Of a DNA stretch of 64,000 bases, positions 1 to 64,000 are shown one piece after another. The stretch lies in contig DASQWC010000023.1 in NCBI GenBank assembly GCA_035640475.1, positions 4,186-68,185 on the forward strand. Direction: 5' to 3'. Each line of letters opens with the position of its first letter. Positions within the stretch are counted from its first letter, which is position 1. Origin of the DNA: Actinomycetota bacterium (GTDB lineage: Bacteria > Actinomycetota > JAICYB01). The notes below the pieces were generated by a model, which saw only the letters and a list, made by a program, of their open reading frames with translations, searched no databases and was not told the DNA's origin. Position numbers and translations under genes: made by a program.

Positions 1-152
1 CGGACAGCCCGAACCCGGGCAGGCCGGAATAGATGACGCCGTCCGGGTTGTGCACCTCGCCATGACGGATTCCGATGACCGTTCGAGGGGGCGCCCCCGG
101 CGCATCCTGTCGTCCCACGAACGGCAGCGTATCTGGTACACACGGTTGCGCC

Positions 153-965
153 ATGTCGACCGGCCGCTCGCAGAAGCGAGCTCGAAAGAAAGAGGCTCGC
201 GACGCGCGCCGCGAAGCAATACAGCAGTACAGGAAGCGGCGACGGCGTCAACGGCTCGTCCTGCTCGCGTCGTCGCTCGCCCTCATCGCGGCCGGCGTGA
301 TCATCGTGCTGCTCGTCCAGAACCCGCAGGAGGCGAAACCGGAAGCGTCGCCGTCGGACGACGCTTCCGCTCAGAAGGCACCGACGCCGGAGCCCGTCGC
401 GTGCGGCGCGGACCTGCCGAGCGCCGCCGGCACCGAGAAGCTCAGCTACGGCCGAGCGGAGGACCAGACGCTCGACAAGGACAAGCGCAACGTCCTCACG
501 CTCGAGACGTCATGCGGTGACATCCAGATCGAGCTCGACGTCGAGAACTCACCATCCACGGCGAACTCGGTCGCGTACCTCGCGCGTCAGAAGTTCTACG
601 ACGGACTCGTGTTCCATCGTGTCGTTCCGGGCTTCGTGATTCAGGGCGGCGATCCGAAAGGTGACGGGAGTGGCGGCGCCGGGTACAGCATCGTCGAGCC
701 GCCGCCGAAGGGATTCAAGTACGAAGAAGGCGTCGTTGCGATGGCGAAGGCGGGCACAGATCCACCAGGGAGCTCCAGCTCGCAGTTGTTCATCGTCACG
801 GAGTTTGGCCCGGACGCGCGGGCACTTGCGGCCGAGTACGCGGTGCTCGGCAAGGTCATCGAAGGCATGGATGTGGTCGAGAAGATCGAGAAGCTCGGCC
901 GCCCGGGCCAGGACGCCCCGATGGAATACGCGTACATCGAGCGCGCGACCGTTACGGAGGACTAA
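153..965 (+). CDS. membrane-anchored cyclophilin-type peptidyl-prolyl cis-trans isomerase
   Basis: Part of ORF 75..965. Cyclophilin core FHRVVPGFVIQGGDPKGDGSGG ... SSSQLFIV. Basic N-tail plus one TM (LVLLASSLALIAAGVIIVLLV). The in-frame ATG at 153 is preferred as the start. Confidence 0.85.
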   Translation: MSTGRSQKRARKKEARDARREAIQQYRKRRRRQRLVLLASSLALIAAGVIIVLLVQNPQEAKPEASPSDDASAQKAPTPEPVACGADLPSAAGTEKLSYGRAEDQTLDKDKRNVLTLETSCGDIQIELDVENSPSTANSVAYLARQKFYDGLVFHRVVPGFVIQGGDPKGDGSGGAGYSIVEPPPKGFKYEEGVVAMAKAGTDPPGSSSSQLFIVTEFGPDARALAAEYAVLGKVIEGMDVVEKIEKLGRPGQDAPMEYAYIERATVTED

Positions 966-970
966 GCAGG

Positions 971-1825
971 ATGGAGCGGAGCGACTCCTCCCTGACCGGC
1001 ACGTTTGCGCAGTCCGACGGCGTGCGCATTCGCATCCATCACCTCGGCGGAACCGGTCCGCCGCTCGTCTGTGTGCACGCCACCGGGTTCCACGGGCGCG
1101 TGTGGGAGCCGTACACGCGTCTGCGCGAGCGCTTCACCGTGATCGCGCTCGACCAGCGCGGCCACGGCGACTCCGACAAACCCGAGTCGGGCTATGAGTG
1201 GACGAAGTTCGGGGACGACGTGCTTGCCGTCGTCGACCACCTCGGCCTGGACGCGCCGGCCGGAATCGGACATTCGGCGGGAGCGACGGCGCTCATCCTT
1301 GCCGAGTCGAAGCGCCCGGGAACCTTTTCCCGTCTTGCGCTGCTGGATCCGACGCTGCTGCCGCCCGAGTTCCGGCAGTTCGCGTCGTCGGGCATGAACC
1401 CGATGTCGGATCGAGCGCGGCGGCGGCGCTCGATCTGGGACTCGCCGGAGGAGATGATCGAGCGTCTCCGCGATGGGACGCCGCTGGCGGGATGGCAGCA
1501 CGAGTTCCTTCGCGCCTATGCGATCTACGGCCTCAAGCAGCGCACAGACGGAAGCTTCGAGCTCAAATGTCCGCCGGAGATCGAGGCGCTCGTGTATGCG
1601 GCCGGTCCCACCGACGCCTGGGACCGCCTTGCCGATGTGCGCTGCCCCGCGCTGCTCGTCACCGGCGAGAACTCGCCGATGTGGAATCTCGAGCGTGGTG
1701 CACAGGCGGCCGGATTGCTCGGCGACGGTCGAGCCGTCCAGATGCGCGGCGGTCACTTCTTCCCGATGGAGCATCCGCTCCAGACGACCGACCTCGTCGT
1801 CCCGTTCCTGAGCGGCGAGGCGTAA
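971..1825 (+). CDS. alpha/beta hydrolase
   Basis: HATGFHG oxyanion region, GHGDSD, and nucleophile elbow GHSAGA. The 284 aa length is typical of the fold. Confidence 0.8.
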   Translation: MERSDSSLTGTFAQSDGVRIRIHHLGGTGPPLVCVHATGFHGRVWEPYTRLRERFTVIALDQRGHGDSDKPESGYEWTKFGDDVLAVVDHLGLDAPAGIGHSAGATALILAESKRPGTFSRLALLDPTLLPPEFRQFASSGMNPMSDRARRRRSIWDSPEEMIERLRDGTPLAGWQHEFLRAYAIYGLKQRTDGSFELKCPPEIEALVYAAGPTDAWDRLADVRCPALLVTGENSPMWNLERGAQAAGLLGDGRAVQMRGGHFFPMEHPLQTTDLVVPFLSGEA

Positions 1826-1830
1826 CGGCG

Positions 1831-2679
1831 GTGCGCGAGCACGAAGCAGCGCCGCTCATCGAGGGTCTCGGCTTCCCCGAAGGGCCGCGCTGGCGCGACG
1901 GCCGCCTGTGGTTCTCCGACTTCCTGTCCAAGAAGGTGCACACGCTCGACCTGTCCGGACATTTCACGGAGGTCGTCGCCGTGCCCAACGTCCCGTCCGG
2001 ACTGGGGTGGCTACCCGACGGCCGGTTGCTCATCGTGTCGATGGAGGATCGAAAGGTCATGCGGCTCGAGGGAGGAGGCGAGCTCGTCGTCCATGCCGAT
2101 CTGTCCCCGTACGCGCGCTACCCGTGCAACGACATGGTCGTGGACGCCTTCGGCCGCGCCTACGTCGGCAACTTCGGCTTCGACTACGCGGGCGGCGAGC
2201 CCGCGCGCGCAACGAGCCTCATGCTCATTACGGCCGACGGCCGCGTGCACCGCGCTGCCGACGGACTCCTCTTCCCGAACGGAGCGGTGATCACGCCCGA
2301 CGGCCGGACGCTGATCATCGCCGAGACGTTCGCAGCGCGACTCACGGCTTTCGACATCCAGCCCGGCGGCGCACTCGCCAACCGGACCGTATTCGCCGAC
2401 TTCCGTACGCGTCGCCGGGGACGGTTTCCCGACGGAATCTGTCTGGACGAGGAAGGCGCGGTCTGGGTCGCTTCCCCATCGACCAACGAATGTGTCCGGA
2501 TCCTCGACGGTGGCGAGGTCACCGACCGCGTGTCGACGGGAGAGGAGAGCGCGCTCGCGTGCATGCTCGGGGGCCCGGACCGCAAGCTCCTGTTCATCTG
2601 CGTCGGCCGGCTCAACCAGGAGCTTGCCGGAAAGATCCTCGTCGCCCAGGCAGACGTGCCGGGCTCCGGTCTGCCCTAG
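1831..2679 (+). CDS. SMP-30/gluconolactonase/LRE family protein
   Basis: C-terminal 282 aa of ORF 1198..2679, starting at the in-frame GTG at 1831. Beta-propeller-type repeats (EGPRWRDGRLWFSD, PSGLGWLPDGRLLIV, FPNGAVITPDGRTLIIAET, PDGICLDEEGAVWVA). The upstream 210 aa of the ORF are Arg/Pro junk that overlaps the hydrolase. Confidence 0.8.
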   Translation: MREHEAAPLIEGLGFPEGPRWRDGRLWFSDFLSKKVHTLDLSGHFTEVVAVPNVPSGLGWLPDGRLLIVSMEDRKVMRLEGGGELVVHADLSPYARYPCNDMVVDAFGRAYVGNFGFDYAGGEPARATSLMLITADGRVHRAADGLLFPNGAVITPDGRTLIIAETFAARLTAFDIQPGGALANRTVFADFRTRRRGRFPDGICLDEEGAVWVASPSTNECVRILDGGEVTDRVSTGEESALACMLGGPDRKLLFICVGRLNQELAGKILVAQADVPGSGLP

Positions 2680-2688
2680 CGCGCGCGT

Positions 2689-4278
<1,590 letters not shown>

Positions 4279-4297
4279 GCTTCGATGGTAGAGGGTT

Positions 4298-5242
4298 ATG
4301 GCCGCTTACGAACGGGGCTTGATACAGGTCGGCCCGACGACCTACGCGTTCCTCCAGCCGGACGGGAGCTGGGGCTGGTCGAACGCGGGTCTGGTCGTCG
4401 GCGACTCTGAAGCCGTCCTGATCGACACCTTCTTCGACCTCCCGAACACGACCGAGCTGCTGGCGGCCGTGCGATCCGCGACGGACCGGCCGATCGAAAC
4501 GCTCGTCAACACGCACCACAACGGAGACCATTGCTTCGGGAACCAGCTCGTCGAGGGAGCGACGATCGTCGGCCACCGCCGCTGTCGAGAAGAGCTCCTC
4601 AACGGGATCGCGCCGGCGCTGTTGGCCGCGGCTTCGGAGTCGGAAGCAGAGACGGGAGCTGCGGCATACCTCAAGCGCGCGTTCTCACCGTTCGACTTCT
4701 CCGGCATCGAGATCGTCCCGCCGACGGTCACGTTCGACGATCGGCTCTCGCTCTTCGTGGACGACAACGAGACCGAGATCCAGTACCACGGCCCGTGTCA
4801 CACGCTTGGTGATGTCGCCGTGTGGGTTCCGCACGATCGCGTGCTGTTCGCCGGCGATCTCGGGTTCATCGGGTCGACGCCGCTGGTGTGGGAAGGGTCG
4901 CTCCTGAACTGGATCGCGACGATCGGCCGCCTGATCGATCTCGAGCCGCGTGTGATCGTCCCCGGACACGGACCGATCACGGACGCCGAGGGGCTCCGGG
5001 AGATGGAGAGCTACCTGCGTCTGGTCGTCTCCGAGGGCGGCAAGCTCAAGGACGCCGGGCTCTCGCCGCTGGATGCGGCTCGCGAGATCGACCTCGGCCC
5101 GTATGAGTCGTGGAAAGACCCGGAACGGCTCGTCCTGAACCTCATGCGGCTGTGGCTCGAGCTCGACGGCCAACCGGCCGAGACACGCATAGACGCGATC
5201 ACCGCGTTCGACGCGATGGCCGCCCTGCACGACGGCTCGTAA
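4298..5242 (+). CDS. MBL-fold metallo-hydrolase
   Basis: HxHxDH motif ([11 protein letters not shown]) with downstream His/Asp ligands ([14 protein letters not shown]). Confidence 0.8.
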
Positions 5243-5283
5243 GTTCGACGTCGCCGTCCCAAGACGCTGCTAGCGTCCGAGTC

Positions 5284-6321
5284 GTGGCCGTCACCGAGCG
5301 CCCGTCCACAGCGACCGTCGTCCGGATCACGCTCACCGTCGCCGTCGTCTCGCTTCTCTTGTACGCGGTATTCATCGTCCGCCAAGTGGTCGTTCTCGTC
5401 ATCGTCGCGATGTTCCTCGCGATCGGACTCGATCCGCTCGTCAAGGCACTCGGTCGTTTCCGCTTCTCGCGAGGGCAGGCGGTACTCGCCGTCTTCGTGG
5501 GAACCATCATCTTCATCGGTGGATTCTTCGCCGCGGTCACGCCGCCACTCGTACGGCAGACGCAGCGGCTGGCCCGCGAGATCCCCCAATTCGCGAGCGA
5601 GCTCTCGACGCGCAGCGATCGCTTTCGGGAGCTCGACGAGCGGTACGACATCTCCAAGCGTCTGCGCGAGACGGTGAACGACCTGCCGTCGCTGGCGAGC
5701 AGATCCGCGGGCAGCGCGCTGGGCGTCGCACGATCGATCGGCCGGACGCTGTTCAATGTGCTGACCGTGATCATCCTCACGCTCTACTTCCTGGTCGATC
5801 TGCCGAAGCTCATGGCGGGCGCGGCGAAGCTCGTACCGAAGAGCCGGCGCAAGGATGCCGAAGGCCACGCGCAGATCGTGTTCGACAGAATCAGCGGATA
5901 CATCGTCGGGAACCTTGCCGTTTCCGTGATCGCCGGCGTCGTCACGTTCATCGTTCTCACGGCGCTCCGCGTGCCGTACGCGCTTCCGCTGGCGATGTGG
6001 GTTGCCATCGCGGACCTCATCCCGATGGTCGGTGCGACGCTCGGTGCGATCCCCGCCGTCACCGTCGCGTTCTTCGCGTCGTTGTGGTCGGGAATCGGAA
6101 CGCTGATCTTCTACGCGATCTATCAGCAGATCGAGAACTATGTGATCACGCCGCGAGTCATGACCCGCGCCGTCGACATCTCAGCTGCGGCCGTGCTGCT
6201 GGCCGCCTTAGTAGGCGGGACGCTGCTCGGCTTCGTCGGAGCGCTGCTCGCAATTCCGATCGCCGCGTCGATCAAGGTACTCGTGCAGGAGATCTGGTTC
6301 CCGCGTCAGGAAGCCGTGTGA
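5284..6321 (+). CDS. AI-2E family transporter (PerM-like permease)
   Basis: Multi-TM protein with the typical AI-2E C-terminus (IPMVGATLGAIP ... LGFVGALLAIPIAASIKVLVQE). The in-frame GTG at 5284 is the first start after the MBL gene stop. Confidence 0.8.
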   Translation: MAVTERPSTATVVRITLTVAVVSLLLYAVFIVRQVVVLVIVAMFLAIGLDPLVKALGRFRFSRGQAVLAVFVGTIIFIGGFFAAVTPPLVRQTQRLAREIPQFASELSTRSDRFRELDERYDISKRLRETVNDLPSLASRSAGSALGVARSIGRTLFNVLTVIILTLYFLVDLPKLMAGAAKLVPKSRRKDAEGHAQIVFDRISGYIVGNLAVSVIAGVVTFIVLTALRVPYALPLAMWVAIADLIPMVGATLGAIPAVTVAFFASLWSGIGTLIFYAIYQQIENYVITPRVMTRAVDISAAAVLLAALVGGTLLGFVGALLAIPIAASIKVLVQEIWFPRQEAV

Positions 6322-6322
6322 G

Positions 6323-6661
6323 CTAGCCGCCGTTGGCGGCGGCGTCGATCACCGGGCGGCCGAGCAACGCCTCGAGCACGCGGTGCTCTCCCGACCAATG
6401 CTCTCGGAGGATCGGCTCGGGAACGCGGCGCAGGAGTGTGCGCACACCTACCGTCAGCACGACGACGTCGTCGAGCTGACCGAGTACCGGGATCCAGTCC
6501 GGGACGACGTCGATAGGCAACGCCAGGTACGCGGCGAGCGCGACGAGGCCCCCGCGAACGAGGCGCGGTGCACGATTGTCGCGGGTGACGCGCCACAGCA
6601 GCTTGGCGATGTCGGGCAGCGCGAAGACCAGATCCTTCGTTGAAGCATCGCGTTCGGCCAT
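6323..6661 (-). CDS. DUF1232 (YkvA-like) membrane protein
   Basis: ALPIDVVPDWIPVLGQLDDVVV signature; 112 aa. Confidence 0.65.
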   Translation of the reverse strand: MAERDASTKDLVFALPDIAKLLWRVTRDNRAPRLVRGGLVALAAYLALPIDVVPDWIPVLGQLDDVVVLTVGVRTLLRRVPEPILREHWSGEHRVLEALLGRPVIDAAANGG

Positions 6662-6679
6662 GCGGAGGATGTTACCCGC

Positions 6680-7639
6680 TCAGACAGGCGACCAGGTCTC
6701 GAGCGCCGTGCGCACTCGAGCGATCCACCAGTCGAGATCCGCACGTTCGCGTTCGCGGACGGCCGGGTCGGGGTTCTCGACGATGTCGAGGGCCTTGTTC
6801 CAACCGAGCGAGGCGAGACCACCAATGAGCGCGATCTCCAGAGCACGAGGATCGAAGTGTTCGCCCGAGATCTCTCGGAAGTCGTCGATGATCTGCTCGC
6901 GGGACGCATCGACTCGAGTCGCCGAGATGATCAGGTACCAGGCGAACTCGACGAACGGTGGTGCGTTCGCAGTGATCTCCCAGTCGAGCAGGACGACTTT
7001 GTCCGCCGTGAGCCCAAGGTTGTGCAGCCGAAGATCGCCGTGGATGAACGTCGTTGGATGTTGCGTCAGCTCGGTCGAGATCAAGGCAGGGTCGCCGAGG
7101 AGCGCCGCCATCGCACCGGCGATGTCCGGGGGCGCGACATCCGGGAAGAGCTCCCAGCCGCGCGCAATCAGTTTCGAGATCGAGAAGTCCGCAGCGACCG
7201 TGTGCAGCCGAAGAAAGACCGAGTAGTACTCATCGAGCGACGGAATCTGCTCAACATATTCGCCCCAAAACTCTTGGTGCAGCTCGTTGACCGCGCTCAA
7301 GACGCGCCGGCTCTCATCGCGCGTCAGGACGTAATCGTCTGGCAAGAGGGTGTTGGATACATCGCGGAGCACGAGGATCCAGCCGTCGTCGTCGGGCTCG
7401 ACGGCGAGTATCGCGTGATCGATCACCGATGGAACCCGATCGAACACGCCGTCGGTCCACAGCCGGTACTGGCGGTCGGGTTGTCCACCGAGGCTCGCGA
7501 CCAGTCCGTCGAGGTGAACGTGCTTGATGACCACCTTCGTCCCGTCGCGCAGGACGGCGCGTTCGAAAGTCGCGTCGGTCCGACCTCCCTCGCCGGCGAA
7601 CGGGCCGCGCTCGCGAGCGCCCTCGAGTATCGAGCTCAG
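6680..7639 (-). CDS. phosphotransferase (APH/choline-kinase-like) family protein, start codon uncertain
   Basis: Kinase N-lobe (GEGGRTDATFERAVLRDGTKVVIKH), catalytic FIHGDLRLHNLG and LLDWE. No ATG/GTG/TTG precedes the N-lobe. An in-frame CTG at 7639 overlaps the TGA of the upstream mini-ORF (CTGA). The track ORF extension to 7864 is Arg-rich junk. Confidence 0.7.
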   Translation of the reverse strand: MSSILEGARERGPFAGEGGRTDATFERAVLRDGTKVVIKHVHLDGLVASLGGQPDRQYRLWTDGVFDRVPSVIDHAILAVEPDDDGWILVLRDVSNTLLPDDYVLTRDESRRVLSAVNELHQEFWGEYVEQIPSLDEYYSVFLRLHTVAADFSISKLIARGWELFPDVAPPDIAGAMAALLGDPALISTELTQHPTTFIHGDLRLHNLGLTADKVVLLDWEITANAPPFVEFAWYLIISATRVDASREQIIDDFREISGEHFDPRALEIALIGGLASLGWNKALDIVENPDPAVRERERADLDWWIARVRTALETWSPV

Positions 7640-7749
7640 GGCCTGATCATGTCGGCGAAGACGTCGTCGGCCAGGAGGCCGTCCGGGTCGTTCGTCTCGA
7701 CGAATCGCACGAATCGCTCTGCGATCCCCTTCGCAGCTTCGTGGTCCAT
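7636..7749 (-). CDS. 37-aa mini-ORF resembling the N-terminus of a SnoaL/NTF2-like protein (possible gene remnant or coupling uORF)
   Basis: The ATG at 7749 is preceded by TAGGAGGACGT (strong SD). Peptide is MDHEAAKGIAERFVRFVETNDPDGLLADDVFADMIRP, then TGA at 7636. Confidence 0.35.
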   Translation of the reverse strand: MDHEAAKGIAERFVRFVETNDPDGLLADDVFADMIRP

Positions 7750-7790
7750 ACGTCCTCCTAGCTCTACGCAAGGATAGATATGCTCCAGTC

Positions 7791-8579
7791 GTGCTGGCTC
7801 CAGAACGTCGTCTCGAGGTGCAAACGAAAGCCCGAGCGGCCATCGAGAAGGCGACGCTGCGCAAGGATCCGTGGTGGGCCTACCCCGTCGCGATCCTCGG
7901 ATTCCTCGGCGCGACCTTGCTGTACTCAACTTGGGCCGGCTTGCAGACGAGCGGCTACTTCGCCGAGCCGTACATCTCGCCGATCTTCTCGCCGTGCCTT
8001 GCAGTCAACTGCGAGCACGCCACCGTCCGGCTCATCGGGGAGTGGTGGTTTTTATCGCCCGCACTGCTCGTCATGTGGCTGCCGATCCTCTTCCGCCTGA
8101 CCTGCTACTACTACCGAAAGGCCTACTACCGGGCCGCATTCCTCTCGCCGCCCGCCTGCGCGGTGGCCGAACCCGCGCCCCGCTACAACGGTGAGACAAA
8201 GCTTCTGATCTTCCAGAACCTCCACCGCTACTTCTTCTATCTGATGCTCGTGAACATGGTGTTCCTGACATGGGACACGGTGAAGGCGTTCATGTTCCCG
8301 GACGGCTTCGGCATCGGCGTCGGCACGCTCGTCTTCCTCGTGATGATCGCGACGATGGGCCTGTACGTCGCCTCCTGTCATTCGTGCCGTCACGCGATCG
8401 GCGGCCACGTCGACACGTTCTCGCGCGCACCGTTGCGCTACGGCGCATGGAAGATCGTCAGCCGGCTGAACGAGCGGCACGGCATCTACGCCTTAGCGAG
8501 CCTCTTCTGGATTCCGATCACCGACCTCTACGTGCGGCTCGTTGCCGCCGACGTGATCACCGACTTCCGGATTCTGTAA
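7791..8579 (+). CDS. succinate dehydrogenase/fumarate reductase membrane anchor subunit (Sdh1 / Rv0249c-like)
   Basis: 262 aa polytopic membrane protein immediately upstream of sdhA, with a TAATG stop/start overlap. Size and order match the mycobacterial Sdh1 operon layout. The call rests mainly on context. Confidence 0.6.
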   Translation: MLAPERRLEVQTKARAAIEKATLRKDPWWAYPVAILGFLGATLLYSTWAGLQTSGYFAEPYISPIFSPCLAVNCEHATVRLIGEWWFLSPALLVMWLPILFRLTCYYYRKAYYRAAFLSPPACAVAEPAPRYNGETKLLIFQNLHRYFFYLMLVNMVFLTWDTVKAFMFPDGFGIGVGTLVFLVMIATMGLYVASCHSCRHAIGGHVDTFSRAPLRYGAWKIVSRLNERHGIYALASLFWIPITDLYVRLVAADVITDFRIL

Positions 8580-10387
8580 TGGCCTCCTACGAGTCACATA
8601 CGTACGACGTCATCGTCATCGGCGCCGGCGGCGCGGGGCTGCGGGCGGCCATCGAGTCGTCCCGGGCCGGGTGCAGAACCGCGCTCATCTGCAAGTCCCT
8701 CCTCGGCAAGGCGCACACCGTCATGGCCGAAGGCGGTATCGCCGCGGCGCTCGGCAACGTCTACCCCGAGGACAACTGGCAGGTGCACTTCCGCGACACG
8801 ATGCGCGGCGGCAAGTTCCTGAACAACTGGCGCATGGCGCAGCTGCACGCACAGGAGGCGCCGGAGCGTGTCTGGGAGCTCGAGGAGTGGGGCGCACTCT
8901 TCGATCGCACCCCGGACGGACGCATCTTGCAGCGCGACTTCGGCGGTCACCGGTACGCGCGACTCGCGCACGTCGGCGACCGGACCGGGCTCGAAATGAT
9001 CCGCACGCTCCAACAGAACGCAGTCTCCGGCGGCTCGATCGACGTCTTCATGGAGTGCACGATCATGCGGCTGCTGCGCGATTCTTCCGGAAACGTGAAC
9101 GGCGCGTTCGGCTACTGGCGGCCGTCCGGCGAGTTCATCGCGTTCGCGGCCAAAGCCGTCGTCCTCGCAACCGGCGGCATCGGCAAGGCGTGGAAGATCA
9201 CATCGAACTCGTGGGAGTACACGGGCGACGGGCACGCGATGGCGCTGTGGGCGGGGGCTGATCTCATCGACATGGAGTTCGTGCAGTTCCATCCGACGGG
9301 GATGGTGTGGCCGCCGTCGGTGCGCGGGATTCTCGTGACTGAAGGCGTTCGGGGGGACGGCGGCGTCCTACTCAACTCCCTCGGCAATCGCTTCATGTTC
9401 AACTACATCCCCGACCTCTTCCGGAAAGAGACGGCCGAGACGGAGGAAGAGGCCGACCGCTGGCTCGCGAAGGATCGCGAGAACGCGCGCCGCACACCCG
9501 ACCTGTTGCCGCGCGACGAAGTCGCCCGCGCCATCAACTCGGAAGTGAAGGCCGGGCGCGGGAGCCCGCACGGCGGCGTCTTCCTCGACGTCTCATCCCG
9601 GCTCGACGCCGCGACCATCAAGCGCCGGCTCCCGTCGATGTACCACCAGTTCAAGGAGCTCGCCGACGTCGACATCACCGCCGAGCCCATGGAGGTCGGG
9701 CCGACGTGCCATTACGTGATGGGTGGCATTCGTGTCGAGGCCGACACGACGGCGGCGACGATCCCGGGACTGTTCGCATCCGGTGAATCCGCCGGCGGCA
9801 TGCACGGCGCCAACCGGCTGGGCGGGAACTCCCTGTCCGACTTGCTCGTCTTCGGCAAGCGATCAGGCGAGCACGCAGCACAATACGCGCAGAGCGTGTC
9901 GAGCGATCCCCAGATCGACACAGCCCAGCTGGACGACCTTGCCCGGCACGCACTTGCGCCCTTCGAGCGCGTGAGCGGAGAGAACCCGTACACCATCCAC
10001 CACGACTTGCAGGATGCGATGCAGACGCTCGTCGGCATCATCCGCAACGAGAGCGAGCTCGCCAAGGCCATCGACGAAATCCAAGTGCTGCGCGACCGGG
10101 CGTCGAACGTTCGAGTCACCGGGAGCCGCAAGTACAACCCGGGCTGGCACCTGGCGATGGACCTGCAGGCGTTGCTTGCCGTCTCCGAATGCTGCGCCCG
10201 CGCAGCACTCGAACGCCGTGAGAGCCGGGGCGGTCACACACGCGACGACTACCCAGACACCGACGCCGAGTTCGCGAAGGTGAACATCGCCTGCCGGCAG
10301 GACGGCGACACGATCTCGACCCGGCAGGAGCCGCTGCCGCAGATGCCCGACGAGCTCCGCAAGATCATCGAGGAGCAACCGACGTGA
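8579..10387 (+). CDS. sdhA: succinate dehydrogenase/fumarate reductase flavoprotein subunit
   Basis: FAD-binding N-terminus YDVIVIGAGGAGLRAAIE, SHTVMAEGG-type histidine region (KAHTVMAEGG), and HPTG, HYVMGG, GANRLGGNSL, RESRGGHTR motifs. The ATG at 8579 is in frame within ORF 8270..10387. Confidence 0.92.
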   Translation: MASYESHTYDVIVIGAGGAGLRAAIESSRAGCRTALICKSLLGKAHTVMAEGGIAAALGNVYPEDNWQVHFRDTMRGGKFLNNWRMAQLHAQEAPERVWELEEWGALFDRTPDGRILQRDFGGHRYARLAHVGDRTGLEMIRTLQQNAVSGGSIDVFMECTIMRLLRDSSGNVNGAFGYWRPSGEFIAFAAKAVVLATGGIGKAWKITSNSWEYTGDGHAMALWAGADLIDMEFVQFHPTGMVWPPSVRGILVTEGVRGDGGVLLNSLGNRFMFNYIPDLFRKETAETEEEADRWLAKDRENARRTPDLLPRDEVARAINSEVKAGRGSPHGGVFLDVSSRLDAATIKRRLPSMYHQFKELADVDITAEPMEVGPTCHYVMGGIRVEADTTAATIPGLFASGESAGGMHGANRLGGNSLSDLLVFGKRSGEHAAQYAQSVSSDPQIDTAQLDDLARHALAPFERVSGENPYTIHHDLQDAMQTLVGIIRNESELAKAIDEIQVLRDRASNVRVTGSRKYNPGWHLAMDLQALLAVSECCARAALERRESRGGHTRDDYPDTDAEFAKVNIACRQDGDTISTRQEPLPQMPDELRKIIEEQPT

Positions 10388-11199
10388 CCATTGCGCGTCC
10401 TCACGGACTCGAGCAGTGGGCGGCCGATCGCCGTGAGGAGATCACCGGCACGCGTATCGCGCGCATGAGGATCTGGCGCGGAGACGAACGCGGCGGCGAC
10501 TTCGAGGAGTTCCGAGTTCCCTATGAGGACGGCGAGGTCGTCCTCGACCTCTTGCACCGAGTCCAAGCGACGCAAGCCGGCGACCTGGCCGTCCGGTGGA
10601 ACTGCAAGGCCGGCAAGTGCGGCTCGTGCTCGGCCGAGGTCAACGGGAAGCCGCGCCTGACGTGTATGACGCGCATGAGCATCTTCGACCCGGACGAAGA
10701 GATCACGGTAGCTCCCATGCGCACGTTCCCCATCGTCAAGGACCTCGTGACCGATGTGTCGTTCAACTTCGAGATGGCCAAGAAGATCCCGGCCCTCAAG
10801 ACGAAGGCACCCGAGGGCGAGGACGGCCGCCATCGCATGTACCAGGAAGACATCGACCGGATCCAAGAGTTCCGCAAGTGCATCGAGTGCTTCCTCTGCC
10901 AGAACGTCTGCCACGTCATCCGCGACCATGAGGAGAACAAGCCGCACTTCGCGGGGCCGCGCTTCTTCATCCGGCTGGCGGAGCTCGAGATGCACCCACT
11001 CGACACCGAGGATCGACGAGATCTCATGCAGGACGACCTCGGCCTGGGTTACTGCAACATCACGAAATGCTGCACTGATGTTTGTCCCGAGTCGATCCAT
11101 ATCACCGACAACGGCATCATTCCGTTGAAGGAACGCGTTGTGGACCGGAAGTACGACCCCGTCGCGTTCGTCATCGGGAAGATCAGGCGTAAGCGCTGA
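10384..11199 (+). CDS. sdhB: succinate dehydrogenase/fumarate reductase iron-sulfur subunit
   Basis: 2Fe-2S cluster motif CKAGKCGSCSAEVNGKPRLTC, plus CIECFLCQNVC and CNITKCCTDVCP cluster motifs. The GTG at 10384 overlaps the sdhA stop; an alternative ATG lies at 10465. Confidence 0.9.
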   Translation: MTIARPHGLEQWAADRREEITGTRIARMRIWRGDERGGDFEEFRVPYEDGEVVLDLLHRVQATQAGDLAVRWNCKAGKCGSCSAEVNGKPRLTCMTRMSIFDPDEEITVAPMRTFPIVKDLVTDVSFNFEMAKKIPALKTKAPEGEDGRHRMYQEDIDRIQEFRKCIECFLCQNVCHVIRDHEENKPHFAGPRFFIRLAELEMHPLDTEDRRDLMQDDLGLGYCNITKCCTDVCPESIHITDNGIIPLKERVVDRKYDPVAFVIGKIRRKR

Positions 11200-11327
11200 C
11201 GCGCCGCGTCGAGTACACACGCGAGATCACCGCAGTCACCGAGACGGTCGTCGACATCGTCCGGCGTCTCCATCCCGGCGGGTCGACGGCCGCAGACGGC
11301 ACATACACCTGGGTCGAGATCTCGACC

Positions 11328-12779
11328 ATGGGGAGCGACAACGAGCTGGAGCTCTCAGCTCGTGCCGAAGAAGCGCCGTCCGGGTGCCGGATCGTTCTCA
11401 GCTGCACGTACGGCGCCGCCGTCCCGTACTTCGAATGGGCCTTCGCGGGGTTCGTCCGTAACTCGGTGCGGCAAATGCTCGTCCACCGGGCTTCCGTGCT
11501 CGAGGCCGTCGCAACGGGCGCAGAGCCGCCGCCACCGCCGAAGACGCCCTGGTGGGCGCCGCCCGACCCGATGACATCGGACCAGATCCGGATCATCGCA
11601 ACACTGAGCCTGCTCCTCGCGGTTGCGGAGTACGGCGGGTCGTTGCTCACCCAAACCGTCGACTACGTCGCCAAGAGCTACGACGCCACAAACGCAGAGC
11701 TCGGCGTGGTCACAGCGCTGACACGAATCGGCGCGCTGATCGCTCTCGCCGGCGGGATCCTCACGGATCGCATGGGGCGTCGAAAGCTCCTGCTCTGGGC
11801 CACGGCGACGGCCTTGATCGCGACGGCGTCGACGGCTCTCGCGCCCGACCTGACCAGCTTCACGATCTTGCAGCTGATCGTGCGCGGCACGGTCAACCTC
11901 GTCGTCGTCGTCGCCTTCATCGCCGCCGTTGAGGAAGCACCCGAGGGCTCGAGGACGTACACGATCGCGATTGTCGGCATCGCCGGCGGTCTCGGCTATG
12001 TGATCCCGACGCTCCTCTTGCCGATCGCCGACATCGCCGACGAGGCGTGGCGCGCGATCTACGGACTCGGGCTCGTTGGGCTGGCCTTCCTGCCCGCCAT
12101 CTCCAGGACTCTCACCGAGACACGCCGCTTCGCGGCCCTCGTGGCACGTGGAGCGCGGGGACGGATGGGCGAGATCGTGGACAAGCGATACGGGAGCAGG
12201 TTCGTCCTGCTCTGCATCGCAAGCTTCCTCATGTACTTCTATCTCGCACCGCAAGCCCAGTTCACGAACCGATACCTCGGCGATGAACGCGGCTTTTCCG
12301 GCGCGGGCATCTTGCTGTTACGCACCGTCACCCAGGCCCTGCCCGGTCTGGTCGCCGCGTTCATCGGCGGCCGGCTCGCCGAATCGAGCGGACGACGCCC
12401 GATAGCGCGTTTGGGCCTCGCGCTTACCGCCGTTACCGGCGCTGCGTACTTCTCGATGGGCGGACCGACCCTTTGGCTGATGCTGGCGATCGCGACCGCG
12501 GCCGAAGCGCTGGCCGGCCCGGCGTTATCGGCCTTCGGCACCGAGCTTTTCCCTACCGAGGTGCGCGGAACGGCCGGCGGGTGGCTCACGATCGCGAGCG
12601 TGAGCGGATCGGCGTCCGGGCTGCTGGTCGTCGGCTATCTCGCCGACCCGCTCGGCTCGATCGGCTACGCGGCCGCCATCACCGCGGCGGCGCCGCTGCT
12701 CGTAGCGCTGTTCTTCATCCAGCGCCTCCCCGAAGCACGCGGACGCCTGCTGGAGGATGTCAGCCCGTCGGAGGTCTAG
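11328..12779 (+). CDS. MFS transporter with an unusual soluble N-terminal extension
   Basis: MFS signature GILTDRMGRRKLLL and about 12 TM segments. The reading frame is open back to 11193, and the conserved-looking extension starts there (candidate CTG at 11196 overlapping the sdhB TGA). Confidence 0.8.
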   Translation: MGSDNELELSARAEEAPSGCRIVLSCTYGAAVPYFEWAFAGFVRNSVRQMLVHRASVLEAVATGAEPPPPPKTPWWAPPDPMTSDQIRIIATLSLLLAVAEYGGSLLTQTVDYVAKSYDATNAELGVVTALTRIGALIALAGGILTDRMGRRKLLLWATATALIATASTALAPDLTSFTILQLIVRGTVNLVVVVAFIAAVEEAPEGSRTYTIAIVGIAGGLGYVIPTLLLPIADIADEAWRAIYGLGLVGLAFLPAISRTLTETRRFAALVARGARGRMGEIVDKRYGSRFVLLCIASFLMYFYLAPQAQFTNRYLGDERGFSGAGILLLRTVTQALPGLVAAFIGGRLAESSGRRPIARLGLALTAVTGAAYFSMGGPTLWLMLAIATAAEALAGPALSAFGTELFPTEVRGTAGGWLTIASVSGSASGLLVVGYLADPLGSIGYAAAITAAAPLLVALFFIQRLPEARGRLLEDVSPSEV

Positions 12780-12815
12780 GACACAGCGCGTCCACTACGT
12801 CATGTCAAGCTTGCT

Positions 12816-14060
12816 TTACATACGATCAACGATCGCCTGGCCGAACTCGCTGCACTTCACGGGCTCGACCGGCGGTTCCATCAGGCGGGCGAAGTCGTAC
12901 GTGACGACCTTCTCGGCGATCGCCCGCTCGATCCCCTTCTCGATGAGGTCGGCCGCGGTGTCCCAGCCCAGGTGCCGGAACATCATCACACCGGAGAGGA
13001 TCACCGACGACGGGTTCACTTTGTCCTGGCCCGCGTACTTCGGCGCCGTCCCGTGGGTCGCCTCGAAGATCGCGTGGCCCGTGTCGTAGTTGATGTTGCC
13101 GCCGGGGGCGATGCCGATCCCGCCGACCTGCGCAGCGAGCGCGTCGGACAAATAATCGCCGTTGAGGTTCATCGTCGCGATGACCTCGAACTCGTCCGGA
13201 CGCGTCAGCACTTGCTGGAGGGTGATGTCGGCGATGTTGTCCCACACGAGGATCTGGCCCTCGGCCGGCTTGCCCCCGCAGTCCTCCCACGTGACGGCCT
13301 TGCCTTCGTACTCGCGCCGGACGAGGTCGTAACCCCAGTCACGGAAGGCGCCCTCGGTGAACTTCATGATGTTGCCCTTGTGGACGAGGCAAACGGACCG
13401 ACGGTTGTACTTCATCGCATAGGCCAGCGCCGCACGCACCAGTCGTTCGGTGCCCTCGCGCGACACCGGCTTGATCCCGATTCCGCTCGTCGCCGGGAAC
13501 CGAATCTTGTGGACGTCCATCTCTTGCTCGAGGAACGCGATGAGCTTCTTCGCTTCCTCACTTTCGCCTTCCCATTCGATGCCCGCGTAGATGTCCTCGG
13601 TGTTCTCGCGGAAGATGACCATGTCGACCTTCTGCGGCTCTCGCACCGGTGAGGGCACGCCCTGGTACCAACGCACCGGACGCAGGCACACGTACAGATC
13701 GAGGATCTGCCGGAGCGCGACGTTCAATGAACGAATGCCGCCACCGACGGGAGTCGTCAGCGGGCCTTTGATGCCGACGAGGTACGCGCGAAACGCCTCG
13801 ATCGTGTCGTCCGGCAGCCAGTTCCCGTATTTGTCGAACGCAGCCTGTCCGGCGAAGACCTCGAACCAATGGATGCGCTTGCTGCCGCCGAAGGCCTTCT
13901 CGACGGCCGCGTCGAAGACGAGCTGCGACGCGGCCCAGATGTCTGGGCCCGTGCCGTCCCCGCGGATGAACGGCAGGATCGGGTCGTCCGGAACGTTGAG
14001 CTCGCCGTCGGCGATCGAGATCGTGCTGCCGTCGGGCGGTGTGAGGTCGTCGAAAGGCAT
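12816..14060 (-). CDS. icd: NADP-dependent isocitrate dehydrogenase
   Basis: [44 protein letters not shown] and [19 protein letters not shown]. This is the homodimeric prokaryotic type. Confidence 0.95.
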
Positions 14061-14164
14061 GGGGTCTCCTCTTTATACGGGCGGCCCTTCGGGCCTGGGG
14101 CTGAACTCGGGCGACGAACAGCGTAAGGGTTTGCCGGGCCCACCACTCGGGGAGGTCTCATCAC

Positions 14165-14620
14165 ATGGCTCCCCGGGAGACCAAGCCCGAACGTTTAGAC
14201 CGCGAGCTCGGCGAGCTGCTCCAGGAGCTGCGCGTTGTCCTTCCCGGTGTGCAGGTGCTCTTTGCGTTCCTGCTCACCGTTCCGTTCTCGAACCGCTTCG
14301 CCGGACTGAGCTCCGTGGAGAAGGCGTTGTTCCTCGCGGCGCTCATCAGCGCCGCCGTTGCCTCGGCGCTTCTCATCTCGCCGAGCGCCTTTCATCGGAT
14401 CCTGTTCCGCGAACGCGACAAGGAGTGGCTGCTGCTTGTCACGAACCGCCTCGCCATCGCCGGGACGGTGTTCCTTGCCGTCGCGATGACGTGCGCGCTC
14501 TTCCTCATCGCCGAGTTCCTGTACGGTTCCGCCGTCGGAGGAGCCGCAGCGGGGGCCGTCGGCGGGCTCTTCCTCATCCTGTGGTACGCCGTCCCGCTGG
14601 CCCGCCGAGCACGCGGATAG
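14165..14620 (+). CDS. DUF6328-like membrane protein
   Basis: [34 protein letters not shown]-terminus followed by TM helices; 151 aa. Confidence 0.6.
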
Positions 14621-14660
14621 CGCACTATTCTCTGCGGGTACACGTCCCAAAGGAGCCTCG

Positions 14661-15653
14661 TTGACCGAAAAGAAGCCGCTACGAGTTGCCGTGACCGGCG
14701 CCGCCGGCAATGTCAGCTACGCGTTGCTGTTCCGCCTGGCCAGCGGACAAGTTCTCGGGTCGAATCAGCCTCTCGAGCTTCGCCTGCAGGAGATCGAAGC
14801 CGTCGTGCCGGCCCTCGAGGGCGTCGTGATGGAGCTCGACGACTGTGCATTCCCACTCGTCCGGTCGATCGACGTGACCGCCGAGTACAAGACGGCCTTC
14901 GACGGCGCTTCGCTTGCGCTGCTCGTCGGCTCCGTTCCTCGCAAGGAGGGAATGGAGCGCAAGGACCTGTTGACCATCAACGGTGGAACGTTCAAGGCCC
15001 AGGGTGAGGCACTCCAGGCCGCGGCCGCCGACGACGTCCGCATCTTGGTCGTCGGCAACCCGTGCAACACGAACTGCCTTGTGGCTCGCGAGAACGCCCC
15101 GGACATCCCGGGCGAACGGTGGTTCGCGATGACGCGCCTCGATCAAAACCGCGCGAAGGCGCAACTGGCCCAAAAGGCCAACGTTCCGGTCGCCGACGTC
15201 GCGAACCTCGCGATCTGGGGAAACCACTCGGCGACGCAATTCCCCGATTATCAGAACGCCACGATCGGCGGGCGTCCGGCCGCGGACGTGATCGTCGACG
15301 ACCCGTGGCTGCGCGGCGATTTCATCACGACGATCCAGCAGCGTGGGGCCGCCGTCATCAAGGCGCGCGGTGCATCCTCCGCCGCATCGGCCGCCAATGC
15401 AGCGATCGATTCGGTGCAGAGCATTTTCAAGAAGACCGCAGCCGGTGACAACGTTGCGCTCGCCGTCCCGAGCAGCGGTGAGTACGGCATCCCGGAAGGT
15501 CTGCAGTTCGGGTTCCCCGTTCGAAGCACGGGGAAGAGCTGGAAGATCATCGAAGGATTCGAGCACGACGACTTCGCGAAAGAGAAGATCAAGGTCACGA
15601 CGGACGAGCTCATCGAGGAGCGGGAAGCCGTCAAAGATCTCTTGCCGAGCTGA
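14661..15653 (+). CDS. mdh: malate dehydrogenase
   Basis: [40 protein letters not shown] and IWGNHS motifs of the cytosolic-type (LDH-like group 2) MDH family. Confidence 0.95.
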
Positions 15654-15670
15654 CGAGGAAAGGAGACCAG

Positions 15671-16267
15671 ATGTTCATCCAGGTCATCCGCGGCAACGTC
15701 AAAGACGCGGCCGCCGTCCGCGCGGCTTCCGACGAGTGGGATAAGGAGCTGAAGCCCGGAGCGAAGGGCTATCTTGGCTCGACCGAAGGCGTGACAGACG
15801 ACGGAAAGTTCATCGCAGTCGTCCGCTTCGAGTCGGAGGAGGCGGCGAATGCCAACAGCGCTCGGCCCGAGCAGGGCGCGTGGTGGGAAAAGACGAGCAA
15901 GCTGATCGACGGAGCGTCGTTTTACAACTGCCCCCGCGTCGAGTCGTTCATGGGCGGAGGCTCCGACGACGCGGGCTTCGTCCAGATCATGTCGTACAAG
16001 CCGTCCGACGTGGACAAGCTGGTCGAGATGACGAAGCAATTCGCCGAGCTGCCGATGGACCGGAAGGACATCTTGGGCGGAACGACGGCGATCTCGACGG
16101 AGGGTACCGTCTTCGACACGAACTACTTCACATCGGAGGCGGAAGCCCGCGAGGGCGAGAAGCAGGAGTGGCCCGCCGAAGTCCAAAAGGCCATGGAGGG
16201 CTTCCAGGAGATTACCGGCGACGTCGAGTGGATCGACTTGAAGGATCCCTGGCTGTACAGCGCGTAG
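15671..16267 (+). CDS. hypothetical protein, apparent tandem ABM/dimeric alpha-beta-barrel-like repeats
   Basis: Good SD (GGAAAGGAGA) before the ATG. Two similar halves begin MFIQVIRG... and GFVQIMSYK.... No catalytic motif was recognised. Confidence 0.5.
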   Translation: MFIQVIRGNVKDAAAVRAASDEWDKELKPGAKGYLGSTEGVTDDGKFIAVVRFESEEAANANSARPEQGAWWEKTSKLIDGASFYNCPRVESFMGGGSDDAGFVQIMSYKPSDVDKLVEMTKQFAELPMDRKDILGGTTAISTEGTVFDTNYFTSEAEAREGEKQEWPAEVQKAMEGFQEITGDVEWIDLKDPWLYSA

Positions 16268-16270
16268 CCG

Positions 16271-16612
16271 TTGCGAACGCTCGGCACCGTCGGCGGCCTC
16301 TGGGTCGTGTGGCGCTGGCTGGGGTTCTTTGCCGGCGTCGCACGGCTGCGCAGGTTCGACGGCCCGGTGCGCCGTGAAGCGCGGCGCTCGGTCGTCAGTC
16401 GCGGCGCGCTGAACGTCTTCTTTTCGGTCGCGGTGATCTACATCTGGGCGTTCGCCCTCGAGCTGCAGCTCGCGGAGACATTCGTCGGCTTCCTCGCGGC
16501 GACGATGATGATCTCTCTTGCGGTCGGTGTCGCTGCCGCGTTCATGCAACCCGAGGAACGAACGCCCGAAACCCTCGACGTGTGCCGTGTCCTGCCTAAC
16601 CGAACGCCTTGA
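16271..16612 (+). CDS. hypothetical small membrane protein
   Basis: The TTG start lies 3 nt after the preceding stop. Three hydrophobic segments and no recognisable family. Its 3' end overlaps the convergent tadC by 17 nt. Confidence 0.35.
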   Translation: MRTLGTVGGLWVVWRWLGFFAGVARLRRFDGPVRREARRSVVSRGALNVFFSVAVIYIWAFALELQLAETFVGFLAATMMISLAVGVAAAFMQPEERTPETLDVCRVLPNRTP

Positions 16613-17513
16613 TGATCGAGATGGCCGCCGGGCCGATGACGACGATCACGAGCGCCGGAAAGATGCACGAGAGCAGCGGGAAGAGGAGCTTCACCGGCAC
16701 CTTCGCCGCTTGCTCGCGCGCGCGCTGACGGCGCAGCATCCGCATCTCCTGTGCCTGGACGCGAAGCACTTCACCCAGCGGGCTGCCGAGCGCGTCGGCC
16801 TGCGCGAGCGTGAGCGCGAAGGTGGACAGCTCCGTGACCTCAGTGCGCTCGCGCAAGTGCGTGAGCGCTTCGCGCCGGGACGACCCGAGCTGCACCTCTT
16901 GAAGCATGCGGTGGAACTCCTCGCCCAGCGCACCCGGCAGCCGGCGAGCGACGAGCTCGAGGGCCTGCTCCAGCCCCATCCCGGCCTGGACGGCGATGGC
17001 CAGCAAGTCGAGTGCCTCTGGGAGTGTGCTGCGGATCTCGCCCTGACGGTCTTCGGCCTTCCGCGCAATGAACAGGTCCGGAAGGAAGAAGCCGAAGAGC
17101 GCACCGAGCACTGCCCAGGTGAGCACTCCGCCGACACCGACCTTCGCGATACTCGCGACGGCTACAAAGAGCACCGCACAGCCGAAGGCGACGACGGCCT
17201 TCAGCGCGAATGCGCCTTCCATTCCCCATCTACCCAGACCGGCGAGTGATGCGTTTCGTCGCAACCGCTCGACCCACCACGTCGGTGTCACCCGGCGAAC
17301 GGCGCGTTCGAACGACGCCTGGAACGGCCCGAGGAGCCGCGAGACGAACGGCTGCGCCATCTCGGCACGGTGCTGGTCGGGCGAGTCGTCCAAGATCGCG
17401 CTCACGGCGTCGCCGCGCACACGACCGGCGACGAGCGTGCGCCCGAGCCCGATCGTGGCGGCGCCGAGACCCATCGCGACGGCGAGCAGTCCGAAACCAA
17501 GGATCGTCTCCAT
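16596..17513 (-). CDS. tadC: type II secretion system F-family protein, TadC-like
   Basis: T2SSF domain (LPEALDLLAIAVQAGMGLEQAL ... REQAAKVPVKLLFPL). Last gene of the tad cluster. Confidence 0.8.
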   Translation of the reverse strand: METILGFGLLAVAMGLGAATIGLGRTLVAGRVRGDAVSAILDDSPDQHRAEMAQPFVSRLLGPFQASFERAVRRVTPTWWVERLRRNASLAGLGRWGMEGAFALKAVVAFGCAVLFVAVASIAKVGVGGVLTWAVLGALFGFFLPDLFIARKAEDRQGEIRSTLPEALDLLAIAVQAGMGLEQALELVARRLPGALGEEFHRMLQEVQLGSSRREALTHLRERTEVTELSTFALTLAQADALGSPLGEVLRVQAQEMRMLRRQRAREQAAKVPVKLLFPLLSCIFPALVIVVIGPAAISIIKAFG

Positions 17514-17514
17514 C

Positions 17515-18474
17515 TCACACCTCCACGCGAACGAGTCGCCGCATCCACAACGAGCCGACGAGCAGGCCCGCGGCGCCCACCACGAGCATCACGCGGCCCA
17601 TCGAGGTCGCATACAGCGGCTCGAAGTAGCCGCGGCGGAACAGGAAGAAGAAACCGGCAAGGAACAGCGGCATGGCGGTCAGCACCTTGGCCGAAAGCCG
17701 CGCTTCCGCCGACAGCGCGCGAACCTCGCCTCGCACTTCCAGGCGAGCGCGCATGAAGTCGGCGAGCACGCGAAGCGTGTCGGCGAGCTTGCCGCCCGTC
17801 TGGTGCTGAATGCGAATGGCCTCGACCGTCCAGTCGAGATCGCGCGAGCCGATGCGCTCGGCGAGCGCCTCGAGCGATTCGAGGAGCGGCCGTCCGACGC
17901 GCGTCTCGGCAACGACGCGAGCGAACTCGGTCGCCAGCGGCGGATCGCCTTCCTCCACGATCAGCTCCATGGCGTGAAGGACCGACGACCCGGCCTCGAG
18001 GGAGCCGGACAGCATCTGCAGAACGGTCGGCAGCTGCTCTTCGATCCTGCGTGAGCGCGCGCGACCCTTTCGGGCAACGAGCGAGACGAACATGCTTCCG
18101 GCGGCCGCGGCGCCGAGGACGGCCCACACCGGCGAGCTCGTCAGGAGAAGGAGGAACAGGCCGGCGCCGACTGCCGCAGCACAGACCACGGCGATGAACT
18201 CACCGGGACGAAGCGACCAGCCGGAGCGATTGAGCATGAGCTGGAGACGGCCGATGAGCGACGTACCGCGGAGCATCCGCTCGGCAAGCTTTCCCGTGCG
18301 CTCCATGAGCTCGGTGAGCGCCTCGGGCGTGCCCGAGGGCTCGGCGAGCTCGGCTTCCAGAAGCGAAGCGAGCATCTCCCGCCGTGCTCGGGCTCGCATC
18401 GCGAGGCCGAGCACGACACCGAACACACCGATGCCGACGAACAGCGCTGCAACAACGGCCAGCGACGATGCCAT
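17515..18474 (-). CDS. tadB: type II secretion system F-family protein, TadB-like
   Basis: T2SSF domain (LPTVLQMLSGSLEAGSSVLHAMELI ... ARLSAKVLTAMPLFLAGFFF). Lies 1 nt from tadC and overlaps the cpaF stop. Confidence 0.8.
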   Translation of the reverse strand: MASSLAVVAALFVGIGVFGVVLGLAMRARARREMLASLLEAELAEPSGTPEALTELMERTGKLAERMLRGTSLIGRLQLMLNRSGWSLRPGEFIAVVCAAAVGAGLFLLLLTSSPVWAVLGAAAAGSMFVSLVARKGRARSRRIEEQLPTVLQMLSGSLEAGSSVLHAMELIVEEGDPPLATEFARVVAETRVGRPLLESLEALAERIGSRDLDWTVEAIRIQHQTGGKLADTLRVLADFMRARLEVRGEVRALSAEARLSAKVLTAMPLFLAGFFFLFRRGYFEPLYATSMGRVMLVVGAAGLLVGSLWMRRLVRVEV

Positions 18475-19952
18475 TACGCTCGCCTCCTCGATGCCGCGCG
18501 AGCACGTTCCGCAAGGCTGCGCGGACGGCTGCTGCGCGATCCGTTGCCGGCGGCGGCGCCGTCGGCTCCAGTCCCGGCCTCGGCTCCCGGCCGGAACAGC
18601 TTGGGCGGAAGGTCGACGCCGGCGTCACGGAGCTTGTCCATGATCTTGGGACGCAGGCCCGTGGGCCGCAGACGGCCCGCCGAACGAGCCGATTCCCGTC
18701 CGCCTTCCGCGAACAGATAGCGGTAGACGTCCTGGAGCGTGATGACCTCGCCTTCCATGCCTTGCACCTCGGCGACGTGCGTGACGTGCCGGCTGCCGTT
18801 CCCGAAACGGTCGATGTGCACGATCAAGTCGAGTGCCGATGCGACCTGCTGGCGGATGGCGCGCAACGGCAGATCGAAGCCGGCCATGAGCACCATCGTC
18901 TCGAGGCGCGACAGCGCGTCGCGGGGCGAGTTGCTGTGCACGGTGGTGAGCGACCCCTCGTGACCGGTGTTCATCGCTTGGAGCATGTCCAGCGCTTCGG
19001 CTCCCCGGACCTCGCCGACGATGATCCGATCGGGGCGCATACGCAGCGCGTTGCGAACAAGATCGCGGATCGTGACCTCCCCGGCGCCCTCGATGTTGGA
19101 CGGCCGCGCTTCGAGCGAGACGACGTGCGGCTGGTGCAGCCGCAGCTCCGCTGCATCCTCGATCGTGACGATGCGGTCGTCGGCGGGAACGAACGCGGAG
19201 AGGACGTTCAGCGTTGTCGTCTTCCCGGTCCCCGTCCCACCGGACACGAGGATGTTGAGCCGCGCGCTGACGCACGCTTCGAGGAACGTCGACACGTCGA
19301 TCGTGAGCGTGCCGAAGTTGATGAGGTCCTTGATCTCGTAGGGCGTCTCGGGAAAGCGCCGGATGGTGAGAACCGGCGAGTGGACGGCCACCGGCGGAAG
19401 CACCGCGTTGACGCGCGAGCCGTCCGGAAGCCGGGCATCGACCATCGGTGACGCCTCGTCGATGCGACGCCCGACCGTGGCCACGATCTTGTCGATGACC
19501 TGACGGAATTGCGCCTCGTCGATGAACGTCGCCGACGTCCGCTCGATCTTGCCGCGGCGCTCGACGTAGATGTCGTCGTGCGCGTTGCACATGATCTCGG
19601 TGATGTTCGGGTCCGCGAGCAGCGGATCGAGCGCACCGTAACCGAGGAGATCCGCCGCCACTTCGCCGACGAACTTCGAACGCTGCGAGGCCACGAGGCT
19701 GACCCCGGCTTTCCGCAGCGCCTCGTCGAGGTGTGACGAGACAACAGAGCGCAACTCACTTTCGGTCTTGCGGGCGTAGAGCTTCGGGCCGAGGTCGTCG
19801 AGCAGCACGTCGCGCACCTGCCGCTTCATCTGTCCCCAGTTGCGGCCCGACGACGACGTCGGTCCTGGGCGGCGCTTGGAGGGACGGCTCGACTTGCCCT
19901 CCGCCCGCGCGCGCTCGACCTCGACCCGTTCCATTCGTTCGGAGAGCTTCAT
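18474..19952 (-). CDS. cpaF: CpaF/TadA family pilus-assembly secretion ATPase
   Basis: Walker [25 protein letters not shown], Walker B/Asp box [11 protein letters not shown] and [16 protein letters not shown]. Confidence 0.92.
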
Positions 19953-21256
19953 GTCGTTGCTCCTTTCCTTGCTCTGCTGAAGAGACGCCGCAGCCAGGAC
20001 CGCGTCTGGATCTCGGTTCCCGCTGCGCTGAAGGCGGCTTCGTCGACCGGCGGCACGAGCTTGGTCGCGCCTTCGATGAACCGGCTCGAGATATCCGACC
20101 GCGGTGCGGTTGTGATCACCGGCTTGCCGGCGTTGATCGACCGCGTGACTTCAGTCGCGTACGGCAGAACCGCGAGGAAGCCCTGCGGGTAGACGCGCTC
20201 GATCTGCGCAAGGTCGATCCCGGCGTCCCGCTCCGCCTTGTTCAGGATCAGCGACACGTCCTCGGACGGCAGCTTGAGCCTGTCGAGTGTCTGCAAGAAC
20301 ACACGGAGGTTCCGAAGCGACGGGACGTCCATCGTCGCCATCACGACGAGTGATCGCGAACGATCGAACGCGGCGAGGACGACCTCGTTGAGCGCCGGTG
20401 GAGTGTCGACGACGACGTAGTCGTACATCGCCTGCGCCGCTTCGAGCACCAGCGTCGCTTCGCGAGGACCGATGCGCTCGGCCGCGATCGGATCGTCCGG
20501 CGCGCAGAGGACGTCGTACCCCGCATCGTGCTGGACGACGTAGGACGCCAACGCCTCACGGATGTCCTCCTCCTCGACGAGATCGGCGATCGAGCGTCCG
20601 GCGCGCAAGCGCAGTGCGTGCGCGACCTCGCCGAACTGCAGGTCGAGGTCGATGAGCAGGACGCGGCCCGCGCCCGCCTTGGCGAGGTACGCGGCGATGT
20701 TCGTCGCGAAGAATGTCTTCCCGCAGCCGCCAGTCGCCGACGTGACCGTCATGACCTGGCCGACCTTGGCCGGTGAAGATGCCTGTGCGGCCGTCTCACG
20801 GACGACCACGCGCTCGGCCCGCAGCTGCGACGCAACCTCGAGGGCGTCGCGGATCTTTGTTCGGATGCCGGTCGGCGTCGTGGGGTAGGCGATCACGTCG
20901 CTCGCTCCGGCCGCCGCCGTCTCACCGATCGTCACCGACGACCGTCCGTTCGGGGTCAGCAGGATGACCGAGCGCGGGTGCTCCCGATGGACGTGCGCGA
21001 GACGGCGCAAGCCGGCATGCGTCACCTCCTCGGGTGCGGCCACGATCACGTCCGGAGGGCTGGTGCGAGTCGCGTCGAGAACTTCCGTCGGACGCCGCAG
21101 CCGGAGCACCTCCGGACGCGGCCGCATCGAGTCGACGGCGTCGGCGATCTCCGCAGCGAGATCGCCGCGCCGGTCGAGCACGAGAACGGTAGGCATCCCG
21201 TTGTTCGTGCCGGCAAGCTCTTCCGCCGGCTGCCGTTCGTTCTTTCGCAAGCGCAT
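19949..21256 (-). CDS. CpaE/TadZ-like protein (degenerate receiver-like domain + ParA/MinD-type ATPase)
   Basis: Deviant Walker A VTSATGGCGKTFFATN and VVVDTPP. The N-terminal receiver-like fold lacks an obvious phospho-acceptor context. Overlaps the cpaF start. Confidence 0.75.
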   Translation of the reverse strand: MRLRKNERQPAEELAGTNNGMPTVLVLDRRGDLAAEIADAVDSMRPRPEVLRLRRPTEVLDATRTSPPDVIVAAPEEVTHAGLRRLAHVHREHPRSVILLTPNGRSSVTIGETAAAGASDVIAYPTTPTGIRTKIRDALEVASQLRAERVVVRETAAQASSPAKVGQVMTVTSATGGCGKTFFATNIAAYLAKAGAGRVLLIDLDLQFGEVAHALRLRAGRSIADLVEEEDIREALASYVVQHDAGYDVLCAPDDPIAAERIGPREATLVLEAAQAMYDYVVVDTPPALNEVVLAAFDRSRSLVVMATMDVPSLRNLRVFLQTLDRLKLPSEDVSLILNKAERDAGIDLAQIERVYPQGFLAVLPYATEVTRSINAGKPVITTAPRSDISSRFIEGATKLVPPVDEAAFSAAGTEIQTRSWLRRLFSRARKGATT

Positions 21257-21266
21257 GCCCGCTCCT

Positions 21267-21995
21267 CTAGTTCAGGACGTTCTGTGCGGTGCGACCGCCG
21301 GTGGAAGCCGGTGCGTCGCCGGGACGGACGAGACCGAAGTACAGCGACCCGTTCTCCTTGGAGAAGATGACCTTCTCCGCCTGGTCGGGCGTCAGCGCGA
21401 GCGTGAGGATCACTTCGCCGCCGCCGCCGACGACGCCTTCGCTCGAAGCGGCCTGGCTGGCGGGCTGGTTGGCCAGGACCTGCACGTTGGACAGGAGAAG
21501 CTTGGTCAGCGTCCCCTCGCCTTGCTTGAGCGTGACGAAGATGTTCACGAGGTCGCCCTTCTGCACGTAGTGGACGACGCCCTGCGGGGGCGAGATGCTC
21601 ATCGTCACCGCGTTGTGCCCCGGCGGGATCTCCAGGCCCGCGCCCGGGGCACTCTTCACGCCGCCGAACTGGGCCGTCGTCACGACCTCACCCTTGGAGA
21701 TCGCTCGCACCGATTTCCGTCCCGTCATCTGAGTAGACGACGTCACCGCGCTCGCGGGCTTGAGCGTCGTCGGGACCGAGCGCTGCGTCATCGACGCCAC
21801 CGCCCCTTCCCACGACGTGCCCGCGGGAATGTCACGCGTCGCGACGAACGCCGGCACCGTTGCCTCTCCGCCGATCCGGCCCGTGACGCTGCGCGCGTAC
21901 GCGAACACCATGACCGCGCCCAACAGCGCGACCACCACGCCTGCCACGACGATCGTTCTCGATCGCGTTTGCTGCATCTGATACCTCCTTGTCAT
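21267..21995 (-). CDS. cpaB: Flp pilus assembly protein CpaB/RcpC-like
   Basis: N-terminal TM, a SAF-like region (VPAFVATRDIPAGTSW) and a C-terminal beta domain, in the position between tadE and cpaE. Confidence 0.7.
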   Translation of the reverse strand: MTRRYQMQQTRSRTIVVAGVVVALLGAVMVFAYARSVTGRIGGEATVPAFVATRDIPAGTSWEGAVASMTQRSVPTTLKPASAVTSSTQMTGRKSVRAISKGEVVTTAQFGGVKSAPGAGLEIPPGHNAVTMSISPPQGVVHYVQKGDLVNIFVTLKQGEGTLTKLLLSNVQVLANQPASQAASSEGVVGGGGEVILTLALTPDQAEKVIFSKENGSLYFGLVRPGDAPASTGGRTAQNVLN

Positions 21996-22465
21996 TCCTC
22001 CCGTCCCCGTGTGGAGACGGTGATCTCCTTCGACTCCGGCAGAAACGCTCCCCCACCGAAGAACAGCGACTTCACCTCGTTGGCCGCGACGGCCAGCGGT
22101 CCGAACGTCACCTGGTACCGCGCGCGCAAGGTAATGACCTCGCCGGGAAGCGACCCTGCGGGCTCGGGCGTCACGGAGACCGACGTCAGCGCAATCGGAT
22201 CCGCTGCGTCACGAACGAACGCATCGACCTCCGCGGCGGTGGGGCGGCGCGTGAGCATCCCGCCCGACGTCAGGTGAGCATTTGGATCCGCGCGCGTCGC
22301 GTACCGAATGCCGTGCGCCGTCGCGCGCGAGACGACCATGTACTCCCAGCCGCCCTTGATCAGCGGCATGACGACGGTCAGGAGCAGCAGCAGGACCGGA
22401 AGAAGCAGGCCGAGCTCGACGGCTGCCACTCCGTCCTCACGGCGAAGCCGGGCGAGCACAGTCAT
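21992..22465 (-). CDS. TadE-like pseudopilin
   Basis: MTVLARLRREDGVAAVELGLLLPVLLLL matches the TadE N-terminal motif. The ATG at 22465 overlaps the stop of the upstream tadE paralogue (ATGA). The upstream part of track ORF 21992..22648 is junk. Confidence 0.65.
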   Translation of the reverse strand: MTVLARLRREDGVAAVELGLLLPVLLLLLTVVMPLIKGGWEYMVVSRATAHGIRYATRADPNAHLTSGGMLTRRPTAAEVDAFVRDAADPIALTSVSVTPEPAGSLPGEVITLRARYQVTFGPLAVAANEVKSLFFGGGAFLPESKEITVSTRGREE

Positions 22466-22911
22466 TCTCTCCTCGACTCGGCGTGCGCCGAGATGGTCAA
22501 GTTGTCGGAGTACGTCGACTCGTCGGAGCCGCCGAACAACGACCGGAGCGCGCTGAGCGTCGCCCCGATCGGGTTCGGGAAGCTGCACGAGACGTCGAGG
22601 GCGACCGGTGCGTTCTCTTTGGACTCGCCGACGACCGCCGTCTCGCACGCGTCCCCCGTGAAGAACGGTGTGCTGTCGTCGATTCGCTGCTCGACTTCGG
22701 CGATGGTCGGGTACGTCCCCGCGATCGGATCGATCGGCAACGACGCGTAGCGGACGCCTCGCGCCGCCGCGTGAGCGAGTGAGACGTGTGCGGCCAACGA
22801 GAGAAGCCCGTAGATCAGCGCAAAGATGATCAGAGCGACGACCGGGAACACGAGCCCGAACTCGAGAGCCTCGCCCCCACGCTCGTCTCGCATCAGCCTC
22901 CGCACGCGCAT
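22462..22911 (-). CDS. TadE-like pseudopilin
   Basis: RDERGGEALEFGLVFPVVALIIFALIYG N-terminal motif; 149 aa. Confidence 0.7.
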   Translation of the reverse strand: MRVRRLMRDERGGEALEFGLVFPVVALIIFALIYGLLSLAAHVSLAHAAARGVRYASLPIDPIAGTYPTIAEVEQRIDDSTPFFTGDACETAVVGESKENAPVALDVSCSFPNPIGATLSALRSLFGGSDESTYSDNLTISAHAESRRE

Positions 22912-22918
22912 CGCACCC

Positions 22919-24244
22919 TCACTTGATGAGCGTCGCGCGGAAGGCGCCGTGCGCCTTGGAGGCAGAGACGATCGCGGCGCGGTAGTCGCCCTCGGCGACC
23001 TCGCGGATGGTGACGACCGCGGCGTCGAGGATCGGGATCTGGGTCGCCGAGATCGGCAGGAGTGAATTGGTCGCCGTCACGCCGATCACGAGGAAGGCCT
23101 CGCCGGCCAGAGAGTTCGGGTCCGTCGGGTTCGGAGGTGACGCGCCGATCTGCGCCGCCGTCAGCTCGGCCGCCTCGACGGCCGCGTCGACGATGTCCAC
23201 AGCGCTCGGCGCGGGTCCGGACGGCGGGTTGTAGATATCGAGAAGGTCCTGCCGCAGATTCGAAAGTACGTTGCGGCAGGGAAGGCCGAACGTAGACATG
23301 ATGCCGTTCAGCCGGTTGTCCACGTTGGTGATCACGTCGATGAGCGGCTTCTGCGCCCGGCGCAGCGCGTTGTTGAAGTTGACCGGACTATTGATCAAGT
23401 TGCGGAAGAGGGTCGAGCCGTCGAGCAGCCCCAGGTCGATCTGCAGTTGCTGCGTCACACTCGGGATGATCGGGACGACGACGGCGTTCTTGATGCGCCG
23501 GTAGGCGGTGGCCGACGCGCGCATGGTCCCCGTCTCGCTGCCGGTGACGAGTGACACCAAGGGTGGGCGAAGCTTGCTGAAGGATGTGACCTTCATTCGC
23601 GGCGTGTAGATGGCCGGCAGGACGTGGTGCAGCGGCATCTTGGCGACGCCGTTGACGAGGTTCTGGATCGGCGATAACAGCCACGTCAGCAGGTCCGGGT
23701 TCAGCGACCCGGCGTCGGCCGCCACCTCTTGGATGAGCAGGTTGGTGCACTCGAGCACAGTTGTTGTGTCGGGGTTCGGCTGGAGCTGCGGGTAGACGCG
23801 TGCGTCGTCGCACACCGAGGTGATCTCGTTGCCGTCGTCGTCGAAGAGGGCGTCGGTGATGCTCTCTGAGAACGCTCCGACGAGATCGGCGCCGTTGGTG
23901 AGCGAGTCCGACCCGACGGCGCACGCGACGGATCGTGGATCGAAAACGAAGTCGCTCATCCGCGGAAGGTTCACTCCCTGTCCCTCGGCGAGCTCGTAGA
24001 CCGGGTCGGTATTGGGAAGCGGGACGGGAGAGTTCTCGACGAGGACGTTGGGGTCGGTCAACGGAATCGAAGCAGCTCCCGCGAGGGCCGCCTGATCGGC
24101 GGAACGCTGCAGCTCCCGATTCGATGCGTACAAGCTGAAGGCCGAAACACCGCCCGCCGTCAGCAACAACAGCAACGGCAGGACGATCGCGACGACGATC
24201 ATCACGCCGCCACGCTCGCCGGCAAGACGATCCTTGATCCGCAA
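22919..24244 (-). CDS. TadG-like (Tad N-terminal domain) pilus-associated protein
   Basis: A TTG at 24244 is preceded by GGACGGAGGAC. GERGGVMIVVAIVLPLLLLLTAGGVSAFSLYASNRELQRSADQAALAGA matches the TadG/Tad N-terminal motif. The rest is an Asn/Thr/Ser-rich extracellular region of about 380 aa with no motif I recognise. Confidence 0.6.
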   Translation of the reverse strand: MRIKDRLAGERGGVMIVVAIVLPLLLLLTAGGVSAFSLYASNRELQRSADQAALAGAASIPLTDPNVLVENSPVPLPNTDPVYELAEGQGVNLPRMSDFVFDPRSVACAVGSDSLTNGADLVGAFSESITDALFDDDGNEITSVCDDARVYPQLQPNPDTTTVLECTNLLIQEVAADAGSLNPDLLTWLLSPIQNLVNGVAKMPLHHVLPAIYTPRMKVTSFSKLRPPLVSLVTGSETGTMRASATAYRRIKNAVVVPIIPSVTQQLQIDLGLLDGSTLFRNLINSPVNFNNALRRAQKPLIDVITNVDNRLNGIMSTFGLPCRNVLSNLRQDLLDIYNPPSGPAPSAVDIVDAAVEAAELTAAQIGASPPNPTDPNSLAGEAFLVIGVTATNSLLPISATQIPILDAAVVTIREVAEGDYRAAIVSASKAHGAFRATLIK

Positions 24245-24363
24245 GTCCTCCGTCCTTTCCTTCGTTGGTCCTGCCAAGTGGTCGGGTCCGGGTTCACCCG
24301 GCTCGCGCCGGGTGACCCGGACCCCAGTCCGATGAGCCACCAGTCGGTGGGCCTGGGCGCTCT

Positions 24364-24585
24364 TTACGGGATCGGGGTGTCGCAGTCCGTGGGGCCGAAC
24401 GGCAGCGTCTCCGCGACGTTGCAGAACACGCCGTGGGTGGCGTTGCCCAGCCAGTAGACGGCCACGATGACCGCAACCGCGATCAGGCCGACGAGAAGGC
24501 CGTACTCGACCGCTGCGGCGCCGCGCTCGTTGTCGACGAACAGCGACTTCACGCGGGTCGTAAACCAAACGTAAGCCTTGAGCAT
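24364..24585 (-). CDS. flp: Flp family type IVb prepilin
   Basis: Flp motif NERG/AAAVEYGLLVGLIAVAVIV (predicted cleavage after G). An AAGGAGG SD lies 8 nt before the ATG at 24585. The C-terminus carries two Cys. Confidence 0.8.
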   Translation of the reverse strand: MLKAYVWFTTRVKSLFVDNERGAAAVEYGLLVGLIAVAVIVAVYWLGNATHGVFCNVAETLPFGPTDCDTPIP

Positions 24586-24643
24586 TCGATCCACCTCCTT
24601 CCCGGGGCCGGAGCCCTCGCTAGGAACTCGAGAGGCGGTTCGA

Positions 24644-24673
24644 GTCCCTTCGACGCGTGAAACGTCGAGGGAC
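24644..24673 (-). other. strong hairpin between folD stop and flp start (folD terminator or flp 5' leader structure)
   Basis: GTCCC(T)TCGACG - 7 nt loop - CGTCGAGGGAC gives 11 bp with one bulge. It sits about 60 nt upstream of the flp ATG and has no U-tract. Confidence 0.3.
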
Positions 24674-24762
24674 GCACGCGAGCGACGACCTCGGCGTGCT
24701 AGGGGACCTAGTCCGTTGTGTCTACGTAGCCGGACTAGGGGACGTGTGCCTGGGTAGCCGAA

Positions 24763-25623
24763 CTAAGAAACGGTGCGCTCGGCGGCGAGCACCGTGTTCC
24801 ACATGAGCATGGCGCGCGTCATCGGGCCGACACCGCCAGGCACCGGTGTGATCGCGCGAACCTTCTGTGAGACCGATGCGAAGTCCACGTCACCGACGAG
24901 CTTGCCCTCCGCGTTCGGCGTCGTCCCGACGTCGATGAGGACGGCGCCTTCCGAAACGTGTTCCGCCGTGATCATGCCCGGGCTCCCCGCTGCGGCGACG
25001 ACGATGTCCGCTCGCGACGTGTAGCGCGCGAGGTCGCGCGTGCCCGTGTGACAGATCGTGACCGTCGCGTTCGCGTCGTCGGCCTTGTTCGACAGCAGCA
25101 CCGAAAGCGGACGACCGACGAGAACGCTGCGCCCGACGACCACGACGTGCTGACCGGCGATGGGCACGCCGGTTCGGACGAGCAGCTGCTGCACGCCGTA
25201 TGGCGTGCACGAGATGAAGCGCGGCTGCCCGCGCATGAGCAGCCCCTGGTTCGTTGGGTGGAGCCCGTCGATGTCCTTGACCGGCGCGATGCGGCTCAGG
25301 AACGTCAGCTCGTCGAGGTGAGGAGGGATCGGTGTCTGGAGCAGGATGCCGTGGATCGAAGAATCCGCGTTGAGCGAATCGATCAGTTCCTCGAGGTCGT
25401 CGGCCTCGGTGGCCGGCGGCAACTTGTGCGTGACCTCGGCGATGCCGAGCTTGCGGGCGTCGCGACCCTTGAGCCGCACGTAGGTGGCGGACGCCGGGTC
25501 GTCCCCGACGAGGATGACAGCGAGTCCGGGAACGACGTCCTTGTCCCCGAGAGCCGCGATCCGGCCGCGGAGCTCGTCGAAGACCTCTTCGGCAATCTTC
25601 CTGCCGTCGATGATGTCGGCCAC
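24763..25623 (-). CDS. folD: bifunctional methylenetetrahydrofolate dehydrogenase/cyclohydrolase
   Basis: ADIIDGRKIAEE, LAVILVGDDPASATYV, ILLQTPIP, VVVGRSVLVGRPL and PVPGGVGPMT. The GTG at 25623 is preceded by GGAGGATCTGGAGG. The longer track ORF N-terminus is junk. Confidence 0.92.
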   Translation of the reverse strand: MADIIDGRKIAEEVFDELRGRIAALGDKDVVPGLAVILVGDDPASATYVRLKGRDARKLGIAEVTHKLPPATEADDLEELIDSLNADSSIHGILLQTPIPPHLDELTFLSRIAPVKDIDGLHPTNQGLLMRGQPRFISCTPYGVQQLLVRTGVPIAGQHVVVVGRSVLVGRPLSVLLSNKADDANATVTICHTGTRDLARYTSRADIVVAAAGSPGMITAEHVSEGAVLIDVGTTPNAEGKLVGDVDFASVSQKVRAITPVPGGVGPMTRAMLMWNTVLAAERTVS

Positions 25624-25721
25624 GCCGCCCTCCAGATCCTCCGGAACCGTAGGGTACTTCGGGCCGGCGACGGCGGTGAACCGAACGCGGGGCCGCGGTG
25701 TTGAGGAGGAAAGAGCACCCA

Positions 25722-26246
25722 ATGGACGACGACGACCGGGAGAGGGCGATGCGCTCACTCGAGCGATGGGTCACGGCGTACCAGCCCGTCGTCTTCCGCG
25801 CGGCTTACCTCGTCCTCCGCGACACGGCCGCCGCCGAAGACGTCGCCCAAGAGACCTTTCTCCGCGCCTACCGGGCCGCGCATCGCGTCGACCCCGGCGA
25901 GGGTGTACGGCCGTGGCTCTACCGCATCGCGGTGAACACGGCCCTCAACGAGGTCCGGCGTCGCAAGCGCGAGAAGGCCGCGCTCGAGCGCCACCGTCCG
26001 TTGACGGTCGCGGCCGACCCGTCCGACGCGAGCGACACCGCGGCCGTCGTCGCCGAGGCGATCGAGCGGCTCCCCGACCGGCTGCGAGTGACGATCATCT
26101 GCCGTTACTTCCTCGACCTGTCCGAGCGAGAGATCGCGACCGTTCTCAAGGTTCGCCCCGGGACCGTTAAGTCGCGCCTGCACGAGGCGCGCCGATTGCT
26201 CGCCGGTGACGACGAGCTCGCCGTTGCAGCGGGCGCAGGTGGGTGA
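25722..26246 (+). CDS. ECF-type RNA polymerase sigma-70 family factor
   Basis: Region 2 (AEDVAQETFLRAYRA ... RPWLYRIAVNTALN) and region 4 (ERLPDRLRVTIICRYFLDLSEREIATVLKVRPGTVKSRLHEAR). SD GAGGAGGA precedes the ATG at 25722. Confidence 0.9.
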   Translation: MDDDDRERAMRSLERWVTAYQPVVFRAAYLVLRDTAAAEDVAQETFLRAYRAAHRVDPGEGVRPWLYRIAVNTALNEVRRRKREKAALERHRPLTVAADPSDASDTAAVVAEAIERLPDRLRVTIICRYFLDLSEREIATVLKVRPGTVKSRLHEARRLLAGDDELAVAAGAGG

Positions 26247-27388
26247 GACAGATGCGCAAAGATATCGAGACGGACATCCGCATGGCGCTGGACGCGAAGG
26301 CTCACGAAGTCGAGCTTCCGTCCGGCCTGGCCGACCGAACGCTGAAGGCCGCGCGCGAGGCGGCGAGGCCGACGCTCCGAGAGCGGCTGCGCGGACTGAC
26401 CGACGCGTGGCGGCTACGCGCGCCGGTCACCGGCTACCCGCGCTGGATCTACGCGGGCGGCGCCGTAGCCACGGCGGTATTGCTGTTCGCCGTCGGCACG
26501 CTCGTGCGAACCGACCCGGTTCTCGATCGGCCGGTCGCCGAGCCGGCGATCGCCGGGCCCACGATTCTTGAGGACTCATCCGGCAGGATTGGAAGAGACG
26601 AAGGCACCGGGGCCGAAGACACCGGGGGCGAGCTCAAGCCGGCTCCCGCGGAAGGCGGCGGCGCGGGCGGATCGTCGCCGGGAGCGGCAACGACGCAGAT
26701 CGCGCCGGTTCCCCCGGTTCCCGGCGGACGCCCCGGGCAGTTCCCGCCGAAGATCGTCCGGACGGCCAACATCGACGTCCAGGTCGATTCGTTCGACGCG
26801 GCGTGGTCACGCGCGAATGCGCTCGCCACGACGTACGGGGGGTTCGTGACGAGCTCGCAGGCCTCGATCGAGCGCGGCACGATCACGATGCGCGTGCCGG
26901 CCGCCAAGCTCGAGAAAGCGCTTGCCGACCTGCGCAAGCTCGGCAAGGTGATCCAGTCGACGACGACGGCCGAGGACGTCTCGGCACAGATCGTCGACAT
27001 CGACGCGCGCCTGCGCGTGCTCAGCGCCGAGGAAGCGCAGCTCCTCGAGCTGCTCGGCCGGGCGTCCGGAGTCAGTCAGGTCCTGGAAGTGCGCGACCGC
27101 CTCAACGCAGTTCGGCAGGAGTCCGAGTCGCTCAAAGCACAGAAGGAGTACTTCGCAAGCCAGGTCGACTACGCAACGATTAACGCGACGGTCTTCGAGC
27201 GCGGTGCCGACGACCCCGGTGAGCCGGGCGACGACGGCATCCTTCTGGAGGCGTGGCGGACGGCGTTGCGCGCCGGACTCACGATCATCGCCGGATTGCT
27301 CGTCGTGCTGGGCGGTCTGATCCCATTGACCGCGCTCGGGCTCGCCGTATGGTTTGCGGTCAGAACACTGCGCAGACGGAGCGCCTAG
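26243..27388 (+). CDS. putative anti-sigma factor with extracytoplasmic DUF4349 domain
   Basis: The start overlaps the sigma stop (GTGA). Contains one TM (WIYAGGAVATAVLLFAVG), a Gly/Pro-rich linker, a DUF4349-like coiled region (ITMRVPAAKLEKALADLRKLGKV ... DARLRVLSAEEAQLLELL) and a C-terminal TM. Confidence 0.75.
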   Translation: MRQMRKDIETDIRMALDAKAHEVELPSGLADRTLKAAREAARPTLRERLRGLTDAWRLRAPVTGYPRWIYAGGAVATAVLLFAVGTLVRTDPVLDRPVAEPAIAGPTILEDSSGRIGRDEGTGAEDTGGELKPAPAEGGGAGGSSPGAATTQIAPVPPVPGGRPGQFPPKIVRTANIDVQVDSFDAAWSRANALATTYGGFVTSSQASIERGTITMRVPAAKLEKALADLRKLGKVIQSTTTAEDVSAQIVDIDARLRVLSAEEAQLLELLGRASGVSQVLEVRDRLNAVRQESESLKAQKEYFASQVDYATINATVFERGADDPGEPGDDGILLEAWRTALRAGLTIIAGLLVVLGGLIPLTALGLAVWFAVRTLRRRSA

Positions 27389-27765
27389 CGGAGCTTGTCC
27401 CAGACTTGCGGGAATCCTTCGTAGATTCCCGCGGGGAGCCGCTCGAGCTCGGCGATCACCATCGTCGGCGCGTGCATCTGAATCGCGTTCTCGAGGAGCT
27501 CCTCGCGAGTCGCGGGGTAGCGCCGCTCGAGGTAGCGCGCGATCTCTCGCCGACGCTCGACTTGATCGTGCGGCATGGAGCCGGGAGGCGAGTCGCCGTC
27601 CGTGGAGATGACGGCGTCGGGCGCCGGCTCACCATCGGCCGGTCCTTCCTTCTCGCGCGACTCTTGCGCGCGACTGTCGGCCGGCAACCCGCGCGTCAAC
27701 GGCTCGACTTCGCGCTCGAGCTCGTCGTCAACCCGCGGCGCGTGCTTGTCGCTCGTCCGATCCAT
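27385..27765 (-). CDS. DUF2795 domain protein
   Basis: C-terminal YLERRYPATREELLENAIQMHAPTMVIAELERLPAGIYEGFPQVW with an acidic, disordered N-terminal half. Confidence 0.7.
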   Translation of the reverse strand: MDRTSDKHAPRVDDELEREVEPLTRGLPADSRAQESREKEGPADGEPAPDAVISTDGDSPPGSMPHDQVERRREIARYLERRYPATREELLENAIQMHAPTMVIAELERLPAGIYEGFPQVWDKLR

Positions 27766-27819
27766 GACGGTGAGTTACCCGGTTAGCAGGAACGGCAACC
27801 TGCGTTTTTCGGCCGTTCG

Positions 27820-28146
27820 TCAGCGCGGCGAGCCGGTTGTTGCGATGCCGTTGCGGCGGCAGCGAGCGCACTGATCGTCGGTATCGGCGTCCTCGAGACC
27901 GACGACGACGACGCTCACGCCCTCGTTGATCTCGAAGCTCCGCTCGACGCCCGGAACGACGTCGCCGAGCCCTTCGTCCGCGAGACGACCAAGCGCACGT
28001 TCGATCTCGTCGGTCGACGCCCGCGCGTGACCTCCGTGTGTCTCCGCAGCCAGCTCACGCACCGTCGTCGTGGCGACGCCCTCGTCATCGACGTGCTCGA
28101 CGCGCACGGGCGTTCCGTTTTCGTTCAACTCGACATGCCAGCGCAC
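27820..28146 (-). CDS. hypothetical acidic protein
   Basis: The in-frame GTG at 28146 lies 10 nt after the STAS gene stop. No family was recognised and no clear SD is present. Confidence 0.35.
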   Translation of the reverse strand: MRWHVELNENGTPVRVEHVDDEGVATTTVRELAAETHGGHARASTDEIERALGRLADEGLGDVVPGVERSFEINEGVSVVVVGLEDADTDDQCARCRRNGIATTGSPR

Positions 28147-28156
28147 CGTTAGCGGC

Positions 28157-28591
28157 CTACAGTGCCCCGTCGCAGTTCGGGCAGATGCGAGCCGAGGCAG
28201 AGACACGGAACTCGCACAGCGGACAGCGGAACGTGTCGGGCGGGTGGCCGTCGACGTAGGTGAAGACCTCGGTCAGGCCGGTTATCTCGAGCAGCCGTTG
28301 CACGGCCGGCGAAACGACACCGAGCAGGAGCGATCCGAGCGCTTTGTCCTCAACGCGCCGCTTCAGCCGGAGCAGCAGACGAAGCCCGGTCGAATCGATG
28401 AACGTGACACGCGCCATGTCGAGGACGACATATGCCGGCGCGTGCTCCATGAACGACTCGAGCGTCGGCTCGAACTCCTCGACGGCGGCGAGATCGATCT
28501 CACCCTCGAGCCCCACCGTCAGGACGGATGTGTCCTGATCGACGATCCAGTCGAAGCGACGTCCATGGCCGGTGACGTGCACCTGACTCAT
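28157..28591 (-). CDS. STAS-domain anti-sigma-factor antagonist fused to a C-terminal CxxC...CxxC zinc ribbon
   Basis: STAS core (LEGEIDLAAVEEFEPTL ... VVLDMARVTFIDSTGLRLLLRL ... VSPAVQRLLEITGLTEVF) followed by FRCPLCEFRVSASARICPNCDGAL. Confidence 0.8.
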   Translation of the reverse strand: MSQVHVTGHGRRFDWIVDQDTSVLTVGLEGEIDLAAVEEFEPTLESFMEHAPAYVVLDMARVTFIDSTGLRLLLRLKRRVEDKALGSLLLGVVSPAVQRLLEITGLTEVFTYVDGHPPDTFRCPLCEFRVSASARICPNCDGAL

Positions 28592-28764
28592 GCGGCCCGC
28601 CCCCCTGCAAGCCGGAGGTCCATCTCGGACCACTCTATACCCGTTGCTTCAAATGGTAACCCGGCGGTTCACCGAGCCAAAAGACGGGTATCTGACCCCT
28701 CTTGTGAGTCCGCGGCGCTTGGCCGAATCGTTGGATGGGATCAAATCCGACGGCAGGGACGACG

Positions 28765-29133
28765 GTGGTTAAGAAGAGAGACACCCTCGGCGCCCGTATG
28801 CGCGCTGCACGCCTGGCGGCCGGACTGAGCCAAACAGAACTCGCCGACCGCAGCGGAATTCCCAAACCGACCCTGTCGCGCTACGAGAACGATCACGTCT
28901 TGCCGTCCATTCCGACCCTGCGGCGTGTGGCTCGCGCCATGGGACACGCCGTCAGTGAGCTGCTGACTGCCTCGGACCGGTGCGACGAGCCTCTGGCCGA
29001 CGCCCTGCGGCGGCGAGGCATCGAGATTCGCTCACTCGCACAGGCCGAGCGGATCGTCGACCTGATCGAGGAGAACCTGACCTACCGGCGCGAAGCGCCG
29101 GCGCGCCGAACGGCCGCCAAAGCAATCCGTTAG
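28765..29133 (+). CDS. XRE-family helix-turn-helix transcriptional regulator
   Basis: LGARMRAARLAAGLSQTELADRSGIPKPTLSRYENDHVLPSIPTLRRVARAMG. In-frame GTG at 28765, with an alternative ATG at 28798. Confidence 0.8.
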   Translation: MVKKRDTLGARMRAARLAAGLSQTELADRSGIPKPTLSRYENDHVLPSIPTLRRVARAMGHAVSELLTASDRCDEPLADALRRRGIEIRSLAQAERIVDLIEENLTYRREAPARRTAAKAIR

Positions 29134-29146
29134 TCTCCCTCCCGAC

Positions 29147-30136
29147 GTGCGACTCATCCTGGCCAACCATTCCAGCTATCCGCGTGTGGGCGAAGGTGCC
29201 GACGCGCAGCGCCTTCGGCGTGCTTACGCGCGCCGGGAGACCGGCAAGCTCACCGACGAGGAGTTCGACAAACTCGTCCGCGGCTATGTCGCCGAGGTCA
29301 TCGGCGAGCAGGAAGCAGCGGGTCTCGACCTCGTCACCGACGGTCTCGTCTACTGGTACGACCTCATCGCGCATCCAACATCGAGGCTGGACGGCGTCAA
29401 GATCGCCGGCATCGTTCGTTTTTTCGACACCAACACGTACGTCCGCCAGCCGGAGGTCGTCGGCAAGATCGGAGGAGCCTTCGGGCTCGCCGACGAGTAC
29501 GCGGCGGCGAAGAAGGACACGAAGACCGAGCTGAAGGCCGTTATGCCGGGCCCCTACACACTCGCGCGGCACTCGATCATCAAGTCCAACGGCGACCTGA
29601 GCTCGCTCGCACTCGCCTACGCGGAGATCGTGGGGGCCGAGCTCGAGGCGCTGGCGAAGGCCGGCGCCCGGTACGTCCAGATCGACGAGCCGTCGCTTCT
29701 GAAGTATCCGGACGACGCTGAGCTCGTGCGCAACGTCCTAGCGCGCGCCGTGGCAAACAAGGGCGACCTCGTCGTCGGGCTCGCGACGTACTTCGGCGAT
29801 GCGACGACGATCTACGGCGAGCTCCTGAACATGCCGGTCGACATGCTGGCCGTCGACCTTCAGTACGGACCGGGCCTGCTCGACATGATCGTCCAGCACG
29901 GCTCCGACCGCCCCATCGCGCTCGGCGCGATCGACGGACGCAACACCAAGCTCGACGACACGAAAGACCTCGCCCGGGACGTCGGCCGGGTGATGGAGGC
30001 GCTCGGGTCCCGCGGTGTGGAGGAGGTTCACCTCCAGCCCTCGTGCGGCCTGGAGTTCCTGCCCCGTGACCGGGCCAAACGTAAGCTGGAGCGCATGAGC
30101 GAGATCTCCGAAGCGATCTCGAAGGCGGGTTCATGA
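29147..30136 (+). CDS. MetE N-terminal-domain-like protein (UROD/MetE-like superfamily)
   Basis: 329 aa with YPRVGEG..LRRA, LDLVTDGLVYWYD, MPGPYTL, YVQIDEPSL and PSCGLEFLP. Resembles the non-catalytic N-half of cobalamin-independent methionine synthase. Confidence 0.65.
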   Translation: MRLILANHSSYPRVGEGADAQRLRRAYARRETGKLTDEEFDKLVRGYVAEVIGEQEAAGLDLVTDGLVYWYDLIAHPTSRLDGVKIAGIVRFFDTNTYVRQPEVVGKIGGAFGLADEYAAAKKDTKTELKAVMPGPYTLARHSIIKSNGDLSSLALAYAEIVGAELEALAKAGARYVQIDEPSLLKYPDDAELVRNVLARAVANKGDLVVGLATYFGDATTIYGELLNMPVDMLAVDLQYGPGLLDMIVQHGSDRPIALGAIDGRNTKLDDTKDLARDVGRVMEALGSRGVEEVHLQPSCGLEFLPRDRAKRKLERMSEISEAISKAGS

Positions 30137-31152
30137 GCGTCGGGAGAGAGAAGCTCGCCAAGCTCGGCATCGAGCTGCCGATGCTGCCGATCACGGCGGT
30201 GGGCAGCTACGCGAAGCCGGAGAGCCTGCTCAAGGCGCGGACCAAGTTCTCGCGCGGCGACATCTCGCGTGACGAGCTGCGCAAGCACGAGGAAGAAGCC
30301 ACCGCGATGTGGATGGGCTTCCAGAACGAGATCGGCGTCGACGTCCCCGTGGACGGCGAGATGTACCGCGGCGACATGGTCGCCTTTTTTGCCGACGAGA
30401 TGGACGGCTTCGAGCGCGGCGGGCTCGTCCGCTCTTACGGCAACCGCTTCTACCCAAAGCCGATCATCACGAGCGAGGTCCGGTGGCGCGGGCCGATGAC
30501 CATCGACTGGTGGCGGTTCTCACAGTCGCTCACCGACAAGCCGGTCAAGGGCATGTTTACCGGCGGTTACACGGTTATGGACTGGTCGTTCAACGAGTTC
30601 TACCCCGACCGCAAGGCCACCGCGCTCGCGCTCGCGCGTGAGTTCCGCAAGGAGGTCGAGGCACTCGTCGAGGCGGGCTGCAAGATCATCCAGGTCGACG
30701 AACCGGCCGTCTCGGTCCGCGCCGATGAGATCGACATCGCGCTCGAAGCGATGCAGATCACCTGCGAAGGCATCGACGCGTACTTCATCACCCATGCGCT
30801 CGAGTACGGCTATCCCGAGACCGTCTTCCCGGACGTCCTCGGCCTGGCCGTCGACAACTTCGACATGGAGTTCGCGAACTCCGACTTCAGCTTCCTCCAA
30901 GGCCTGCGCGACTTCGGCTTCGACAAGGACCTGTCCCTCGGGGTCGTGGACGTTCACACGCACGTGATCGATGCGGTGGACGACGTCGAAGCACGCATCC
31001 GCAAAGCGATCGACCTGCTCCCGATCGACACCATCTGGCCGGATCCGGATTGCGGCCTGAAGACCCGCACGGTCGAAGAGGCGCAGGGCAAGATGCGCGC
31101 GATCGCCGAGGCGACGAAGCGCGTGCGCTCCTCGCTCCCGTCGCGTGTCTGA
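30133..31152 (+). CDS. MetE C-terminal-domain-like (cobalamin-independent methionine synthase family) protein
   Basis: AVGSYAKPE, DGEMYRGDMVAFF, FTGGYT, IIQVDEPAV, THALEY (where MetE has THMCY), DMEFANSD and PDPDCGLKTR. ATGA overlap with the preceding gene. Confidence 0.7.
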   Translation: MSVGREKLAKLGIELPMLPITAVGSYAKPESLLKARTKFSRGDISRDELRKHEEEATAMWMGFQNEIGVDVPVDGEMYRGDMVAFFADEMDGFERGGLVRSYGNRFYPKPIITSEVRWRGPMTIDWWRFSQSLTDKPVKGMFTGGYTVMDWSFNEFYPDRKATALALAREFRKEVEALVEAGCKIIQVDEPAVSVRADEIDIALEAMQITCEGIDAYFITHALEYGYPETVFPDVLGLAVDNFDMEFANSDFSFLQGLRDFGFDKDLSLGVVDVHTHVIDAVDDVEARIRKAIDLLPIDTIWPDPDCGLKTRTVEEAQGKMRAIAEATKRVRSSLPSRV

Positions 31153-31900
31153 CCGTCCGCTCGACGGTCTCGTCGCGATCGTCACCGGGTCGTCCCGCGG
31201 CATGGGACGCGGCACGGCCGCCCATCTGGGCTCCCTGGGCGCGAAGGTCGCCGTCTGCTACGTCCGGAACAAGGACATGGCCGAAGAGCTCGCCGATCAG
31301 ATCCGCTCCGGCGGCGGCGAAGCAGACGCGTTCGGAGCCGACCTCACAACCGAGGATGGCGCGACCTCGCTCATCTCGTCGGTTGTCGATCGCTTCGGCG
31401 GCCTCGACATCCTCGTATGCAACGTCGGCGGCTTTCTGCGAAAGCCGTTCGAGGAGACGACAGTCGACGAGTGGCGCGACCAGTTCGCGCAGAACACCGA
31501 CACGATGTTCTTCTGCATACGTGCCGCGCTTCCGCACATGAAGACGAAAGGGTCTGGACGCATCGTGAACTTCGCCGCCGCGGGCGCCGAGTTCCCGTCG
31601 CGGCAGTCGAACTTCGCTGCGTACGCGGCGGCGAAGGCAGCAGTCGTGGGCTTCTCGCGAGCACTCGCGCGGGAGCTCGGCCCGGAGCACATCACCGTCA
31701 ACGTCATCGCGCCGGGCATCGTCTCCGACAACGCCCCGACGCGCGACGAGGCGCGCGCCATCGGGTTCGTGAAGCACACGCCGGTCGGGCGGGTCGGCGC
31801 CGCGCAAGATGTCGCCGAAGCGGTCGCGTTTCTCGTCCGGCCGGAGGCCGACTACATCACCGGCGCGGTCCTCGAGGTCGGCGGAGGATGGCGGGTCTAA
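31145..31900 (+). CDS. SDR family oxidoreductase (FabG-like)
   Basis: TGSSRGMGRG cofactor motif, NFAAAG, and YAAAKAA (YxxxK). Overlaps the upstream gene by 8 nt. Confidence 0.85.
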   Translation: MSDRPLDGLVAIVTGSSRGMGRGTAAHLGSLGAKVAVCYVRNKDMAEELADQIRSGGGEADAFGADLTTEDGATSLISSVVDRFGGLDILVCNVGGFLRKPFEETTVDEWRDQFAQNTDTMFFCIRAALPHMKTKGSGRIVNFAAAGAEFPSRQSNFAAYAAAKAAVVGFSRALARELGPEHITVNVIAPGIVSDNAPTRDEARAIGFVKHTPVGRVGAAQDVAEAVAFLVRPEADYITGAVLEVGGGWRV

Positions 31901-32754
31901 GCGTCGGTTTCGTGGGTCTCGGCACGATGGGCGCGCCGATGGCTCGCAATCTCGTTCATGCCGGGTTCGACGTCACGGTGCACAACCGGACACGCTCTCG
32001 AGAAGAAGGCTTCCCGCAGCGCGCGTCGTCCCCGGCCGAAGCCGCGAGCTCGGCCGACGTGGTCGTCACGATGGTGTCGGACACACCGGACGTCCAGGAC
32101 GTGCTCTTCGGCCCGGACGGCGTGGCCGAAGGAGCGCGCCCGGGAACCGTTGTCGTCGACATGTCCACGATCGCGCCGGACGCTACGAGGACATTCGGGG
32201 AACGACTTGCCGAGCGCGACGTTCGTTTCGTCGACGCTCCGGTCTCCGGCGGCTCGGAGGGAGCGGAGAAGGCAACGCTCACGATCATGTGCGGCGGCGA
32301 GCCGGACGACGTCGCGCGCGTCCGGCCGGTGCTCGATGCCATGGGGGCCAAGGTCACGCACGTCGGCCCGATCGGATCGGGCCAGCTGACGAAGGCCGTC
32401 AACCAGATCGTGATCGCCGGCTACTTCCTCGCGCTCGCCGAGGGTCTGATCTTCGGTATGAAGGCCGGGCTCGACATGGACAAGGTGCTCGATGCGATCT
32501 CCGCCGGCATGTGCCGGTCGGCCGTCCTCGATATGCGAGCGGCAAACATGCTCAACGACACCTATCCCCTCGGCTTCAAGCTCTCCCTCCACCTGAAAGA
32601 TCTCGGGATCGCGCTCGATGCGGCGAAGGCGTTGGGTGTCGAGCTCGACCTGGCCGGGATGGTCAGAGATATCGAGCAGCGCCTGGTCGCCGAGCGCGGC
32701 GGCGAGGATTTGTCCGTCCTGGCGTCCGACGTCCGCCGCCGCGCAGGACTCTAG
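31888..32754 (+). CDS. NAD(P)-dependent oxidoreductase, 3-hydroxyisobutyrate/tartronate-semialdehyde reductase family
   Basis: VGFVGLGTMGAPMARNL, DAPVSGGSEGAEKATLTIMCGG and QLTKAVNQ. The ATG at 31888 follows GGAGG and overlaps the SDR gene by 13 nt. Confidence 0.85.
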   Translation: MAGLSVGFVGLGTMGAPMARNLVHAGFDVTVHNRTRSREEGFPQRASSPAEAASSADVVVTMVSDTPDVQDVLFGPDGVAEGARPGTVVVDMSTIAPDATRTFGERLAERDVRFVDAPVSGGSEGAEKATLTIMCGGEPDDVARVRPVLDAMGAKVTHVGPIGSGQLTKAVNQIVIAGYFLALAEGLIFGMKAGLDMDKVLDAISAGMCRSAVLDMRAANMLNDTYPLGFKLSLHLKDLGIALDAAKALGVELDLAGMVRDIEQRLVAERGGEDLSVLASDVRRRAGL

Positions 32755-33777
32755 ATGCTTCCCACAAGCGCCGAAGCAATGGAAGCCGCCGCGCGCGAGC
32801 GGATGTCGGCGGTCGCGTTCGCCTTCTACGCGTCCGGGTCGTTCGCCGAGACGAGCGTCGTGGAGAACGTCACCGCGTGGTCGAAGTGGCATGTACGTCC
32901 ACGCATGGGAATCGATGTCCGCCGGATCGACATCGGGACGACGATCCTCGGCACCCGGATCGAGCTTCCCGTCTTCCTCGCGCCGTGCGGCTTCAACCGG
33001 CTCGCACACGACGACGGAGAGTTCGGCGTTGCGCGAGCATGCGCCGCCGAAGGGACGGTGCAGGTGCTCTCATCTGCATCGGCAATTGCGCCCGAAGAAG
33101 TGGCCAGGGTCAGCGACGCACCGAAGTGGTTCCAGCTCTACGCAGACAACGACGAGGCGATCACCGACGAGCGCGTCGCCCGCGCCGAGGCCGCCGGCTT
33201 TCAGGCCGTCGTCATCACCGTCGACACGCCGGCACTCGCGATCCGCTACCAGGGCATCGGCGATTTCGAAGTATTCGTGCAGGAGCTCACGAACAAGCAG
33301 ATCGTGGCTCCCATCCTGACCTTCTGCGAACGGCTCGAGTGGACCGAGATCGAACGGATCGCGTCGACGACGAAGCTGCCGGTCGTTCTGAAAGGCATCC
33401 TGCATCCGGACGACGCCAAGCGCGCCCCCGACCACGGCGCGGGAGCGATCATCGTCTCGAACCACGGCGGGCGCCAGATGGACGGCTCGATCCCACCTGC
33501 GCTCGCTCTGCCGGACGTTGTCGAGGCGGTCGGCGGTCGCACCGAGGTGTACGTCGACGGCGGCGTGCGCACGGGCGTGGACGTCCTGCGGGCGCTCGCC
33601 TTGGGAGCGCGCGCCGTGCTCATCGGCCGCCCCTACCTCTGGGCCCTGGCGATCGACGGCGAGGCGGGTGTGCGCGAACTCATTGCGCGCTTCAAGAACG
33701 AAGTGCGCAGCGCGATGGCGCTCGCGGGGCAGACCGATGCAACGTCGGTCGACCCGAGCATCGTCGTCCGTGCGTAG
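32755..33777 (+). CDS. FMN-dependent alpha-hydroxy acid oxidase/dehydrogenase (LldD/glycolate oxidase family)
   Basis: WFQLY, ITVDTP, VLKGILHPDDA, IIVSNHGGRQMDG and DGGVRTGVDVLRALALGA. Starts directly after the preceding stop. Confidence 0.85.
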   Translation: MLPTSAEAMEAAARERMSAVAFAFYASGSFAETSVVENVTAWSKWHVRPRMGIDVRRIDIGTTILGTRIELPVFLAPCGFNRLAHDDGEFGVARACAAEGTVQVLSSASAIAPEEVARVSDAPKWFQLYADNDEAITDERVARAEAAGFQAVVITVDTPALAIRYQGIGDFEVFVQELTNKQIVAPILTFCERLEWTEIERIASTTKLPVVLKGILHPDDAKRAPDHGAGAIIVSNHGGRQMDGSIPPALALPDVVEAVGGRTEVYVDGGVRTGVDVLRALALGARAVLIGRPYLWALAIDGEAGVRELIARFKNEVRSAMALAGQTDATSVDPSIVVRA

Positions 33778-33780
33778 CTG

Positions 33781-34812
33781 CTAGCCGGCGAGCTCCGCCA
33801 TCAGCTCGAAGGTGGCGCGGTTCCCGCCGCCGAGAAGCATGACCGTGCATGGGCTCTCCTGCCACGCCGCGAAACGGTCGCGGATGCGCTCGCGCGGCCC
33901 GACGAGCGAGATCGCATCGGCCAGCTCGTCCGGGACCGCGGCCATCGCTTCGGCCTTCTTGCCGTCCAGATAGAGGTCCTGGATCTCCTTGGCCGCGGCT
34001 TCGAATCCGTAGCGGCATGCGAGGTCGTTGTAGAAGTTGCGTCCGCGTGCGCCCATCCCGCCGATGTAGAGCGCAAGCATCGGCTTCACGAATCCGAGCG
34101 CGCCCTGAACGTCGTGGGTCTCGATGACGGCGCACGTCGCGACGAGATCGAACTCCGACGACGGCCGAAGGTCCGACGAGCGTCGCGCGAACCCTTCGTT
34201 CATCGGCTCTGTGAACACATCCGAGCGGTACGGATTGAAGAAGGCCGGGATGAAGCCGTCGGAGATCTCGGCGGACAGCGCAATGTTCTTCGGACCGATT
34301 GCGGCAATGATGATCGGGATGTCCGGCCGCGGGTGAAGGATCGACTTCAGCGGCTTGCCGAGCCCGGTTGCCTTCGGTCCGGCGTAGGGAATCTGGTAGT
34401 GCTCGCCGGAGAACTCGAGCGGCTTCTCGCGTCTCCAGATCGCGCGCAGGATCTCGACGTACTCACGAGTCTTGAGCAGCGGCTTACCGTACGGCTGGCC
34501 GTGCCACCCTTCGACGACCTGGGGGCCGGACAGACCGAGGCCGCAGATGAACCGACCGCCGGTCAGCGCGTCGATTGTGGCCGCGGTCATGGCCGTCATC
34601 GCCGGCGTCCGGGCCGGCATCTGCATGATGCCGGTGGCCAGCTTCACCTTCGACGTATGTGCGCCCATCCACACGAGCGGCGAGATCGCGTCGGAGCCGT
34701 ACGCCTCGGCCGTCCAAATCGAGTGAAAGTCCAGCTCGTCGGCCAGTTTCGCCGACGCGACGTGGTCCTCCATGCCTGCGCCCGAGTACCCCACCTGCAT
34801 CCCAAGCTTCAT
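33781..34812 (-). CDS. LLM-class F420-dependent oxidoreductase
   Basis: MKLGMQVGYSG N-terminus, SIWTAEAYGSDA, GGRFICGLGLSGPQVVEGWHG. SD AAGGGGGA precedes the ATG at 34812. Confidence 0.8.
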   Translation of the reverse strand: MKLGMQVGYSGAGMEDHVASAKLADELDFHSIWTAEAYGSDAISPLVWMGAHTSKVKLATGIMQMPARTPAMTAMTAATIDALTGGRFICGLGLSGPQVVEGWHGQPYGKPLLKTREYVEILRAIWRREKPLEFSGEHYQIPYAGPKATGLGKPLKSILHPRPDIPIIIAAIGPKNIALSAEISDGFIPAFFNPYRSDVFTEPMNEGFARRSSDLRPSSEFDLVATCAVIETHDVQGALGFVKPMLALYIGGMGARGRNFYNDLACRYGFEAAAKEIQDLYLDGKKAEAMAAVPDELADAISLVGPRERIRDRFAAWQESPCTVMLLGGGNRATFELMAELAG

Positions 34813-34890
34813 GGGTCCCCCTTTGTAAATTCGAGCTCCAAGCATCCGTTCTTTGGGGTCGATTGGGCAAAGTGCGGTAGCCTGCCATGA

Positions 34891-35739
34891 ATGCGGCGGA
34901 CCCTCCTCTTCTTAAGTAGCTTCGTCCTCGCCGTCATCGCATTGCCCAACGCCGGCGGGCAAACCTCCGTCGAGACCGAGCTCCTCGGACTCATCAACGA
35001 CGCGCGTGAGAACAAGGTGACCATGCACTCCGGCTTGCGCATCGTCGCGAGGGAGCACTCGCGCGAGATGTCCGATGACAACGAGCTCGGCCACCACGGC
35101 GCCGAGGACCGCATCGCCCGTGCGCAGCCGGATCCGAGCGAGCCGAACGGCGCACCGGACGACGGATTCACCGGAACCTGGTGCGAGAACGTGGCCTACG
35201 TGCGCGGAGCGCCGGAGCACGAGGTCGCGCAGCGGATCTTCGAGGGATGGACGAATTCCGCCAGTCACTACCGGTGCATGCACAACGAGGAGATCAACAC
35301 GGCGGGGGTCGGGCTGTACTTCGACGGCGACAGAACGTACTGGGCGACCTACGAGTCGGCCGTCGACCGGACCGCACCGGGATCTGCCAGGGTCACACCG
35401 TCCCCGACACCGACGCCGAGCGCAGCGCCGATTGTGCCGACGCTGCGCAGGGAATCCCCGGAGCCGTCCCAGACGCCGGAGCCGTCCGAATCTCCGACAC
35501 AAACCCCGGAGGAAGACCTTTCCGCATCACCCGAGCCGACGACATCGGCGACTCCGGACGTCCTGGTTCGGGGCACGACGAGCGGAACACCACAAGTCCT
35601 CCCCGCGCCGGTCGTTCCATCGGCGACGAAGGCGACCTTCGGCTGGGGTCAGCTCGGACTGACGCTGGGCGCCATCGGCGCGCTTGCCGAGGCCTTACGA
35701 CGACTCACTCGACGAAGCGACCAAAGTGAAACGAGCTGA
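34891..35739 (+). CDS. CAP (SCP/PR-1-like) domain surface protein with Pro/Thr/Ser-rich stalk and C-terminal TM
   Basis: Signal peptide, then CAP motifs (LINDARE ... AREHSREM ... GHHG ... WTNSASHYRCM ... GVGLYF), then TPSPTPTPSAAP...PEPSQTPEPSESPTQTPEE, then a hydrophobic C-terminus. Confidence 0.75.
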   Translation: MRRTLLFLSSFVLAVIALPNAGGQTSVETELLGLINDARENKVTMHSGLRIVAREHSREMSDDNELGHHGAEDRIARAQPDPSEPNGAPDDGFTGTWCENVAYVRGAPEHEVAQRIFEGWTNSASHYRCMHNEEINTAGVGLYFDGDRTYWATYESAVDRTAPGSARVTPSPTPTPSAAPIVPTLRRESPEPSQTPEPSESPTQTPEEDLSASPEPTTSATPDVLVRGTTSGTPQVLPAPVVPSATKATFGWGQLGLTLGAIGALAEALRRLTRRSDQSETS

Positions 35740-36133
35740 TCGCGTAACCCTCGCGGAAGTAGAAGCGATGGGCCCCCTCGCGATCGACGTGTGAGTCGAG
35801 CGTCACCGCTGCACAGCCTTCGGCACGGGCACGCTCGATCAGGTACTCGTTGAGCGCTTTGCCGTAGCCCTTCGAGCGCCACGCGTTCGTTGTGACCAGA
35901 TCGTCGATATACAGCACCTTTCCCCGGACGAAGTTCACGAGGACCCGGTAGCCGGCCACAGCCCGGCACTCGTCGCCGTCGTACAGCGCCGCAATCCGGT
36001 AGCCATCCGGGAAGCCGAGCGCGTACCGGGTGCGGAACTCTTCGGGCGTCAGCTCCGTCCGAAGCTCGTGCAGAACGGGATAGACGTCATCGAGCCGGGC
36101 GTCGGATGGACCGACTTCAACGATCTGGCTCAA
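35705..36133 (-). CDS. GNAT family N-acetyltransferase
   Basis: AVAGYRVLVNFVRGKVLYIDDLVTTNAWRSKGYGKALNEYLIERARAEGCAAVTLDS (acetyl-CoA motif A). In-frame TTG at 36133. The rest of track ORF 35705..36640 is junk overlapping the cupredoxin gene. Confidence 0.8.
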   Translation of the reverse strand: MSQIVEVGPSDARLDDVYPVLHELRTELTPEEFRTRYALGFPDGYRIAALYDGDECRAVAGYRVLVNFVRGKVLYIDDLVTTNAWRSKGYGKALNEYLIERARAEGCAAVTLDSHVDREGAHRFYFREGYAISSFHFGRFVE

Positions 36134-36144
36134 CGCGGCATGTG

Positions 36145-36564
36145 CTAATGCGGCATGAACGCGCCGCTCATCCCCTGGTCGCGGTGGAAGCGGCAGTAGA
36201 ACTCGTAGCGAGTCTCCGTCCCGATTTCGACGGTGATCGTCTTCGTCGCGTCGGGTTCGAGCTCCTCGTCGATGTTCAGCGCGTCGACGGTGAATGTGTG
36301 CGGCACAGATCCTTCGTTGTGGAGCTCGAGGGTAGCCTTCGCGTCTCCGGGCGATTTGATGAACGTCGGCTCGAAATAGAAGTTGTCGAGCTCGAGCTCC
36401 GCCTCGAACTCCTGCTCGGTGAACGTCTTCGTCCCGTGGTCGTTGACGGCCGCCGAGCTCGTCTCTTCCGGAGGAGGGGACCCTTCGAGCGTCGGGGACT
36501 CGTTTTGCGCGCACGCAGGTACGGCCAACGCAACAGCAGCAAGAACGATCGGTAGTTTTCTCAT
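36145..36564 (-). CDS. cupredoxin (plastocyanin/azurin-like type-1 copper) lipoprotein
   Basis: Lipobox LAVPAC. Type-1 Cu ligands: H in VPHTFTV, and C-x2-H-x4-M in YCRFHRDQGM. Confidence 0.8.
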   Translation of the reverse strand: MRKLPIVLAAVALAVPACAQNESPTLEGSPPPEETSSAAVNDHGTKTFTEQEFEAELELDNFYFEPTFIKSPGDAKATLELHNEGSVPHTFTVDALNIDEELEPDATKTITVEIGTETRYEFYCRFHRDQGMSGAFMPH

Positions 36565-36638
36565 CTCTCGAATGTACCCACGATTGGCTACTCCAAGCAT
36601 CCACTGCATACGCTCGCAAACTCTGGAGGAAGGACGAC

Positions 36639-38051
36639 ATGACCGAGCCGATCTGGAAACGGGACGCCTACGAGATCGCCGACTCGATCCGCGCCGGCGA
36701 CGTCTCATCGAAGGAAGTCGTGGAGACCTTCTTGGAGCGGATCGACGCGCACAACGAGGAGCTCAATGCCTTCGTGCACCTCGACCATGAGCGAGCTCGC
36801 AACGAAGCCGCGGAGATCGACCGCAGCATCGCCGCCGGCGGGGATCCCGGCCCCCTGGCCGGCGTCCCGATCGGGATCAAGGACCTGGAGAACGTCGAAG
36901 GCATGCCGACGAGGCTCGGGTCGGTTCCGTACAAGGACGTCGTGGCCGACCACGACAACGTCCAAACGGCACGCTTGCGCGCCGCCGGCGCGGTCGTCGT
37001 CGGCAAGACGGCAACTCCCGAGTTCGGGTCCACCGCGTTCACACGAACGTTCCTGCACGGAACGACGCGCAACCCTTGGAATCTCGAACGAACACCCGGC
37101 GGGTCGTCCGGAGGCTCGGCGGCGGCGGTGGCCGCGGCCATCATCCCGATCGCGTCGGCGTCGGACGGCGGCGGCTCCATTCGTATCCCGGCCTCCTACA
37201 CGGGGCTCTTCGGCGCCAAAGGAACATACGGGCGAATCCCCAAGGTCGACGGACCGGAATCGTCCTTTACGAGCGTGCTCGGTTGCGTCTCGCGCTGCGT
37301 GCGCGACACCGCGAGATATTGGGACGTCGTGGTCGGCTCGGACGAACGCGATGCCTATTCGCTCCCGCACCCCGGGCTCAGCTACGAAGCAGTCCTCAAT
37401 GAGACGCCGTCGGGACTCCGCGCCGCCTGGTCGGCCGATCTCGGTTACCACGCGTGCCGGTCCGACATTGCGAAGGTCACCGAAACAGCTGCCGATGCGC
37501 TCGTGGGTGCGATCGGCGCGCGCTGGGTCGACCGTCCCGTCGAGCTGAAGAACATGTCGGTCGCATGGGGACTCTTCGGCTACCCGGGAACCTGGGTAGA
37601 AGTTCGCGACTTTTGGCCGGACCGAGCGGAAGACTTTACGCCGACCATCCGCGCCGCCGTCCGGGATGCGGAGGAGCGCTTCAACCACATCGAGCTCGCG
37701 CGCGCGATCCAACGGCGTCACGAGAACAACCGGCGCCTGGCCGAGCTGTTCACCGACGTCGACATCCTCTTCACGCCGACGACGGGGACGACCGCGTTCC
37801 GGGCCGAGGGCCCGATGCCCACCGACGTCGAGGGACGGAAGATCAAGCCGATGCAGTCGATCTTCACGTATCCCTTCAACATCTCCGGGCACCCGGCCGT
37901 CAGCGTGCCGTGTGGCTTCGATGCCGACGGCTTGCCGGTGGCGCTGCAGATCGTCGCGCGCCGCCACGAAGATCACGTCGCGCTCCAGCTCGCGGCGGCG
38001 TTCGAGCAAACGCAGCCGTGGACGAAGATCGCCACCGCCTACGACCCGTGA
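36639..38051 (+). CDS. amidase (amidase-signature family)
   Basis: AS motif GGSSGGSAAAVAA ... ASDGGGSIRIPA, and KD in GVPIGIKDL. Confidence 0.9.
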   Translation: MTEPIWKRDAYEIADSIRAGDVSSKEVVETFLERIDAHNEELNAFVHLDHERARNEAAEIDRSIAAGGDPGPLAGVPIGIKDLENVEGMPTRLGSVPYKDVVADHDNVQTARLRAAGAVVVGKTATPEFGSTAFTRTFLHGTTRNPWNLERTPGGSSGGSAAAVAAAIIPIASASDGGGSIRIPASYTGLFGAKGTYGRIPKVDGPESSFTSVLGCVSRCVRDTARYWDVVVGSDERDAYSLPHPGLSYEAVLNETPSGLRAAWSADLGYHACRSDIAKVTETAADALVGAIGARWVDRPVELKNMSVAWGLFGYPGTWVEVRDFWPDRAEDFTPTIRAAVRDAEERFNHIELARAIQRRHENNRRLAELFTDVDILFTPTTGTTAFRAEGPMPTDVEGRKIKPMQSIFTYPFNISGHPAVSVPCGFDADGLPVALQIVARRHEDHVALQLAAAFEQTQPWTKIATAYDP

Positions 38052-39310
38052 CCATCGAGTTCCCGAAAGGGTTCCTCTGGGGCACGGCCGCGTGTGCGCA
38101 TCAGGTCGAAGGCGGCAACTGGAACAACGATTGGTGGGCGTGGGAGCACGATCTCCGATCGCCGTGCGCCGACGTCTCCGGCGACTGCTGCGATCACTAC
38201 AACCGTTACGAAGAGGACTTCGCGCTCTTGGCGTCGCTCGGGCACAACGCGCACCGGTTCGGCATCGAGTGGGCGCGCATCGAGCCCGAGCCCGGTGAGA
38301 TCTCAAACGCTGCGCTGGATCACTACGCTCGCGTGCTGGACTCCTTGCACGCCAACGGTCTGACACCGTTCGCGACCCTGCATCACTTCTCCTCCCCGCG
38401 CTGGCTCGCCGCCGAAGGCGGCTGGGCATCCGGCGGCGTCGTCGACCGCTTCCGCCGGTACGCCGACGTCGTCGCGAAACGCCTCGGGGAGCGGATCCCG
38501 TTCGTCTGCACCATCAACGAGCCGCACATCGTCGCGATCGTCGGCTACCAGGGAACGGCCTTCCCGCCCGGGGCCGGCGACACCGCGTTGTACCCGGCCG
38601 TCACGCGCAACTTCATCCGCGCGCATGCGGCCGCCGCCGAGTCGTTCAAGCAGCACGCGCCGGATGCCCAGGTCGGCCTCGTCCTCGCGACGAGCCATTA
38701 CGAAGCCGTCGACGAGGCGTCACAAGCCGTGCGCGACCGCATCCACCACCGGACGACCGGTGTGTACCACCAAGCCTTGCGGGACGGCGTGATCCGTGGG
38801 TTCGGCGACGACGAAGAGGTCGTGGGTCTGCGCGGCGCGACCGATTTCGTCGGCGTGAACTACTACTCACGCACGCGTATCGACGTGTCGGCGCCCGCGA
38901 ACACGGCCGACGTTCCGCCGGACGCCGAGGTCACGCAAATGGGCTACGAGGTCGTCCCGCATTGCTTCCCGCCGGTGCTGCACGAAGCGCATCGTGCAAC
39001 CGGGCTTCCTGTGTACGTCACGGAGAACGGCATCGGGACCGACGACGACCGCCAGCGCGTCCGGTTCCTCGCCACGCACCTTGCCGCCATGAAGCAGGCG
39101 ATCGACGAAGGTGCCGACGTACGCGGGTACCTGCACTGGTCGTCGACGGACAACTTCGAGTGGGCGTTCGGCTACGAGCGGACGTTCGGTCTCATCGCTT
39201 GCGACCGCGAGACGTTCGTCCGGACCCCGAAACCCTCCGCGTACTACTTCGAGGAGATCGCGCGCGCGAACGCGCTCGACTCGGCGACGACCGAGAAGTA
39301 CCTGAGCTGA
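38048..39310 (+). CDS. GH1 family beta-glucosidase
   Basis: FPKGFLWGTAACAHQVEGG, acid/base TINEP, nucleophile YVTENG, and WSSTDNFEW. The GTG at 38048 overlaps the amidase stop (GTGA). Confidence 0.9.
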   Translation: MTIEFPKGFLWGTAACAHQVEGGNWNNDWWAWEHDLRSPCADVSGDCCDHYNRYEEDFALLASLGHNAHRFGIEWARIEPEPGEISNAALDHYARVLDSLHANGLTPFATLHHFSSPRWLAAEGGWASGGVVDRFRRYADVVAKRLGERIPFVCTINEPHIVAIVGYQGTAFPPGAGDTALYPAVTRNFIRAHAAAAESFKQHAPDAQVGLVLATSHYEAVDEASQAVRDRIHHRTTGVYHQALRDGVIRGFGDDEEVVGLRGATDFVGVNYYSRTRIDVSAPANTADVPPDAEVTQMGYEVVPHCFPPVLHEAHRATGLPVYVTENGIGTDDDRQRVRFLATHLAAMKQAIDEGADVRGYLHWSSTDNFEWAFGYERTFGLIACDRETFVRTPKPSAYYFEEIARANALDSATTEKYLS

Positions 39311-39971
39311 CGCGAACGAGCTCGCGCCGAACCGCGAAGCCCGCCGCTGCGACGATCGGAACGGTCGCGATGACGAGGAACCAGACCGCACGCGTCCACG
39401 GCTGTGTCGAACGTGCGCGGCCGGTGAGCCCTTCGAGCGAGTCGGGATCAACGGCGACCGGACGATCCAGGGCGCCGGGCGCCGCTTTGGAGACGCCGAC
39501 CGGCGCCAGCGTCGCAGCGGGTGACGGCGCCGCCGACGCAACCGGCGTGGTCGTGACGGCCGCGCCGGGCGGCGGCGGAGTCGCAGCCGTACCCGTCGGT
39601 GCGGCCGTCGATGCGGGCGCAGCCGCGCGCACGATGAGCCTGGAAACGTGTCCGCGCGCCTCGTGCGGCCGGCAGTACAGCCGGAAGTTCCCAACCTTCG
39701 TCAGCGCGGGCGTCGTATAGGTCTCGCCGAGCAGAATCCCCGGCGAGTGGATGTTCAGCTCGTCGACATCGACTGTGTGTGGCGGGTAGATCCCCTCGCG
39801 CACGGTGAATGCGACTTGATCGCCCTGTGTCACGACGATCTTCGATCGGTCGCCGGTCGCGTCGTCCTGATACCAGTAGTTGCCGATCGACGCGCTGCGT
39901 GTCGACGCCAGCGCCGTGCCGGCCGCAAGCACCGAGCCGGCGAGAACGGTCGCGATCGCAAAGCGCCTCAC
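39192..39971 (-). CDS. cupredoxin-domain protein with Pro/Ala/Thr-rich linker, C-terminal TM and Arg/Ser-rich tail
   Basis: Signal peptide. Paralogue of the 36145 cupredoxin (PPHTVDVDELNIH; YCRPHEARGH gives C-x2-H-x4-H). TM AVWFLVIATVPIVAAAGFAV. The last ~40 codons are antisense to the bgl 3' end. Confidence 0.65.
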   Translation of the reverse strand: MRRFAIATVLAGSVLAAGTALASTRSASIGNYWYQDDATGDRSKIVVTQGDQVAFTVREGIYPPHTVDVDELNIHSPGILLGETYTTPALTKVGNFRLYCRPHEARGHVSRLIVRAAAPASTAAPTGTAATPPPPGAAVTTTPVASAAPSPAATLAPVGVSKAAPGALDRPVAVDPDSLEGLTGRARSTQPWTRAVWFLVIATVPIVAAAGFAVRRELVRVSSGTSRSSPSRARSRARSPRSSTRRVSGSGRTSRGRKR

Positions 39972-40372
39972 GTCCCGAACACCATCTCGCCGGCGAGCAG
40001 CCCGGCGGCAACGAGGGCGATCATCCCGAGCGTCGCGAGGGCGACGTCGCCGGCGACGGGCAGACGGCGCCGCCAGAGGTAATGAGCGGTAAAGGCACCG
40101 GCCGTCACGAGGCCCGCCGCCATGTGCCAGATCAGAGGTGCATCCGTTCGCGGTTCGAGCAAGAAGCCGATGCCTCGCGTGTCGATGAACGCTGTGGCAA
40201 TCGTCAGCGGGAGCGCAACGACGCCGACGAGCTCGAACAGGCGCGAACGGCCGTCCCAGCGCTCGTCACCGGTCGCGTAACGGACGAGCAGACATACCCA
40301 TGCCGCGCTGAGCATTGCGACGGGAAAGTGAACGATCGCGGGATGAACGGGCAGAGCGAACGGGTTGAGCAT
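39968..40372 (-). CDS. DUF2231 domain membrane protein
   Basis: HPAIVHFPVAMLSAAWV N-terminal motif and four TM helices. The ATG at 40372 is in frame within ORF 39968..40723. The stop overlaps the start of the downstream cupredoxin. Confidence 0.7.
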   Translation of the reverse strand: MLNPFALPVHPAIVHFPVAMLSAAWVCLLVRYATGDERWDGRSRLFELVGVVALPLTIATAFIDTRGIGFLLEPRTDAPLIWHMAAGLVTAGAFTAHYLWRRRLPVAGDVALATLGMIALVAAGLLAGEMVFGT

Positions 40373-40392
40373 CCGCCGCGTCCTTTGTTCCG

Positions 40393-40842
40393 CTAGACGA
40401 CCTGAAGGATTCCCGTCATGCCCTCTTGGTAATGGGCGTTGACGGAACAGAAGTACCTGATGGTGGTCCCGACCTTCTCCTTGATCTTGACGTTGATCGC
40501 CTTCCCCATTTGGCCGGAGCGCACAAATCCCTTCCGTACGCCCTGGACGGTCCCGTTCTCGAACACGACGTTGTGGCCCGGACAGCCGACCATGTCGCAG
40601 AAGCCGTCCATGTACACCCAGGAGACGGTCGTTCCGCGCTTGACCTCGACGACCGCTTGTGGATTGTCGACGCCCGCCGGACCCGTGTCCGTCCGGAGAT
40701 AGCCGACATCCAGCGGCGTGCACGACGCCGCCTGACAGAACCTGAAGTTCGAGATCGTCAGCTTGAGCTTCGGTGCGGCAGACGCCGCTGGAACGAGCGA
40801 CGACAGAGCGACGACGAGAATCCCGGCGGCGAGCTTGCGCAT
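40393..40842 (-). CDS. secreted cupredoxin-like blue copper protein
   Basis: Signal peptide ending ASAAP. H in CPGHNVVF and C-x4-H-x4-M in FCSVNAHYQEGM. Confidence 0.7.
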   Translation of the reverse strand: MRKLAAGILVVALSSLVPAASAAPKLKLTISNFRFCQAASCTPLDVGYLRTDTGPAGVDNPQAVVEVKRGTTVSWVYMDGFCDMVGCPGHNVVFENGTVQGVRKGFVRSGQMGKAINVKIKEKVGTTIRYFCSVNAHYQEGMTGILQVV

Positions 40843-40849
40843 GTGCCTC

Positions 40850-41215
40850 CTATCCCAGCAGATCGTCCAGCGACTTCCGCTTCTTCGGCTCCCTTGCCAT
40901 CAGATCTCCGAGATCACCCTTTTTCCGGGAGCCCTCCGCTGCCAGCTTGGCGTCGAGCTCGGCGGCGCGCTTGCCTCTGATCTCTCCGGCTGCGTCGATG
41001 AGCTCCTCGAGTGTCTTGCGGGGCCCGCCCTCGATGCGGATGCGCAGCGCGGCGAGCACATCTGCATGCCGGTTGATGAGCCCATGCGTGCGATCGATCT
41101 CGGCCAGGACGGCCTCGGCCTTGCGGATGAGCTCGAGGTCCGCCTTCTCGTCAGACTCGGCGTCCGAAGCAGTCTCGTCGGAGGGGGCGCCTTGCGGCGC
41201 ATCCTGCGTCATCAT
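40850..41215 (-). CDS. hypothetical coiled-coil protein (acidic N-terminus, basic C-terminus)
   Basis: Starts at the MM doublet at 41215. No family recognised. Lies 8 nt upstream of the cupredoxin gene on the same strand. Confidence 0.45.
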   Translation of the reverse strand: MMTQDAPQGAPSDETASDAESDEKADLELIRKAEAVLAEIDRTHGLINRHADVLAALRIRIEGGPRKTLEELIDAAGEIRGKRAAELDAKLAAEGSRKKGDLGDLMAREPKKRKSLDDLLG

Positions 41216-41292
41216 TTCTGAGGATAGCGTTTGCACCGATGGGTGCCGGAAGTCACCCTGGGTATCCACTTCTACGAGCGATTGGGGTCGTC

Positions 41293-42897
41293 ATGAGCAG
41301 GGAGCGCCTGACACCGGCAGACGCGATGTTCTTGCACCTCGAGGACGACCACACGCACATGCACGTTGCGTCGGTGACGATCTTCGATGGCTCGGTCGAC
41401 TATCAGGAAGCCCTGGACGAGATCCGCCGGCGCCTCCACCTCGTCCCTCGATTCCGGCAGAAGCTCGCGTTCGTCCCACTGGGTCTCGAGCGTCCGGTGT
41501 GGGTGGACGACCCGCACTTCAACCTCGAGTACCACATCCGCCACACGGCGCTACCGGCGCCCGGCAGTGAGGAGCAGCTCAAGCGCTTGGCCGGCCGGGT
41601 CATGTCCCAGCAGCTTGACCGGACGAAACCGCTGTGGGAGATCTGGCTCGTCGACAAGCTCGCCGGCGACCGCTTCGCGATGATCGCCAAGACCCATCAC
41701 TGCCTCGTCGACGGTGTCTCCGGCGCCGACATCACGGCGGTGCTGCTCGATCTGACGCCGGAGCCGCCCGATCTTCGAGCTGAGCCGTGGGTGCCGGAAC
41801 CGGAGCCGACTCCTGCACAGCTCGTGACGGACGCGGTCCGCGAGCGGACGACGCAGCCGATGGAGATGATTCGCGGCATTCGAGCTGCGACGCGTGCTCC
41901 CCGACGCGTTCTGAAGGGCGCGACGGATTTTCTCGAAGGTATCGGCGCGCTGGCGTGGGCCGGCCTCAACCCGGCTCCCCGTTCGCCGATCAACGTGTCG
42001 ATCGGCCCCCACCGTCGTGTCGAGTTCGTTCGGGCGTCCTTGGACGACTTCAAGGCCATCAAGAACGCACTCGGCGGGACGGTAAACGATGTCGTCCTCG
42101 CCGTTGTCTCCGGATCGCTTCGCCGCTTCCTCCAGCACCGCGGCGTAGACGTGCGTGGGCTCGAGCTCAAAGCGATGGTGCCGATGTCGACTCGAACCGA
42201 CGAGGAGCGCGGTGCGCTCGGCAATCGCGTCACGGCCATGGCGGCGCCGCTGCCGATCTACGAAGAGGATCCGGTCGTTCGCCTGAGCATCGTCCGAGAG
42301 GCAATGAAAGATGTGAAGTCCTCAAAGCAGGCCGTCGGGGCCGAGATGATCACCCAGCTCTCAGGCTTTGCGCCGCCGACGATCCTCGGACAAGTCGGCC
42401 GGCTTCAAGCCCAGCAGCGCTTCTTCAATGTGCTCGTGACGAACGTGCCCGGCCCCCAGTTCCCGCTGTACTCGCGAGGACACAAGCTGCTCGATCTGTT
42501 CCCGATGGCGCCGCTGTCTGCCAACCAGGCGCTCAACTTCGCGGTGATGTCCTACAATGGCCAGTTCGGATTCGGCCTCATCGCCGACTACGATGCCTTG
42601 CCCGACCTCGGAGTTATCGCGGAGGGCCTCGAGAAATCGATCGGCGAGCTCATGCAGGCCGCGGAGGAAGCGTCGCCGCCCGAGCCGGTCGCGGCGATTG
42701 CATCCGACCCCGAACCCGAGCCCGAACCGGAGCCGGGGCCGGAACCCGAGCCCGAGCCCGCGCCGGATCCGCAGACGCCGGAGCCGTCGAACGGGAACGG
42801 CTCGAAACAGACCGGGCAGGTTCAGATCGGACAGCCGTCCCCGCGCCGCGGTGAGATCCCGACGACGCGGCCGCAGCCGCCGCCGCCGGGAGCCTGA
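41293..42897 (+). CDS. wax ester synthase/diacylglycerol acyltransferase (WS/DGAT) with Pro/Glu-rich C-terminal tail
   Basis: Active-site HHCLVDGVSG, plus PLWE, NVPGP and a conserved C-terminal domain. A tail of about 75 aa (PEPEPEPEPGPEPEPEPAPDP...) follows. Confidence 0.88.
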   Translation: MSRERLTPADAMFLHLEDDHTHMHVASVTIFDGSVDYQEALDEIRRRLHLVPRFRQKLAFVPLGLERPVWVDDPHFNLEYHIRHTALPAPGSEEQLKRLAGRVMSQQLDRTKPLWEIWLVDKLAGDRFAMIAKTHHCLVDGVSGADITAVLLDLTPEPPDLRAEPWVPEPEPTPAQLVTDAVRERTTQPMEMIRGIRAATRAPRRVLKGATDFLEGIGALAWAGLNPAPRSPINVSIGPHRRVEFVRASLDDFKAIKNALGGTVNDVVLAVVSGSLRRFLQHRGVDVRGLELKAMVPMSTRTDEERGALGNRVTAMAAPLPIYEEDPVVRLSIVREAMKDVKSSKQAVGAEMITQLSGFAPPTILGQVGRLQAQQRFFNVLVTNVPGPQFPLYSRGHKLLDLFPMAPLSANQALNFAVMSYNGQFGFGLIADYDALPDLGVIAEGLEKSIGELMQAAEEASPPEPVAAIASDPEPEPEPEPGPEPEPEPAPDPQTPEPSNGNGSKQTGQVQIGQPSPRRGEIPTTRPQPPPPGA

Positions 42898-42899
42898 TC

Positions 42900-43319
42900 G
42901 TGCAGCTCGACCTGTCGCGGCTCGTCCGGATCTTCACCGTAGCCGTCGGCGCGCTGATCACGTTCCTCGGTCTGTGGTCGTTCTTCAGCCCGCAGTCCTT
43001 CTACGATCAGCTCGCGACGTTCCCCCCGTACAACCGCCACCTGTTCCACGACGTCGGTGCGTTCCAGATCGGGATCGGCGCGGGCCTCATGCTTGCCGTC
43101 CGTGCGCGCGACGCACTCTTGCTCGGACTCGAGGTCGGTGCGATCGCGTCGGTCGTCCACGCGATCTCGCACGTCATCGACCGGAACCTCGGAGGGCGCA
43201 CGACGGACCCACTCAGCTTGTCGCTTCTTGCGCTTCTGTTCGTCGCCGCCGCCGTCCTGCGGCGGCGCGAACTCTCCTCGCGTGCAGAGCGGCGCGCCGA
43301 GGTCGTCCAGACCGATTAG
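42900..43319 (+). CDS. hypothetical 4-TM membrane protein
   Basis: The GTG start lies 2 nt after the WS/DGAT stop. Four hydrophobic helices; no family recognised. Confidence 0.45.
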   Translation: MQLDLSRLVRIFTVAVGALITFLGLWSFFSPQSFYDQLATFPPYNRHLFHDVGAFQIGIGAGLMLAVRARDALLLGLEVGAIASVVHAISHVIDRNLGGRTTDPLSLSLLALLFVAAAVLRRRELSSRAERRAEVVQTD

Positions 43320-43344
43320 CGGGGGGCGCTTCGCGCCATCCGGG

Positions 43345-43695
<351 letters not shown>

Positions 43696-43702
43696 TTAGT
43701 CC

Positions 43703-45058
43703 CTACGCTCCCGCCATCGTGTATCCGGCCTCGCCGTGTTGCGAGAGGTCGAGACCGGTCGTCTCATCCTCCTCCGTCACACGCAGGCCGATGACGGCGT
43801 TGATGATCACCAGAATGATCAGCGACACCACCAAGGACCACACCGTCGTGATGGCCGATGCGGCCGCCTGTTGGCCCAGCAGCTTGAGACCGCCGCCGTA
43901 GACGAGCCCCTTCTGGCCCATCAGCGCCGTCTGCTCCGTGGCGAAGATGCCGGTGAGCAGCGCGCCGATGAGACCGCCGACGTAGTGCACGCCGACCACG
44001 TCGAGTGCGTCGTCGTAGTTGAAGCGGCGCTTCAGGCTCACCGCGAAGTAGCAGAGGAATCCGGCGGCGAACCCGATGATCAGGGACGACCACGGCCGCA
44101 CGTAGCCCGAGGCCGGCGTGATCGCGACGAGGCCCGCCACAGCACCGGTTGCGGCGCCGACCGTGGTCGGCTTCCGGTGCTGAATCCACTCGGGGATGAT
44201 CCAGCCGAACACGGCTGCGGCCGTCGCCGCGTGCGTGTTCGTGAAGGCCAGGGCGGCCAGCCCACCCGAAGCCAGCGCACTTCCCCCGTTGAACCCGAAC
44301 CAACCGAACCAGAGGATCGACGCGCCCAGGACGACGAACGGCACGTTGTGCGGGACGATCGACGAATCGCCCGGATAACCCTTGCGCCGACCGAGCACGA
44401 TCGCGAACGCGAGCGCCGCGATACCGGCGTTCTGGTGAACGACGGTCCCGCCGGCAAAGTCGAGGGCGCCGAGTCCGTTCAGACCGTTCAGCATCCCGAG
44501 GCCCCACACCCAGTGCGCGACCGGGGCATAGACGACCACGACCCACAGCGCTGTGAACGCGAGATAGGCGCTGAATTTGATGCGCTCCGCGTAGGCGCCG
44601 GCGATCAGGGCCGGCGTGATGACGGCGAACATCATCTGGTAGACGCCGTAGGCCATGTGCGGGATCGTCGCGGCGAGGTCGGCGTTCGGATCGCCCCCCA
44701 CGTCCTTGAACCCGAGGAAATCGAGGCCGCCGAGCCAGCCTCCGTCGCCGATGACCTTCCCGATATCCGGCCCGAACGCGAGCGTGTGACCGATGGCGAC
44801 CCAGAGGACCGTGACGATCCCGAGCGCCATGAACGAGTGCATGATCGTCCCGAGAACGTTCTTCTGCCGGACGAGACCGCCGTAGAAGAACGCCAGGCCC
44901 GGGGTCATGAACATGACCAGGGCGGCCGAGGTCAGAATCCACGCCGTGTCGCCGGTATCCACCGGAGACTCTTGCGCCGCGAAAGCCGGAAGGGCGGTCA
45001 ACGCCACGAACACGGCTCCCAGCGCTGCGATTACCCCTAGACGCCGTCCATTGCGCAT
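43703..45058 (-). CDS. amt: ammonium transporter (AmtB-type)
   Basis: Signal peptide, DTAWILTSAALVMFMTPGLAFFYGG, FAGGTVVHQNAG, VGVHYVGG. SD AGGGGG precedes the ATG. Confidence 0.95.
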   Translation of the reverse strand: MRNGRRLGVIAALGAVFVALTALPAFAAQESPVDTGDTAWILTSAALVMFMTPGLAFFYGGLVRQKNVLGTIMHSFMALGIVTVLWVAIGHTLAFGPDIGKVIGDGGWLGGLDFLGFKDVGGDPNADLAATIPHMAYGVYQMMFAVITPALIAGAYAERIKFSAYLAFTALWVVVVYAPVAHWVWGLGMLNGLNGLGALDFAGGTVVHQNAGIAALAFAIVLGRRKGYPGDSSIVPHNVPFVVLGASILWFGWFGFNGGSALASGGLAALAFTNTHAATAAAVFGWIIPEWIQHRKPTTVGAATGAVAGLVAITPASGYVRPWSSLIIGFAAGFLCYFAVSLKRRFNYDDALDVVGVHYVGGLIGALLTGIFATEQTALMGQKGLVYGGGLKLLGQQAAASAITTVWSLVVSLIILVIINAVIGLRVTEEDETTGLDLSQHGEAGYTMAGA

Positions 45059-45121
45059 CCAAGCCCCCTGTGCATCGCCGTCTGAGTCCGGGGAACCCTA
45101 GGCGAGCGGCTTTTCGGGGAC

Positions 45122-45148
45122 GTTTCCGATTGTTACGCGTGCGTTAAC
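45122..45148 (-). promoter_or_regulatory. candidate nitrogen-regulator operator, GTTAAC-n16-GAAAC, upstream of amt (43703..45058)
   Basis: The minus strand reads GTTAAC GCACGC GTAAC AATCG GAAAC, ending 63 nt upstream of the amt ATG. The same GTTAAC-n16-GAAAY arrangement occurs upstream of the second amt gene. Confidence 0.35.
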
Positions 45149-45153
45149 TGACG

Positions 45154-45180
45154 GGAGGAGCGTCTTGCCGACGCTCCTCC
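45154..45180 (-). terminator. hairpin downstream of the second glnK (putative terminator of the amt-zf-glnK operon)
   Basis: Perfect 11-bp stem GGAGGAGCGTC / GACGCTCCTCC with a 5-nt loop, 33 nt after the glnK stop. There is no U-tract, which is common in GC-rich genomes. Confidence 0.5.
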
Positions 45181-45212
45181 GCCAGTTGCGTGGGGTGCAG
45201 CTCGCGGGCGGC

Positions 45213-45560
<348 letters not shown>

Positions 45561-45567
45561 CTAGGCC

Positions 45568-45960
45568 CTACTGCATTCGTGAGAGCACGAACACCAACAG
45601 CACAACGATGGGGACGAACAGTACGAACCGCAGACCACCTTCTCGCAGCGTTCGCTTCACGCCGATCGTTGGATCTGCACCGGCGTCGGTACGTGCCCTG
45701 CGAGATCCGATCCGGCCAAAGAAGATCGCTGCGTATGACGTCCCCAAGGCAACAAGGAAAGCAACCGGTGGGGCATGCAATGCAGACAAGACGACGACCG
45801 CAACGACGAACACGAGCGGTGCGGCTATGCGCGCAACCACGTTGCGCGCATAGCCCGGGTGGGCGCTGCGTAGGTGACGCGCGCGTTCGCGCGCGCCACC
45901 TACGCGAGCTCCACACAGCTCGCAGCGATCGGCCTCCAACCGCTCGGCTGTCTGGGCCAT
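45568..45960 (-). CDS. small membrane protein with N-terminal C2H2-type zinc-finger motif
   Basis: The ATG directly abuts the amt stop (TAGATG). CELCGARVGGARERARHLRSAH gives C-x2-C-x12-H-x4-H, followed by three hydrophobic helices. The glnK SD lies 13 nt downstream. Confidence 0.6.
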   Translation of the reverse strand: MAQTAERLEADRCELCGARVGGARERARHLRSAHPGYARNVVARIAAPLVFVVAVVVLSALHAPPVAFLVALGTSYAAIFFGRIGSRRARTDAGADPTIGVKRTLREGGLRFVLFVPIVVLLVFVLSRMQ

Positions 45961-47613
45961 CTAGACCTCCCGTCCGACGCGGACGGCTCCCGTTGTCGCC
46001 ATCTCGTCCAGCGCCTTGGCGATGGCCGGCGCCTCGAGGTCCGGGTAGGCGTAGACGCCCATCTCCGGAAGGTCGAGACCGATGTCCTCATCCTCGGGCT
46101 TGCTCCGGATGCCCTGGATCGCGTGCTGGAGCTTGAAGAAGATCCAGCCGACGCCACCACCGAAGACGACGATCGTCAGACAACCGATCAGCTGAGCGAC
46201 CAGCTGCCCGCCGTCCCCATAGAACAGGCCCGTCACGGTGCCGTCCACCCCATTCCATCCGGCGCCGTACGTACCGTCGGCGAACAGGCCGAGCGCGATG
46301 AGGCCCCACAGACCGTTGATGCCGTGAACCGAGACAGCACCAACCGGGTCATCGATCTTCGCCCTTCGCTCGAAGAACAAGATCGACTCGATCACGAGCA
46401 CGCCGGCGATCGCACCGATCAGCAGCGCGATTCCCGGTGAGACGAACGCGCAAGGCGCAGTGATGGCAACCAACCCGGCGAGCATCCCGTTCGCGGACAT
46501 GCCTGGATCGGGCTTGCCGAACCGTGACTTTCGCATCGCCCAGAGCATCGCCACGAACGCTCCGGTGGCCGACGCGAGCATCGTGTTCACAGCAACGACG
46601 GAGATCCGCAGGTCCATCGACGAGAGCGACGAACCGGCGTTGAACCCGAACCAGCCGAAGGCGAGGATGAACGTTCCAAGGATTGCCAGCGGCAGGTTGT
46701 ACGCGGGAAGCGTGTTGGGCGTGCCGTCGGCGTTGTACTTGCCCCTGCGAGGTCCGATCACCGAGGCACCGGCGAGCGCAAGCCAGCCGCCCATGCCATG
46801 AACGACCCCGGAGCCGGCGAAGTCGACATAGCCGTGCCCGAAGCCCGACTTGGAGCCGAGCTGTGACAGCCAGCCGCCGCCCCAAGCCCAGTTGCCGAAG
46901 ACCGGGTAGAAGAACATCGAGACGACAAAGCCGTAGACGACAAAGGCTGACCACTTCCAACGCTCGGCCATAGCTCCGGTGACGATCGTCGCCGTCGTAT
47001 CCATGAAGACGAGGTTGAACAGGAAGTGCGTCATCACACCGACGTCGTAGATGCCGCTAAAACCGAAGCCCTTCGTCCCCAGAATGTTCCAGCCACCGAC
47101 CGTGACGGCTGTGCCGCTCAGCGCCTTGGCACCTCCGAGCAATCCGATACCGCCGTAGCTGCCGAACATGAAGGCGTAGCCCACCAGGAAGAATCCGATG
47201 ATGCCGATGCCGTAAATCATGAAATTGGTCATCAACACATGCGCAGAGTTCTTCCGCTGGCAGAAGCCTGTCTCGACGAGCGCGAAACCCGCCTGCATGA
47301 ACATGACGAGGAACCCGGCGACGAGCGTCCACGTGAAGTTGATGCCGATCTTGGCCTTTCCTACCGTGTCCGCGACCTGCTGGAAGGCGTCCTGGTCGTA
47401 GTCGTCGGGCGCCTCCGTGACCGCATTTCCTTCGTCGTCGGTGACGACGTCACCCATGGTGCCGGTCATGTCGCCACACGGGTCTCCGGCGTCCGCTGCC
47501 GAAGCGATCTTGCCGCCGCACGCCTCTTGCGCATGCGCGGCCGCCCCGCCGAACAAGAGCAGCCCCCCGGCGAACAGTGCCAGCAACCAGCCGGCACAAA
47601 TACGTCGGCTCAC
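45961..47613 (-). CDS. amt: ammonium transporter (second copy, divergent clade) with acidic Cys-containing N-terminal extracytoplasmic extension
   Basis: The GTG start follows GGAGGTG. Signal peptide plus ~60 aa Asp/Gly-rich segment. Amt core: FLVMFMQAGFALVETGF, DFAGSGVVHGMGG, AVSVHGINGLWG. Long C-terminal tail. Confidence 0.92.
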   Translation of the reverse strand: MSRRICAGWLLALFAGGLLLFGGAAAHAQEACGGKIASAADAGDPCGDMTGTMGDVVTDDEGNAVTEAPDDYDQDAFQQVADTVGKAKIGINFTWTLVAGFLVMFMQAGFALVETGFCQRKNSAHVLMTNFMIYGIGIIGFFLVGYAFMFGSYGGIGLLGGAKALSGTAVTVGGWNILGTKGFGFSGIYDVGVMTHFLFNLVFMDTTATIVTGAMAERWKWSAFVVYGFVVSMFFYPVFGNWAWGGGWLSQLGSKSGFGHGYVDFAGSGVVHGMGGWLALAGASVIGPRRGKYNADGTPNTLPAYNLPLAILGTFILAFGWFGFNAGSSLSSMDLRISVVAVNTMLASATGAFVAMLWAMRKSRFGKPDPGMSANGMLAGLVAITAPCAFVSPGIALLIGAIAGVLVIESILFFERRAKIDDPVGAVSVHGINGLWGLIALGLFADGTYGAGWNGVDGTVTGLFYGDGGQLVAQLIGCLTIVVFGGGVGWIFFKLQHAIQGIRSKPEDEDIGLDLPEMGVYAYPDLEAPAIAKALDEMATTGAVRVGREV

Positions 47614-47685
47614 ATGTCACCTCCACTCGTCACACCGCATCCGCCCACCGCGGACGGGCTCGCTTGGGAAAGGTAGCGATGTGCG

Positions 47686-47712
47686 ATTTCGTCGAAATTG
47701 CGCGACGTTAAC
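47686..47712 (-). promoter_or_regulatory. candidate nitrogen-regulator operator, GTTAAC-n16-GAAAT, upstream of amt (45961..47613)
   Basis: The minus strand reads GTTAAC GTCGCG CAATTTCGAC GAAAT, ending 72 nt upstream of the amt GTG. Same spacing as the site at 45122..45148. Confidence 0.35.
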
Positions 47713-47750
47713 GTGGGATTGCGGACGTCTCAGCGGACAATCATCGCGGA

Positions 47751-47767
47751 GTTAACCCAGACGAAAC
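47751..47767 (+). promoter_or_regulatory. GlnR-box-like site GTTAAC-n6-GAAAC upstream of the winged-helix/antiporter genes
   Basis: GTTAACccagacGAAAC matches the actinobacterial GlnR half-site pair gTnAc-n6-GaAAc, 45 nt upstream of the ATG at 47812. A weaker cTTAAC-n6-GAAGT follows at 47783..47799. Confidence 0.35.
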
Positions 47768-47811
47768 ACCAGCCCACCTGCGCTTAACTTTCGGGAAGTA
47801 AGGTCCGCGGC

Positions 47812-48123
47812 ATGCAAGTGAGAGTCGGCGCCGGTGATTCGCTTGCCGTCGGTCGGCTCACAATCGAGCTCGACGCGTATCGAGCTCACCTCGCAGATCG
47901 GGCTCTCGTCCTGACGCCCGCGCAGTTCGACCTGCTCGCCTACCTCGTGCGCAACCGAGACCGCGTCGTCACTCGGGATGAGCTCGCCGTCGCCGGGCGC
48001 CTCGAGCACATGCATTCGGTCGACGTGACACTGTCCTCGCTGCGGCGCGTCCTCGGAGCCGGATTCATCCGCAACGTGCGAAACCGCGGTTGGATCATCG
48101 AGCCCGACGCGGTGAGTTCCTGA
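47812..48123 (+). CDS. stand-alone OmpR/PhoB-type winged-helix DNA-binding protein (no receiver domain)
   Basis: 103 aa. LAVGRLTIELDAYRAHLADRALVLTPAQFDLLAYLVRNRDRVVTRDELA ... VDVTLSSLRRVLG ... IRNVRNRGWII follows the Trans_reg_C pattern. Confidence 0.8.
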   Translation: MQVRVGAGDSLAVGRLTIELDAYRAHLADRALVLTPAQFDLLAYLVRNRDRVVTRDELAVAGRLEHMHSVDVTLSSLRRVLGAGFIRNVRNRGWIIEPDAVSS

Positions 48124-48125
48124 GT

Positions 48126-50867
48126 ATGGAAACCGGCGCGCTGCTCTTACGTCTCGCGCTTCTATTCGTCGTCGCCCGCCTCGCCGCCGAAGTCGCAGAG
48201 CGACTGCATTTTCCCGCCGTGCTCGCCGAGATCGGCGCCGGAGTTCTACTCGGTCCCTCCCTCTTCGGCTGGATCGAACCGAAGGAGCCACTGAGCTTCA
48301 TTGGCGAATTGGGGGCGATCCTCCTGCTGCTCGAAGTCGGACTACATATGGATCTTGCCGACTTGGGCCGTGTGGGTCGCTCGGCCATGCAGGTCGCGTG
48401 GATCGGCATCCTCGTTCCGCTGGCCGCGGGTTTCGCGGGGATGCGAGTCCTGGGCATTGCGACGCCGGTTGCCCTCTTCCTCGCGGCCGGAATCACTGCA
48501 ACGAGTGTCGGCATAACTGCTCGCGTCTTTGCCGACATGCGCGCGCTCACGAGCACCGAGGCGCAGACCGTGCTCGGTGCAGCCATTGTGGACGACGTGC
48601 TCGGCCTCTTGATACTCACTGTGGTTACTCGGGTTTCGTCCGGCGGCCGCATCCAATTTGCGTCGATTGCGGGCGTCACCGTTGCAGGGATCTTGTTCGT
48701 CGTGGGCGCGACGGCCCTCGGCGCGATCCTCATACCTCGTATCTTCGGGCGATTCGTCGGACGCTCTCGCATCGAGGGCACGCTGATCGGCGCGGCCGTG
48801 GCCTTCGGACTGTGCATGGCCGGTCTTGCCGCCGCCGTGAAGCTTGCTCCCATCGTCGGAGCGTTCGTCGCCGGCGTCGCCTTGAGCCGGACCCCGCAAC
48901 GCGACGAGCTGCGCCGCCGGCTCGCTCCCGTCGGTCACCTTTTCGTGCCGGTCTTCTTCCTGCTCATCGGGGCCGAGACGCACGTCCGTACGCTGGCTTC
49001 ACCGCGGGTGCTCGCGGTGGCCGCGGTGCTGGCCGCTATCGCCGTCGTCGGCAAGATCGTGTCGGCGCTCGGTGTCACCCGCGGCGGTGGCGATCGCATG
49101 CTCATCGGCATCGGGATGATTCCTCGCGGCGAAGTCGGCTTGGTGTTCGCAACTCTCGGCTTGTCGAGCGGCGTGCTGAGCGCCCCGCAGCACGCAACGT
49201 TGCTCGCCGTAGTTCTCGTGACAACGCTCGCCGCTCCGCCGTGGCTTCGCCGGCGCATCGATCGCAGCCGTCGTGAGGCCTTTGAAAGTGTCGAGGTTGC
49301 CGAGCCGCCGGACGGATGGCTCCTCGTGACCGATGACGAGGTCGAGTTGCGTGCCGAGCCTTCTGTCGGGCTTGCACACCGCATCGCGCTGGACGCAGCG
49401 CTGTTGTGCGCACAGCGTCGCCCCGGTCCCCGAATCCTCAACTGGCTGTCCGGCGTGCCGGCGCGCACGGCGACATGGGACGCGCAACTCTCACGCCGGT
49501 TCATGGCGCTGCTGCGCGATGGCAATACCCGTTCCTGGCGCTTTCTCGAGGTCACCGGAATGCTGCAGGTACTCCTCCCCAAACTGGAAATTGCTCTCGC
49601 ACGGCGCGCTCACGATCCATTCGATCTCGATCCGGCCTCGGCACTGCGGTGGGATGAGGTCGATGAGCTCAAGCGGATCGTCTCCGACCAGGACGATCCG
49701 GCGAGCGCGCGGTGGCCGGGTGTCGACCAGGAAGCCGTCCTCTTGGCGGCACTCGCACGAAGTGCTTTCGGTCCGGACGCAGCCGCGGAGGCGAGAGCCC
49801 TCGCAACATACGTCGGCTTCAAGGACGACCGGGCGTCGCTGGTCGAGTTTCTCGTTGCCGAGCGGGATCTCTTGCCCGCCGCCGCCGCTCGCATGTCGAT
49901 GGGAACCGAGGAGTCGGTGCTCGCGCTCGCCACGCACATCGGCGATCGCTCGCGCTGCGACGCCTTGTACGTCCTCGCCGCGGCCGGCGAAGAGGAGCCG
50001 ACCGCGCGTAAGCGCCTCGACGAGCTGCGGGGGCTTGTTTCGTCGGCGCTTGCCTCACCGGAGCTGACGAGCGCCGGAATGGGCGTTCTTGAAGAGCGCC
50101 GGCGACAAGTCGTCGAGCTTCTTCCGCGGACGGCCAACGTCGCCGTGCAACATCTGCTCGAGGCGGCTCCGCGCCGCTACTTGCTCGGGCAAACGCCGCA
50201 AGCGATTGCCAAGCACATCCAAATGCTCGACCCGCCTCCGACGAGAGGCGAGGTTCGAATCCGGCCGGAACCCGACCCCGAGCACGGCACATGGACGATC
50301 TTCGTTGCAGCCCTCGACCGTCCCGGCGCCCTGGCAGCAATCGCCGGCGCGCTGACCCGCTGCGAGATACCCGTCCTCGAAGCGGCGATCACGACGTGGC
50401 CGCACGGTCTTGCCGCGGATGTTTTCCGTGTGTCGGCACCCGCAACCACCGATTGGGACGCGGTTCGAAAGGCAGCGACGGAGGCGTTCGCCCATCACGG
50501 TCGCAACGGAAAGCCCGCGAGGATCCCAGGTCAGCTCGAGATCGACAATGCCGCATCGCCGTGGCACACAATCGTCGAAGTCCGGGCCGAGGACAGATCT
50601 GGTCTGCTCTATCGCGTTGCCGAAGCTTTCAGTCGTGCGGACCTGCGGATCCACCACGCAAACGTGTCCACGGTCGATGGTGTCGCCGTCGACACGTTCC
50701 TCGTGACGGACCGCGACGGTCACAAGCTCGGGCATCGCGAACAGGGCGCCCTTCGTCTGTCATTCGAAGGGAAGCTCGGCGCACGCTGGACTCCGGCCCG
50801 GATGTGGCGCCGAGCGACGCCGCAGCCCGAGGCCACGGGCAAGCCCGGCAAGCTGCTCACCCCATAG
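48126..50867 (+). CDS. CPA2 cation:proton antiporter fused to a GlnD-like regulatory tail (degenerate HD domain + two ACT domains)
   Basis: The ATG lies 2 nt after the wHTH stop. The first ~395 aa form a Na_H_Exchanger-type membrane domain. The C-terminal ~480 aa are collinear with GlnD (55793..58351) from its pre-HD region to the end, including both ACT domains. Confidence 0.85.
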   Translation: METGALLLRLALLFVVARLAAEVAERLHFPAVLAEIGAGVLLGPSLFGWIEPKEPLSFIGELGAILLLLEVGLHMDLADLGRVGRSAMQVAWIGILVPLAAGFAGMRVLGIATPVALFLAAGITATSVGITARVFADMRALTSTEAQTVLGAAIVDDVLGLLILTVVTRVSSGGRIQFASIAGVTVAGILFVVGATALGAILIPRIFGRFVGRSRIEGTLIGAAVAFGLCMAGLAAAVKLAPIVGAFVAGVALSRTPQRDELRRRLAPVGHLFVPVFFLLIGAETHVRTLASPRVLAVAAVLAAIAVVGKIVSALGVTRGGGDRMLIGIGMIPRGEVGLVFATLGLSSGVLSAPQHATLLAVVLVTTLAAPPWLRRRIDRSRREAFESVEVAEPPDGWLLVTDDEVELRAEPSVGLAHRIALDAALLCAQRRPGPRILNWLSGVPARTATWDAQLSRRFMALLRDGNTRSWRFLEVTGMLQVLLPKLEIALARRAHDPFDLDPASALRWDEVDELKRIVSDQDDPASARWPGVDQEAVLLAALARSAFGPDAAAEARALATYVGFKDDRASLVEFLVAERDLLPAAAARMSMGTEESVLALATHIGDRSRCDALYVLAAAGEEEPTARKRLDELRGLVSSALASPELTSAGMGVLEERRRQVVELLPRTANVAVQHLLEAAPRRYLLGQTPQAIAKHIQMLDPPPTRGEVRIRPEPDPEHGTWTIFVAALDRPGALAAIAGALTRCEIPVLEAAITTWPHGLAADVFRVSAPATTDWDAVRKAATEAFAHHGRNGKPARIPGQLEIDNAASPWHTIVEVRAEDRSGLLYRVAEAFSRADLRIHHANVSTVDGVAVDTFLVTDRDGHKLGHREQGALRLSFEGKLGARWTPARMWRRATPQPEATGKPGKLLTP

Positions 50868-50938
50868 CGGTACACTCCACTCAGGAGAGCCGGGAAGCCT
50901 GGTCGGCGCCGTCTTTGCCGTCGACCAAGGAGCTCCCG

Positions 50939-51973
50939 ATGGGCCCGCGTTCACGAGCTGCTTCTCGAGGATCGGCGCTCCTGGCGTTCCTCCGGACCGA
51001 GCAAGCGGCCGGGATGTTGCTCCTCTTGGCCACGATCTCGGCGCTCGTCTGGGCCAACACCCTTTCTGGTTACGAGTCCTTCTGGACAGCTCACGTCGGG
51101 ACGAAGGAGCTCAGAGATTGGGTGAACGACGACCTCATGGCGTTGTTCTTCTTTGTCGTTGGGCTCGAGATCAAGCGCGAGCTCGTCGTCGGAGAGCTGC
51201 GCGACCGCCGCACGGCCGCCCTGCCTGCACTGGCGGCAGTGGGCGGGATGCTGGCTCCGGCGCTGCTCTATCTCGCGTTCAACGCGGGACGGCCGGGCGC
51301 GCCGGGCTGGGGCATCCCGATGGCGACGGATATCGCATTCGTCGTCGGTACGACGGCGTTGCTCGGCAGCCGCGCTCCGCAGCGCCTGCGGCTGTTCCTG
51401 CTCACGCTGGCGATCGTGGACGACGTCGGCGTCATACTGATCATCGCCCTCGCTTATTCCGGCGGAACCGTGCATCCGACGCTGATCGCCGTCGTGCTCG
51501 CGCTGCTCGTGCCGGCCAAGCCCGTTCTCGGTCGGCGGGTTCTCGAAGCGCTCGAGAACCGGTTGCATCCGGTGGCCTCGTTTGTTGTCGTCCCGGTCTT
51601 CGCCCTGGCCAACGCGGGCGTCATCGTGTCGTCCTCGTCGCTTCGCAGTGCCGTCCACTCAACGGTGTTCTGGGGCATCGTCGCCGGGCTTGTCCTCGGC
51701 AAGCCCCTCGGCATTGTGGGCGCGTCACTTCTCGGCGTGCGAACGCGATTGGGTCGGTTGCCAGCCGGAGTCAGCCGTCCGAACCTCGTCGGTGGAGGTG
51801 CGCTCGCCGGTATCGGCTTCACGGTGTCGTTGTTCATTGCGACGCTCGCCTTCACCGACGCCACGCTCGGCACGGATGCGACCTTCGGCATTCTCGTCGG
51901 GTCCGCGGTGAGCGGGATCGTGGGTACGGGCCTGCTCTTGGTCCAGGAGCCGCGGAGCGTCAGGCGGTCTTGA
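50939..51973 (+). CDS. nhaA: NhaA-family Na+/H+ antiporter (short variant)
   Basis: AAGGAG SD. WVNDDLMALFFFVVGLEIKREL, GWGIPMATDIAF, LAIVDDVGVILIIAL and PVFALANAG are present, but at 344 aa the protein appears to lack the segment between ...ALxY and ...GVHxTL. Confidence 0.85.
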   Translation: MGPRSRAASRGSALLAFLRTEQAAGMLLLLATISALVWANTLSGYESFWTAHVGTKELRDWVNDDLMALFFFVVGLEIKRELVVGELRDRRTAALPALAAVGGMLAPALLYLAFNAGRPGAPGWGIPMATDIAFVVGTTALLGSRAPQRLRLFLLTLAIVDDVGVILIIALAYSGGTVHPTLIAVVLALLVPAKPVLGRRVLEALENRLHPVASFVVVPVFALANAGVIVSSSSLRSAVHSTVFWGIVAGLVLGKPLGIVGASLLGVRTRLGRLPAGVSRPNLVGGGALAGIGFTVSLFIATLAFTDATLGTDATFGILVGSAVSGIVGTGLLLVQEPRSVRRS

Positions 51974-52862
51974 CCTTCGTACCTTCCGGAACCGGGCCGA
52001 GCGTTGCCTCTCCTCCGCCGTCGACGGCAAGAGACGCCCCTGCGGGCGGCTCGACGCGCACCATGCCGATGCCGACGACGCCGAAGCGCGGCGAGGTCGT
52101 TGCCGACGTCACCCGGCCGACAGCTTCGCTGCCGGATCGCAGCTCGCGGCCGGCGAGACCGCTCGCATCGACACCGTCGAACCGCAACGTGCGCAACACT
52201 TTGTTGATGTGTCCACGGAAGTGGATGCGCGCGACGGTCTCCTGGCCGACGTAACAGCCCTTCTGCGCAGAGACGACTCTCGTGAGCCCCGCTTCCTGCG
52301 GGAGATCACGGTCGCCGAAGTCGACGCCGAAACGTCCGGCGCCGGCTTCTATCCGCACGACGTCGTACAACTCCGGGACGGCGTTCGGGGCGTGCGGCGG
52401 TGCGTCCGTATGCAGATCGGCGGCCGGAATGTCGCCGAGCGTATACCCGAAGACGACCGAGATCTCATCGAGCTCTATCCGGCCGTCGCCGGCCAGCGCC
52501 GTCGCATCCGGGCCGAGGACCGTGAAGCAGCGGCGCTCCTGCGTCTGGATCTCGACCTTTGTTCTGAACTTGTAGCTGGCGAACCAGTCGGCCAGCCGTC
52601 CGGCGTCCGGCTCCGCGTCGATCCAGATCTCGTCGGCGAGGAAGCCGGCACGGAAATGCGCCTGCACCCGGCCCTTCGAGTCGAGGAAGCACGACTCCAC
52701 CCAGGTTCCGGGCGGGACGTCGTCCACGTCGGCGGTGATCGTGTTCTGGAGGAACCAAACGCGCTGGGGACCGGTGAGCTTGATCAGCCGCAGCGCGGGC
52801 GGACGTTCGAGCCACACGGCGCCGCGCCGTGCTTCGTCATATGCCTCTTCGACCGAAAGCAT
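51960..52862 (-). CDS. ygfZ: folate-binding YgfZ/GcvT-family protein
   Basis: C-terminal KGCYVGQETVARIHFRG motif typical of YgfZ. GcvT-like N-terminal domain. Confidence 0.7.
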   Translation of the reverse strand: MLSVEEAYDEARRGAVWLERPPALRLIKLTGPQRVWFLQNTITADVDDVPPGTWVESCFLDSKGRVQAHFRAGFLADEIWIDAEPDAGRLADWFASYKFRTKVEIQTQERRCFTVLGPDATALAGDGRIELDEISVVFGYTLGDIPAADLHTDAPPHAPNAVPELYDVVRIEAGAGRFGVDFGDRDLPQEAGLTRVVSAQKGCYVGQETVARIHFRGHINKVLRTLRFDGVDASGLAGRELRSGSEAVGRVTSATTSPRFGVVGIGMVRVEPPAGASLAVDGGGEATLGPVPEGTKVKTA

Positions 52863-52874
52863 CCGGCTCCCACG

Positions 52875-53390
52875 CTACTCGTGGAGCGTGAACGCGTCGC
52901 CGTCACAGACGACGACCACGCCGTCACCTTTGCCGAGCGCAGCGATCGTCCGGCCCGTCGCGCCCCAAACCGCGGCCTCGATCATCGGCGAGTGTCCGAC
53001 CGCGAGCGCTCGTCCTCCATTGGGCACCAACGCCGCGATACCACGGAGCGCATCGATGAACCGCTCGGTCTCCAGCTCAACGAACGACCTGTCGGCCTCG
53101 AGGAACGCAGCAAGCTCCCCGTTGCGCGTCTTGGAGTAGATGTCTCGCCAACGATCCTCGTGCTCCGATCTCAAGCCGTCCAGAACCACGACACCGCCGG
53201 GGACCGGCAGACCGGACCCCGCGATGAAGCAAGCTGCCGCCTGCGTCGCGCGCTGTGCGCCCGAGGAGACGACCAGGTCGTACGGACCGCGCAGTGCCGC
53301 ACCGATACGAACGGCCTCGGCGATCCCGTCCGCCGTCAGAACGTCGCCGTCGTTTGCGGTGTGTCGCCGGAGCTCGATCGACTTCGTCAC
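52875..53390 (-). CDS. histidine phosphatase family protein
   Basis: IELRRHTANDGDVLT (RH catalytic motif) and a downstream GHSPMIE-type His. The in-frame GTG at 53390 is preferred over the TTG at 53414. Confidence 0.6.
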   Translation of the reverse strand: MTKSIELRRHTANDGDVLTADGIAEAVRIGAALRGPYDLVVSSGAQRATQAAACFIAGSGLPVPGGVVVLDGLRSEHEDRWRDIYSKTRNGELAAFLEADRSFVELETERFIDALRGIAALVPNGGRALAVGHSPMIEAAVWGATGRTIAALGKGDGVVVVCDGDAFTLHE

Positions 53391-53406
53391 TTGTAGCCTT
53401 GACCTT

Positions 53407-54813
53407 GTGCTCAACCTCTACAACACGCTAACCGGCCGGAAGGAAGCGGTCGTCCCCGAGAACGGGACCGTGAAGATCTACTCATGCGGCCCGACCGTCT
53501 ACCGGCCCGTGCACATCGGCAACTTGCGCTCATTTCTCTTGTCCGACATCGTCGCGCGCGCCATCACGTACCGAGATGTCGAGGTCTACAAGGTCATGAA
53601 CATCACCGATGTCGGACACATGACCGACGAGCTCACCGACGACGGCCGTGACAAGATGCTGCTGGCCGCGGACGACGAAGGACTGTCTACCGAACAAATC
53701 GCAGCCAAGTACACGAACGCCTTCCACGAGGACATCGCCGCCGTCAACATCAAACCGGCAGACGTGTACCCGAAAGCAACAGAGCACGTCCCGCAGATCA
53801 TCGAGCTCATCGCCAAGCTCATCGAGCGCGGCCACGCCTACGAGGTCGGCGGCACCGTCTACTACGACGTCACCACGTTTCCCGCCTACGGACGCCTCTC
53901 GCACCAGTCGCTCGACGACATGCGCGCGGGCCACCGTATCGAGGAAGTCGACAGCGCGAAGCGCCATCACCAGGACTTTGTGCTGTGGCGCGCGGCCGGG
54001 CCGAGACGGGAGCTCGTGTACGACTCGCCCTGGGGACCGGGCTATCCCGGCTGGCATATCGAGTGCTCCGCGATGTCGCTCGAATACCTCGGCGAGCGCT
54101 TCGATATCCACACGGCCGGCATCGACCTGCGCTTTCCCCATCACGAGGACGAGATCGCGCAGTCCGAGGGAGCGGTCGGGCACGAAGTCGTCAAGCTCTG
54201 GGTGCACGGTGAGCACCTGTTGATGGGACGCGCAAAGATGGCGAAGTCGGCCGGCAACGTGCTGACGATCGGGAGCGTCGCCGATCAAGGATTCGATCCA
54301 CTCGCGTTCCGGTACCTGTGCTTCACCGGCCGGTATCGGCGCCAGGTCCACTTTACAGACGACGCGCTCGTCGCGGCCGCAACAGCGCTCCGTCGATTGC
54401 GCGAGCAAGTCTCCTTGCTCGGCGGCGCCGGTGCGGTGCCGGCGACGGACACCGCGTTGCGCGAAGCGGTCGAAGACGACGCGGCTTTGGCCCATCACGC
54501 GCGCTTCGTCGACGCCGTCACCGACGATCTCGACCTGCCTTCGGCGCTGACGGTGCTGCACGATGCGCTCGGCGACGATGCCGTATCGCCCGCCGTGCGC
54601 TGGACGCTTGCCGCATCGTGGGATGCCGTCCTCGGCCTGGATCTCGTCGGCTCCGGCGAGCTCCCTCCGGAACTCGCCGCGCTCGTGCGCGAGCGCGAGG
54701 AAGCGCGCAGCGCACGCGACTTCGCCCGCGCCGACGAGATCCGTGATCGTCTCCGTTCCGCCGGTATCGAGCTGCTCGACTCGGCGGCCGGAACCAGCTG
54801 GGTGAGGAGATAG
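53407..54813 (+). CDS. cysS: cysteine--tRNA ligase
   Basis: [15 protein letters not shown] (HIGH), GWHIECSAM, and KMAKSAGN (KMSKS). The in-frame GTG at 53407 lies within ORF 53140..54813. Confidence 0.95.
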
Positions 54814-54953
54814 CGATCCGTTCCGTCAAGTCATCCCTCGACGAGCTCCTCGCGGGGGCGGAGTCGCGAGAGCCGTGGAAGACCGCCGATTCGCTGTCGG
54901 GAAGCGAGCTCGAACGCGTCGTCATCGGCGGTGAGCGATACGTCCTGAAGCAC

Positions 54954-55796
54954 TTGCACGTGGACGACGACTGGATCCAGCGCGCTCAGGGTGACCTGGT
55001 GACGCGGCCGGTCGTGATGTGGACGGCGGGGCTGTACGACGAGCTGCCGGAATTCATCGACCACACGATCGTCGACATCGCGACCGGACTCGGCCGCAAC
55101 GGGTGGGGCGCCGCACTGTTGATGCGCGACGTCTCCGGCTGCATGGTGTCCGTCGAGAAGGGCACTATTCCTCTCGATCAGCACGCGCGATTCATCGATC
55201 ACATGGCAAAGCTCCACGCACACTTCTGGGGCTTCCGCGACACGTACGGTCTCATGCCGAGAGGCAACCTCTACCTCATGTTCTCGTCACTCATGACCGA
55301 TTACGAGGCCGGGCACGGCGGGCCGGGCGGCGTCCCAGACATGGCCGGCGCGGGGTGGGAGCGCATGGCCGACCTTGCGCCCGGGCTGGCCGAGATCGTC
55401 TTCCCGCTTCTGCGCGACCCGTGGCCGCTGGTCGACGCTCAGGCCGCCGGGCCGCAGACGCTGGTCCACAGCGACTGGAAGGCCGGCAACCTCGGCTCCC
55501 ACGACGATGGACGGACCATCCTGCTCGACTGGGCCTTCCCCAGCGAAGCACCCGGGACGGCCGACCTCGGGTGGTACCTGGCGGTGAACTGCGATCTCCT
55601 CCCGCATTCCAAAGAGGAGACGATCGCCCTATATAAGGAGTCGCTCGAGCGTGAGGGCATCCAGACCACAGGCTGGTGGGAAGCGCAGCTCGAGCTTGCC
55701 CTGCTCGCTCAGGTCGTGCTTCTCGGCTGGTCGAAGACGGGCGACGAGCTGGCCTGGTGGGAGGAGCGGGTACCCCGGGCGCTTCGCTTCCTTTAA
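54954..55796 (+). CDS. phosphotransferase (APH-like) family protein; true start probably upstream near 54798-54816
   Basis: LVHSDWKAGNLG catalytic loop and LLDWAFPSEAPGTADLGWYLAV. The same frame is open from 54747 and encodes a kinase N-lobe (SELERVVIGGERYVLKHL) with no ATG/GTG/TTG before 54954. Confidence 0.7.
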   Translation: MHVDDDWIQRAQGDLVTRPVVMWTAGLYDELPEFIDHTIVDIATGLGRNGWGAALLMRDVSGCMVSVEKGTIPLDQHARFIDHMAKLHAHFWGFRDTYGLMPRGNLYLMFSSLMTDYEAGHGGPGGVPDMAGAGWERMADLAPGLAEIVFPLLRDPWPLVDAQAAGPQTLVHSDWKAGNLGSHDDGRTILLDWAFPSEAPGTADLGWYLAVNCDLLPHSKEETIALYKESLEREGIQTTGWWEAQLELALLAQVVLLGWSKTGDELAWWEERVPRALRFL

Positions 55797-58351
55797 GAAC
55801 GATCTCTGGGCTGAAGTGCCCGGTGGAGACTCTCCTCGATCCGCCGGACGTGCTCCGCGCTTGTGACCCGGTGACCCTCGAGATCGTGGACGTAGAACAC
55901 GTCGACCACCTCCACCCCGTAGGTCGCGATCTTCGCAAACGAGAGGTCGCACCCCACGTCGACCAGCGCTTTCGTGATCATCCGAAGGAGGCCGAGCCTG
56001 TCCTCGGTGTGAACCTCGACGACCGTGTGGGTCTGGGACGCGTGGTTGTCGACGACGACCTGGAGGCTGGCGCCCGATCTGGTGCCCATGCGCCGGCGCC
56101 TGGATTGGGCGGCCTTCCGGCCGAGCTGGTCGTCGAGGTCGAGGTGCCCGTCCAACGCCGAGGCGATGTCGCGCCGCACCTGCTGCCAGCGATCCTCGGG
56201 AACCGAGCCGTGCGCCCCGCGGACGCGGAAGACTTCGATGGCAACACCGTCCGAGCGCGTGTAGATCTCGGCGTCGTGTACGTCGATCGACCGAAGGGCA
56301 AGCACGCCGGCTACGGCTGCGAACAGGCCCGGCCGGTCGTGCGCGACCACGATGAGCTCGTCGGCTTCCTCCAGCCGCTCCTCGGACGTCCGCACCTCAC
56401 CCGGGCCGAGGGGTTCGCGCAGCAGACGAAGCTGGCGAAGTGCCGCGTCGACCTCCAGACCGGCGAGCCATGCCTCGGGCATCGGTCCGACGACGCGCTC
56501 GGCCTCCTCACGTGACAACTCGAGCGTTTCGGCGAGCGCTCCGAGCTGCTGCGACATCTCCCCGGGCGCGTCCGGCGCGCCTTCGAGACGGTGCTTCGTC
56601 TTGGCGTAGAGCTCCCGCACGAGTGAGGCCCGGAAGGACGACCATGCCTCGGGGCCCGTCGCGAGCGAATCCGCACGCGTGAGCAGGAACAACATGGCCA
56701 GACGCCGGATGTCGCCGACTCGCTCTACGGTCTCGTCGATCGTCCGCGCATCGTTGAGATCCCTGCGCGTCGCCAGCGAGACCAACGTCAAGTGCTCACG
56801 GACGAGAAACTCGACGTCGTCGACCTTGGACGGCTCGAGTCCGATGCGCCGCGCCGACTCGACGGCGAGGCGGCTCCCCTGCGCGGAGTGATCGCCTCCT
56901 CGTCCTTTTCCGATGTCGTGGAGCAGTGCGGCGAGGAATAACGGCTGGTGGTCGTCGACGTACGACCAGGCATCTTTTTGGTCGCGCTCGTCGGAGGAGC
57001 GGCTGGCGGCGAGCTCGGCGACGGCGGCGAGCAGATGCCGGTCCACCGTGTACCGGTGATAGAGATCGCGCTGTGGAAAACATCTGATCGGGTCCCACTC
57101 GTGCAAGAGGGCGCCGAGCAGTCCGGCGAGATCCATTGCTTCAAGCGCGCGAACGCCGCCCGCGCCCGATTGAAGAATGTCGAGGAATACCTCGCGTGCG
57201 TCGGAAGTCCATACGAGCTCCGGCGATTGCACCAAGTCCTCGTGCAAACGGTTGAGTGCGCCTCGTCCGATCGGCGCATCGCGTCGAACCGATGTAAGGA
57301 ATACTCGCAACCAACCCGCGGGATCGTCGCGCGGGTGCGTCACCGCCGTAACCTCTAGTCGTCCGTCGACGAGCACACATCCTTCGCCCGCGGTCTCCGT
57401 GTCGGTCGAACGCCAGCGACGACGACGCTGGTGTGTGATGCGATCCCAGAAGCTCGTCACGACCGCGTCGACTTGGCGCGCGTGTGCGTAGAGCTCCTGC
57501 ATCACGCGATCGGCGGGCCCGGCGCCGTTCCCTTCGTATCCGAACCGGCGCGCGAGGTCGTCCTGCTCGGCGAGATACAGCTGGTCCTGGTGCCGAGCCG
57601 TCAGCAAGTGCAGACCGATCCTGAGACGAAGCAGAAACGTTCGTGCCGACGCGATGAGGTTTCGATCGAGCTCGCTCAGGTGCCCGGAGGCAACGAGACC
57701 CTCGAGACCGTCGCCACCCGGCAACACCTTCGACGCCCACAGGATCGTATGAATGTCTCGCAGCCCTCCCGCTGAGTCGCGGATGTTCGGCTCGAGCAAG
57801 TGACCCGCGTGTCCGTAGCGCAGATGCCGGTCCGACGATGACTTCACGAGTTCCCTGAAGAAGGAGGCCCGTCCCCGGTCGATCCGCCGGCGTACCGATC
57901 CATCGAGATCGGCGAACAAACCGCGATCGCCGGACAGGAAGCGAGCATCGATTACCGCGCACACCTCGTCGATTTGATTGAAGTTTCGAATGACGTCACG
58001 AGGTTCGCGGATCCTGTCGCCGAGCTCGCGTTTCGAGTCGTACAGCGGGTACATCACCTCGCGGCTCAACGCGGTGACGTCCGCGCTCGGCCAGCCCCGA
58101 TAGAGCAGCAATAAGTCCAGGTCGGAGGCGGGAGCCAGCTCGCGCCGTCCGTAGCCCCCGAGAGCCAGGAGGGCGATTCCTTCCTGCGGACGGCCCGAAC
58201 GCGAGAGCGCGTCATCGAAGACGCCGACGACGATCGCATCGACGTCGTTGGAGTGCGCAACAACGATGTCGTCCGACGACATACCCGAGTCGCCGAGCGA
58301 CTCGACGCGGCCACGAGCGCGGGCGAATGCTTCGCGGATCTCGACGGTCAC
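55793..58351 (-). CDS. glnD: [protein-PII] uridylyltransferase/uridylyl-removing enzyme
   Basis: NTase motif LALGGYGRRELAPASDLDLLLLY, HD domain (YHRYTVDRH ... LLHDIGKG) and two C-terminal ACT domains. GTG start at 58351. Confidence 0.92.
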   Translation of the reverse strand: MTVEIREAFARARGRVESLGDSGMSSDDIVVAHSNDVDAIVVGVFDDALSRSGRPQEGIALLALGGYGRRELAPASDLDLLLLYRGWPSADVTALSREVMYPLYDSKRELGDRIREPRDVIRNFNQIDEVCAVIDARFLSGDRGLFADLDGSVRRRIDRGRASFFRELVKSSSDRHLRYGHAGHLLEPNIRDSAGGLRDIHTILWASKVLPGGDGLEGLVASGHLSELDRNLIASARTFLLRLRIGLHLLTARHQDQLYLAEQDDLARRFGYEGNGAGPADRVMQELYAHARQVDAVVTSFWDRITHQRRRRWRSTDTETAGEGCVLVDGRLEVTAVTHPRDDPAGWLRVFLTSVRRDAPIGRGALNRLHEDLVQSPELVWTSDAREVFLDILQSGAGGVRALEAMDLAGLLGALLHEWDPIRCFPQRDLYHRYTVDRHLLAAVAELAASRSSDERDQKDAWSYVDDHQPLFLAALLHDIGKGRGGDHSAQGSRLAVESARRIGLEPSKVDDVEFLVREHLTLVSLATRRDLNDARTIDETVERVGDIRRLAMLFLLTRADSLATGPEAWSSFRASLVRELYAKTKHRLEGAPDAPGEMSQQLGALAETLELSREEAERVVGPMPEAWLAGLEVDAALRQLRLLREPLGPGEVRTSEERLEEADELIVVAHDRPGLFAAVAGVLALRSIDVHDAEIYTRSDGVAIEVFRVRGAHGSVPEDRWQQVRRDIASALDGHLDLDDQLGRKAAQSRRRRMGTRSGASLQVVVDNHASQTHTVVEVHTEDRLGLLRMITKALVDVGCDLSFAKIATYGVEVVDVFYVHDLEGHRVTSAEHVRRIEESLHRALQPRDRS

Positions 58352-58382
58352 GGCTTCAGTATCTCGGAGACAAAACGTCGCC

Positions 58383-58420
58383 GAAAAAGCGACTCCCCCG
58401 CGGGTCTCCGCGGGGGAGTC
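58383..58420 (-). terminator. intrinsic terminator after the basic repeat-protein gene
   Basis: 13-bp perfect stem GACTCCCCCGCGG / CCGCGGGGGAGTC with a 4-nt loop, followed on the minus strand by GCTTTTTCGG. It lies only about 32 nt upstream of the glnD start. Confidence 0.7.
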
Positions 58421-58443
58421 TCAGTAGTTCAAACGCACCGGAC

Positions 58444-58827
58444 TTACTTCTTCCGCCTCCTCGGTCGCTTCATAGCGACGTCGGGAGCAGCCGCCTTACG
58501 GCGCCTCCGGCGCGCGGGCTTCTTGCGAGCGGCCGCCTTCTTGCGAGCGGGCTTACGCTTCGCAGCCTTCTTCCGTGCTGGCTTGCGCTTCGCAGCCTTC
58601 TTACGCGCGGGCTTCCGCTTCGCAGCCTTCTTCCGTGCTGGCTTGCGCTTCGCCGCCTTCCTGCGCGCTGGCTTCCGCTTCGCGGCCTTCTTCCGCGCGG
58701 GCTTACGCTTCGCCGCCTTGCGAGCGGGCTTGCGCTTCGCAGCCTTCCTTCGCGCGGGCTTCTTGCGTGCAGTCGACTTACGTGCAGTCGACTTGCGACG
58801 CGATCGCTTTGCCGCCTTACGTGGCAT
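58444..58827 (-). CDS. histone H1-like, Lys/Arg/Ala/Pro-rich repetitive basic protein
   Basis: The ATG at 58827 follows GAAGGAGGGAGG. 127 aa made almost entirely of (A)AKRKPARKK(A) decapeptide repeats. Confidence 0.7.
   Translation of the reverse strand: MPRKAAKRSRRKSTARKSTARKKPARRKAAKRKPARKAAKRKPARKKAAKRKPARRKAAKRKPARKKAAKRKPARKKAAKRKPARKKAAKRKPARKKAAARKKPARRRRRKAAAPDVAMKRPRRRKK
58551..58757. repeat. tandem 30-nt coding repeat (7 units, one of 27 nt) inside the basic-protein gene
   Basis: Units of GCTT(A/G/C)CGCTTCGC(A/C/G)GCCTTC(T/C)T(C/A/G)CG(T/C)GC(T/G)G at 58551, 58581, 58611, 58641, 58671, 58701 and 58728. Units 1 and 3 are identical over their last 24 nt, which suggests a 60-nt higher-order period. 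Confidence 0.9.
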
Positions 58828-59064
58828 CCAGTTCACCTCCCTCCTTCGATCAGATGACCTCGAGTACGCAACACACCTGCACGTACCCACTTATGAGGCC
58901 GTTGATTACCATAGCCGCAAGTCGTGCGCGTGTGAAGGGTTTAGTGCACCGTTTGTCAAGCACGTTGCAACGCTGCAGATGCGCAGATCACACGCAGTAC
59001 TGACGTAGATTGCGTGTGGACGAAGTGTGGATCGTTGTTGCGTCGCGAATGAAATGTCGACGCG

Positions 59065-59397
59065 TTACGACGCGACGCGCGTTCGTGGACGTCTTCCGAT
59101 ACGAACGGAAGCAACGCGCGCAAGAACATCTCGAATGTCTTCGCCGTCTGCAATCAACGAGAACAATCTGTGCGCTTGACGGCGCAACCGCGTGCGCTCG
59201 CGCTCAGTCAAACCGCCCCAGATGCCATAACGCTCGCCGTTGGCAAGCGCGTATTCGAGACAATCGAGGCGCACCGTGCAGTTCACACACACACGCTTGG
59301 CAGAGTCGCCGGGGCTGCCACGCTCGGGGAAGAAGAGATCAGGATCTTGCGCGCGGCAGAGCGCGCTCTCTTGCCAGTCGTAGCGAATACGCCACAC
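59065..59397 (-). CDS. WhiB family transcriptional regulator
   Basis: Four-Cys Fe-S motif C-x22-C-x2-C-x5-C (ALCRAQDPDLFFPE ... CVNCTVRLDC) and GIWGG turn. The GTG start follows AAGGGGG. Confidence 0.9.
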   Translation of the reverse strand: MWRIRYDWQESALCRAQDPDLFFPERGSPGDSAKRVCVNCTVRLDCLEYALANGERYGIWGGLTERERTRLRRQAHRLFSLIADGEDIRDVLARVASVRIGRRPRTRVAS

Positions 59398-59537
59398 GCC
59401 TGCCCCCTTGGTCGCATCGGTCGCATCAACGAGGGATTGTGTAATTACGTTCGTGTAATTGTAGTGACACCGTCACTTCTGTCAAGGGGTGGGGCTGGAG
59501 TGTCGTTCGCCGAAATCGCCGCGCTGTTATCGCGCGA

Positions 59538-59951
59538 TCAGCTCAGGTATCCGCGCCAAATCCAAGCTGCGAGTCCGATCATCGCCGTCGATCCGAACAG
59601 TCCGGCCACGGCCAGACCACGATTCGGCGGTGCGCTCTCGGGCGACGGCGTCGGGCTGAGTGTTGCAAACGGTGTGATCGTCGGCTCGGATGTTTGCGAC
59701 GGCGTCACCGACGCCGTCGCCGTCGCCGACGGCTCGGGCGTCTGGGTTGGAAGCGCCGTCGGCGGAGCCGTCGGCGGTTGTGTCGGCACCGGCGTTGCCG
59801 TGGTGCAGAACGGCGGAAGGCACGGCTCGGTAGGCGTCGGCGACGGCGAAGCGGACGCCGTCGGCGGCGGCGTGAGTTGTGCGTTCGCGCGAGTCATGAA
59901 GAACAGGAGCGACGCAGCGCCGAAAACGAGGACAGCCGCGACGCGCCGCAC
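59538..59951 (-). CDS. hypothetical Pro/Thr-rich surface protein with signal peptide and C-terminal TM
   Basis: Signal-like AAVLVFGAASLLFFMTRANAQ, then TPPPTASASPSPTPTEP...PTQTPEPS, then GLAVAGLFGSTAMIGLAAWIW. Start uncertain: a GTG at 59951 lies just after the upstream stop, whereas the track ORF starts at 59993. Confidence 0.5.
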   Translation of the reverse strand: MRRVAAVLVFGAASLLFFMTRANAQLTPPPTASASPSPTPTEPCLPPFCTTATPVPTQPPTAPPTALPTQTPEPSATATASVTPSQTSEPTITPFATLSPTPSPESAPPNRGLAVAGLFGSTAMIGLAAWIWRGYLS

Positions 59952-59952
59952 G

Positions 59953-60186
59953 CTACATCTCAACAACGAGGTGCGTCTCGGTCGAGCGAACACCGGGCAG
60001 GCCGTGAATCCGTTCGAGCACGACCTCAGCGAGGTGCTTGTCGTCCGGAAACTCGCAGAACGCGAAGATGTCCGGCTGACCCCAGCACGTGTGCGCTTGC
60101 TTCACGCCGTCCAGTCCGCGAATCGTTGCGAGGACGTCCTGCGCGTGGCCGGCCTCGACCGAAACCAGAATGTACGCCGCCGCCAT
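59953..60186 (-). CDS. stand-alone Lrp/AsnC ligand-binding (RAM) domain protein
   Basis: 77 aa. AYILVSVEAGHAQDVLATIRGLDGVKQAHTCWGQPDIFAFCEF ... IHGLPGVRSTETHLV. GGAGGA SD before the ATG at 60186. Confidence 0.75.
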   Translation of the reverse strand: MAAAYILVSVEAGHAQDVLATIRGLDGVKQAHTCWGQPDIFAFCEFPDDKHLAEVVLERIHGLPGVRSTETHLVVEM

Positions 60187-60257
60187 CGCTTCCTCCGCTA
60201 CGCTCCCCCAAACGGAAAACCGAGTGTAATCACTGCTCTCGCATCGGCGCGGATACC

Positions 60258-60806
60258 ATGACAGCGGTGGCACGCGTTCTGCTCACGGGTCCGCCGGGGG
60301 TCGGAAAGACGACCCTCGCCCTCCACGTCGCCGACATACTTCGACAACGAGGCGAAGTGCTCGCGGGTTTCACGACCTCCGACATCCGCCGGGGCGGCCG
60401 GCGCACGGGCTTCCTCATCACCGGGCTCGGCGGACTCGAGCGGACGCTTGCCGTTCGCGGCGGCCCCGGCCCCCGGGTCGGGAGCTACGGCGTCGATGTA
60501 AGCGCCTTCGAGGAGGTCGCGCTCCTCGAGCTTCAAAACGGCCTCGAACTCGGCTCGACGCTCGTCATCGACGAGATCGGCAAGATGGAGCTCCTTTCGC
60601 AGGACTTTCGCGCGCTCCTCGAGGAGATCTTCACGTCCGAACGCGTCGTCGCGACGATCCACGCGCAGAACCACCCGGTCACCGACGCGCTGAAAGCGCG
60701 GCCGGACGTGCATCTCGTCGATGTCGAGTGGAGACGGCGCGACGAGCAGGCGTCCGAGATCGCCGATCTCGTCCTGAACGCGCCCGCCGCGGCCGACGTG
60801 GGCTAG
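60258..60806 (+). CDS. THEP1/NTPCR-type nucleoside-triphosphatase
   Basis: Walker A LLTGPPGVGKTTL, Walker B LVIDEIGKMEL, about 180 aa. In-frame ATG at 60258 within ORF 59694..60806. Confidence 0.7.
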   Translation: MTAVARVLLTGPPGVGKTTLALHVADILRQRGEVLAGFTTSDIRRGGRRTGFLITGLGGLERTLAVRGGPGPRVGSYGVDVSAFEEVALLELQNGLELGSTLVIDEIGKMELLSQDFRALLEEIFTSERVVATIHAQNHPVTDALKARPDVHLVDVEWRRRDEQASEIADLVLNAPAAADVG

Positions 60807-60899
60807 CCAGTTCCAAGGGGCGGCCAACGCCGGATCCTGAACTCCGCGAAATCTGTACCCACGGGAACGGGTTGGTCCCAGCCGTGCTTAGATAAAGGT

Positions 60900-61574
60900 A
60901 TGCCCCAGACCGCAGACGACTGGCCGCCGCTTCCCGACGTGCAGGAGCCGCAGCCGCCGCGCGAGCGCCGTTCCTGGGGCAAGGTGTCCCATACCGACCG
61001 GTACCGGCGGCAGCGGCGTGACCTCCTGCGCGCCGCCGGCCGGCTTGCTGCGCAAAAAGGGTTTGAGGGGCCGCGTGTCGCCGACATCGTCGCCGAGGCC
61101 GGCCTCTCCAAGAGCACCTTCTACGAGCACTTCGCCTCCAAAGAGGACTGCTTCGTCGAGCTGCACCGGCGAACGAGCGCGCAGATGCTCCAGACGGCCG
61201 TCGATGCCGCGGAGGCCCACGCGCAGCGGGGCGCCTACGAGTGTCTCGACGCCGTCATCCGAGCCTTCGTCGGCTACGCCGACCGGAACCCGCGCCTCGC
61301 GCAGGTGCTCGGCCCGGCCTTCGGAGCGTCGCTGCCGGTCGTGCAGAAACAGCGCGAGGAGAACTTCCGCCGGGTCGTCCACTTCTTTGCGACCCTCGGG
61401 CGGCGCCTCGGCTCGAAGCTCGAACCGGACGAGCTAGAGCTCACCTCGACGATCCTCGTGGGCGGTGTGACCGACATCCTCGGTGATCTGCGGCGCGACC
61501 AGGACACGCTGGACGGCAAGCTGTCGCAGATCGCGTCGCTCGGCTGCAGGGCGTTCGGGCTCGACCGTTCGTGA
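60900..61574 (+). CDS. TetR/AcrR family transcriptional regulator
   Basis: HTH AAGRLAAQKGFEGPRVADIVAEAGLSKSTFYEHFASKEDCF. The stop overlaps the ABC gene start. Confidence 0.88.
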   Translation: MPQTADDWPPLPDVQEPQPPRERRSWGKVSHTDRYRRQRRDLLRAAGRLAAQKGFEGPRVADIVAEAGLSKSTFYEHFASKEDCFVELHRRTSAQMLQTAVDAAEAHAQRGAYECLDAVIRAFVGYADRNPRLAQVLGPAFGASLPVVQKQREENFRRVVHFFATLGRRLGSKLEPDELELTSTILVGGVTDILGDLRRDQDTLDGKLSQIASLGCRAFGLDRS

Positions 61575-63340
61575 CGCGCGGCCGTCTCTACCTCCGTCTC
61601 ATGCGCCACACGCGCGCGTACAGACGCAAGCTCATCGGCGCGCTGGTCGCCGCCGCGGTGGTGGCGGTGGCGATCCCGACGATTCCGCTGTTCGTTCGCG
61701 CCGCGATCGATCGAGCGATCCCCACGCAGAACCTTCGATACCTGCTCACGCTGATCGCCTTGATGCTCGGGGTCGCGTCGATCAAGGCCGTCATGCACGG
61801 CTTCAGGCGCCAAATCGCCGGCGAGCTCTCGATCGGGGTCGAGGCCGATCTGCGCGAGCAGCTCTACAACCACGTCCAGGCCCTGGATGTCGGCTATCAC
61901 GAGCGCGTGTCGACGGGACAGATCATGTCGCGCGCGACCAGCGACATCAACGCGATCCGGCAGTACCTAATGAGCCTCGCGTGGTCGATCACGCTCGTCG
62001 TTCAGATCACGGTGATCTTCACGATCATGTTCGTCCTGAGCGTGCCGCTCGCGGCGATCTTCCTCGCGACCTCACCGATCCTCATCTGGTACACGTACCG
62101 GTTCTCGAATCGCTTCGACCCGATCGTGTGGGAGATGCAGCAGCAGCTCGGCAATCTCGCGGCCGTCGTCGAGGAGACGGTCGTCGGCGTGCGAGTAGTA
62201 AAGGGATTCGGCCAGGAGCGCCAGCAAGTCGACAAGCTTTCCCGGGACGCCGATCGCGTCTACAAGGCCGCGATGGACTCGGTGACCCTTCGCGCCAAGT
62301 TCATCCCGATCTTCAACCTCATTCCGCAGATCGGGCTCATCGCCGTTCTTTGGTACGGGGGCCGGCTGGCCATCGGCGGCGAGCTCAGCACGGGGACGAT
62401 CGTCGCCCTCTTTTCCTACCTCTACATGCTCATCTGGCCCCTTCGCTCCATCGGGATGATCGTCGCCTGGGCGCAGCGGGCGATCACGGCCGCGGGAAGG
62501 GTCTTCGAGATTCTCGACACACCGCCCGGCATCGCCGACCACCCGAACGCGAAGGACATCGACCTCACCGCAGGCGCCGTCCGCTTCTCCGACGTCCGGT
62601 TTGCCTACCCGGACGGCGGACCCGTGCTAGCCGGCGTCGACCTCGAGGTGCCGGCGGCGACGTCGGTCGCGCTCGTCGGACAGACGGGCTGCGGGAAGTC
62701 GACGCTCATGCGACTGCTGCCTCGATTCATCGAGCCCGTTTCGGGGCGCGTGACCATCGACGAACAGGACGTGTCGCAGGTGACGCTGCAGTCACTGCGT
62801 TCCCAGATCGGCATCGTTTTCGAGGACACGCTCCTGTTCAGCGACACAATCGCTGCCAACATCGCCTTCGGACGGCCCGATGCCGCGGAGGAGGAGATCG
62901 TGCGGGCCGCCGTCATCGCCCAAGCTCATGAGTTCATCGAAGAGCTGCCCGAGGGGTACGACACACCGGTCGGCGAGCACGGATACACCCTGTCCGGCGG
63001 TCAGCGGCAGCGCATCGCGATCGCTCGCGCGATCCTCATGAACCCGCGGATCCTCATCCTGGACGACGCGACGTCCAACGTCGACGCGCGGGTCGAGGCG
63101 GCCATTCGAAAGGGCCTGCGCAAAGCGATGACCGGACGAACGACGATCATCGTCGCCCGCCGTCCGCAAACGGCCGCCCTCGCCGACCGCGTCGCGTACA
63201 TGGTCCGGGGCCGCATCGTCGACGTGGGCACGCACGCAGATCTCTGGCAATCCAACCCCGACTACCGCGAAACGCTGCTCGCGACCGTCGACGTCGACGC
63301 CGTCGTCTCCGAGGTCGAAGTCGAGGAGACCGTGTCATGA
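61571..63340 (+). CDS. ABC exporter, fused permease/ATP-binding subunit
   Basis: Six-TM ABC_membrane domain, Walker A GQTGCGKSTL, signature LSGGQRQRIAIAR and Walker B ILILDDATS. Confidence 0.92.
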   Translation: MTRGRLYLRLMRHTRAYRRKLIGALVAAAVVAVAIPTIPLFVRAAIDRAIPTQNLRYLLTLIALMLGVASIKAVMHGFRRQIAGELSIGVEADLREQLYNHVQALDVGYHERVSTGQIMSRATSDINAIRQYLMSLAWSITLVVQITVIFTIMFVLSVPLAAIFLATSPILIWYTYRFSNRFDPIVWEMQQQLGNLAAVVEETVVGVRVVKGFGQERQQVDKLSRDADRVYKAAMDSVTLRAKFIPIFNLIPQIGLIAVLWYGGRLAIGGELSTGTIVALFSYLYMLIWPLRSIGMIVAWAQRAITAAGRVFEILDTPPGIADHPNAKDIDLTAGAVRFSDVRFAYPDGGPVLAGVDLEVPAATSVALVGQTGCGKSTLMRLLPRFIEPVSGRVTIDEQDVSQVTLQSLRSQIGIVFEDTLLFSDTIAANIAFGRPDAAEEEIVRAAVIAQAHEFIEELPEGYDTPVGEHGYTLSGGQRQRIAIARAILMNPRILILDDATSNVDARVEAAIRKGLRKAMTGRTTIIVARRPQTAALADRVAYMVRGRIVDVGTHADLWQSNPDYRETLLATVDVDAVVSEVEVEETVS

Positions 63341-64000
63341 GATGGTCCCAGCTCGGCCAGGCCCTCGACGACAGCGACCCGAGGGAAGAAGGCGAGGCTC
63401 ACTTCGGACGCCGCGAGCTCCGCGTCCTTTGGCCGAATCTCAGGCCGCACGTGAAGCTCGCAGTGTGGAGCGCCGTCCTGTTGGTCGTCGCCCAGGGCGC
63501 CGCGCTCGCGACGCCGTTTCTGATCCGCTACGGCATCGACGAGGGCATCGGGAAGAAGGATCCGAGCCGCCTCACCGTTGCCGCGGTGATCCTGCTTGCG
63601 CTGTCGGTCATCAACTGGATCACGCTTCGCTTCTCGATGCAACTCGGCGGCCGGTTCGGCGAGCGGGCGCTGCGTTCGATCCGCGTGCGTGTCTTCGACC
63701 ATCTGACGCATCTGGACCTCGGGTTCTTCGAGCGCGAAAAGGTCGGGCGGCTCGTCGCACGACTGACGTCGGACGTCGAGACGATCCAGCTCTTCGTGAC
63801 CGAAGGACTCGTCGCCTCGATCATGACGTTCATGTACCTCGCCGGGTCGATCAGCGTCCTTTTCCTGATCGACTGGAAGCTCGCGCTCGCCGGGTTCGGC
63901 GCGACGCTCCCGCTCCTCACCGTGTCCTCGCTGATCTTCCGGAACCGATCTGAGCGTGCCTATCGGCGCGTGCGCGACCGCATCGCCTCGGTGCTTTCGT
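63337..64000 (+). CDS. ABC exporter, second fused permease/ATP-binding subunit (5' part, runs off window)
   Basis: Not in the ORF track because it has no stop in the window. The ATG at 63337 overlaps the previous stop (ATGA). Translation: MRWSQLGQALDD ... LKLAVWSAVLLVVAQGAALATPFLIRYGIDEGI ... FFEREKVGRLVARLTSDVETIQ (typical ABC_membrane). Track ORF 63342..63953 is the wrong frame. Confidence 0.8.
   Translation, partial: MRWSQLGQALDDSDPREEGEAHFGRRELRVLWPNLRPHVKLAVWSAVLLVVAQGAALATPFLIRYGIDEGIGKKDPSRLTVAAVILLALSVINWITLRFSMQLGGRFGERALRSIRVRVFDHLTHLDLGFFEREKVGRLVARLTSDVETIQLFVTEGLVASIMTFMYLAGSISVLFLIDWKLALAGFGATLPLLTVSSLIFRNRSERAYRRVRDRIASVLS

Follow-up and report, generated by a model that had tools for sequence, protein, structure and literature searches.

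Ammonium channel regulators and bacterial zinc fingers

Textbooks present the control of Amt channels as a matter of P-II proteins. GlnK (P-II), the canonical product encoded behind amt, regulates AmtB from the cytoplasmic side via an arginine-bearing loop, and contiguity of amt and glnK is usual for Amt genes generally. To our knowledge, the only other dedicated small-protein regulator of Amt that has been described is sP36, which is archaeal and soluble. This 61-aa protein of Methanosarcina mazei controls ammonium transport and has AmtB1 and GlnK1 as binding partners; it lacks any transmembrane (TM) helix, moves to the membrane on ammonium upshift, and mediates GlnK docking (PMC10714827). 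Small membrane proteins that bind transporters include KdpF, AcrZ, MgtS/MgtR, and the FXYD/gamma subunit of Na,K-ATPase (PMC10710835). These are short and hydrophobic, and tune the activity or stability of their cognate transporter in the membrane; some of them, such as KdpF, are encoded in the transporter operon.

The zinc-binding anti-sigma (ZAS) motif, H-x3-C-x2-C, lies in an N-terminal anti-sigma domain of ~80 residues that is accompanied by a TM helix, and the sigma gene is adjacent. The Ros/MucR finger has a 9-residue spacer and a 15-residue core within a 58-residue beta-beta-beta-alpha-alpha domain, and Ros itself is a soluble DNA-binding repressor of alpha-proteobacteria (PMC9779718).

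The amt1-ZnfTM locus

The window, by which we mean the whole stretch of 64,000 nucleotides analyzed here, comes from an uncultured soil member of the Actinomycetota and carries two ammonium transporter genes. Between amt1 and glnK1 lies a 130-aa ORF that we call ZnfTM, for which the only label in the sources is "hypothetical protein". The features of the region are the following:

43345..43683, minus strand: glnK2, paired with amt2
43703..45058, minus strand: amt2, an AmtB-like second transporter without ZnfTM
45213..45554, minus strand: glnK1 (P-II; Pfam PF00543), which adjoins ZnfTM in the window's GTDB family only
45568..45960, minus strand: ZnfTM, with a predicted N-terminal C2H2-like finger and three transmembrane helices (homologues, dN/dS, AlphaFold)
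45580..45636, minus strand: predicted TM helix 3 of ZnfTM, residues ~109-127, C-terminus outside (AlphaFold, hydropathy)
45637..45708, minus strand: basic, predicted cytoplasmic loop 2 of ZnfTM, residues 85-108, GSRRARTDAG...KRTLREGG (conserved)
45709..45768, minus strand: predicted TM helix 2 of ZnfTM, residues ~65-84, after the periplasmic turn H-A-P-P
45781..45846, minus strand: predicted TM helix 1 of ZnfTM, residues ~39-60, continuous with the finger helix (AlphaFold, hydropathy)
45859..45924, minus strand: putative zinc site of ZnfTM, residues 13-34 (C13, C16, H29, H34; alignment of 33)
45961..47613, minus strand: amt1, ammonium transporter of 550 aa (Pfam PF00909, 1e-105), of the clade linked to ZnfTM
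45966..45971, minus strand: Shine-Dalgarno GGGAGG for ZnfTM, within the amt1 3' end, 5 nt before the ATG
47812..48123, plus strand: divergent 103-aa protein with a Trans_reg_C DNA-binding domain alone (Pfam labels of orthologues; synteny in genome G165)
48090..50867, plus strand: 925-aa Na+/H+-exchanger protein with an ACT/GlnD-like tail (Pfam labels)

The tight coupling on both sides that had been claimed for this ORF can be read directly at the junctions: the amt1 stop codon TAG (45961-45963) is immediately followed, in the same frame, by the ATG of ZnfTM, and the ZnfTM stop codon TAG is followed by 13 nt that include GAGGAG, and then by the start of glnK1. We looked for promoter-like or terminator-like sites between amt1, ZnfTM, and glnK1 and saw none. 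As judged from gene spacing, ZnfTM is probably co-transcribed with the Amt genes of its clade. The divergent Trans_reg_C gene belongs to the same conserved neighbourhood as amt1-ZnfTM, and the Na+/H+-exchanger/GlnD-like gene often forms one operon with amt1-ZnfTM in other families (synteny in L026, L027, L028, and L032).

A new and rare protein family

A word-indexed search of 5.8 billion proteins returned 17 further clusters at 53-82% identity, and an exhaustive HMMER search of 1.84 billion representatives returned 24 clusters at E <= 0.001, each of at most 165 aa. The family alignment comprises 33 members, which are 27-82% identical to the query. When ZnfTM and all 33 members were scanned against Pfam and NCBIfam, no match came near the cut-off, the sub-threshold noise consisting of ZnF_RZ, TgpA_N, Rv2743c, and dksA/traR; a Foldseek search of the whole-chain model against the PDB gave nothing below E = 5, and a full-text literature search did not find any bacterial C2H2 membrane protein tied to ammonium transport. 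ZnfTM thus represents a new and unnamed family without a match in Pfam, NCBIfam, the PDB, or the literature. It is rare, confined to uncultured Actinomycetota, and of narrow host range: in an even sample of the phylum, 12 of 401 genomes carry it, from five GTDB families. Its alignment contains no conserved block of 7-10 residues. Scanning genome contigs with the single ZnfTM protein as query gave no match, and the search of species-representative genomes used Amt1 as query. One match in genome G126 (E = 6e-4) was discarded as spurious, being located inside a 451-aa glycosyltransferase-like membrane protein.

Conservation in related genomes, on which the original prediction had made its case depend, is clear from the alignment, whose members go as low as 27% identity. 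In comparisons with the three syntenic relatives nearest to the window, the dN/dS of ZnfTM is 0.15-0.18 (Nei-Gojobori), with values of 0.11-0.16 for amt1 and 0.17-0.27 for glnK1, and synonymous changes affect more codons than non-synonymous ones; divergence by codon position is 27/19/66 when compared to L006. ZnfTM is therefore a real gene under purifying selection. The copy in G009, an error-prone assembly of three contigs, is split by a frameshift, but amt2 is split at the same locus as well, which makes an assembly error the probable cause. Among sequencing runs holding the window ZnfTM or its G165 homologue we found no RNA runs, only soil metagenome DNA runs.

The third-position GC content (GC3) of ZnfTM is lower than that of its neighbours, both in the window (0.67 vs 0.83-0.88) and in L006-L008 (0.73-0.78 vs 0.86-0.90). 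This suggests weaker codon adaptation, so that translation at a level equal to that of Amt and GlnK should not be assumed; stoichiometric co-expression, which had been deduced from gene position, is not implied.

The Cys/His motif

The ZnfTM product starts with MAQTAERLEADRCELCGARVGGARERARHLRSAHPGY, which includes the motif CELCGARVGGARERARHLRSAH, corresponding to C-x2-C-x12-H-x4-H as first proposed, and continues with three hydrophobic stretches. The motif has the ligand spacing of C2H2 fingers (C-x2-4-C-x12-H-x3-5-H). C13, C16, H34, and P48 do not vary among the 33 aligned sequences, and at least 90% of these keep H29, so that the Cys/His positions hold among homologues. The pattern C-x2-C-x11-13-H-x4-H is found in 31 of the 33, the remaining two having x11/x5 and x10/x4. 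One close copy from a metagenome-assembled genome (P0008) has a Gly at the position of C13, and two short representatives (P0035 and P0038) appear to lack the finger, on contigs too short to judge the true start.

Similarity to classical fingers lies below the thresholds of profile searches. The PF00096 profile matched one of the 33 members, at a non-significant E = 0.2, and a PDB sequence profile search returned sub-threshold matches only (best E = 0.05), mostly to C2H2 fingers of eukaryotes in which the four ligands line up (among them ZNF410, ZNF692, ZFY, HIC2, ZFAT, BCL11A, Gfi-1, and CTCF); E values for the finger matches are 0.09 or worse. ZnfTM shares with the classical C2H2 finger (PF00096) the ligand spacing, and its predicted fold would be a hairpin plus helix with both His on the helix; it differs in being a lone finger fused directly to a TM helix, and keeps only part of the classical hydrophobic core positions.

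The Ros/MucR type likewise offers a bacterial Cys2His2 site on a hairpin plus helix, which in ZnfTM is putative. Unlike Ros/MucR, ZnfTM has a spacer of 12-13 residues of the eukaryotic type and a domain of ~25 residues, is anchored in the membrane, and occurs in Actinomycetota; neither the ORF nor the 33 members match Ros/MucR profiles in Pfam, and we do not assign it to this group. We also considered and rejected a ZAS identity: the ligands come in the opposite order (C..C..H..H), the soluble head has only ~35 residues, zf-HC2 gave no Pfam match, and the neighbourhoods examined contain no sigma gene near ZnfTM.

Predicted fold and topology

An AlphaFold2 model built on the 33-member alignment has a mean pLDDT of 81.6 and a pTM of 0.65. 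Its secondary structure comprises strand residues 12 and 19 and a helix at 23-33 (pLDDT 88-92), followed by long helices at 35-60, 65-93, and 101-128. Family-averaged hydropathy and the model agree on the three helices that had been noticed from the sequence, at approximately 35/39-60, 65-84(93), and 101/109-128. In the model the finger helix passes via H34-P35 directly into TM1.

The family-averaged number of Lys plus Arg is 6.3 in the N-terminus, 0.2 in loop 1, 5.6 in loop 2, and 0.9 in the C-terminus. According to the positive-inside rule, this distribution predicts an N-in, C-out topology, in agreement with the cytoplasmic N-terminus originally proposed, and would place both the finger and loop 2 in the cytoplasm. 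A63 and P64 are conserved in the H-A-P-P turn between TM1 and TM2. Loop 2 has the consensus GSRxARxxAG...R..REGG and is the best-conserved soluble segment besides the finger; among close homologues S86, R87, A89, R90, A93, G94, R103, E107, G108, and G109 are invariant.

With this predicted architecture, the closest described analogue of ZnfTM is sP36. Both are small, non-enzymatic, and tied to an ammonium transporter and the nitrogen regulon, and for both a control of channel activity at the cytoplasmic face can be proposed. When the architectures are compared, ZnfTM differs by its three TM helices, its 130 aa, its Cys2His2 motif, and the position of its gene behind amt, and also by its presence in G012, a genome that lacks P-II genes (see below). 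Like GlnK, it is encoded behind amt and has a conserved arginine-rich loop that would be cytoplasmic; unlike GlnK, it is membrane-integral, has an unrelated fold, and has no known effector-binding site. Finally, ZnfTM differs from KdpF, AcrZ, MgtS/MgtR, and FXYD by having three helices and a zinc-finger head, as opposed to one helix and no metal-binding domain, and its similarity to FXYD in the PDB profile search is at chance level only (E about 1).

Co-inheritance with one Amt clade

In all 17 independent lineages with enough flanking sequence, an Amt1-type gene is present in the same cluster as ZnfTM. In 15 of them (the window, L001, L006, L007, L008/L009, G009, G012, G060, G149, G152, G165, G191, L036, G298, and P0043 of L126) ZnfTM lies directly 3' of this gene, with spacing from a 4-nt overlap to ~40 nt; P0043 is the most distant member of the family, at 30% identity. 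In G169 and G353, which are congeneric species, the order is amt-glnA-ZnfTM-proline-dehydrogenase-like, with a gap of several hundred nt between amt and ZnfTM.

A search of 185,579 GTDB species representatives showed that, among the 80 nearest relatives of Amt1, six loci of Actinomycetota lineages carry ZnfTM, while it is absent beside the Amts of Acidobacteriota, Chloroflexota, Armatimonadota, and the other relatives in this set. One of the six loci is recorded as Acidobacteria, and a genome search puts its genome in the phylum of the window.

In a maximum-likelihood tree of 101 Amts, 14 ZnfTM-linked Amts sit in one clade of 15, and the presence of ZnfTM requires two changes on the tree as opposed to 13.4 with shuffled labels, none of 500 shuffles being as low. 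The nested exception is L038, which has no ZnfTM within 3.4 kb. Although G165 belongs to another family, its linked Amt shares 81% identity with the Amt1 of the window. Within the window's own family, identity is just 48-55% for the amt1-like genes of G006 and G007, which lack the link and have glnK directly behind them; amt1 and ZnfTM therefore behave as one inherited module. The linked clade is marked by V211, where all others have Pro, by a periplasmic segment AQ..CGG...C.D that comes after the signal peptide, and by Q496 and Q500, where the cytoplasmic C-terminal region starts. ZnfTM is thus co-inherited with a single monophyletic Amt clade in at least five GTDB families.

glnK and the other neighbours

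The link to glnK is of a different kind. Only within the family of the window (window, G009, L003/L113, and L006-L009) is glnK the gene after ZnfTM. Elsewhere ZnfTM is the last gene of the operon (G165 and G012), or is followed by the Na+/H+-exchanger/GlnD-like fusion (G149 and G152) or directly by glnA (G298 and P0040, the upstream flank of the latter being too short to show amt). Outside the window's family, the carriers other than G012 encode their one P-II protein at another place in the genome, usually beside glnD. In G012, which is 95% complete, ZnfTM is present and we found neither a P-II gene nor a separate GlnD-type gene; its GlnD_UR_UTase hit is a double match in one frame of ~1000 aa, as expected for GlnE and not GlnD. 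From this genome we take the core role of ZnfTM to be P-II-independent.

These data modify the original prediction, in which the ORF interrupted a normally contiguous amt-glnK pair and its product might act on both partners. Such contiguity holds for Amt genes generally but less so for the Amt1 type: of the 80 Amts nearest to Amt1, just 17 have glnK within 3.5 kb downstream, 16 of these within about 660 nt, so that the picture of an ORF intruding into a contiguous pair is weaker here than for AmtB generally. In all 17 lineages with enough flank the homologues are linked to amt, but the link to glnK is not general, since outside the window's family P-II is encoded elsewhere or, in G012, missing; the partner to be considered is Amt alone and not the Amt-GlnK pair. 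Insertion into a pre-existing pair is hence not the general rule, and the module sits beside glnK in one lineage. A role as an sP36-like substitute for an absent GlnD was also considered and discarded, as GlnD-type genes are present in the window genome (~57449-57862) and in most carriers.

A single-chain model of Amt1 and ZnfTM

ZnfTM continues the reading frame of amt1, so that translation through the TAG (taken as Q) would give a single chain of 681 aa, which can be modelled as such. We used an alignment of 108 rows (4 natural in-frame pairs, 74 Amt, and 30 ZnfTM), and the resulting AlphaFold model has a pLDDT of 88.3 and a pTM of 0.76. The pLDDT of successive 10-residue blocks of ZnfTM is 59 89 91 97 92 90 89 91 94 92 76 76 77 in the fused chain and 62 88 90 92 86 90 90 86 84 81 64 73 76 for ZnfTM alone. 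The overall rise is small, the loop-2 blocks going from 81 and 64 to 92 and 76, and is compatible with ZnfTM packing against Amt in the model.

Programmed read-through of amt as such was rejected: the in-frame pair occurs in 4 of ~11 lineages, which is near the one third expected by chance, and in the others the genes overlap out of frame or lie 7-20 nt apart. Moreover, homologues include no long fusion proteins, and no natural Amt-ZnfTM fusion was found among the 24 representatives of the exhaustive search.

Possible roles of ZnfTM

To ZnfTM being a membrane-integral accessory or regulatory partner of one Amt clade, acting independently of P-II, we give about an even chance. According to such a model, the zinc-bound beta-beta-alpha knuckle would lie flat at the cytoplasmic face of the membrane, because the finger helix runs straight into TM1; TM1 and TM2 would form a hairpin, followed by the arginine-rich cytoplasmic loop and then by TM3. 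The three helices might pack against the Amt trimer on its lipid-exposed side, and the finger and the basic loop would then lie at the cytoplasmic face of the channel, near the Amt C-terminal region. In that position they might tune conduction or act on cytoplasmic partners, either recruiting these or competing with them; candidates are glutamine synthetase, the antiporter-GlnD-like protein encoded in the cluster, and, where it exists, GlnK. The binding surface is putative, and ZnfTM might inhibit, activate, stabilize, or recruit. Observations that we count against a partner role are the L038 exception, P0035 and P0038, which appear to be finger-less, the lower GC3, and the fact that no natural Amt-ZnfTM fusion turned up in the exhaustive search.

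Neighbourhoods that contain glnA, either between amt and ZnfTM or directly after ZnfTM, indicate that the tie could be to nitrogen assimilation generally. In this main alternative, ZnfTM would be a membrane-tethered zinc-finger adaptor or signalling protein serving the nitrogen regulon without binding to the channel itself: a soluble partner (GlnK, glutamine synthetase, the GlnD-like tail of the antiporter, or nucleic acid) would be held at the membrane by the finger and the basic loop. We consider this unlikely, but it has several points in its favour: the neighbours vary and are always nitrogen genes (glnK in the window's family; glnA in G298, G169, G353, and P0040), the antiporter-GlnD-like gene neighbours ZnfTM in G149 and G152, and the glnA-linked arrangements are accounted for. 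The finger is also rich in arginine, resembling nucleic-acid-binding fingers, and C2H2 fingers are classic binders of DNA, RNA, and protein (PMC9779718 for a bacterial case). However, Amt1 is the sole constant neighbour (17/17), none of the soluble candidates is constant, and G012 lacks both P-II and GlnD. Furthermore, the finger helix ends at H34-P35 into TM1, leaving little room for wrapping DNA, and ZnfTM has a single finger without the flanking basic tail of the Ros type.

A more specific form of the partner reading would make ZnfTM a built-in, P-II-independent gate, in which a zinc- or redox-sensitive finger positions the arginine loop to plug or release the pore exit; this we regard as rather improbable. 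With its helices bound to the channel, ZnfTM would then act as a membrane-integral functional analogue of the GlnK T-loop, answering a signal other than 2-oxoglutarate/ATP. A plug-like action of loop 2 is purely conjectural.

Still less probable is a function in the insertion or trimerization of this Amt clade, as an assembly or stability factor outside the working channel. Translational coupling to amt1 and the clade-specific periplasmic, Cys-containing N-terminus of Amt with its CGG...C.D motif would fit such a factor, and lower GC3 is compatible with sub-stoichiometric amounts; yet the conserved soluble parts of ZnfTM are predicted to be cytoplasmic, opposite to that periplasmic N-terminus, and we know of no membrane-protein chaperones that feature a zinc finger. 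Lastly, a hitch-hiking or decaying ORF unrelated to ammonium, with a fortuitous motif, could be suspected from the lower GC3, the G009 frameshift, and the rarity of the gene (12/401 genomes), but such a functionless ORF is already contradicted by the dN/dS values, by Cys/His retained down to 27% identity, and by linkage across five families, the G009 frameshift itself being probably an assembly error, and we hold it to be extremely improbable.

Implications for ammonium uptake in Actinomycetota

ZnfTM falls within the known theme of small transporter-associated proteins and makes a promising candidate for a hitherto undescribed partner, accessory or regulatory, of one type of Amt. As it is short, and as its Amt partner is easily assayed in a heterologous host, this hypothesis is cheap to test. 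If true, it would provide a rare case of a C2H2 finger of classical spacing at a bacterial membrane, and would point to a second, unexplored control of ammonium uptake in abundant uncultured soil bacteria.

Sequence features of the Amt and GlnK proteins

The Amts encoded next to ZnfTM, the predicted 130-aa protein with a zinc finger and three TM helices, form a single clade in the Amt tree, and after the signal peptide they carry a periplasmic N-terminal segment, AQ..CGG(K)...DPCGD, that is particular to this clade and contains two conserved cysteines:

47500-47540 region, clade-specific periplasmic segment (Amt1 residues 28-48)

Also proper to the clade are V211, where 69 of 69 other relatives have a proline, and two glutamines with which the C-terminal region opens, Q496/Q500.

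The T-loop of GlnK1 (window 45213-45554), whose gene follows that of ZnfTM, departs slightly from the usual form, with an Ala in place of the common Lys/Arg and a Phe in place of Tyr46; the T-loop of GlnK2 is canonical. The real start of GlnK1 may be a TTG ahead of the annotated ATG, as in relatives.

GTTAAC sites

The 64-kb window contains three GTTAAC sites, and all three fall within the upstream regions of amt1 and amt2:

45143-45148, GTTAAC before amt2
47707-47712 and 47751-47756, two GTTAAC sites in the intergenic region between amt1 and the divergent 103-aa Trans_reg_C regulator

Although their total is not above chance (2.3 expected), their placement at both amt upstream regions is striking, and in sequence they look like GlnR-type boxes (GTTAAC...GAAAT/C).

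Genomic context of Amt1-type genes in relatives

Two species of one genus (G169 and G353) have the order amt-glnA-ZnfTM-putA-like, the last being a 301-aa proline-dehydrogenase-like gene that follows ZnfTM by ~30-40 nt:

L023 7058-7963 and L024 8403-9308, ZnfTM-proximal proline-dehydrogenase-like gene

A genome of the window's own family (G007; L116, 668-1396) has two tandem glnK genes after its amt1-like gene, without ZnfTM, and G006 (L117) has amt-glnK-amt-glnK-amt in a row.

At L125/L126, ZnfTM is followed by a multi-pass membrane protein of ~136-139 aa, which resembles, in general character only, a small membrane ORF of the window:

L125 547-957, multi-pass membrane protein after ZnfTM
Window 42900-43319, small membrane ORF adjoining glnK2

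In Vicinamibacterales MAGs (L041, L066, L069, L107), a conserved mini membrane protein gene of ~45-60 aa starts 4-33 nt 3' of the Amt1-type gene. Its product (core ...AGGLLVKFGAPLPAVAAG...W.WK) is unrelated to ZnfTM, and small membrane proteins behind Amt1-type genes therefore seem to have had more than one origin.

In Chloroflexota and some Acidobacteriota, the gene directly 3' of the Amt1-type gene, at 16-85 nt (L048, L076, L079, L081, L088, L091), codes for a CPA2-like cation/proton antiporter of ~395-425 aa. This recalls the antiporter/GlnD-like fusion (48090..50867) beside amt1 in the window, a parallel which suggests that Amts and antiporters are broadly linked.

Follow-up and report, generated by a model that had tools for sequence, protein, structure and literature searches.

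The 64-kb stretch of DNA analysed here, referred to below as the window, encodes on its + strand a protein of 913 amino acids (48126..50867, including the stop codon) in which a NapA-type antiporter is joined to a tail resembling GlnD. The reading frame is uninterrupted from 48090 (TTG) or 48126 (ATG) to 50867, and the ATG at 48126 was chosen by the gene callers in three independent assemblies. The upstream gene (47812..48123, + strand) encodes a stand-alone OmpR-type winged-helix (wHTH) protein of 103 aa (Pfam Trans_reg_C, E = 5e-11), and since its stop codon lies 2 nt before this ATG, the two genes are probably co-transcribed and translationally coupled. Divergently transcribed from this pair is amt_b (45961..47613, - strand), which encodes a 550-aa ammonium transporter (Pfam Ammonium_transp, E = 1e-105). 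The preliminary description of this DNA had placed the fusion gene next to two amt-glnK units; both of these, as well as a genuine glnD (55793..58351, - strand), are found within the same window.

A fusion of this kind could be an artefact, either an assembly join of two genes or a gene pair fused by a frameshift. The general experience that odd fusions can be chimeras would favour this, as would three of 80 related genomic loci in which the two halves are out of frame (L006, L043 and L055, the first and last of which have an MFD isolate prefix). Against it, the identical 913-aa protein is encoded in three independent assemblies (JGI 3300039397, ENA ERZ27258771 and ENA ERZ924394), antiporter and tail are fused in frame in 77 of the 80 loci, which represent species-level genomes, about 120 full-length homologues with 44-79% identity exist, and the composition is uniform over the junction between antiporter and tail. 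An artefact is thus for practical purposes ruled out, and the single reading frame originally proposed is upheld as one gene.

The first 385 residues (48126..49280, + strand) form a NapA-like CPA2 transmembrane domain according to Pfam, a PDB sequence search and Foldseek. Pfam Na_H_Exchanger (PF00999) covers residues 15-373 (E = 1.9e-60), and NapA of Thermus thermophilus, a CPA2 electrogenic Na+/H+ antiporter (PDB 4BWZ, 5BZ2, 5BZ3), resembles the whole membrane domain, matching it end to end in the PDB search (4bwz/5bz2; residues 7-383 vs 7-380, 38% identity, E ~1e-63), whereas KefC is matched at only E = 2e-7. NapA is also the best Foldseek match of the AlphaFold2 model (5bz2, TM (target) 0.92, rmsd 2.5 A), and the model, Foldseek and Pfam together recover the NhaA-type 13-TM fold with its two crossed, unwound helices. 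The NCBIfam KefB and KefC profiles score 63.5 and 49.7 bits, respectively, against cutoffs of 804 and 752, and no TrkA_N/RCK domain was detected in the fusion protein by Pfam.

A DD motif on TM5/6 in combination with a conserved Lys, K305 in NapA, is the signature of electrogenic exchangers. In the fusion protein the ion-binding motif D156-D157 (48591..48596, + strand) aligns to D156/D157 of NapA and K310 aligns to K305, and the ATSV motif of the unwound helix and V128 are present as well. Residues T126, S127, D156, D157, K310, R334 and E336 are invariant in all 116 family members examined. A DD or ND motif marks Na+/H+ exchangers, while a QD motif marks the K+-selective KefC (PMC11150392); V128, too, is typical of Na+/H+ exchangers. 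The membrane domain is therefore a NapA-type CPA2 antiporter, and the Kef-type class is ruled out by the difference in E-value, the DD rather than QD motif and the missing RCK domain. The signature of the ion site points to Na+(Li+), in exchange for H+, as the likeliest substrate, and the antiporter is probably electrogenic. Of the preliminary assignment as a KefB/C-like CPA2 protein, the CPA2 part stands and the Kef part does not, and K+ or NH4+ as the suggested substrate is without support because the core is of the NapA type with a DD motif and V128.

NapA stops after its last TM helix (386 aa), whereas the fusion protein goes on for 528 cytoplasmic residues, the C-terminus being cytoplasmic in the 13-TM NapA/KefC fold (PMC11150392). 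The tail had been described as taking the place of an RCK/KTN domain; such a domain is indeed absent, but as NapA has no C-terminal domain, the tail is better called an addition to a NapA-type core than a replacement. In having a CPA2 core followed by a large cytoplasmic C-terminal domain, predicted here to bind a ligand, the fusion protein is comparable to KefC and KefB, the glutathione-gated K+/H+ systems, in which the RCK domain of KefC inhibits transport by contacting the core (PMC11150392). It differs from them in its distant sequence and in their QD motif, Thr127-type K+ coordination and RCK/KTN domain, and the regulatory domains are unrelated.

The tail is homologous to the C-terminal part of GlnD, the [protein-PII] uridylyl-/adenylyltransferase and removing enzyme. 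The NCBIfam GlnD equivalog profile TIGR01693 matches residues 453-878 on profile positions 376-843 of 850 (E = 2.8e-34), with a score of 118.5 bits that lies below the equivalog cutoff of 519.4, while the resident GlnD scores 644.3 bits. Tail and resident GlnD are 30% identical over 389 aa (BLASTP, E = 4e-24), and a profile-profile comparison of the tail with GlnD by hhalign, which starts at tail residue 64 and spans 418 columns, has E = 4e-30 and a probability of 99.8%. In a MAFFT alignment the collinearity reaches back as far as GlnD residue ~320. Residues ~386-880 correspond to GlnD from a point directly behind its PF08335 domain up to its C-terminal end. The nucleotidyltransferase (NTase) and PF08335 parts of GlnD have no match in the fusion protein (Pfam, NCBIfam). 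The parts in common with GlnD are the helices preceding the HD domain, the HD scaffold, the linker and both ACT domains; what distinguishes the tail is the loss of the NTase domain, PF08335 and the HD metal ligands, its attachment to a transporter, and the retention of a genuine GlnD in the same genome.

Going along the tail on the + strand, its N-terminal part (aa ~394-493, 49305..49604) consists of a beta-hairpin (GGWL..VEL.AEPP) and helices with the motif RSWRFLEVTG, is collinear with GlnD ~320-430, contains the invariant R469 and W471, and is modelled by AlphaFold2 with pLDDT >90. It is followed by the former HD domain, discussed below, and by a helical linker (aa 626-705, 50001..50240) with a conserved APRRYLL motif, collinear with the stretch of GlnD between HD and ACT1. 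ACT1 (aa ~706-790, 50241..50495) aligns to ACT1 of GlnD and the ACT domain of Rel/RelA, with D731, G734 and L736 conserved, and shows a beta-alpha-beta-beta-alpha fold in the AlphaFold2 model. ACT2 (aa ~803-880, 50532..50765) is recognised directly by Pfam (ACT, E = 2.2e-11; ACT_ACR9_3rd, 9.6e-7), with D823, G826, L828 and F858 conserved. Both domains have the ACT fold (beta-alpha-beta-beta-alpha-beta) in the AlphaFold2 secondary structure, and their Gly loops between beta1 and alpha1 (D-R-x-G-x-L) are conserved. The full-length model has a pLDDT of 88.5 and a pTM of 0.61, a model that does not fix the geometry of the tail relative to the core. A sequence search of the PDB found no GlnD structure. 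Foldseek returned for the helical part of the tail a weak match to a class-II tRNA nucleotidyltransferase (3wfp, E = 4e-4, TM 0.33-0.40), and for the rest weak PDB matches to assorted ACT proteins, including SerB, aspartate kinase, threonine deaminase and Rel. Profile and alignment matches thus identify the tail as a GlnD derivative that is without the nucleotidyltransferase domain and has kept both ACT domains. The preliminary description had arrived at the same collinearity, the same missing domain and the same pair of ACT domains; the HMM scans proposed along with it recover Na_H_Exchanger and ACT and give no match for HD or GlnD_UR_UTase, and the relationship of the tail to GlnD and ACT proteins is borne out by TIGR01693, Pfam ACT and hhalign.

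The former HD domain, which in GlnD is the uridylyl-removing domain, corresponds in the GlnD alignment to aa ~494-625 (49605..50000, + strand). A conserved RR..DPFDLDP stands at the position of the first His motif, and LARS/LILD is found in place of LLHD. In none of the 116 members examined is a histidine of the H..HD..D signature found, and 48 keep the Asp of its HD pair; at the HD position itself we find R in 63, L in 31, A and I in 5 each and S in 3 members, never His, and the first-His and last-Asp positions are likewise replaced. The Pfam HD domain has no match in the fusion protein and one in the resident GlnD. The substitution of the HD signature residues reported earlier extends, for the histidines, to all 116 members, and with this alignment the former HD site is to be regarded as catalytically dead. 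With NTase and PF08335 missing and the metal ligands of the HD site gone, the protein should have neither transferase nor removing activity. The strong conservation of the replacement motif, in which D497, P498, F499, D502 and P503 each occur in at least 100 of 116 members, suggests that the former HD region, and not the ACT pair alone, has a function of its own.

Relatives of the tail are encoded in 151 species-level genomes, and the listed hosts are nearly all uncultured Actinomycetota, most of them Acidimicrobiia; no cultured host was among the host names retrieved, all of which are MAGs with generic annotations. The tail is found essentially only behind a NapA-type antiporter (139 clusters, E <= 1e-30), the first true GlnD in the tail search appearing at E ~1e-31. 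Those mid-length matches that were checked as candidates for other architectures are N-terminally truncated fragments of the same fusion. One tail-bearing protein of 768 aa (P0232) stands apart by its N-terminus. Mean column identity over 116 members is 0.55-0.65 in the tail vs 0.67 in the membrane domain; with conservation so close to that of the transporter part, the tail is under selection. The architecture is conserved across an actinobacterial family, and the search of other genomes suggested at the outset shows that the genomic context is conserved as well.

Among 56 well-flanked loci, an Amt gene adjoins the fusion gene in 36, in 29 of them on the same strand, and in related genomes it is an Amt of the amt_b type that is found with the fusion gene. 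This association holds among members with only 33-57% tail identity, in which other neighbours from the window are not conserved. There is no Amt within 8 kb in 16 of the 56 loci (about 30%), where the fusion gene lies beside leucine-biosynthesis and hydantoinase-like genes, and PII genes are found within 8 kb in only 13. Both glnK and glnD occur in several related loci; in L086 the order is amt-glnK-glnD-wHTH-wHTH-fusion-amt-wHTH, all on one strand, a setting comparable to the actinobacterial amtB-glnK-glnD operon (PMC4285133). In 41 of 72 related loci a wHTH homologue in the same orientation ends just before the fusion gene. NhaA directly downstream was rejected as a conserved partner, being present in only three of 56 loci.

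Between amt_b and the wHTH/fusion operon, in their divergent promoter region, lies an exact match to the GlnR-box-like motif TTAAC-n6-GAAAC (47752..47767, + strand); the GlnR consensus is gTnAc-n6-GaAAc (PMC3561978). The motif occurs only twice in the 64 kb, at 47752 and 45132, both times in an amt promoter region. In 30 of 72 loci a motif of this class lies at most 750 nt upstream of the fusion gene, a density of 0.556/kb vs a background of 0.027/kb (~20-fold enrichment), and such motifs are also found upstream in Amt-less loci such as L020, L028, L041, L047 and L070. Scans for sigma-70 promoters and terminators around the fusion gene gave nothing above background, and no riboswitch or other known RNA was found in the window. 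The link to nitrogen and ammonium genes, first seen at this single locus, therefore exists across the family.

A tail made of the catalytically dead sensor half of GlnD, encoded in an ammonium-transporter operon setting, suggests that ion/pH exchange is probably tied to nitrogen status. The reading we favour, with moderate confidence, is that a NapA-type monovalent cation/H+ antiporter, probably electrogenic and most likely exchanging Na+(Li+) for H+, is gated by a GlnD-derived nitrogen-status tail within a GlnR-type regulon. The tail would be a pseudoenzyme acting as an allosteric sensor, its likeliest ligand being glutamine, which the ACT pair would bind as it does in GlnD, and would open or lock the transporter core as the RCK tail gates KefC. 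The gene would belong to a GlnR-type nitrogen regulon, usually co-transcribed with the small wHTH regulator and often with Amt, so that cation/proton exchange could keep pace with the uptake and assimilation of ammonium. What we infer in this model is which ligand is bound, which cation is moved, in what direction the tail regulates transport and what physiological purpose this serves, direct gating by glutamine being suggested by analogy with the biology of GlnD.

In the nitrogen control of proteobacteria and actinobacteria, GlnD is the primary sensor of glutamine, and to our knowledge its glutamine site has been located by mutagenesis only. It has a single such site (PMC4285133), and its ACT domains are needed for the glutamine response (Zhang 2010, as cited in PMC11190351). 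ACT domains of the GlnD/ACR type also serve as portable glutamine sensors in plant ACR proteins and in the Chlamydomonas alpha-amylase AMA2, where such a domain mediates glutamine activation of an unrelated effector (PMC11190351). The ACT domains of the fusion protein are similar to these, as seen in the ACT_ACR9_3rd match; the effector, unlike that of AMA2, is a membrane transporter, the entire C-terminal half of GlnD is kept, and glutamine binding is proposed by us. Like AmtB-GlnK, the fusion protein would place membrane transport under nitrogen-status control encoded in an amt locus, but there the sensor is a separate trimeric PII acting on an ammonium channel, whereas here it is covalently joined to a cation/H+ antiporter.

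Several points count against this model. ACT domains bind many different small molecules; we know of no obvious textbook link between a Na+/H+ exchanger and nitrogen status; and a 2H+:1Na+ exchanger adds to the acid load of NH4+ assimilation rather than relieving it. The share of Amt-less loci also speaks against it, and the conserved RR..DPFDLDP against sensing by the ACT pair only. Alternatively, the tail could serve the PII protein GlnK as a docking site rather than sense a small molecule, the dead HD region having kept its affinity for the modified or unmodified T-loop of GlnK, so that GlnK and its modification state would switch the antiporter, much as AmtB is plugged by GlnK. The HD domain of GlnD carries the uridylyl-removing activity on PII (PMC4285133), the conservation of the new motif would fit a retained binding surface, and glnK and glnD lie in the window and in several related loci; the scarcity of PII genes near the fusion gene, the absence of the NTase domain from the tail and an ACT pair whose conservation equals or exceeds that of the former HD region make docking a possible but rather unlikely explanation.

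The frequent adjacency of Amt and the rarity of nearby PII genes could also mean, as the preliminary description proposed, that the membrane domain moves NH4+ (or K+) instead of Na+ and forms a nitrogen-gated ammonium/H+ relief valve for an adjacent Amt that is mostly without its own glnK; transport of NH4+/K+ has been reported for some CPA2 members, among them AmhT of Bacillus pseudofirmus. We consider this unlikely, as the predicted ion site is identical to that of NapA (DD, V128, K310) and is without the QD/Thr signature of the K+-selective KefC, and expressing uptake and export systems for one ion side by side would be a futile cycle without tight gating. Finally, the tail might be a structural or oligomerisation appendage or sense a ligand unrelated to nitrogen, such as another amino acid or a nucleotide, and the amt setting would then be due to no more than common regulation or inherited gene order. 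ACT domains serve generally as modules for ligand binding and dimerisation, the fold matches in the PDB are varied, and the Amt-less loci have other neighbours; yet the Amt association persists among divergent members whose other neighbours are not conserved, the GlnR-box-like motif precedes the fusion gene in Amt-less loci too, and the tail derives specifically from GlnD and not from a generic ACT protein, which makes this reading very unlikely.

Full-text literature searches found no description of a CPA2/NapA-GlnD/ACT fusion, in agreement with the preliminary description, to which no described transporter of such architecture was known. As a ligand-gated CPA2 antiporter the protein would have precedents, its new element being the GlnD-derived regulatory tail, and it would add a class of regulatory domain for CPA2 antiporters beside RCK/KTN. 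We know of no structural explanation of glutamine sensing by the C-terminal half of GlnD; here this sensor half appears cut out, with its enzyme site inactivated, and joined to an elevator-type antiporter with solved structures, so that it may offer a natural minimal system for what the sensor half binds and how the signal passes. For the abundant, uncultured Acidimicrobiia of soil and freshwater it also offers a concrete connection of ammonium uptake with Na+/H+ (or pH) homeostasis that is open to test. A more far-reaching speculation, which we regard as improbable, is that in Acidimicrobiia the tail is a self-contained nitrogen receptor, for glutamine or for adenylylated GlnK read by the dead HD domain, that makes the NapA-type exchanger a nitrogen-gated valve working with an 'orphan' Amt without its own GlnK. 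If true, this would represent a second, previously unknown coupling of ammonium uptake to ion/pH homeostasis and a natural stand-alone version of the GlnD sensor half. Annotation of this family is a hazard in itself: members of full length go only by the name 'cation:proton antiporter', and fragments by that of 'PII uridylyltransferase'.

The fusion gene is an uninterrupted open reading frame on the + strand, starting at 48090 or 48126 and ending at 50867, with even base composition along its whole length. The ATG at 48126, 2 bases past the stop codon of the upstream gene, was chosen by gene callers on contigs of three independent assemblies, one of them a 12.9-kb soil contig and the other two ~0.5 Mb long, and the 913-aa protein is identical in all three. 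This identity rules out an assembly join, so that the single continuous frame of the preliminary description stands and the chance of an artefact is negligible.

The membrane half matches Pfam Na_H_Exchanger over residues 15-373 (E 1.9e-60). No PDB sequence matches it better than Thermus thermophilus NapA (4bwz, 5bz2, 5bz3; E ~1e-63), with residues 7-383 aligned to 7-380 of the 386-aa NapA, whereas KefC reaches only 2e-7. For the full-length AlphaFold2 model (pLDDT 88.5), obtained from a 116-sequence alignment, superposition on inward-facing NapA gives a TM score of 0.92, an rmsd of 2.5 Å and 38% identity. Na+/H+ exchangers carry an 'ND/DD' motif, and K+-selective Kef proteins a 'QD' motif with Thr at the position of NapA's Val (PMC11150392). 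The fusion has the DD motif and V128, and T126, S127, D156, D157, K310, R334 and E336 are 100% invariant among 116 family members; the core therefore looks catalytically competent and, by its signature, like a NapA-type Na+(Li+)/H+ exchanger. Fold and ion site place the fusion in the NapA clade. A Kef identity was rejected, as none of the three defining Kef features was found. The preliminary KefB/C-like assignment has to be revised, and the suggested exchange of K+ or NH4+ is not supported. In the 13-TM fold the C-terminus is cytoplasmic, as is the RCK domain of KefC (PMC11150392), which places the tail in the cytoplasm.

Sequence and profile comparisons argue strongly that the tail (aa ~386-880) originated from GlnD. 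Positions 376-843 of the 850-position GlnD equivalog profile TIGR01693 match fusion residues 453-878 (E 2.8e-34), and BLASTP aligns 389 residues with the resident GlnD (55793..58351, - strand) at 30% identity (E 4e-24). Comparison of a ten-tail profile with GlnD by hhalign yields a probability of 99.8% and E 4e-30 over 418 columns (tail 64-492 to GlnD 377-832); every segment pair proposed earlier was recovered in these comparisons. In the MAFFT alignment the two are collinear from GlnD residue ~320 onward, a point just past the PF08335 domain (164-301), so the tail corresponds to GlnD without PF08335 and, as had been supposed, without the nucleotidyltransferase domain. The fusion scores 118 bits on TIGR01693, far under the 519-bit membership cutoff, versus 644 bits for the resident GlnD. 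AlphaFold2 models of the full-length protein and of the tail alone (pLDDT 86.9, pTM 0.77) contain a beta-hairpin (aa 399-408), an all-helical region (414-701) and two ACT domains (710-789 and 803-880), the second also matched by Pfam ACT at 815-864. A sequence search of the PDB found no GlnD structure, and Foldseek with the tail model returned only weak matches, the helical part resembling class-II tRNA nucleotidyltransferases and the rest ACT proteins; the assignment to GlnD therefore rests on the sequence and profile evidence.

The HD metal-binding tetrad has been lost throughout the family (116 members). A conserved RR..DPFDLDP replaces the first His motif (YHRYTVDRH in GlnD), the His of the 'HD' pair is R, L, A, I or S in 116/116 members, its Asp is kept in 48, and the last Asp position is occupied by Ala, Glu or Gly, bearing out the substitutions noted from the single sequence. 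The beta1-alpha1 loops of both retained ACT domains are conserved (D731-R-P-G734-x-L736 in ACT1, D823-R-x-G826-L-L828 in ACT2). Mean column identity is 0.55-0.65 in the tail versus 0.67 in the membrane domain, and this nearly equal conservation indicates a functional pseudoenzyme module rather than decaying sequence. Lacking the nucleotidyltransferase domain, PF08335, the HD metal site and an equivalog-level score, the fusion is derived from GlnD yet is not a GlnD.

A search of 5.8 billion proteins recovered more than 120 full-length (~900 aa) homologues with 44-79% identity, all combining Na_H_Exchanger and ACT; their source annotations go no further than 'cation:proton antiporter' or 'KefB / ACT-domain protein'. 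When the tail by itself was used in an exhaustive HMMER search, 139 clusters (formed at 50% identity) scored E<=1e-30. They consist of proteins of ~900 aa, in which the tail occupies ~390-890, and of shorter fragments; the mid-length matches examined are the same fusion, truncated N-terminally, and a true GlnD is first met at about 1e-31. In one-genome-per-species data relatives are encoded by 151 genomes. The 80 listed are all MAGs, almost all labelled Actinomycetota (mostly Acidimicrobiia) and three labelled Acidobacteriota/Acidobacteria. The antiporter domain lies directly upstream of the tail in 77/80 loci, the others being truncated contigs or out-of-frame assemblies. We found no dedicated model in NCBIfam or Pfam and no literature description of a NapA/CPA2-GlnD architecture, in agreement with the preliminary description. 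A 397-aa fragment of a family member (P0270, cluster of P0117) is annotated in IMG as '[protein-PII] uridylyltransferase', unlike the full-length proteins, and such inconsistent naming of the two halves could inflate GlnD counts in metagenomes.

The two amt-glnK units reported beside the fusion are glnK_a-amt_a and glnK_b-hyp130-amt_b on the minus strand, separated by a 198-bp divergent intergenic region (between amt_b and wHTH) from wHTH-fusion-nhaA on the plus strand; the genuine glnD (- strand) follows 5 kb beyond. Of the related loci, 56 have 2.5 kb or more on each side. Amt adjoins the fusion in 36 of these (same strand in 29; downstream in 17 and upstream in 19) and lies within 8 kb in 40; just 13 have PII (within 8 kb), 10 a true GlnD and 3 NhaA. 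The window neighbours GCV_T, CysS and WhiB are common only to the four or five closest relatives, so the association with Amt is not simple inherited synteny. In L086 amt-glnK-glnD-wHTH-wHTH-fusion-amt-wHTH occupies a single strand throughout; L085 has fusion-amt-hyp-glnD and L084 nhaA-fusion-..-amt-hyp-wHTH.

The Amt type accompanying the fusion (loci L004-L083) is that of amt_b (45961-47613, - strand, 550 aa). It has a ~95-residue N-terminal extension ahead of the Pfam domain and no adjacent glnK in most related loci. Pairing of amtB with glnK is near-universal, which makes such an Amt unusual. In loci without an adjacent Amt (L023, L028, L041, L045, L047, L052, L070, L084) the fusion tends to adjoin hydantoinase/oxoprolinase-like (MRVGVDTGGTFTD...) and leucine-biosynthesis (leuC/leuD/leuA-like) genes, confirmed by Pfam only for L084 (Hydantoinase_A/B, Aconitase).

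The wHTH gene (47812-48123, + strand, 103 aa, Pfam Trans_reg_C) encodes a small OmpR-type winged-helix protein that stands alone, without a receiver domain, and is probably translationally coupled to the fusion. In 41/72 loci a gene of this kind, in the same orientation, stops just before the fusion, and it may encode a mini-GlnR-like regulator of the fusion operon. In most loci it is longer (about 165 aa versus 103 aa), and its N-terminal stretch (VVLVRWPEE..PRLLLV..EDWIRLPA.DRDVRARV) looks, by eye, like a degenerate receiver domain and has no Pfam match; in L084 and L086 amt is flanked by additional copies.

For the GlnR box of actinobacteria the consensus is gTnAc-n6-GaAAc (PMC3561978). Only two matches to TnAC-n6-GAAAC occur in the 64 kb, both in amt promoter regions: an exact TTAAC-n6-GAAAC, found once (47752-47767, + strand), in the divergent amt_b/wHTH-fusion promoter, and a match with one mismatch upstream of amt_a (45132-45147, - strand). 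Further TTAAC half-sites lie at 47709 and 47786. In related loci (L004-L083) the motif occurs 64 times versus 10 in shuffles, is found in the 750 nt preceding the fusion in 30/72, and is ~20-fold denser in those 750 nt than elsewhere (0.556/kb versus 0.027/kb). Loci without Amt are among them. The family thus behaves like part of a GlnR-type nitrogen regulon.

What is observed, then, is an apparently competent NapA-type core, a cytoplasmic non-catalytic GlnD-derived tail that is under selection and retains its ACT pair, and a conserved nitrogen-gene context. The tail would sense nitrogen status and gate the exchanger. A single glutamine site switches the activities of GlnD (PMC4285133), its response to glutamine requires the ACT domains (Zhang et al. 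2010, as cited in PMC11190351), and GlnD/ACR-type ACT domains can bring unrelated effectors under glutamine control (PMC11190351); in KefC a C-terminal ligand-binding domain can lock the CPA2 core (PMC11150392). From these precedents we favour a Na+/H+ antiporter gated by glutamine or nitrogen status, judging a sensor-gate role of the tail somewhat better than an even bet and glutamine as the specific signal less probable. A weak point is that no clear physiological reason is seen for tying Na+/H+ exchange to nitrogen status.

The strong conservation of DPFDLDP at the old active site would also fit a dead HD domain that reads GlnK or adenylylated GlnK, which we consider possible though unlikely. 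A role as an ammonium relief valve for the GlnK-less Amt, with NH4+ or K+ as substrate, is rather improbable, as the ion-site signature speaks against it, and a tail with an unrelated ligand or a structural role seems quite improbable. For the favoured gated Na+/H+ antiporter, KefC would offer a parallel in principle as a ligand-gated CPA2 antiporter. An antiporter with a cytoplasmic regulatory domain is familiar; the novelty lies in the regulatory module and in the connection with the nitrogen regulon. The fusion, of interest to work on PII/GlnD and on CPA transporters, is real and conserved and lends itself to direct tests; its function is inferred.

Several neighbouring genes deserve mention. 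The NhaA-type Na+/H+ antiporter gene nhaA (50939-51973, + strand) starts 71 nt past the fusion, placing two distinct Na+/H+ antiporter families in tandem; the pairing is not conserved, nhaA lies immediately upstream in L084, and gene callers dispute its start (319 versus 344 aa). The hyp130 product (45568-45960, - strand, 130 aa, between amt_b and glnK_b) has no Pfam match and carries an N-terminal C-x2-C ... H-x3-H zinc-finger-like motif followed, judged by eye, by apparently three hydrophobic helices; tblastn finds homologues after amt_b in L007, L009 and L011, and unannotated genes of 123-138 aa occupy the position in L084 and L085. Beside glnD, a 161-aa frame (58523-59008, + strand), also without a Pfam match, opens with a short imperfect peptide repeat (AAFLRAGLRF AAFFRAGLRF AAFLRAG) and is conserved in the four closest loci (tblastn).
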